Below, piece after piece: positions 1-51,490 of a DNA stretch of 51,490 nt (positions are counted from its first letter, which is position 1; each line of letters opens with the position of its first letter). Both the position numbers and the translations under genes were made by a program. The notes beneath the pieces are model-generated. The model was not told the origin of the DNA and made no database searches. It saw only the letters and a program-made list of their open reading frames with translations. Where the stretch lies: assembly GCA_001938485.1 (NCBI GenBank), contig MQRK01255235.1, forward strand, positions 1 to 51,490, read 5' to 3'. The DNA comes from Girardia tigrina (taxonomy: Eukaryota).

Positions 1-12726: not shown

Positions 12727-12984
12727 TATTTCCTGATTCTGTCTTTATTTTCGTTTGACCTTTGTTTTTAATTGATATTTTATATTAAAGTAGAATTTTT
12801 ATACTTTCGTTTATTATTACGGACTTTTACTATCAACTTTTTTCGACTAGAATTTAACCCCTTTTTACAGCGACTTAAATCATAAAGAGAAAACAAATAG
12901 AAATTTGATGATTCATAACATTAAATACAATCGTTTTTAATAATACAGAGTTATTTGCTTCTATAATCGTATATATTTTATCCT

Positions 12985-13440
12985 TGTGACAAGAAAGCGA
13001 TGCCAAAATATTACATAGCAAATATACAATTTATGTAAATCAAAGTCAGAGTAATGTAAGTAAAAGATCAAAGAAATGGTACATATTGAAGTATTCGTAG
13101 AAATGATTTATTACGGAGCCAAAATAACAATGATCTACAAAAGATAAATAACAGTGAATTACTTAATTTCTACATATCGAACAGCACTAAGCAGACACAC
13201 TGTGAGTAATCAATCCATTCAAACAACCGCGCAAGATGAATGATCAAACAAAGCGCAATTTAAAACAAACATACCACATGCACCCTTAGTTTCTTTTAAA
13301 AGTCACATAGTCTTTCATCCACTCTGGATTGCGTCTTTCGCGTTGAGGCCTTCTACCATGCTCCTCGTGTTGCTGATCAAAATTACTTTCAACCAATGGT
13401 TCATCCACAAACAAAGCACAATTTGAAACAAAGATACCAC
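12985..13440 (-). mobile_element. 3' end of an LTR retrotransposon: integrase tail plus LTR (12985-13278)
   Basis: RPQRERRNPEWMKDYV tail, purine-rich stretch, then TGTGG...TCACA-bounded ~294-bp LTR on the minus strand. Confidence 0.6.
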
Positions 13441-14419
13441 ACCTATAAGGCAAATAGAAAGACGTTCTATGATGAGATGAGATTCTTCCCGCTGCGGAAA
13501 AGTACAAAATCAGCAAACTAAAACCAAATTTATTATTTTAGAGATAGGTAAAATCATCTACAATCAAACTGCATTAAACAATGCTTTAAGCAAAAAGAAT
13601 ATTGAGAGGTAGGTAATGTTTTAACATAGTAATTTGGCACCAAAATGGGTGCCCAGTCATTGATTAATAGATGAAGTGGGCACCAACCTAGAATATTCCG
13701 TGGTGTAGATGTAACTGGTTTATCGTATAAATAAACTTTATCCTTCTTTATTTTTCGCTCCCCCATTTTGACTCTTAGTATTAGCAGCACGGCAAATAGA
13801 CTGATTCATAAACTCATTATTCTGATGATAATCACAGTCCCATTTCTATAGATCAAGTTGTGACTGTGCACGTGTACAGTGGTCGACCAGAGTTATTCAT
13901 TGAAGGGTATCAATACTTGTTATTTCCCTTATGGTTTAAAAAAGATACATATTAGAAAAATAGATTTCATTTTCACGACATTGTCAGAAAGTGGGTGCAC
14001 AGTAAAAAAACTGTTAAAATATGGTCATTTGAAAGGTCATACTAAAAGCAAATGGTTATTTTGTATTGATATCTAATATTTGCAAATAATTTAAAATGCG
14101 AATTGGGAGAAAACAGCGTAATCTAATTCCCCAAGAAAAAAATGTTCGATCAAAAACATTATTTCTTGATTTTTCACAAACATTTTCCCTCTTGTTGAGG
14201 GCATTTTGTAAAGTGTATCACTTATTTTATGTTATCGTCAGGAAAATTTTAGTAATCATGAAAAGGTAATTTAGATGACTTATAAATGACAATATTATAT
14301 ATAAGCATTTTCAATGAAACAACAACTATGGATGTTTAACTGCTTCAATTGTATATCATAAGTTTATTTTTAGTATAGAATTTACCGTTATTTTATTTGT
14401 TTGCTAAGTACAATGGGTT

Positions 14420-14650
14420 TCCGTATATTGATTTAAGTATGTTGAACTTAGAATGGTGATTCTCCCACCCAGATGGAAATTGGTATTTTTTTATTAAATT
14501 TAAATGGATTGACTATTCGAACATAATTAAAATAATCATTTGATAAGTTTATAATTTTTAATTTAACAATTAAAATTAAGTTTAATATTTTTTAATAAAA
14601 TCTAAATTAAATGCATCTTTAATAATTTTACAGCATTTTATTATTTTGTT
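14420..14650 (+). repeat. LTR-related repeat (family C fragment)
   Basis: Near-identical to ~31615-31845 (ttgatttaagtatgttgaacttagaatggtgattctcccacccagatggaaattgg...). Confidence 0.65.
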
Positions 14651-14695
14651 TTATTATTTTTTACTTAAATATTTAATATTTAATGGTTTTCTTAT

Positions 14696-15203
14696 TATTA
14701 AGAACACCAACATGGGTTTTCAAACTTTTATTCTCATTACAATCAGAATTGACTTTTGGACAACTCTCAGCAAAACTCTCGTAATTCGACATCGTTCTAA
14801 ATTGATAATTTTTTGTTAATGTTTGTTAATAAACAAATTTTTCATTATTTTCTGATTTTATTTTTAAAATTTAAATTTTGTAGTTTTAGTATTAATTTTT
14901 ATTTACATATTAATTTTATCTAAAAATTATTTTATGTAAAGAAAGAACATTTAATTAATTTAAAACTTAGTTAAAACTATTTATTTTATTTAAATTTTAA
15001 TATGAAGATTTTATATTTTTAATGTTTTTAAATATCTTATACTGTACTTAAAATATAAATTATACTCGAATAATTATTTATCGTGAACATCTAAAATATC
15101 AATTTTCCATCTGGGTGGGAGAAACACATTTCCAAATACTAATCTCAACATACAAAATTCAACAAACCAATTTCAACATACCAAATTTAAAATATTTCTC
15201 ACA
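14696..15203 (-). mobile_element. Solo LTR, family A, with 5-bp TSD cttat
   Basis: cttat at 14691-14695 and 15204-15208; empty site visible in the paralogous LTR near 31300 (tgataagaaaa). Confidence 0.85.
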
Positions 15204-15232
15204 CTTATCATTTTTAATTTTAAGATATTTAA

Positions 15233-15409
15233 CACATTGAATGCTGAGTACGAGATATCTCGTACTTCAATATTCATTAGTTAGACGCTAAGTACGAGAT
15301 ATCTGCTGCGCGCATGAGATATGCCTGCCGCGCGGCAGTAAACTTTTTTGTCCCACGCGTAGCGCGCGTAGCAGACGTTCGGTGCATGATGTCAACAGCA
15401 GTCAATGTG
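15233..15409. mobile_element. piggyBac-like MITE (TTAA TSD)
   Basis: TTAA|cacattgaatgctg ... cagcagtcaatgtg|TTAA, TIR 13/14. Confidence 0.75.
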
Positions 15410-17045
15410 TTAATAGATACATTGAAAAGATATTTTTTTATTTTTAAATAGATATTTAATTTTTTTTATGATTTTCTTTTATTATTAATTTCATTTCTAA
15501 TTTCATTTTTAATTTTTAAAATATTTAAAAAACACATTAAAAACATATTTTATTTTTAAATACGTATTTGTTTTTTAATAGTTGTTTTATTATATCATTT
15601 TTAATTTTAAAATATTTAATAAACATATTAACATTAAAATATTTTACCTTTTAAATTAAAAAAATAAAAAATTATTCTGGCGAGTTGCTAATTTAAATTA
15701 ACCCCTCATAAGAGTACTGACACTGACATCATCAGATTCATTTAAAATAAATTCATCAGAGATCCTGCTTATATCAATATTTAAGGTGTTGCAAAAGTTT
15801 CTTGATATTTATACAACGTATATTACAAACTCAAGAACTAAAAAATAAATAAACATTTTGACGCAGATATCGTAATTTGTAAAAATAAATCATTGTATTT
15901 TTCACTTCACTGAAAACTTAGTTTAAGACCTATTATGTTTTGGTTTTTTATTTACTTTCCTCATTTCGGATAATAGAAAACAAATAGTTTATTTTGCGTC
16001 TACCTAGAGTAAGAATGTGCAACCTGTTTAATATTGATGTACACAGTAAATTACCAAAAATATTAATTTGATGAATTTATTAAATGAACCAATTTTTGAT
16101 TTGTATTAATTTCCGCGAAGAAAATTTGTAACCCTACAAAATTGACTGTTCTTAACTAAAAATAAAGGGCTAGATCTTTTTTACAAAGCATACTGTAAAT
16201 AAGTCATCATGAATCATTTTGTCATACAAAAATAATATTATAAATTCGGGTAATCTTCTTTTATTTTACTTAATTATTGCAGGTTATCCCCTCCTGTATT
16301 TGAGGAGCATATTATAATCAATTCTTCTATTCTTCTCTTTTCACATTATTTTGTAAGTCACATGATTTACTGAAAACAAATAAATACCTCACAATATACA
16401 AAAAGTCAATCAAAACAATTTTCTCGAATATAAGCGACTTACGATTTTTAACTGCAATTTCAATAGATTTCTTTCAGAAAAAATGTGTTTATAAGGGGTA
16501 TATAACGATGAAAACAAATTTTTGTGGATTAAATTTTTAGGGTTATATGATCAAATATCAAAAAAGTATTTGGCTACAGAATTTACTACAGAATTGAAAA
16601 TTTAATTTTGCTAACTATTAAATCAAAAGAAATTTTTTACATCCATTCTTTATACAGACAGAACTCTACTTTGACAGTAAAATTTTAATTAAAAAAATAT
16701 TTGCAAAAAAATCACAATAAAAAATTATGTTAGTCAAGCAGAGTACCGCCCGTATAAAGCATGGATATAAAAAAAATATTTTTTTGAATTACTACTTAGA
16801 CTTTAAATCGGTTTACTGGACTATTTTTCAATTTATTTTTTGCGATATATAGAGTACTTATAATTTATAAGTAGATCTTTTTCAATTAATATTGTTCAAA
16901 ATTAATATTGTTTAAATTTTGAAACCTTAAAATATGTTTTGGTCAAATTTTCCCACTATCATTTAATGTCATCGAAATTAAGTAAGAGTGCAAAGTTTGG
17001 AGAAAATTGATTGAGTAAAAGCCTTCAAAAATAAATTTCAAAACT

Positions 17046-17076
<31 letters not shown>

Positions 17077-17126
17077 NNNNNNNNNNNNNNNNNNNNNNNN
17101 NNNNNNNNNNNNNNNNNNNNNNNNNN

Positions 17127-17182
<56 letters not shown>

Positions 17183-17260
17183 CTTTTCAATTAATTCCAA
17201 TGGCAATCGGGTTAATAAAACAAAAAATAGGCCTTTTTCAAAACATTTATTTTTATTTTG

Positions 17261-17295
17261 CAATACTAGTTTCGCCATATTTGCATCTTCAGTTG
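17261..17295 (-). ncRNA. Minimal type I hammerhead ribozyme (inverted copy)
   Basis: Minus strand caa CUGAAGA u gcaaauauggc GAAAC ua GUA uug. Confidence 0.65.
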
Positions 17296-17779
17296 ACTAA
17301 TTGAAATTTCAGATTTAAGTCCCTTTTATATAGCGGTAGACTGTTACGCAATACTCGAAACAGTTCCATTCTTAATCATATATTGAATTGTAGGGATCGA
17401 GAAAATATAGGGAGTGATAAGGAATTTAGTGTTTTATGTAAAAATTTTGACAATTATAAGGATAGGATAATCACTGAAGCATTGTTAATTAAGCATTAAA
17501 ACCATGCTTAAATGTTCAAAGTGATTCCTCAAATTATATTAAAATATTTTAATTCTTAGTTTTTTTTTGTCTTCTGTTTCTTTTAAGTTTTCTTCTTTTT
17601 TGTCTTTTTCTTTTTTTCTTTTGGAATAAATAATTAAAATTTTGAATATTGATTTTTAGACGTTTTTTCTTGTTATTTTTTTTTATTAAAAAAATTAAAA
17701 TAAAAAAAGCCTTAAATTGAGTATTGCGTAACAGTCTACCGCTATATAAAAGGGACTTAAATCTGAAATTTCAATTAGT

Positions 17780-17814
17780 CAACTGAAGATGCCAATATAG
17801 CGAAACTAGTATTG
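17780..17814 (+). ncRNA. Minimal type I hammerhead ribozyme
   Basis: caa CUGAAGA u gccaauauagc GAAAC ua GUA^ uug: stem I caa/uug, palindromic stem III ACUAGU. Confidence 0.7.
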
Positions 17815-17874
17815 CAAAATAAATAAATATATATCAATAAATAACAAACGCCATTTTAAAAGTTTTTTATTTCT

Positions 17875-17909
17875 CAAAATATGTTTCGCCATTACGGCAT
17901 CATCAGTTG
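17875..17909 (-). ncRNA. Minimal type I hammerhead ribozyme (inverted copy)
   Basis: Minus strand caa CUGAUGA u gccguaauggc GAAAC au AUU uug. Confidence 0.6.
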
Positions 17910-18019
17910 TGAAGTAAATTTCAAATTACAAGTCATTTATATGGCACATTGACAATAAAGATTAATTGCGTAATAGTCAATGTGCCATATAAATGACTTG
18001 TAATTTGAAATTTACTTCA

Positions 18020-18054
18020 CAACTGATGATGCCGTAAAGGCGAAACATGTTTTG
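18020..18054 (+). ncRNA. Minimal type I hammerhead ribozyme
   Basis: caa CUGAUGA u gccguaaaggc GAAAC au GUU^ uug; TATAAA upstream, AATAAA just downstream. Confidence 0.7.
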
Positions 18055-18121
18055 AGAAATAAAAAACTTTTAAAATGGCGTTTGTTATTTATTTTTTTTA
18101 CAAATAAATTGCCATTAAATC

Positions 18122-18161
<40 letters not shown>

Positions 18162-18165
<4 letters not shown>

Positions 18166-19346
18166 GTTGTTCGATATGAAACGGGTCAAAGTTCACACCT
18201 TACATTTCAATCGCGTATAACTTAACTTTGAACTATCGTATGAAAATAAATAAGGTATTTCTTGACAGATATATTATTNNNNNNNNNNNNNNNNNNNNNN
18301 NNNNNNNNNNNNNNNNNNNNNNNNNNNNNNNNNNNNNNNNNNNNNNNNNNNNNNNNNNNNNNNNNNNNNNNNNNNNNNNNNNNNNNNNNNNNNNNNNNNN
18401 NNNNNNNNNNNNNNNNNNNNNNNNNNNNNNNNNNNNNNNNNNNNNNNNNNNNNNNNNNNNNNNNNNNNNNNNNNNNNNNNNNNNNNNNNNNNNNNNNNNN
18501 NNNNNNNNNNNNNNNNNNNNNNNNNNNNNNNNNNNNNNNNNNNNNNNNNNNNNNNNNNNNNNNNNNNNNNNNNNNNNNNNNNNNNNNNNNNNNNNNNNNN
18601 NNNNNNNNNNNNNNNNNNNNNNNNNNNNNNNNNNNNNNNNNNNNNNNNNNNNNNNNNNNNNNNNNNNNNNNNNNNNNNNNNNNNNNNNNNNNNNNNNNNN
18701 NNNNNNNNNNNNNNNNNNNNNNNNNNNNNNNNNNNNNNNNNNNNNNNNNNNNNNNNNNNNNNNNNNNNNNNNNNNNNNNNNNNNNNNNNNNNNNNNNNNN
18801 NNNNNNNNNNNNNNNNNNNNNNNNNNNNNNNNNNNNNNNNNNNNNNNNNNNNNNNNNNNNNNNNNNNNNNNNNNNNNNNNNNNNNNNNNNNNNNNNNNNN
18901 NNNNNNNNNNNNNNNNNNNNNNNNNNNNNNNNNNNNNNNNNNNNNNNNNNNNNNNNNNNNNNNNNNNNNNNNNNNNNNNNNNNNNNNNNNNNNNNNNNNN
19001 NNNNNNNNNNNNNNNNNNNNNNNNNNNNNNNNNNNNNNNNNNNNNNNNNNNNNNNNNNNNNNNNNNNNNNNNNNNNNNNNNNNNNNNNNNNNNNNNNNNN
19101 NNNNNNNNNNNNNNNNNNNNNNNNNNNNNNNNNNNNNNNNNNNNNNNNNNNNNNNNNNNNNNNNNNNNNNNNNNNNNNNNNNNNNNNNNNNNNNNNNNNN
19201 NNNNNNNNNNNNNNNNNNNNNNNNNNNNNNNNNCAGTGTGTTGACAACATGGGGGATATTTTGATTAAAAATAAAATGTTATTATTTAAAAAAAATTGAT
19301 TTACATTTTACTTTAATTTTGACCCGTTTCATATCGAACAACCTAA
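18162..19346 (+). mobile_element. Mariner element, interior in an assembly gap
   Basis: Perfect TIRs ttaggttgttcgatatgaaacgggtcaaa, TA TSD; transposase tail QCVDN...GYFD* after the gap. Confidence 0.9.
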
Positions 19347-19533
19347 TATATAGAAAGTAAGCTAATAAAAAGAATGGAAAAATACTTAACATTTTGAGAT
19401 GTTTTCTAACTTCCAACAAAAATTTTTACTATAATGTTAAACTCCGATATAACGAACAATTTTGTATGTCCCGATTTACTGTTATACAGTTAAACCAAGA
19501 TACGACGAAACTCTCTATAACGAAACCCCTCTA

Positions 19534-19712
19534 CAGTAAAACCTCTCCATAAATTAAAATAATAAATTAAATTAAAAAATAAATTAAATTAATGAATAAT
19601 AGAAAAAAAATAATGCTTTGAATCTGTTTTAATTTTCAATTTAACAAAAAATATTGTTCCTAATATAGAATTACATCTTATAAAGAGGGAACTTTATAGA
19701 GAGGTTTTACTG
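19534..19712. mobile_element. Tc1/pogo-type MITE
   Basis: TA|cagtaaaacctctc ... gagaggttttactg|TA; nested in a related older MITE (~19430-19770). Confidence 0.7.
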
Positions 19713-19841
19713 TATTACGAACATTTTATTAAGTCCCTTGAAGATTTTTTTTTCGGGAATTAACTTTTATAATTTAATTTTAACTTTAATTCAATAATAT
19801 TTTATTATCAATAATTAATCATTTACGTTATCATTTTTGTG

Positions 19842-21218
19842 ATGTTTTTACCAAAATTTTTTCATTGGAAATCTCGAGAAGAATCGTCATTTAAGTGTGT
19901 AGGGACGACTGATGATGAGAATTTAGATTTCGATTGCGACAGCCTCGTTGCATATCCCAGCCTTTCTAATTTAAATCAAGACATCGAAAATTCTGACGCC
20001 AATCATCATCAATCATTATTATTAATGAAAAAAATACACGGTTATCCAGAATGCTGTTCGGCACATCTTATCGAAGCCACCCACATGAATTACGAAAGAC
20101 CATCGAAGAAAGAAATGATGGAACGAAGGTTGGAACTCTATTTCAAAAAGTATCCGTTTCGTGGACACGATGATTATAAACTGAAAACAGCTGTGATTTC
20201 GAAACTCGAAAAATCCGAAGAAACGAAAAGCCTTGACAATTACGTTCGGAAAAATTCGATTACCCCTGTTAAATGTCGTACTCCATTAATACTATTGAAT
20301 GAGTCTAATAATAATGATAAGAAATTGAATCAGTTGACTGTGATAACAAAACAGAAAGTAGAAAAACCGATTTACTCAACGTTTATTGAAAAATTTAGTA
20401 AAACTGATGATGATTTGAAGAATTTCGACTTAAGAAGTTGCGATACGGGATTAAGTGGAAATATGTCAAGAAATCCAAGTCGAGTTACCACTCGTTCCAG
20501 TCAAGATATTTACTATAGCGCTGTATCATCGAATCTCAGTTTCGGGGAAATTTCTAACGATAGTTCGTTAAAGAGTCGAAAAACAATGAAATCTAAGTCT
20601 TATACGAGTCACTCTTTCACAACGTGTTTCAACGGATCTTCCAAATCTTATTGTGAAGAAATTAGGAAGTTAAATTTAAGTTCCGGTGACAATTCTCTGA
20701 ATGAAGAGATCATTGATTCATCGAAAGATTCCTTAAATTGGACAATGACTACTCGGGGAAATAATATTTCGTTACGTAAACCGTCGAAAGATCAAATCGA
20801 AAACGATTTGGATTTCGTTACGTCTTTAAGTGGGGATAATTTGAATAAACTTTCAACTGATTGTGATTTAACGAGAATTTCCCATAAGTCAGATTTGTTA
20901 ATCAGTCCCCCGACCGATATGACTAGAATAACATCAATGGAAAATCTTTTCCATTCGAAAAATTTTACGAATAAGAAAATGTCTAATGAGACATTTGAAA
21001 AGATTTTATCGGTTTTGAAGTGTATGATGAGTGATTTATCAAGTACGGAGTCGAGTGAATGGAGTTTGTCTCGGAGTAACAAATCCACGTTTAATTCCAT
21101 TAGTAAATTGCCTAGAAAATTGAAAAAAACTTCTTCGACATGTGTCACGGATTTAGGATCTTTAGATTTGTGTTCGTATTTGTCAAGTTTCGATAAATCA
21201 GAATCTTGTTTGAATTAA
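19842..21218 (+). CDS. Uncharacterised Ser-rich protein (~458 aa), apparently single exon
   Basis: 1.38-kb uninterrupted ORF in very AT-rich DNA, higher GC than flanks, AATAAA ~25 nt after the stop. No domain recognised. Confidence 0.75.
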   Translation: MFLPKFFHWKSREESSFKCVGTTDDENLDFDCDSLVAYPSLSNLNQDIENSDANHHQSLLLMKKIHGYPECCSAHLIEATHMNYERPSKKEMMERRLELYFKKYPFRGHDDYKLKTAVISKLEKSEETKSLDNYVRKNSITPVKCRTPLILLNESNNNDKKLNQLTVITKQKVEKPIYSTFIEKFSKTDDDLKNFDLRSCDTGLSGNMSRNPSRVTTRSSQDIYYSAVSSNLSFGEISNDSSLKSRKTMKSKSYTSHSFTTCFNGSSKSYCEEIRKLNLSSGDNSLNEEIIDSSKDSLNWTMTTRGNNISLRKPSKDQIENDLDFVTSLSGDNLNKLSTDCDLTRISHKSDLLISPPTDMTRITSMENLFHSKNFTNKKMSNETFEKILSVLKCMMSDLSSTESSEWSLSRSNKSTFNSISKLPRKLKKTSSTCVTDLGSLDLCSYLSSFDKSESCLN

Positions 21219-21661
21219 AATTTTTATTTTATTTTTCCTAGAAATAAAATATTGATATTGGATTTGGAAAATAGTCAAAAGAAAATAATTTGCGAAAATC
21301 GTTTTCTTTTTCCCTTTGTTGAAACTAATTTTACGTGAATGAGTGTTTGAAAATTATTGGATTGTTTTTTTTTAATCTTTTGGGTTTTTTTTGTTGGAAA
21401 AAATATTTTAAATTTATTTAAATTTGTAATTTTTATATTATTATTAATGTTCAGAGCAAAAAAATAATCATCAAAGCAAATTTAAAACATTTTTCAAGAA
21501 AATTTATTTATTATTTAATTTTATAATAATATTTACAATGTCATTAGAAAAATATGAAATATTTATAAAAAAATGATGACGACACTATCTATAGGAAATT
21601 ATCCAGTTTTCGTTTGTACTTTCGAGTACAATTCTACTGTCTTTTACATATGTACTATAAC

Positions 21662-21929
21662 CAGTGGTGAGCTATGAAATTTTTAACAAGGGGCTCGCTC
21701 TTTTTTTCTCGCGAATCGTATGAACTAGTACTCTAACAATGTATCATTGCAACTGACATATAAAAAACAAAATCATGCTTACAAAAAAAACTATGGTTAA
21801 AACTACAAATGTATGTACTGAAAATGGTTTTAAGGTATTATATTTTCATTATGAAAAAAATACAAGTAGTTACCGAAAAGAAAAAGGGGCTCGCGCTAGC
21901 CCCCACGAGCCCCTTATAGCTCACCACTG
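21662..21929. mobile_element. hAT-type MITE
   Basis: TIR cagtggtgagctat / atagctcaccactg; perfect 8-bp TSD actataac. Confidence 0.9.
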
Positions 21930-22103
21930 ACTATAACAAACATATTGCTAGAGTGAAAATATGTATTTGAACACATTGTTGCAATATAAATGGTAACCCG
22001 AAAATGCAAGAAAAACAAATTAAGTAATGACGAAGATCGTTAATATTAAATAAATTTTGGTATTTAAATTAAATTATTGTTATTAAAATGAATAGAAATA
22101 TAA

Positions 22104-23236
22104 TTGATGTATTGGAACAGATATTCAAAAAATGAGACATTATCGATGTGGTACCCGCTTTTTGAGAGAATTTTTGGAAATATGAGAGAAAGTGCTGCTG
22201 AAGATTTTCATCGAACTATTATTCAGTTAAGGGTTGGACTTGACCAAGGATTTGAACGTTTTACAACTCCAAAATCAAAAAAGTTCATAAAAAAGATTAT
22301 GTGTAAGAGATAACAACACCGATACAAAAAGGAAAACTCTTTCATAAAAATATTGACTGTAACAAAACCAAAACAGAATATTTCGAAATAAAGCAAGCAA
22401 CACAAACCCAAAATAACCATATCCATGACAAAAATTATAAGAAGAATTTCTTCAAACTTACAAGAGAAAAAGAATCACAAACAGAAAGGTTCTGTAGTGA
22501 CAAAAATACTTCTGAGAAACAAATTCAAACTTTGGAATCCGTAAATAAAAAATCAACAGATAAATACAGCCAAACAACAAACACTATCATCACCGAAGCA
22601 AAATCCATATCCAGAGAAGTAGAAACTAATACCCCAACAATCAAAGATGACTCTTCACAAACCGACAACATGAACATTAACAAAATATCTCAGAATCAAT
22701 CAACACAGATTACTCCATATGATGACTTACCATCATTGAAAGACAGAGACAAAAACACACAACCCGAACTAAGTAAAGAAAATAATTGTTTTAACAAGAC
22801 AAAAATTTACAGCCCAAATGTAGAAACTGATTTTGACATCAATTTCAGTAATGTTACAAGTCCTGATTATGATCCAGAACAATACCAATCCAACAGAAAA
22901 ATAAATCAAGTAAACAGCATCACACACGAAAAACAATTCAAGAACACCGACCAACGATCAACAAAAATCAACAACAGTTTCACAGAAATTGGCTCAGAGA
23001 TTACGGCACTCGTCAGAGATAACACTACCGATTTTCTCCATGGACCTTACAAAATCGAGAGCTTTAAAAGAAATTCTTTCATCTTGCTAATAAACGACGT
23101 AGAAACTACCGTCAACCAAAAACGAATTAGATTCTGTTCTAAAAAACACCTCGATCATATAGATTTCAGAGACTGGGAGGACGAGTTAGTTAAGAAAATT
23201 AAATCCTTATTTGAACATAATTTATATATCTGGTAA
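22104..23236 (+). pseudogene. Disrupted ORF(s) antisense to, and abutting, the gypsy integrase; contains a GPY-like motif
   Basis: ORFs 22104-22313 and 22532-23236 (T/N/S/Q-rich, then HGPYKIESFKRNSFILLINDVETTVNQKRIRFC). Confidence 0.45.
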
Positions 23237-23239
23237 ATA

Positions 23240-26200
23240 CATATTCACAACATTTCGGAAACAGTTTTAACGCTCCACTTACAAGAAGGGTGTTCTTTAA
23301 CCACAATACATATTCACTTTCTGTTCTTCTGACCTCATTTTTTCCATTAAAATTTAGTAATGACGGTTTTCTTCCATATTCTATTTCAAAGGGGATATAC
23401 GCCGTGGATTTCTGCGTTGCACATCGCAAACCGTGTTCTACAATCGTAAGAACTTCTGTCCAATCTTGTGTGTTATAGAATACATAGACGCATTTATCAT
23501 TTCTTTAGTTGTGCGAAAAATTCGTTCAATTAATCCATTTGATTGCTGATAATACGGTGAGCTTTGAGTTTGATTAATATTCATCGAAAAACAAAATGTT
23601 TTAAATTCAGCAGAAACAAAATAAGAACCATTATCTGAATGTATACTCTCTGGTTTCCCGCACTTTCATACCCATTGATCTAATAATAATTTTAATATAG
23701 ATTTGGAATCTATTGTTCTAAGAGGGATTAAAGCCATATATTTGGAAAAATAGTAGATTATTACTAAAATATAGTGAAATCGTTCTTTAGAAGTTTCGAA
23801 CGGTCCGCAGATATCCATTCCAATCACTTCAAATGGTCTGTTTGCTTCTATATGGGTAATTGGTGCTCTATTACGACCGTTTTTACATTTTAATCTAGCA
23901 CACGCTTCACACTTAGAAACAAAATCTTTTATATTGTGATCCATACTTGGCCAATAGAATTCATTTTTTAATGCAACTGTGGTTCTCTCTATACCTATAT
24001 GCCCCATACTTTTGTGAATTTTTGGAATAATAATATATCTATCAGACTTTGGAATAACTAGTCTGTAAATATCATTGTCTAGTAAATAAAGTAAGTCTCC
24101 TTGTAGTCTTAGATCTGATAAACGTGCAAATAGTTGTTTAAAACATTTATCTTCTTTAATTTCCATAGGTACTTCGGTTATGGTTATACTTTTTGTAATC
24201 ATTTTAATTATCCATACAATTACAACATCTTTAAATTGATTGTCATCATTTATAAATAATTTGTATATAGCTTTTTCATTGCTTGAATCACTTGAACTGT
24301 CTTCGAAAACTTTAACGTTTAGTCTTTTAAGTGGTTCTTTATAATTTAGAGTGCATTGTTCACAATAACCAAAGTTTGATAGAGCATCGGCATTCACATG
24401 ATCTTTTCCTTTCCGGTATTCTATTGTCATATCATATACTTCTAACTCTTACTTTCACACACAAAATTGCGACGTATTTGGACTGTCTCAGTTTAAGAAC
24501 CATTTTAAAGCTTCGTGGTCTGTTCTGACCGTAAAGTTATGACCTAATAATGTTTAAAATAATGTTTAAATTTCAAACAAAAACATACACTACCAGCAGT
24601 TCTTTTCCAGTAATACAATATTTATTTTGACTTTTAGTTAGGGTTTAGAAGCGTATGCCAGAACACGTACAGAACCATTTTGTATTTGCGATAATACTGC
24701 ACTAATTGAATTTTGTGACGCATCGGTATCCAGTATGTAATAAACGTTGGTTTTTGGAAGAGCTAAAACGGGTGGGGAGGATAAAGCATCTTTCCGTTTA
24801 TTAAGCGAATTAATTTTCTCCGCGTTCCACTGAAACTTTGAATCTGTCTTAGTAATCGAAGTGAGAAGTGTTGCAGACTTTGATTTATTTATTTTTTTTT
24901 ATGAGTTTTTTCTTATGCGTGTCCTTGTGTTTACATCAACAAGTGTAGTTTATTTCTTTTAATTTTATTTGTTATGTGATATTTCTTTTTGTCGGTATTG
25001 TGGTTGTTTATTTTTTTTTATTATTTTTTTTATTATTTGCTTTTTTTATTAATGTAAAAATGAATAAAATATTGCCTATGGCAATATTAAATATCAAAAA
25101 AAAACGATCAATAATAAATCGATCGCTATAAATAACAATTTAAAAAGAAATATCAGCAATCAAAGAAAGAATTTTAATCCTCTCTACTGATCCTGATTTC
25201 AATTTCCTAGAAATAGTTCGTTTACTCAGTCCGCCACCACTCCGACGACGACGACGATTTCATCCAGATCAATTTAATTGTCTTCATAGAAAGAAATACA
25301 GTCAATTATTTTATACGGTAATTTATTATCGTTGACACATCACCTCATTCNTTTTGACATTACTCTCAATCTTTTGCTCTCTTTGTGATTCACTAACATT
25401 AAACACCCTGTCATCCACCCTTTGTTGAGTTGTTATAAAGAATTATAATTTCATTATTTATTCATTTGGTGTCTTATTTCAAATCTTAATTCAAGCACTA
25501 TTTAAAATACGTTTGTTACGTAACCGAGTTGAGCAAAATACTTAGTTTTATCAGCTCGCTTCCGTAATAAGAGGTTCCGATAATACGGCATAATTTTTAA
25601 TGAATGTTCTATAATAGTTAAATAATCGTAGAAACGATGTAACTCCTTTATGCAATTCGGGATATGCCAATTTTTCAGGGTCCGTTTTCACCCCTTCCGC
25701 ATCTATTATGTGACCAAGATACCATACACTGGTTTTCAAAATGCAACATTTCTCAGAAGACAATTTAAGACCTGCTTCTTTTATCCTCTGAAGCAGTAAA
25801 CTTAATCGGTTATTGTGATCTTCTATTGTCCTTCCAAAAACGCCAGGACGTCATCCAAATTAATCAGACATGTTGACCAGTTTTCTTTTTGCATAATACG
25901 ATTCGTCATTTTTTGGAATGTAGCTAGAGCTGAACACAAACCGAATGGCATTCGGGTAAATTCGTATTGTCCGTATTTTGTTGTAAATGGCGTTTTCTTT
26001 ATATCTTCCTCTTTTATTGGGATTTGATAATATCCGCTTGATAAGTCTAGTGTATAAAAATATTTCGCTTCTCCTATCGCATCGAAAATTTCTTTGCTTG
26101 GTGGGATGGGATATATTGGACGTTCGTTCTTTGCATTTAATCCTCGGTAGTCAATACATAATCTTAAATCTCCATTTTTCTTTTTAACTATTACTAATGG

Positions 26201-27830
26201 GAAATTCCACAGAGAATTACTTTTCCTGATTATACCCGCCTCTTCTATGTCCTTTACTTTAGTATTTACAGCTTCTTCTAAACCTATTGGAATCCTTCGA
26301 GGTTTGAATGCAATTGGTTTTGCTTATCCTGTTTCCATGGAATATTCGATAATGTTTGTGACACCAACGTCTAAAGTATATTTGCTAAAAATTTCCATAT
26401 TCTGGCGAATTATCTCCATGGTAGCATTTTTAACCTTTATCGGTAAGTTATCCATATTTTGTCTAATAATTGAACATATATCAGTTACTTTGGATACTTC
26501 TCTTTCCTTTGATACTTGTAATTAACTAAAAATGCTTTTCTTGGTACTTTGTATCACTTCGTCTTTCCATTCTTCCACGTGCCCGAAAATAGATCCAGTA
26601 TGTAACATTTTGACACCTCCATCCGGTATATATATTCGAACCCATATAAATCCTTTATGTGCAGTAACTTAGGAATTACAAATTAATAAATCTTTCTCTG
26701 CTATTTTCAGTTTATCTCCAATAAATAATAAATCATCGGATATTAATAATTTCTGCATATTTTCATCTAACACAGCACCTTTCACAAAGAATTCTCGAGA
26801 ACCGGATAATTCTACATTATTATATAAAATCACGCGCTTAATTAAAAATGTCTGAGCTCTTTTTGCCCCTTCATCCGCATCCGAACCCTTAAATACGGTA
26901 GGAATTAGTTTAAAGTCGTCGCAACTTTGGTGGCTGAAACGAACGAAACAATAACATTTTGAATTTCGACAGAATCAATCTCTGGCTTGACACTTATACC
27001 ATAATTTTTCATGCTTCTCAATCCAATAAAAATATCTGGTGATATATCTGCCGTGATATCAAAAACATGTTTCGTTGCTATATGACCAAAATTTACCGAC
27101 AGTTAAATTTTTCCTTTGCAAATTACTATTTGACCGTTGGCACATCTGACTTTTGTTTCAGATGGGTATATCCTTATACCCGATTCTTCCGTTAAACGTT
27201 TTACAAGGTTGTCGTTTATCACGTTTAAATCAACTCAAGTGTCGAACAGAACATTTACTTTTCTGTTATCAATAGTACATTGAACAATGGGTTTGTTCAT
27301 TGTTGATGATTTGTTCATCAGTACCTCTTTGTATAGTTGCCTTTTAGGCTTTTTGGTCGTGTCATTGATGTAATCCACATACTGGTTGATTAAATCCCGT
27401 TTTTTTAGTTTAGATTTTGAAATTGCATTGAACTGCCTACTCTCTGATCTTGAAGAATGAGATGTCGAGTTTATGCTATAAGTATCCGATAGTTATTCTT
27501 CCTGCATCACTTTCACCGTCTTGAGTTTCGGACAGTGAGTTTTTTGTGATTTCCTCCGAATTCATACATATTATTGTTCTGTAAAATCTCTTAATATGCC
27601 CAGTTTTATAGTATTAGTAGCACTTAACGTTTTCGTATTTGTTCAAACAACTCTTTCACGTTGTTTATGTGGTCGGTTATTGATCTCTCCTTGCAATGAT
27701 GTCTCTCGAAGATGAATAGCTTTTCTTCTTTCTTCCTAAACATCAGTTCTTCCAAATACTTCTGAGCTGTAACGTTCGCTTCTGACGACATGTTGTATAT
27801 ATTTAATAAAGATAGAATCAATAAGAGTTG
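23240..27830 (-). mobile_element. Degenerate Ty3/gypsy retrotransposon (gag, protease, RT, RNase H, integrase)
   Basis: Integrase H...GH...CEAC zinc finger and GMDICGPF (23666-24430); RNase H LDTDAS (~24715-24740); RT RMPFGL, LDD and YLGH (25550-26400); protease VLFDT (~27245). Order PR-RT-RH-IN; many lesions. Confidence 0.93.
24869..25569. mobile_element. Solo LTR inserted in the RT-RNase H linker of the gypsy element
   Basis: TGTTGC...GTAATA termini, TSD agaag/agagg; removal restores the reading SEPL-TSITKTDSKFQW. Confidence 0.7.
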
Positions 27831-27949
27831 AACAAGATTAATATTTATTATATAACATATTATTTAAAGAAATTTAAATTGTTTTTACATAGTTTCAGTT
27901 TTTTTAATTTTTAAAATATATTATCATATATGATAATACAGCAGATTTT

Positions 27950-28260
27950 GAGATGATATTGAACGGAGATCATAGACAGTTCATAGCTCAGTGGAAAAGC
28001 TCAAAAGTGGTAACACGTTTCAAGGGAAATGATTCCAGATATTATTTGTATAATTATATATGGTCTTTTTGGAAGTAACTCGAAAGGTTTTTGAATTAAT
28101 TCTCGTTAATAGAATCATGCCAGTGATGGAAAAAAGACAAGATATATGGGGATTATGTTTTCAGTCGAAAAAAGTACTTTACAAGCCACATGTATACTCT
28201 GAAAGATACAAGAAGAAGGTAAATATAGAACCTGGAAGAGTTCTTGGTTTTATTTGAAAA
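27950..28260 (+). mobile_element. Non-LTR (LINE) reverse transcriptase fragment
   Basis: LEVTRKVFELILVNRI...Q...FQSKK resembles the RPISLLxxxxKxFExxxxxR...QxGF region of LINE RTs. Confidence 0.5.
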
Positions 28261-28319
28261 ATTTCAACATTTTTCTGTCGCAGTTTAATACACTCTACAC
28301 ATTCAAAAATTATTATAAA

Positions 28320-28466
28320 TCTTTTTAATTTAAAATTAAATTAAAATTATTTTTAATTAGTAGGAATCAAAGAAAATACCAATCATCCATCTGCGTAGGA
28401 GAGACACAAGCCGAATCAACATACAACATGCACAATATCAGCACACAATTCAAAACATTCCTCACA
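28320..28466 (-). mobile_element. LTR 5' portion (family D)
   Basis: Begins TGTGAGGAAT on the minus strand; shared with 38600-38739. Confidence 0.6.
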
Positions 28467-30319
28467 AGTTAAAAATATAGAATTTTTATAGTTTTTGATA
28501 TTATTTCAATTTTCCATTAGTTATCTGTATAAATCATAATCTATTCAGTTCACAGGATTTCCATATATAATTATATTTTCGACATCATTTCAAATCGGGG
28601 TAAAACCATTTGAAATTAAATCATTTGGTAGCCGAAAGTAGGATGACTTCTATGAACTGAGCCTCTTAAATCAGCTAATATAATAATCAACTGATTCCTT
28701 TGTAAATAAATTATTAACTTGATGTTTGTTAATTTAAATAGTACCATACCCTGCGAACGTTGAGATAGCCTATCAGATATTAAGTCTGTTATAAGTTCTG
28801 TAACCCGAAGGCGCTCATGATCCTGCATTGCTTGCAGATGAAGAAGACAATTGAAATGTCCTTCACAGTAGCATTTGAAGACTATGAAGCTAGTGAGGAA
28901 AATAAAATAGATAAGATGATCGTCATCATTGATGACTGGGGACTCACAGTCAACAGTGTGAATAGTTAAAACTGTGAAATATTGAGTTTTTCCTTTAAAC
29001 ATTATATTTTAGTAAGGGAACGTACGCTTATTGTGTAACTTTTTAGGGGAGAGGAGGTCAGAGATTTAGTTACAGTTTATTACGATGGGCATGTGGGTGC
29101 TAAAGGTTATTAGGTAACAAATAAAATCTATTTTCTATTATTATTCTAAATTTCATTCCGCCTTAAAAAAATTTCTTTCCATAAAATTCACTCTTTCAGA
29201 ATATATTTTGTTAAATCTACATATGCAAATTAAGTAGTAAAGTAGAATGGTTTTGCAAATAAACAATGCTGAGCAGTGAATTATATCAACTTCGGTAAAC
29301 CGAAAATGCAAAACAATCGTTTAAAACCATTTTATTTCTTCTAAGGTATCTTAAAAAAAACGATATTTAAAAATATAAATAGATCCAAATAAAAATATGA
29401 ATACTCGAAAAAAATTTAGAATACAAGATACATGAATTTTAGATTTGCTGGAAAAGCATTATGCGAAGTTTCCTCAAATGCCATCATTGATTCTTAAGAA
29501 GCCGTTGTTGAATTTATCGATCGCTATTGCTCTGAGTTCGAATCAAGTAATTTAATTCATATATCAGAAATTAGGATTACTCAACACGTTTGATCAACTC
29601 AATACATGACATAAATTGTAAAATGTTTAGACAAGGATTGCTCTGGAACCATTCAGAGTAAATTTTATAAAATTAGAAATTCAAGATTTTTGCTAGTCTT
29701 AATCCCTCGACATTATACTCTAATGATTGAAATGGAATCTATGAATATCAACAAATTGAAATATATTTCCTTATTTCAAAGCCTTCGTCTTGCATTCCCA
29801 GAATCACCATGTGACCAATTTGTCATAATGTCATTGACAAAGTTCAAACATGAACGTGTAAGAATTGCAAAACATATTTTGCATTCCTCACTTTATTAAG
29901 CAATCATTAAAAATTCAAACCCGAGAAGTGATTTATCCTATTACAAAGACTTGGCCAAAACGCGTGCTGATTCAGCGTGAGCGAGAATTTATGGTCATTA
30001 CGGACGAATCATCAGGATTAGAGACATTCGAATGGGTAGAGATGGATAATGTGATAGTAGATTCAACATTAAATTTCGATAAATCATCCGTGGAATCTAT
30101 ACCAGTTTTTGACAAAAGCAGCTCTTAAACCCTTGGGAAAAGGAATAAATGATCTTCCAAAAAATATTTATTTTTGAAAGTTTTTTGATTTTTAAAATTG
30201 TTCGGTAGTTTGTCCATTCTACTTGTAAAATAAGATGATTTTTTCGATTTACAAAAAAAACTATATTATTCAAACAAATTAGATGATCCAATTAATTACA
30301 CTCACTCAGGATCTCCAGA

Positions 30320-30580
30320 TAAAATCACATAATCTTCCAGATACTGAGGTGGTTTCGTACCCGCACCGGTCGTTCAGCGGAATCTGTAGCTACCTCTTGC
30401 GTTGTCGATCCACTCATTTCGTCTTCACTCTCTGAAATATGAACATCCAATAACATAAGTTTTCGACTGTCCACTACTCTCCTGATGTGGGATATATGTC
30501 TCGTGATTCCATCGTCGTCCAGCTCCACCCCAACTGCAGACTTCAACGATGTAATTACATGCGGCCCCGCCCAGCATTAT
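30320..30580 (-). mobile_element. Gypsy integrase C-terminal fragment
   Basis: WAGPHVITSLKSAVGVELDDDGITRHISHIRRV...RPVRVR. Confidence 0.55.
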
Positions 30581-30723
30581 ATCTTTTGTGAACAAAATTT
30601 ATGTAGCATAACTCTCAAGCTTTACTCAATATTTCCCAATTGAAAACTTCTATAGTTAATACAATTTACTTATTGAGTTCAAACTTTTAAAACTAGACAA
30701 AAATTTAAAATTTGCTCGCAACC

Positions 30724-31608
30724 TGTGAGGAATATTTTAAATTGTTTGAATGTGTAAATGTATTTATGAGGGGTTAATTTAAATTTTTATCTCGCCAGAA
30801 TAATTTATTATTTTTTTAAAGGGTAAAATATTTTAATGTTAATATGCTTATTCAATATTTTAAAATTAAAAATGATATAATAAAACAACTATTAAAAAAT
30901 CAAATACGTATTTAAAAATAAAATATGTTTTTAATGTGTTTTTTAAATATTTTGAAAAAAAATTAAAAATGATATAATAAAAGAAAATCATAAAAAATCA
31001 AATATCTATTTAAAAATAAAAAATATCTTTTTAACCCTACAATGCGCCGTGATTCATATTTGAATCAACCATATTTTACCTCAATATCTTTTAATCGCGT
31101 GATATTCTTTGAGTGTTTACATACTGTGAACCAAAAACATTGTCTATGGAATGATAACTGCCCATAAAGTCATAGATGCAATATATTTTGTCAACAAAAA
31201 TGACAGTTCAGTTTGATTTTTCAGTTTTTTTTCTTATGATAATTAAAAAAATTGCGCATTGTAGGGTTAATGTATCTATTAAATATCTTAAAATTAAAAA
31301 TGATAAGAAAATCATTAAATATTAAATATTTATTTATAATTAAAAATATTTTTATTGTCAAAACAATTTATATATTTTAATAGAAGTATTGAGCAATTTA
31401 AATAAATTTTTAGTTTTAATGTGAAATGTATTTAATAAATTTGCAAGATTTTAAAAATTGGATAGAAACGAATTTAATAGATTAATTTGTGGCGGGATAA
31501 TTAAATTAACAGAAAAATTTGTTTTAATTAAGTGAATTGTTGTTATATAAATAAAGTTTGGTGTTAAAAAAATGAATTCGGATATTGATGTTGCAACCAC
31601 CTCTCATA
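30724..31608 (+). mobile_element. LTR, family B (same family as the 5' LTR of the 6.9-kb gypsy)
   Basis: TGTGAGG...CTCATA; segments 30781-30805 and 31561-31606 match 6902-6977. Confidence 0.75.
31035..31266. mobile_element. piggyBac-like MITE (TTAA TSD)
   Basis: TTAA|ccctacaatgcgc ... gcgcattgtaggg|TTAA, perfect 13-bp TIR. Confidence 0.85.
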
Positions 31609-32836
31609 GTATTGATTCTGTATGTTGATTTAAGTATGTTGAACTTAGAATGGTGATTCTCCCACCCAGATGGAAATTGGTATTTTTTTATTAAATTTAA
31701 AGTGATCGACTATTCGAACATAATTAAAATAATCATTTGATAAGTTTATATTTTTTTAATTTAACATTTAAAATTAAGTTTAATATTTTTTAATAAAATC
31801 TAAATTAAATGCATCTTTAATAATTTGATGACATTTTTATTATTTTATGTTTCATTAAGAAATGGTTAAAATTATTATTTTTAATTAATATTTTTGTAAA
31901 AGTTAAATATTTTAAAAAATGACTTAGAAAAATTGTTCGAATAATCATAATTAAAAATAGAAATAAGAAAACCAAGTAGAATGATGACAAACGATGAAAG
32001 ACCTTCTGCGAGTTGTAATGAATCTAAATGTGATTGTAATAAAATTCAAATGAGACTTGTCTCAATGTTCTTTATCGAAAAAATGGAAAGATTAATCTAA
32101 TATTGCTTCAAAAACCTCAATTTTGGCCTAATTAAAAATATTTAGATAGGTAAGAGAGTTTTTACATTTGCCAAAAAGCGGATAATAAACAAATACGTTA
32201 TACATCACACTTTGTGTAAGTTTTTGTTCTACTTTTATGATATTAAAATTTTAAAATAGCTTTTATTGTTGTGCAATAAGCGAAAAATCCCTAATTTCCT
32301 TGTAAGTTAGCAAAAGACACCAAACTGAATACCATCTTATCATTCATTGTAAATCAAGTTCATTATGCCTAAACATTCTTCACCAACTAAACGCAACTCA
32401 ACAATATCATGACATAGAATAGAAAAATCAACCTTTTGAACTTTTACTCGAAAACACAAGGGTCTAACAAATTGATCAATTATATATATATATATATATA
32501 TTTAATTTTTTTTATTAAACAGTATGATAAAAAATAAAATAAATCTTTATATATGTATATATTTAGAAAATTATTTTGATAATTGCAATTAAAGAATTGA
32601 ATTGTGAATTTTCTGGAAAAAAATTGAAGGTGTGATTTGCTTGAATAATATAATTGTAAATAGTGAATTTTTGAATATTGATCAAATAAAAAATTTCCAG
32701 TTGTTTATTGGTTTTTTTTTGATTTAAAGAATTCGTTCTAATTATTCTAACTATTATTCGTAATTATTGATTATCGGCAAATGAATATTTCTCGACTCAA
32801 CAAACCCGAACTTATTATGGAACAAAATAAAATCTA

Positions 32837-33317
32837 ATGATCACCGATGTTCGGTATTGCGATTGCGACTACAAAAAAACCCAACGAACGATTCTATCGC
32901 TTTAGTCTCAATCAATTTGATAAATCGTTGAAATATTTCCAATTAAAACACGGGAAATCCATTTTTCAACTCGGCGATTTGGTTGACGGTCGATGCAAAG
33001 GATATCGAGGTTTTGATTCGGCAAAGGCACTGATTGAAGTGCGATTCAGCAACCATCGATTCGTCACGTTTCATATGATCGGGAATCGCGAGAAATCGTT
33101 GAGGAAATTTCGATCGAAGACGGAGATGAATAATCGATCGAATTGGAATTGTTATCGAGAGGATTTGTCGGAGAAAGTGTCGGTGATTGTGATTGATTCA
33201 TATGAGACTCATGTGCTCAATCAATGGAAGATCGAACAGTTAAATAAAGATAAAATAATAATTGATGGCGATCAGTCTATAGTTTTAACAATCGACGGTG
33301 CGATTAAAACGAATTAA
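32837..33317 (+). pseudogene. ADPRM-like (Mn-dependent ADP-ribose/CDP-alcohol diphosphatase) metallophosphoesterase, frameshifted and truncated
   Basis: MITDVRYCDCD (motif I) in one frame; shift at the A7 run ~32873-32879 to RFYRFSL...FQLGDLVDG...HMIGNRE; C-terminal metal-binding motifs not found. Confidence 0.7.
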
Positions 33318-33547
33318 TGTCACAGAATTGAAAGTGATTTGATGATTGACAATTTACACGAAGATGCTTGGATAGCCGAGTTAATTCGAGCCGAAATACA
33401 AGGGTGCCTCAAAACCCGAAGGTTCACTTTATCCTGGGTCTGATCAAAACCATGGAATGACTGTTTAACTTAAATTAAATAAAATAGCATCATTTAAAAA
33501 CTATTTACCAATAATAATTAAACTAATTTATATCTGTAGTGACAAAC

Positions 33548-33594
<47 letters not shown>

Positions 33595-33596
<2 letters not shown>

Positions 33597-33915
33597 GGGT
33601 TTTCTTAAGGTTTCCACCTTGGTGTAACCTAAAAAATTGTGGGTGTACAGTAAAAATATTTATTTTTACTCAAAAATTGTTACATCACACATACACACTG
33701 GATTTAAAAGGTTAAGAACAAAATAATGTCTTACACTTTTCAAATAAATATACAATAATAAATGACCTTGTGGAGGAGCGGGTATGTGCGAGAGAGAGTG
33801 GGTGGAATAACAGTGTGTGTATTTTTTAATTTTTACTTATAAATAGTCACACTTTTGGGTGTATATCTATAAAATTTGGGTGTACATTGTACACCTCAAA
33901 TGTCCTTAAAAACGC

Positions 33916-33917
<2 letters not shown>
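33595..33917. mobile_element. Degenerate MITE between (TA)n tracts
   Basis: Imperfect TIRs tagggttttcttaagg / ccttaaaaacgctg; internal tgggtgtac repeats. Confidence 0.45.
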
Positions 33918-33955
<38 letters not shown>

Positions 33956-34253
33956 GAAAAATATCGATAAAGTTATCGATTGAAATATGCAACTTATTGC
34001 AAAAAAACTCCGATTGCAACAAGCTCAATTTCTTTCCGTCATCCTTGTTTGTTAATTCGTGGAAAAATCCACCGACCTAGATACTCGTCATTCCCTGTCA
34101 ATCGTAGTCTTATTCCAATAAAAACATAAACAATTTTACAACAACATTTTCTATCTCAAGTATCGGTCTTTGTCAAATCTCGAATGCGATCTAAACAGTT
34201 TTCCCGTATATTATGATCGAACCATTGCTCAAATTATGGGGACTTTATATCTA

Positions 34254-34816
34254 ACGGATAACATGAAATAGTAGGACACCTACTATTTTAATAGTAGGTG
34301 GAAAAAAAATTGAAAAGGCGCCCAATATTGGTTTACACCTACTATTTGGTGCTCTTTCCGATATGAATGTTCTTGTTACTTTAATTTTCATAATTCTAAG
34401 TTCGATTACTTCATCAGCAATAATTTCTTCAAGCACACCTAAAGATGTTTTCCTACCTGCACCCGATATNNNNNNNNNNNNNNNNNNNNNNNNNNNNNNN
34501 NNNNNNNNNNNNNNNNNNNNNNNNNNNNNNNNNNNNNNNNNNNNNNNNNNNNNNNNNNNNNNNNNNNNNNNNNNNNNNNNNNNNNNNNNNNNNNNNNNNN
34601 NNNNNNNNNNNNNNNNNNNNNNNNNNNNNNNNNNNNNNNNNNNNNNNNNNNNNNNNNNNNNNNNNNNNNNNNNNNNNNNNNNNNNNNNNNNNNNNNNNNN
34701 NNTTATAAATTGCTTTAAAAACGATACACCTACTATTTTAATAGTAGGTGGAAAATTTTTTGAAAACTTCATTACACCTACTATTTCATGTCCACCTACT
34801 ATTTGATGTTATCCGT
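34254..34816. mobile_element. TIR DNA transposon or MITE, gapped
   Basis: TIR acggataacatgaaatagtagg / cctactatttgatgttatccgt flanked by TA; subterminal acacctactatt repeats. Confidence 0.7.
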
Positions 34817-35757
34817 TAATTCCATTTTTCATGATATTGATGTCAGTTTATTATATTATAATATATTTTCGTTAAATTAACATTTATTTTTTATATTTTT
34901 ATTTATTAAAATATTTCGTTAACAGAGTTCATTGCAACATGCGTTTCAGTAAGCTCTTTTAAAACATCTAGAAATAATAATAACAAAGTAATAACTAGAA
35001 TAATAAGACTAAACAAGTCATAAAATAATAGCCAAGTAAAAACGAAAAATTATAACCAAAATTTTATTCAAGATTATAAAATGAAACACCATTGAAACAA
35101 ATGATCTCAACCATTCAGCAGCAAACAGAATACGTTGTTCGCATATCGATCTGCTTGCTCAGTTTAACAATTTGTTCTGCACTAGTTGTTAACTACAGAT
35201 CCCTGCTTGTTAACTGTGTTCTCGTCATTGTGTGACTCACACAGTTACTTAAGATTTCAGTCAATAAACGTCGTCTACTTTGCTCAGGTCCAAGGAATCA
35301 ACGGAGATTTATTGTCGGATTTTTGGCCGACTATTACATGATTATTGTAGTTGAAAATTAATTTTCAAAATGTGTCTTCAAAATGAGTGTGTTTGTTTAT
35401 AAATAAAATAATTTTTCAGAAAATAAAAGATTATAACATTTTTATAAATTAACTTACAAATGAAATTATTAGAATTTTCAAATTCTTTCATTTTTATAAT
35501 TTGTGTTCTGATTGTGATGAAAATTGTTTTCTAAATAACTTATTTCGTCTTTTTAGAGATTGTAAAAACATGAACCCTTTCGAGATTTTTTAAAATTTAT
35601 TCATATCTAAATAATCATTCAAAAACAAAAAATAAATCAGAGTAACTTATTTTTAAAAAAAACTCTAAAACAAAAAATTTCACACTTGTTTAAATAATCA
35701 TTCAAAATTGAATGAAATTCAAAAATCATTTTAATTCAATAAAATATTATTTCAATA

Positions 35758-38700
35758 ATGAATAAATTAAGTGAAAACACTATCCAATTAATATCGAGCA
35801 GTTATAAAATCTCATCGATCGAAACACTGGTCAAAGAATTGGTCGAAAATTCTCTCGATGCTAAATCGACTCACATTTTGATTTATCTGGCATGTTTTGT
35901 TTGCTCCACAGAAACAAAAGAAAATCGATTAATAAAAACGATTTAGAAACGATTTGGGTTAGAAAAAATCGACGTAATTGATGACGGATGCGGTATCAGT
36001 GACGCATCTCTCGTCTGTCAGAGTCATTGCACCTCAAAGATATTACACTATTCCGATATTGAGACGGTAAACACGTTTGGATTCCGCGGGGAAGCGCTAT
36101 CGGCAATCTGCTCGATCTCTGACTTGACGATCACCTCGAACTGTGACGCCAGCGCTTCTCCCATCGGGAAGAAATGGGCGTTCGATAAAATGGGTCGAAT
36201 AATTGCGCACTCCATCGTGTCGTGCAAGCAAGGTGATTTGCCGTTGTTTCTCTGTGAACAAAATCGAGTTTGGTGTGTAATTTCCGATGTATATTAAATA
36301 AATTACAACAGATATAAAGTTGCTGAAGATGATCAAAGATTATCGATGAAATATGTTCCAAGTTGACTTTTAATAAAATGCTTTAACAAATATCTATTCT
36401 AAATATTTCAAATTATTATAACTAGACTATATATATTAGGTTGGTCGAAAAATAATGGCGGTTTTTGAGCTTTATACTTTGTTTATCTACTTTGATATGT
36501 ATATAAGTTTAAATGCATTAGTGTTAGATATTATTTGAAATCTTATGTCTAGCTGTAAATTCCTATCGCCATTATTAACATATTGCTGTTATTTTTTAGA
36601 ATATTTACGGTGCTAAATTAATAATGGAAAAAATTAAAATTCGAGCAATTTTCTTGTACGAATTTAAACTGGGTCGTAAAGCAGCANNNNNNNNNNNNNN
36701 NNNNNNNNNNNNNNNNNNNNNNNNNNNNNNNNNNNNNNNNNNNNNNNNNNNNNNNNNNNNNNNNNNNNNNNNNNNNNNNNNNNNNNNNNNNNNNNNNNNN
36801 NNNNNNNNNNNNNNNNNNNNNNNNNNNNNNNNNNNNNNNNNNNNNNNNNNNNNNNNNNNNNNNNNNNNNNNNNNNNNNNNNNNNNNNNNNNNNNNNNNNN
36901 NNNNNNNNNNNNNNNNNNNNNNNNNNNNNNNNNNNNNNNNNNNNNNNNNNNNNNNNNNNNNNNNNNNNNNNNNNNNNNNNNNNNNNNNNNNNNNNNNNNN
37001 NNNNNNNNNNNNNNNNNNNNNNNNNNNNNNNNNNNNNNNNNNNNNNNNNNNNNNNNNNNNNNNNNNNNNNNNNNNNNNNNNNNNNNNNNNNNNNNNNNNN
37101 NNNNNNNNNNNNNNNNNNNNNNNNNNNNNNNNNNNNNNNNNNNNNNNNNNNNNNNNNNNNNNNNNNNNNNNNNNNNNNNNNNNNNNNNNNNNNNNNNNNN
37201 NNNNNNNNNNNNNNNNNNNNNNNNNNNNNNNNNNNNNNNNNNNNNNNNNNNNNNNNNNNNNNNNNNNNNNNNNNNNNNNNNNNNNNNNNNNNNNNNNNNN
37301 NNNNNNNNNNNNNNNNNNNNNNNNNNNNNNNNNNNNNNNNNNNNNNNNNNNNNNNNNNNNNNNNNNNNNNNNNNNNNNNNNNNNNNNNNNNNNNNNNNNN
37401 NNNNNNNNNNNNNNNNNNNNNNNNNNNNNNNNNNNNNNNNNNNNNNNNNNNNNNNNNNNNNNNNNNNNNNNNNNNNNNNNNNNNNNNNNNNNNNNNNNNN
37501 NNNNNNNNNNNNNNNNNNNNNNNCAAAAATGTATTGATGCCAACGGTTCATACTTTGATTAATAAACTTTTGTTTCTGTGAATTTGCACGTCTTTGAAGT
37601 TTTTGTCCCAAAACCGCCATTATTTTTCGACCAACCTAATATGTATATGTTATATCGAATTTGTGTAATGGGGCTGTCAATAAATGTCGTCACGCGGTAT
37701 TATCAAATTTCCAACCGCCCCTCCTATCGTCACTCTTCGTCACAAAATGCTTGACTTCTCTTAAATATGACGTCACAAAGCTCTGACACCCCCATGACTT
37801 TTTCTTTTTGTTACCGTAAAGTGCTAAAATAGCTAAAATTTGGGGGATTGTGCACTATGCATCATTCAATGTTTTCGTCGATTCACTTAACATATTTTAC
37901 GGGGAAAGGGTCAAGTCAAGCCACTTTTCATATTTTACATTTCACGAGTCGACACAATATTTTTTTTGCGAGTACTAAGTCAAAGGATCTACGAAAAAAC
38001 TCCGCGAATCAAAACGTCGAATTTAATAATTAAATTAATATTATTAAAATTATTTAATTTGTTAAAATTTTATTTAATTTATATTATTAAAATGGATATT
38101 ATTATTTGAAATTTTTTCAAAAAAGGGCTTAAATTAACTTATAAATAAGCTGAAAGTGTCTGCAAGTCGCAAGAAATTTCAATGCATATTTGTAGTGAAA
38201 AACTAAATTATAGAAAATTTAAATGGAGCCCGATCGGTTTTGTAGTTAGAATGTTAATATTTTGTCTTTAGGAAAATATTTTTATCAAGTCAAAATATTT
38301 TTAAATAATAAAAAATCATATAAAAATATAATTTTATTCTCTGTTTTGGAATTATTTTTATAATAATATTGGAAAACATTGTCATTATTTTTAATTTTTT
38401 AATGTTAAATAAATTAATACTAAAATTAAAAAAATAATAGTAAAAAATTGAATAAACATTAAAAATATTTTTGAATATTATTATAAAAATCATTCCAAAA
38501 CTTAGAATAAAATAATATTTTTATGTGATTTTTTATTGTTTAAAAATTGAAAAAAAATTGTTTCGAAAATTGAAATATTAAATTTAAAAATTATTTGAAA
38601 TCTTTTTACTTTATAATTAAATTATTTATAATTAGTAGGAATAAAATAAAATCCCAATCAACCATCTGCGTAGGACACACAATCCGAATCAACATACAAC

Positions 38701-41700
38701 ATGCACAATATCAACAAACAATTCAAAATATTCCTCACAGTTATGTTCTATTATAAAATGTTATGTAACTAAAAAAATATAAATTTAATTATTAAAATTA
38801 TTATATTTTAGAAAATTTCTTAATGATAATTTCGGTTTTTTGGGTATTTCATACTTTGTGTTTCAGTTCTTTTAGATAAATCAATTATTAAATCTATAAT
38901 TACATTATTCAATTGTTTACATAATTCCAAAATTATTTTAATGAAGATTAATAAATAAAGAACAAACTTTAATAATTTAACACATTAATTTATCTTTAAA
39001 TATATTAATTTTATAAATATATAAATGTTGTGTTGCTACATTGATGATTTAACTTAATTTATAACAGGAACCACAGTATCTGTATCAAATATTTTTCATA
39101 ATCTCCCAGTCCGCTGTCAAATATATAAATCATTATATATTCTTCAAAAAACCCTGAAGCTTATAACACATTATTTGCAGCAATTATATCTATCAAGAAA
39201 GAATATTCACATAAAATTATTTAATGATAACAATATCATTTTAAATCTTCCAATTACTTCTTTTAGAAAAGACGCAATTTCTTTTGTAATCGGATCAAAT
39301 AAGTTCAAATATTTTAGTGAAATCAGTGAATTCAAATCGGATCAAGAAAATAATAACGACGATAATAAAATAGAAATGAATTTATTTATTCCACATTGTA
39401 TCGATGATAAAATCGGTTTAACATGTCATGATTATAAAGACAGTTGTTACTTATTCATCAACGATCGACCCGTCGAAGTGCCCATATTATTCAAAACTGT
39501 AAGAAATATCTACAATCGCTTTACAAACACGACATCTAACCGCTATCCCTATGTGTTCCTCTATCTCTATATTCCATCATCTTGGATTGATGTAAATATC
39601 GACCCGGATAAAAGAAAAGCCAATCTCAGTCACATGAATTTAATTATCGATTTTATTGATCAACATTTACAATCGCTATATGATTCTTTGAGCAACGATC
39701 AAGCTCCAGCGAGTGATAATCAATCAAACATCCCTATTATTCCTACAGTCAATGAAAANCTGTCATCCAGTATCGTTGTCCCTCTTGCAAGTGACAATCC
39801 ATCAAGCAGCACAAATGTTTTTCCATCAAGTGATAATTTGTTAAGGGACAATTACTTGAATTCATCGTGTGAAATGCCTCCGGTGAAATATATACGGAGG
39901 ATACACGCTTCTAAACTTGACGAAATGTCAGATGATCTATCAAATAATAAAGACGACATTTTTTCGGTAGATGAAAGTTCAATTGAATGTCGAGAAACGG
40001 TTTTCAATGATGAAAGACAGGAAGAATATGCTCGTGGAAGATTATTGGAAATTGAAGATCACCCTATTAAAAATGTTAACTTAAAACGATCAGTAAGTGT
40101 AACTCTTTTTAAGGCATTTTATTTTTTTTCTTACTTTTCAAGTCGTAATTTACATTTCTATAGTTAATTTGATTAATATATTAAGAAGAATGTAAAACTG
40201 CTTTCTAATTTAGGAAGCAAAAGACCATATGACGTTATTGTTAAAGTATATTTAACACTAATATATTTATGTTGAAAGTAAAAATGTTATTTATTTTAAA
40301 TTCTTAGTAGTTTTTTTTATTGTTTATCAGTATTTATTTTTTTCTTTCTTTATCTTTACCAATTCATCGATCAACTCTTTAAATTAGTAGCACATTCAAA
40401 ATAGAGATGGACGTTCATCCTTAAAAGTCTCTCAACCCTACCCGAATTTTCATGAGTCAAACCAAAACCCTTCCCGACCCGGCTTTATTATTATGCGACC
40501 CAACTCACCCGACTGTATTTTATAACAATTCGAATTAACCCGAATGTAAATTAATTTTTATTGGACAATAGATTATCAGTCTTCTGCAAATGATGGGATG
40601 TCCATATAAGACAACACGAAAAGCATTTTATCTATGGTAGTTGGTGAAAAATGAACACGTCTTTTCATTATTATAAAACCAGCTTCACTGAAGTCTCTAT
40701 CCGATGTTGCAAAAGAAGCAGGTACGCTAAAAATAAGTCGAGAGATTCGAGACAATTGAGGATATTAACTCTCTGGATTTCCACTAATCCATGAAATCAA
40801 CTTTAAGACCAAAACTTGGTTCTTCTGAATAAATGTCCAGTTCCACTTTGAGATCTGTTTCTTTCACGTGGTTCCCATACAATTCATCATCAAAGGTTCG
40901 CGAAACCTGAATTATAATGATGATATATGTACTATATTTACTTTGCGTCTTTCATTTGAAATGTATCTTTGTGCACAAATGAAAACTAATTGTTGATCTA
41001 GGATTTTATGGTGAAAAGTTAAACTTATCGAATCAGTGACGACACTTTCACTTACGTCTACAATTGGCTGAATTAGTTTCAAAGTCTCTTTTATGTACTG
41101 AAGAGCGGATGACCGTTGCTCAGAGATCAGAAAATTGATCGAATTTTTAGCACGAGGATCCAGGAAAACATCAGCGAAATGAATAGAAGCAAGCTGCACT
41201 AATCATGATAAATGATCATTTATCACAAATAAAAAGACTTGCTACTTGTTGTTCTGTATTGAGCGAAAAGGACTTCTTTTAATTTTTAAACAGGAAAATT
41301 TTTTTGACACTTTGTGATAATTCGACTATTTGTCAACCCGAACCCAACCCGATTTTCTAAACTGTAACCCTAACCCGACCCGACCCGAAGTAACAAATCA
41401 CTAACCCTATACCAGGTCGAGTTCGGGTACGGGTTACATTCGACCATCTCTAATTCAAAATAATGAATCAAATTTTTCGTTATCATAAATTATATCAGAG
41501 TTCCTTTGACAATTATTTCTGTATTGATCTTTAAAACGTTTTCCAGAAAAGTGTACTATGAAGTTAAGGTGATAATTCTAAAAAAATGAAATTTTAACTT
41601 TCCTGGCGGATGTGTGATTATCTATTATTTTTAAGTTATACTTCTATAGTTATTATCACTTTGAACTAAAGCAAAAGATGTATTTTAAGTAAATAGGACA

Positions 41701-44417
41701 GGAAAAATATAAAAAGACACCTTTTGTATTTAAAATGCTATTAAATTCTGTGTCTAATTGCAGTGTCTTAATGGCAATAAAAATGTGACAGTCAAACTCA
41801 TGAACCATTTAACCCGTTTTACCATTCCACTCTGGTGTGTGTTACATGTACTTGCTGCACCTCTCTATCTGTTACTTAACATACTCGATTAGGTAGAAAT
41901 AGCTTGTGTTGATGTAATTCCTCACCACATTCAATAATATCGAACTCCGATGATGTAAAATCTCATGACATCACTAGAGTTCAAATTCCAATGATTTCAG
42001 ATGTAAGGACGTCACCGGAATATGCAATTGCAAGGTCAGTTTCAATTGCACGAACTAACCCAAGGGCATATTGTATAATATTATATAATATTGATTTAGT
42101 ATAAAAGAATGAATATTTTCATTTTAATTCGGTAATCAAATCCCCATCAATATTTCATTTAATAAATCTTATTCTTGAATTTGTGTTCTTTACACAGCTC
42201 AATTATGGATCATATTTTGACGAAAAAATGTAGGAAAGGACATTACATAGATGTCCGGGTTTTAATCAGTAACTTTGATTATAATTATGAAAGGATAATT
42301 ACTGAAGCACTGTTAATTTAGTTCTTAAAACATAGTTTAAACATTTAAAGTGATCCATTCCATCATATTAAAGTATTTTAACGTAAGACATGAATGATGC
42401 AATGGTCTTCTAACTATATAAGCAGTAGCAGTTGATTAAAATTGTAGATGTGATGATGCCATAAAAGCGTAACATATACAGTAAAGTTTCTCTTAACTGC
42501 AAAAAATGGGACCTGACGAAAATTTGGCGGTTAACAGAAACTAAGGAATAAAATAAAGACGCTGGGAAGCCACCGAAAATGACCGAAAACCGTGCAGGTC
42601 GTTATTAACCGCCCAAAAATTCTGATTTTTCTAAATTTCACATAGAAAGTTTCTATCAGCTGCTAATTTCTGTTAACCACCATTTTTTTAAAAAATTGGT
42701 GGTTAAGAGGAATTTTATTTTAGAGGTGTGAGGAATATTTTAAATTTGGTATGTTGAAATTGGTTTGTTGAATTTTGTATGTTGAGTTTAGTATTTGGAA
42801 ATGTGTTTCTCCCACCCAGATGGAAAATTGATATTTTAGATGTTCATGATAAATAATTATTCGAGTATAATTTATATAATTTAAATTTTAATTTATATTT
42901 TAAAGTACTACATAAGATATTTAAAAACATTAAAAATATTAAATCTTTTCAAATCTTCATATTAAAATTTAAATAAAATAAATAGTTTTAACTAAGTTTT
43001 GAATTAATTAAATATTCTTTNNNNNNNNNNNNNNNNNNNNNNNNNNNNNNNNNNNNNNNNNNNNNNNNNNNNNNNNNNNNNNNNAAAACTACAAAATTGA
43101 ATTTTAAAAATAAAATCAGAAAATAATGAAAAATTTGTTCGAATAATTGTTTATTAACAAACATTAATAAAAAATTATCAATTTAGAACGATGTCAAATG
43201 ACGTGAGTTTCGCTGAGAGTTGTCCAAAAGACAATTCTGATTGTAATGAAAATAAAAGTTTGAAAAGCCATGGTGGTGTTCTTAATAAGAGGAACTGTAT
43301 TTTAAAAATCAACAAAAACATTAAAACCTGGATGTTTTGGAGGTTTTTCGATCAGGGATCAGTGTTTTCATCAATTTCACACATACAATCATCATTCAAA
43401 AGGCTCCGCGGGACGAGTCTCAACCCTGTGCTGGGCCCTATTTTCAATTTTTTTAAAAAATGGCGGTTAACAGAAATTGGCGGCTGATAGAAACTTTCTA
43501 TGTGAAATTTAGAAAAATCAGAATTTTTGGGCGGTTAATAGAGGGTAGCGGTTAAGAGGAAATTTATTGTATTTACATCTATTTTAAAATCTCTTTATAA
43601 ATTTAAATGGTTTGAATAATTTATTTATAATTTTTGCAAATCAAATTTATAATACATATTTTTTAAATATTCAAGTAAGAAATTCTTATAATTTGAAATT
43701 AAAAATATTAATCAATTGAATAATGCAAACCTACAAAAGTTTTGTTAATAATTGAACTGGGGGCAGATCAATTTTTTATAATAATAAAATTGTCGAAAGT
43801 GTTCTTAATAATAACAATTACGCATATTTTTTTCGCCACAAGTCTGAAACTCTTAACAAATGTTTGATTATATTATATTATATTATTCTAAGTTATGATT
43901 ATTAAGAAATGTGCATTTTTTTCGAATGTGTACACCTTTTAAACATTTAGTATATCCATCCATATTTTTTATTTTTTATTAAAGGGATAATGTTTTATTT
44001 TCAGATTCAAAATAAAACAACTGATAATTGTGAAGTGTTGCATTCTAAAAAGCAGAAAAATACCGAACCATCTACAATGCAATCAAGTCCCGTTAAGGCA
44101 TTAATTAAAAATTCTGTAAATGAATCATCGAAAAATTTACAAATTTCGCTAAATCTATCTTTGGATTCTTTAGAAAAACAAAATGTTACTCAATCTGATA
44201 CTTCATCTACTAAAAAGTTGATTATTGTTAACTGTTGGGATACTTTTGTAATTTCGGTTGAAATGCAAAACTCAGAAACCTTAAAAAGCAATGAGGCAAA
44301 TGATTTGGTAATTTTTAGTCAAAAGGATCTCATCTTTGCCAGTACATACTTAGAAAATATTGCTAATATCCAGGTACCGGGAACAACATTGCCATGTCCT
44401 ATCGTAATAAATGAAAA
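35758..44417 (+). CDS. PMS1: PMS1-like MutL-family mismatch repair protein, 5' exons 35758-35889, 35947-36232, 39068-40092, 44005-44417 (3' end not found; a micro-exon near 40214 is possible)
   Basis: GHKL ATPase motifs VKELVENSLDA, VIDDGCGI, HCTSK, TFGFRGEALSAIC, G|TTVSVSNIFHNLPVR; transducer FINDRPV...YP...IDVNIDPDKR. Later exon YLENIANIQVPGTTLPCPIVI resembles my recollection of the vertebrate PMS1 C-terminal region rather than PMS2. Confidence 0.85.
36436..37639 (+). mobile_element. Mariner, cecropia/Hsmar1-like subfamily, in PMS1 intron 2; interior gapped
   Basis: Perfect TIRs ttaggttggtcgaaaaataatggcggtttt, TA TSD; ORF MEKIKIRAIFLYEFKLGRKAA...QKCIDANGSYFD* (36624-37562). Confidence 0.93.
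38600..38739 (-). mobile_element. LTR 5' portion (family D); distal boundary uncertain
   Basis: Matches 28320-28466; begins TGTGAGGAATATTTT on the minus strand. Confidence 0.6.
40402..41452 (-). mobile_element. Internally deleted hAT transposon
   Basis: TIR tagagatgg / ccatctcta, perfect 8-bp TSD attcaaaa, cccga subterminal repeats, dimerisation-domain remnant YPQLSRISRLIFSVPASFATSDRDFSEAG. Confidence 0.9.
42200..42478 (+). mobile_element. Penelope-like 3' remnant with a decayed hammerhead
   Basis: RIITEALLI...HHIKVF*, then tatataa and gUGAUGA ugccauaaaagc GUAAC au; interrupted by the MITE at 42479. Confidence 0.6.
42479..43569. mobile_element. Tc1/pogo-type MITE containing a solo LTR
   Basis: TA|cagtaaagtttctcttaac ... 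gttaagaggaaatttattg|TA; internal inverted repeat 42605-42680 / 43465-43540. Confidence 0.75.
42727..43287 (+). mobile_element. Solo LTR, family A, with 5-bp TSD agagg
   Basis: agagg|TGTGAGG ... TCTTAATA|agagg. Confidence 0.85.
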
Positions 44418-44528
44418 GTAATTTTAATTGTTTAGTATCATAATGGTGAAAAATTATCATATTTTATCAAAAAATGTAACAACAGTAAAGTACATTTGAC
44501 AAACACATTTCCATATATGTATATGTTA

Positions 44529-45014
44529 TGCCGAATTCGTGTAATTACCGAATTAATGAACTAGTCAATTTTTACCGAATTCACTAACTATTTGAAAAAT
44601 TTTCATTTCAATATGAACATTTCTGAATTTAATATGAAAAATTATGTATTTAATATGAAAAAAATATCAAATTATTATGAAAAATATGTAATTAATAATT
44701 TAATATTTAATGTAATAATTTATGTTATAATTTAATTTATTTAATAATGAAAAAATATCAATTTCATATGAAAAAATAAATTAAATATGAAAAAAAATCT
44801 TAATTCATTATGCCAAAACTGACTTCAAATGTAAAATTTTTATTCATAGTTATTAAAACTTCTTCCTTGGTGGCGAGATGAATTGCAAACGTTTGTATTT
44901 TAAAAGCATTTTTACATATTAAATTGATATTTTTTCATATTAAACGTTAATATAAATTTCATAATTGAATGAAAAATTTTTTTTAAAAAAATTGCCGAGT
45001 TCGTGAATTCGGCA
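44529..45014. mobile_element. Probable MITE
   Basis: Termini tgccgaattc / gaattcggca; internal aatatgaaaa repeats. Confidence 0.45.
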
Positions 45015-45419
45015 AAAATTTTGTCTAAATTGACGTAAAAGTACAAGCAGTCATAGAAATCAAAGTTGTCAGAATTGTTGCCAGACGTCAAAGGGAGCTT
45101 ATGACGATAATTGCTTCCAAAAAATATGAAGATGCTGAATGGCTAAAGGAAAAAGATGTGGACATAACTAACTAGACAATGCCAAATACTTCATTTGGAG
45201 AAAACACATTTATCTTCCGCTGATTTCGCTTACAGAGCACCTGAAATACTCTTGGGAGGAAAACTGATTTTTAATTTGATATACCAGATGTATGATAATG
45301 CTGAAACATTATGATATTTTAATAAAGTATTTTTGCTACGTTTATACTGTCGCTTTGATGAAGGTGTCCTCCCCGTGGGTGTTATACTAACATCGAATAG
45401 ATTATTTGCTACATAAACT

Positions 45420-45456
<37 letters not shown>

Positions 45457-45506
45457 NNNNNNNNNNNNNNNNNNNNNNNNNNNNNNNNNNNNNNNNNNNN
45501 NNNNNN

Positions 45507-45561
<55 letters not shown>

Positions 45562-46733
45562 TTTCTGAACTCATCTCTTCATTCTTCACTTAACCTTTTT
45601 TTATATCTTCTCTTTCCTTTCTTGATTGGGTAACAAATACCCACTTTCCTTATTAATGACATTAAACAATAAAAATAAAAAAAGTAATAATAATGATGCA
45701 TATTCACACATGCAGTCGCATACCACAAAAAACATACACTGGTAACAAAATAAAAATGTACTTTTACACCCCATTTTCCTTATTCAACAATACATTCACT
45801 TTTCTCTTATCTGCTAATCCAATTCTGTTAATAGTTAAAAAAATTTTGAAAGGGGGTCATATATATTGTGACATACTTATTCTAAAGGGATTAAAAAAGT
45901 TGTGATAGGAGTATGGATGGAGGCAAAAAATGCGAAAAAAACGTGACATCCTTTATGAACAGCCCTAAGATCTCTTTTACATATATTTTGTAACAGGTAA
46001 TCAATCTCACACAAACATTTAAGATAAATGTTTATTTTATTGATAGGTCTGATTTAACAATCGCAAATGTTTCAATTTAATTTTTATTCATATGAGAATA
46101 TAAAATGGATTATTTTTTTACTACGATTAAAGCTTATTTATATATAGGGACTAAAAATCGTAACATCTTTTCCAATATTTCGAATGTATATTTATTGATA
46201 ATTATATATTATTTCCTTTTAACGTCTGTTTCAATATTATATTTTCTTATTTCAAAACAATGAATGTAATCATATTTATTTATTACTTACTTTTCAATAT
46301 CTATAAAGTCGTATGTCCAGAGATTTGACATAATATATAAATTGCTTGGAATTTCGTTAAATTTCAAAGGTTTCTTTGATTAATTTAGTTAATAATCTAT
46401 CATTCCGCTTCCTTATTTTTTTTCTTTTTGCTCAATGGCTTTTTTCATTGTCTACTTAAAGTAGTTTTCTGCTGTTGATAAAATTCTGGATTTGAACATA
46501 TAATTTTTCGTTTTCTTATTTATTTATTTTCTATATCTTGTACATCAAGTCTGATTCTCATCTTGAAATTATTGAATAAATACTAAATTATCAATTTCTA
46601 GCAATAAAAAATAATATATGATTTATTTTGAACATTTTCATTTACTCTTGAAAATTGGATGAAAAATTATTTTTTGTAATTTTAAATTATATTAAACACA
46701 AATAACACCATTTTAATTTTAAATTTTTATTCG

Positions 46734-46770
46734 AAAACATGTTTCGCCACTGTTGTGGCATCTTCAGTTG
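46734..46770 (-). ncRNA. Minimal type I hammerhead ribozyme (inverted copy)
   Basis: Minus strand caa CUGAAGA u gccacaacaguggc GAAAC au GUU uuc. Confidence 0.65.
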
Positions 46771-47136
46771 TGTTTTTAATTAGAAAGTTATTGTTTATAT
46801 AGAAAGATGATCATTACGTCACAGTATGTTACGTCAAAATACTCTAATATGATTGGACGAATCACTTTGCACATTTAGACCAGGTTTACAAAACTTACGT
46901 CAAAATAATGTCATGGAACTCAAAGTAGGGTATTTGATAGTGATTTTCGCGTTTTTATTAGTAAATTGGTTCACAATTATGAAATGACAATTACTGAAGC
47001 ACTCTTGATAAAGTTTTGTAAACCTAGTCTAAATGTGCAAAGTGATTCGTCCAATCATATTAGAGTATTTTGACTTAACACACTGTGACGTAATGGTCAT
47101 CTTTCTATATAAACAATAATTTTCTAATTAAATACA

Positions 47137-47173
47137 GAACTGAAGATGCCACAAAAGTGGCGAAACATGTTTT
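47137..47173 (+). ncRNA. Minimal type I hammerhead ribozyme
   Basis: gaa CUGAAGA u gccac-aaaa-guggc GAAAC au GUU^ uuc, followed by AATAAA; 5-bp stem II. Confidence 0.75.
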
Positions 47174-48179
47174 CGAATAAAAATTTAAAATTAAAATTGT
47201 GTTATTTGTGTTTAATTACTAAATTACCATTTGATTTGAAGAAATTAAATTTATTTAAATTATATGTTTATTATTTTAGAGATCTTGCACTTTAACTATC
47301 TTCATGTATTCTTATTTGAGAAAATTATGTTCTTTCTCTCGTTCCGTACTTTCTACATTATAATAATTACAAGTGACATCAAAACATTAATCAATCTTTG
47401 AGTCGAACCCTTGCACATTTAATGTAATTCTCTTGAAATTCAGCTTTTACATTAAATCTAACACAATCTGAAGAATAATGATCTATGTAGATTAAGTAAA
47501 ATTTTTTTCTGTCCATCATGTATTTTTATATTGTTCATTCAAATTTGACAAAATTTCAAATAAAGATTCTCGTTTTCAAGAGGAAGTTCGGAAGAAACTT
47601 ATTTTCAAAAAATTTATCACTAGACATATCGCCGAGTTCACCATCCGACCAATCAGATTGCAGTATTTTTAAACTGTAGAAAATTTTTTTTTATTATTTT
47701 TTATACAACAGAATAATAAAAAGGATTTTTGATGATGTTAATGCGAATTTAAGTTTGATTTACGTTAAAATAATATATTTATTCTTGAAAACTTTGATAG
47801 ACAAATTGAACAATTGATTTTATTGTAAACAAAAACGAACAAAACAATTGTAAATTATAGTACCACTATAATTTGTTTGAGAGAGTATCTGGGTTAAGAA
47901 ATTACTTCTTTACTATAATTTACTGTGTATAATCCGCATTTGACATTTTTATGATCTTTGGCCTATAATATAAATAAATAGAGTTTTATAAATATAAATG
48001 TACAGTTTGAAGTAGGTTATGGCATTTGAAAAAACAACATATATGACCAACACACAACTAGTTCCCATCCAGATTTCCACAACGCACTCAGTCACAATTA
48101 CCTGTGTCACTGTTAAATGAGCATGACAGTAAACCACTATCACATAAAACTGTTATTTTTTTGTATATATTATTTTTTT

Positions 48180-49090
48180 AAATCATATTCTGTTACAATG
48201 AAACTTGAGATTGTATCATACGTTAAAGCACATGGAAATAGATTTGCTGAGCGACATTATAAAGTTAATGAAAGATACATCCGCAATTGGAGAAAATTAA
48301 AAACAGTTTTGGTGAAGATGCCACTAACTAAAGACACGAGAAGAACAAAGGTATATTGACCAGAACTGGTGGCTGAGCTTCAAGAATGGGTGATAGACAC
48401 CAGAACGGTAAGCAGAGAGGTCTCAACTGTTGCCATCCGAATAAAAATAAAATTGCAACGAAATGGAATATTTCTAGTTTTGGTGGCAATGGTAAGTGGT
48501 AACACAGCTTTATGAGGCTTGATAATCTGTCGGTTCAAGCTGTACCTTCAGTTGGACAAAAGTTGCCTCAAGACTTGAATAGAATATGGCGAGTTTCAAG
48601 ATTTATTTGGAACAAAAGAAAAAATGTTGAGTTGGCTTCCATAGTTAATATAGTTGAAGTGATAATGAGCTTTTATTTGCCTATCAAAATAACAGTTGAT
48701 GCGATTGGTACCGAAGGTATACAGATCTGAACAGCAAACTCTGAAAAGTGCAATTTTACCATTGTATTGTGTGTCACTGCTGACGAGGGAAAGTGCACAC
48801 CAGTGTTAATTTTCAAATGGAAAACAATACCAAAAGAGAAATTACCAAGTGACATATTTGTGAAGGTAAATGAAATGGATGAATGAATGAACAAATGTTT
48901 AGCGAGTGGCAAACCGAAATATGCGAAAGATGAAAAGGAAAAGGACTATTTAATATGAAATTCGTTTTGATTTATGAGTCAGCAAAGTATCATTTTACAG
49001 AAAGCGTGAAGAAAGTCGTTTTGAAACATGCTCAACCAGTGGTCATCTCAATGAGGATGGCAAAGAAACTACAGCAACTGGATTAAGCGT
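48180..49090 (+). mobile_element. Degenerate pogo/POGK-like transposase
   Basis: Brinker-type DBD YSVTMKLEIVSYVKAHGNRFAERHYKVNERYIRNWRK; CENP-B HTH PELVAELQEWV; DDE-region EKCNFTIVLCVTADEGK..PVLIFK and KKLQQLD. Many stops. Confidence 0.8.
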
Positions 49091-49483
49091 TATATATAAT
49101 TTTATATCGATATAAATAATACCTTTTTAGAAAATTTGAAAAATCTTTCAGTCTTCATTTCATAGATTCAGTCTTGTGTGTATAATTTAAATCTATTAAA
49201 TATAAGTTTGATGTATATATAATTTCTATGTATTAATAATTATTTACATCATTTTCTAGTCATAACTATCTCGTAACAGGCCTTCAAAAACTTCCAGTCC
49301 AATTAATTTTTAACAAAAATACAGGGGAGGAATTCCACGTGATAAGTTGCCCCAATTTCATCAAAAATGGATATCGGATACATAGTATAACTAAAGGTAC
49401 TCTTGATATATATTTGTATGTTAATTTTAAATTAACACTTAGTCTTACTTTTTCCATTCTTTTTATTAACATACTTTCTATAT

Positions 49484-49523
<40 letters not shown>

Positions 49524-50444
49524 CCATGGAATTTAGAAACCTGTTTTTGAAGACCTTCTACTCAATAAATGATTATGTAAAATTTTGATCGAAAAAATAT
49601 TTTTAAGGTCCCAAAATGGGAAAAAATGGAAAATTCAGAGTTCCCGAACAATATTAATTTCAAGATATATACTTATAAATTATAAGTAGTTTATATTAAT
49701 TTTTAATGTTTTTTTAATTAAATTTTTTTTAAATTTTAATAACTTTATTGTCAAAGTAGAATTCTGTCTGCATAAAGAATTTTTTTTATAAAATTTTTTA
49801 TATAAAAAATTTAATTTTTTATTTACTAGCTCATATTTTAACTCACTTGGTGTAAATTTACATGAGTCTTGTTGATTAAAATAACAAAGTTTTACAATTA
49901 AAACAAGCCATTGTAACATCTTTACATCACAATTGGCTTTATCATCCGAAGTTTAATTGTACAATTCTTTTCAAGAGCTATTTTTTAATTATATTAGTAC
50001 TCTTCCTTTTTTCAATAATCAAACTTGCCCGAAAAACAATATAATCTTCAAATTCGTGTTTAACAGGATCAAAGAATTCTTACATTCTCAGATTCCACCT
50101 TACTTTAGTGAACCATCATTTAGAAATGATCCCTCGAATTCTTTTTGAAATGCATTATTTATTATTTTTTGTCATTTAGATGTTTTTTGTATAAATTATA
50201 ATGATAATATGATTCATACAAATTAACCGATAAAATTTTCTTTTATACCACTGGTTCTTAATCTTTTGTTGTTTATATACCGCACAGCATATATGGGATT
50301 ACGTAGCGTACCCCATTATCAATTTTAAATAAAAATATTACCTATCTATAAAAAAGCGTCATTTCTATTTTTGAACAATTGAACTAAAAAATAATTGACA
50401 AAATTCATATTCCTTTCATTAAATACTGTAACTTTAATATTTTT

Positions 50445-50481
<37 letters not shown>

Positions 50482-50499
50482 TGAATCTACATTTGCGAA

Positions 50500-50860
50500 G
50501 CGTTTGTGTCAAATGACCGAGTCCCAAAAGAACGAAATTAATTATTACAAAATTTATTATTCTAAAATAAAATACACTTAAAATAAGTTAGGAGGAATAT
50601 TTTAAATGTTATATGTAGTATTATGTTATTTTTCATGTTAAATTGAGATTATTTTATTTTAAAATGAGTTTTCAATTAAAATTCAGATTTTAAATGTCCT
50701 AAAATTATAAAAATAAAGAAAATGAAACATTATCAATCTTAAATGAAAAAATTTCATTTTCAAATAAAGAATCTCTATTTCAAATAAAAAAATCTTGATT
50801 TATGAAAATAATTTTGTAATAATTTCGGTCTTTTAGGATTCGGTCATTTGAACCGATCCC
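50500..50860. mobile_element. Probable TIR element
   Basis: Imperfect inverted ends tcaaatgaccgagtcccaaaagaacgaaatta / taatttcggtcttttaggattcggtcatttga. Confidence 0.5.
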
Positions 50861-51490
50861 ATTCGCGAAATACTTTTTTGTATCCAGTTCATATTTAATT
50901 AATATTAAATGAAGATTGTGTTCTATATTTATTTTTAACTGTTAACTTAGTAAAAATAACTATTTCCATCACGAGTGCGTACACGGCCATTTTTTTTAGT
51001 TTTTGTGAATAAAAGTTATATTTACTCTTCTTATTTAAGTCAAAATTTTCCAAGTCCCGAATTTTCGGATTCTATTTTAAGATTACTATCACTAGAAAGT
51101 TTATTTAGTGTTATTTTTCTACATAAGAGAACTTCTTAGACAGATATTTAAAGCGGGTTTCGTATCCATAAATATTCTTCAAAACTTTGTACTAGCATTT
51201 TAAAGTATCATTTTTGCCATAATTAGGGGTTCCAAATCCCGGCATTTTCCTGATCCCGGAATTACACAATATTTTAAATTTAATTTTTAATCTAGTTCAA
51301 ATGTTAATTATTTTAATACAAATATATTATTTTTAATTAAAATTTTGATATTTTATTTTAAATCTAAAACAAGAAACATTAATACAACTAAAAGTTATAG
51401 AATATTTATTTATTTAAGACATTATACACTAGAATCACTGACAATTTTGGAAATATAGGGTTGTTAGTATATATATATATATATATATAT

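Follow-up and report, generated by a model that had tools for sequence, protein, structure and literature searches.

A hammerhead-bearing palindrome of Girardia tigrina is very probably a heavily 5'-truncated insertion of a Penelope-like retrotransposon

A 5'-truncated copy with an inverted partner, a tail on one side and a microsatellite target are described as general features of Penelope-like retrotransposons (PLEs), with DKG named as a PLE motif, in the available part of the survey of Craig et al. (2021, PMC8557442). A manual-curation guide agrees on inverted pseudo-LTRs (pLTRs) and 3' extensions (PMC8969392, available sections). According to the accessible text of Arkhipova et al. (2013, PMC3846280), head-to-head junctions with palindromes are the most frequent form, and the Penelope copy Pen2a_Av of Adineta vaga carries a shorter inverted pLTR, an optional tail of 31 bp and a 9-bp duplication, its pLTR holding a TATA box and also the first codons. 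Cleavage and extension of the two target strands in vitro are shown for the PAc Poseidon PLE protein, with reverse transcription from two internal sites bounding the tail and an ORF starting in hammerhead stem II (Frangieh et al. 2024, PMC11167929, as excerpted). In 2014, Cervera and de la Pena (PMC4209133) described dual minimal hammerheads (min-HHRs) of Schistosoma mansoni that occupy opposite strands with about 100-700 bp between them; in the part of that report available, a single min-HHR gave no cleavage and dimers gave low cleavage.

Here, we analysed a locus within a 51,490-nt stretch of G. tigrina DNA (the whole of which is called the window). We have good confidence that positions 17836-18123 are one heavily 5'-truncated insertion of an endonuclease-type PLE. 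Most likely, its insertion pattern is the one already known for PLEs, and the locus is a further truncated copy and no new element. With Pen2a_Av, as far as described in the accessible text, it has in common the head-to-head shorter inverted pLTR, the tail (about 31 bp there, 30 here), a 9-bp target-site duplication (a candidate here), a TATA box in the pLTR, a palindromic junction and an ORF whose first codons fall within pLTR plus tail. It differs in that any ORF body is missing, about 170 nt and a 118-nt mirror being left, and in that pLTR and tail contain 29 codons against 22 in Pen2a. The inverted partner, a tail of 30-40 bp at one end and a (TA)n or AT-rich target are likewise common to PLEs in general and to PAc Poseidon, and the start of the ORF inside hammerhead stem II is common to PAc Poseidon, within the excerpts available for both.

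An earlier note, made from the letters of the window, had described this palindrome as having 118-bp arms with two mismatches and a 22-nt spacer, and this geometry holds, 116 of the 118 positions being reverse-complementary. The left arm (17836-17953, minus strand) is an inverted, shorter pLTR copy without tail, and the right arm (17976-18093, plus strand) is a pLTR copy; the 22-nt centre occupies 17954-17975. Mismatches are located at 17880/18049 and 17891/18038. A repeat search stretched the arms to 121 nt, leaving 16 nt between them. The plus strand folds as a single hairpin of -181.2 kcal/mol (z -34.1), which none of 200 shuffles equalled, and one of the two differences between the arms disrupts pairing.

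Reading the sequence outward confirmed the order TATAAA, hammerhead core and AATAAA in each arm. In the right arm, a TATA-like box (TATAAA, 17988-17993, plus strand), a putative promoter, lies 35 nt upstream of the hammerhead core and AATAAA is found at 18058-18063 (plus strand); both are mirrored in the left arm, where the TATA-like box is at 17936-17941 on the minus strand. The geometry of the read-through hairpin that had been proposed was also supported: whichever strand is transcribed, the antisense arm precedes the hammerhead arm and could pair with it. Since the TATA-like boxes point outward, such a hairpin RNA would be expected, judging from the sequence, only by read-through from outside.

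Each arm carries one minimal type I hammerhead reading outward. The right-arm motif (18016-18058, plus strand; core 18023-18045) has the cleavage triplet GUU, a predicted cut after 18051 and a palindromic stem III hexamer. In the left-arm motif (17871-17913, minus strand; core 17906-17884), the C15.2-G16.2 pair is broken and the predicted cut falls after 17878. Stem I of this type of motif is short, a U is added after A9, stem II has 3-4 bp, and stem III consists of two pairs with a palindromic hexamer. The extra nucleotide between 9 and 10.1, the G10.1-C11.1 pair and the palindromic 15.2-16.2 with loop 3 are common to the min-HHRs of PMC4209133; in contrast, stem II is shorter than the 7-8 bp of S. 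mansoni even in sister copy C (5 bp; see below), and the GUU triplet, here known from sequence, is a difference from the motifs given in the available part of that report.

Four matches to a strict minimal-hammerhead pattern were found in the window, against none in 200 approximate dinucleotide shuffles. The earlier note had proposed a check against hammerhead models, which gave no match: no Rfam hammerhead model was among 18 hits at E<=5 or, in a second search, among 11 hits at E<=10, and both searches gave only sub-threshold hairpin hits. The ribozyme call for the palindrome therefore rests on the motif and on covariation. In an alignment of 11 copies (six from the window, five from metagenome loci), 90.9% of the stem cells were paired and 12 cells were changed on both sides, values that are partly circular as the structure was set by the analyst and five of the 11 rows were found with a pattern fixing stem II. 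Neither value was reached by any of 500 shuffles, and slid controls were 21-48% paired. In sister structure B, two loop-3 letters are swapped and the hexamer is still palindromic, as a dimer-forming stem III would require. When pairs of arms were co-folded, the canonical dimer fold was not the lowest-energy state, and self-pairing of the hexamer was calculated at -4.6 kcal/mol for the right arm and +1.0 kcal/mol for the left arm. With the two hammerheads on opposite strands, a single transcript has only one of them, which precludes a tandem dimer in cis. As far as their sequence tells, they could cut solely as dimers in trans or with the protein of the element.

The unit is asymmetric: it has a tail on one side, and its centre is part of the right-hand copy. 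At the right end only, a 30-nt extension (18094-18123, plus strand), the tail, follows the arm; the whole structure is thus 17836-18123, 30 nt beyond the right limit noted earlier. Homologous extensions occur at one end of each of the sister structures B and C. The ends of the palindrome lie 42 and 72 nt past the predicted cut, compared with about 85-92 nt for the far site of PAc in the excerpts of that study.

Outside the unit, 9 nt of TA-rich sequence at 17826-17834 are identical to 18124-18132 (both plus strand), where the right copy runs into a (TA)n array; these are the candidate target-site duplications. One base, 17835, between the left candidate and the left arm is unassigned. Among 3000 random pairs of places, direct repeats of at least 9 nt occurred by chance in 0.7% and the 12-nt case found in sister C in 0.03%; the 9-nt repeat is a weaker case than the 12 nt of C, since the sequence is TA-rich and, beside a TA array, this null is too lenient.

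The turning point (17949-17980, plus strand) comprises the innermost bases of the arms around the 22-nt centre, and this centre is 5' extra sequence of the right-hand copy. The 11 centre nucleotides next to the arm matched sister B at 10 of 11 positions on the plus strand and at 3 of 11 on the minus strand; plus and minus matches were 7 and 4 with C and 6 and 2 with D, respectively. For the whole 22-nt centre compared with C, strand orientation was tied (10 vs 10 and 10 vs 9). A TGA at 17950-17952 sits where the sister copies have the stop codon of the ORF, and the distance from stop to core is 71 nt in the palindrome, 67 in C and 70 in D. Sister C also has a 4-nt inverted micro-repeat that matches that of the palindrome in nearly the same register.

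The palindrome is one of three fold-backs in the window, with three different centres and arm/centre lengths of 118/22, 123/362 and 206/114. Structure B (17234-17835), an older head-to-head pair of a related subfamily with the palindrome at its right edge, is a hammerhead-bearing fold-back with arms of 123 bp (17234-17356 and 17719-17841) placed 362 nt apart. It lies between TA arrays and has its extension at the left end only, beside a (TA)n array. Each B arm has one stem II lesion, and the long copy of B contains about 160 nt of T-rich/A-rich sequence between the ORF stop and the TATA box, which C and D do not have. Arm identity is 98% in the palindrome and 96% in B; the lower divergence, together with the position between B and the TA array, indicates that the palindrome was probably inserted later than B.

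Structure C (46681-47265) has arms of 206 bp (46691-46896 and 47011-47216), a 114-nt centre with the last codons of the ORF, a right tail of 37 nt and 12-nt direct repeats (46681-46692 and 47254-47265). It is the cleanest such structure in the window. The first 6 nt of its 12-nt repeat also continue the frame of the element in protein P0001 (see below), a possible microhomology at priming. Structure D (about 42150-42490) is a decayed single copy with no inverted partner and a mutated core; located between ORF pieces of a mismatch-repair gene, it is probably intronic. Identity of the right copy of the palindrome is 70% with C (154 nt compared) and 72% with B (105 nt compared), and the distance from the TATA-like box to the core is 32-38 nt in the three sister copies.

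The palindrome had been called free of any ORF. This does not stand, since the first codons of the ORF are present in each arm. The left arm contains the first 19 codons (17836-17892, minus strand), retains the ATG at 17892-17890 and shares 15 of 19 residues with the beginning of a database protein, P0002. In the right arm, the first 29 codons (18037-18123, plus strand) extend through the tail with 25 of 29 residues identical to P0002, and the start codon is altered to AAG at 18038. P0002 has the ATG of the left arm and the valine codon of the right arm, so that each arm carries one private change. The right-arm AATAAA reads as Asn-Lys, invariant in the three peptides compared below; a role as poly(A) signal is also possible.

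The right arm, the left copy of B and the right copy of C each have a frame that, starting in the hammerhead, stays open over the whole tail, and the three peptides align. An open frame of 30 codons is expected by chance at 17% for a given frame and at 44% for any of three, and is weak taken alone. We used a profile of these three post-hammerhead peptides to search 1.84 billion proteins; it matched two, P0001 and P0002. P0001 (164 aa) begins with the peptide of sister C (35 of 38 residues identical) and continues past the tail. It overlaps P0003 (646 aa) with 102 of 106 residues identical, and P0003 contains an RVT_1 domain (E 6.3e-12) with DKG and YVDD motifs. The match of P0002 to the palindrome ends at the same tail end. 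The link of the palindrome to a reverse transcriptase (RT) thus runs through sister C (P0001 and P0003), the subfamily of the palindrome itself yielding the N-terminal peptide alone (P0002); no full-length ORF of this subfamily was found at E<=10 among 124 candidates. Beyond the tail, P0002 continues into a TA array and then into the reverse strand of a B-type arm. It appears to come from a second locus, in which a TA array separates an end of the palindrome subfamily with its tail from an inverted B-type end, and the two subfamilies may have target sites in common.

An ORF end with a conserved E and N, a candidate for the end of a GIY-YIG domain, is common to the centres of B, C and D. Pfam returned no relevant family for the ORF-end peptides of the sister centres and no GIY-YIG domain in P0003, which ends before any such domain. 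With P0003, a PDB search yielded nothing beyond weak matches to retron and group II RTs, and in NCBIfam RT families were far below cut-off; with P0001, an ESM Atlas search gave only scores of 0.85 or less. The RT linked to the palindrome has DKG, in contrast to DKT in the Hydra clade and DKA in Naiad in the literature excerpts available; no endonuclease domain was recovered.

A link of the palindrome to Penelope-like pLTRs and to their inverted arrangement had been suggested earlier, and it is supported by the demonstrated homology to B, C and D and by the connection of C with an RT. By its anatomy, the palindrome itself displays a hammerhead pLTR, a head-to-head 5'-truncated partner and a 30-nt tail at one end, and a further PLE trait, the start of the RT ORF in pLTR and tail, is found through sister C. 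Each pLTR copy would start near the former stop codon of the ORF and, past TATA box and hammerhead, reach into its first codons. We propose that the protein of the element would have cut an AT-rich target bordering on the (TA)n array, with one nick per strand and about 9 bp between the nicks, and that each nick would have primed a short cDNA inside the RNA. The start site would be 72 nt past the hammerhead cut for the tailed arm and 42 nt past it for the tail-less arm. The two cDNAs may then have been joined via a few complementary bases of the pLTR around the stop codon. Alternatively, snap-back self-priming at the same micro-hairpin could give nearly the same product (Arkhipova 2013). The 4-nt micro-repeat of sister C is the feature that both the two-nick and the self-priming models need. 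Since insertion, each arm would have acquired its one private mutation.

The stub encodes no enzyme and, as a single locus, is retrotransposon debris of a described pattern that matters little. It is nevertheless a clean example of modest value for the open question of how the inverted ends of PLEs are built: priming from both target nicks would leave just such a tail on one side, a 9-bp duplication and a junction at a pre-existing micro-hairpin.

The earlier note had instead interpreted the palindrome as a non-autonomous fold-back element. Of this proposal, the PLE pLTR link and the hairpin geometry stand, while the symmetric ORF-less unit is contradicted by the tail, the right-copy centre, the ORF codons and the candidate duplication. 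Such a family, in which the whole hairpin is transcribed and re-inserted in trans by PLE enzymes and all copies share one junction, appears unlikely to us. For mobilising other sequence in trans, pLTRs can suffice (PMC3846280), and non-autonomous PLE derivatives have been described (PMC8557442; bioRxiv 10.64898/2026.07.22.740005), as stated in the accessible parts of these sources. The unit also retains the tail region where reverse transcription would start, and with arms differing at only 2 of 118 positions the family would be young. However, the three fold-backs of the window differ in centre and arm length, which fits the case that the note itself had named as refuting its proposal, a one-off truncated insertion, and no further copy of the 22-nt centre was present within the window. 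With its own TATA boxes pointing outward, the unit would be unable to transcribe itself whole, and a hairpin of -181 kcal/mol would be a poor template. P0002 represents another copy with the same tail end but is silent on the centre. We give an equally small chance to a variant where the turn is non-random at the stop-codon micro-hairpin, so that the subfamily would repeatedly yield a 288-bp pLTR-only hairpin, re-mobilised in trans and self-silencing via read-through. If true, this 288-bp unit would be the head-to-head hammerhead counterpart of head-to-tail retrozymes, with its promoters outward. Animal non-LTR retrozymes (bioRxiv 10.64898/2026.07.22.740005) are, according to the available text, likewise short, enzyme-less and pLTR-derived with a type I hammerhead. 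The palindrome was rejected as one of them, since those are head-to-tail with hammerheads on one strand, whereas it is head-to-head with one per strand.

The other explanations fare worse against the same observations. The assembly is gappy nearby, with N runs at 17077-17126 and 18279-19233, and inverted PLE structures are said in the accessible part of PMC8557442 to trouble short-read assembly; yet the mirror ends sharply, exactly at the end of the element, between unrelated and unmirrored flanks, each arm has its own single change relative to the P0002 state, and a tail and direct repeats recur in C, making a fold-back artefact of assembly or library very improbable. Even less credence is due to a MITE or fold-back DNA transposon with a chance hammerhead-like motif in its terminal inverted repeats. 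The locus is short, bounded by inverted repeats, set in TA-rich surroundings and has a direct repeat on both sides, but its inverted repeat falls short of the right end of the element by 30 nt, and homology links the arms to an RT ORF start and the sister centres to an ORF end. A host hairpin-RNA or microRNA locus under selection could be invoked for a long near-perfect hairpin that Rfam miRNA models score (best MIR2619, 69.8 bits), and PLE copies yield small RNAs in Adineta (PMC3846280, accessible text). None of these miRNA hits comes near its gathering score (69.8 against 113), all of them are due to the hairpin alone, and one of the two arm changes breaks pairing; we regard this explanation, too, as scarcely probable. 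For annotators, the resemblance is a warning that PLE stubs of this kind can look like MITEs or miRNA hairpins.

We found no paper on a non-autonomous inverted palindromic hammerhead PLE family in the literature covered, in which subscription papers were few; supplements may list such a family. Beyond the window, the strict hammerhead family pattern gave no locus in metagenome contigs and none in viral contigs. A relaxed pattern gave at least 118 loci, the pattern being re-found in 117 of 118 among the matches listed. Seven of these 117 listed loci had an inverted self-match, and a clearly mirrored core (98% over 55 nt) was seen in L016 alone. This locus (positions 1-330 of an unrelated metagenome contig) is a fold-back hammerhead pair like the palindrome, the one clear case among the 117 listed. 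The listed loci gave no tblastn match to P0001-P0003 at E<=1e-3 and no RT-like ORF by motif tags. A family of similar minimal hammerheads related to L016 includes L005, L012, L023, L026, L041, L046, L051, L054, L055, L062 and L072; in 8 of the 12 loci of this family, the sequence stops no more than 33 nt before the core, which looks like a break in assembly. L001, L002, L003 and many alike form a second abundant minimal-hammerhead family, mostly single copies with no RT ORF seen nearby. In a sequencing-run index queried with 921 nt (B and the palindrome), an unspecified part of the query is present in 20 of the 24 runs listed (13 studies), a result of no evidential weight; two runs contain half the words or more, and two are recorded as RNA.

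Several other features were observed in the window. Pieces of a MutL-family mismatch-repair gene, which we take to be PMS1-like, extend over 35947-44421, with Pfam DNA_mis_repair at 39058-40164. Two broken LTR-retrotransposon-like ORF sets, Gypsy-like by eye, are located at 6938-10333 (plus strand) and about 23200-27000 (minus strand). Inverted repeats at 38297-38547, at 42603-43540 and at 15513-15662 with 30808-30958 had no hammerhead core seen in their arms and are possible MITEs. A serine-rich open frame of 467 codons (19815-21215, plus strand), with no Pfam match, lies 1.7 kb downstream of the right-arm TATA-like box.
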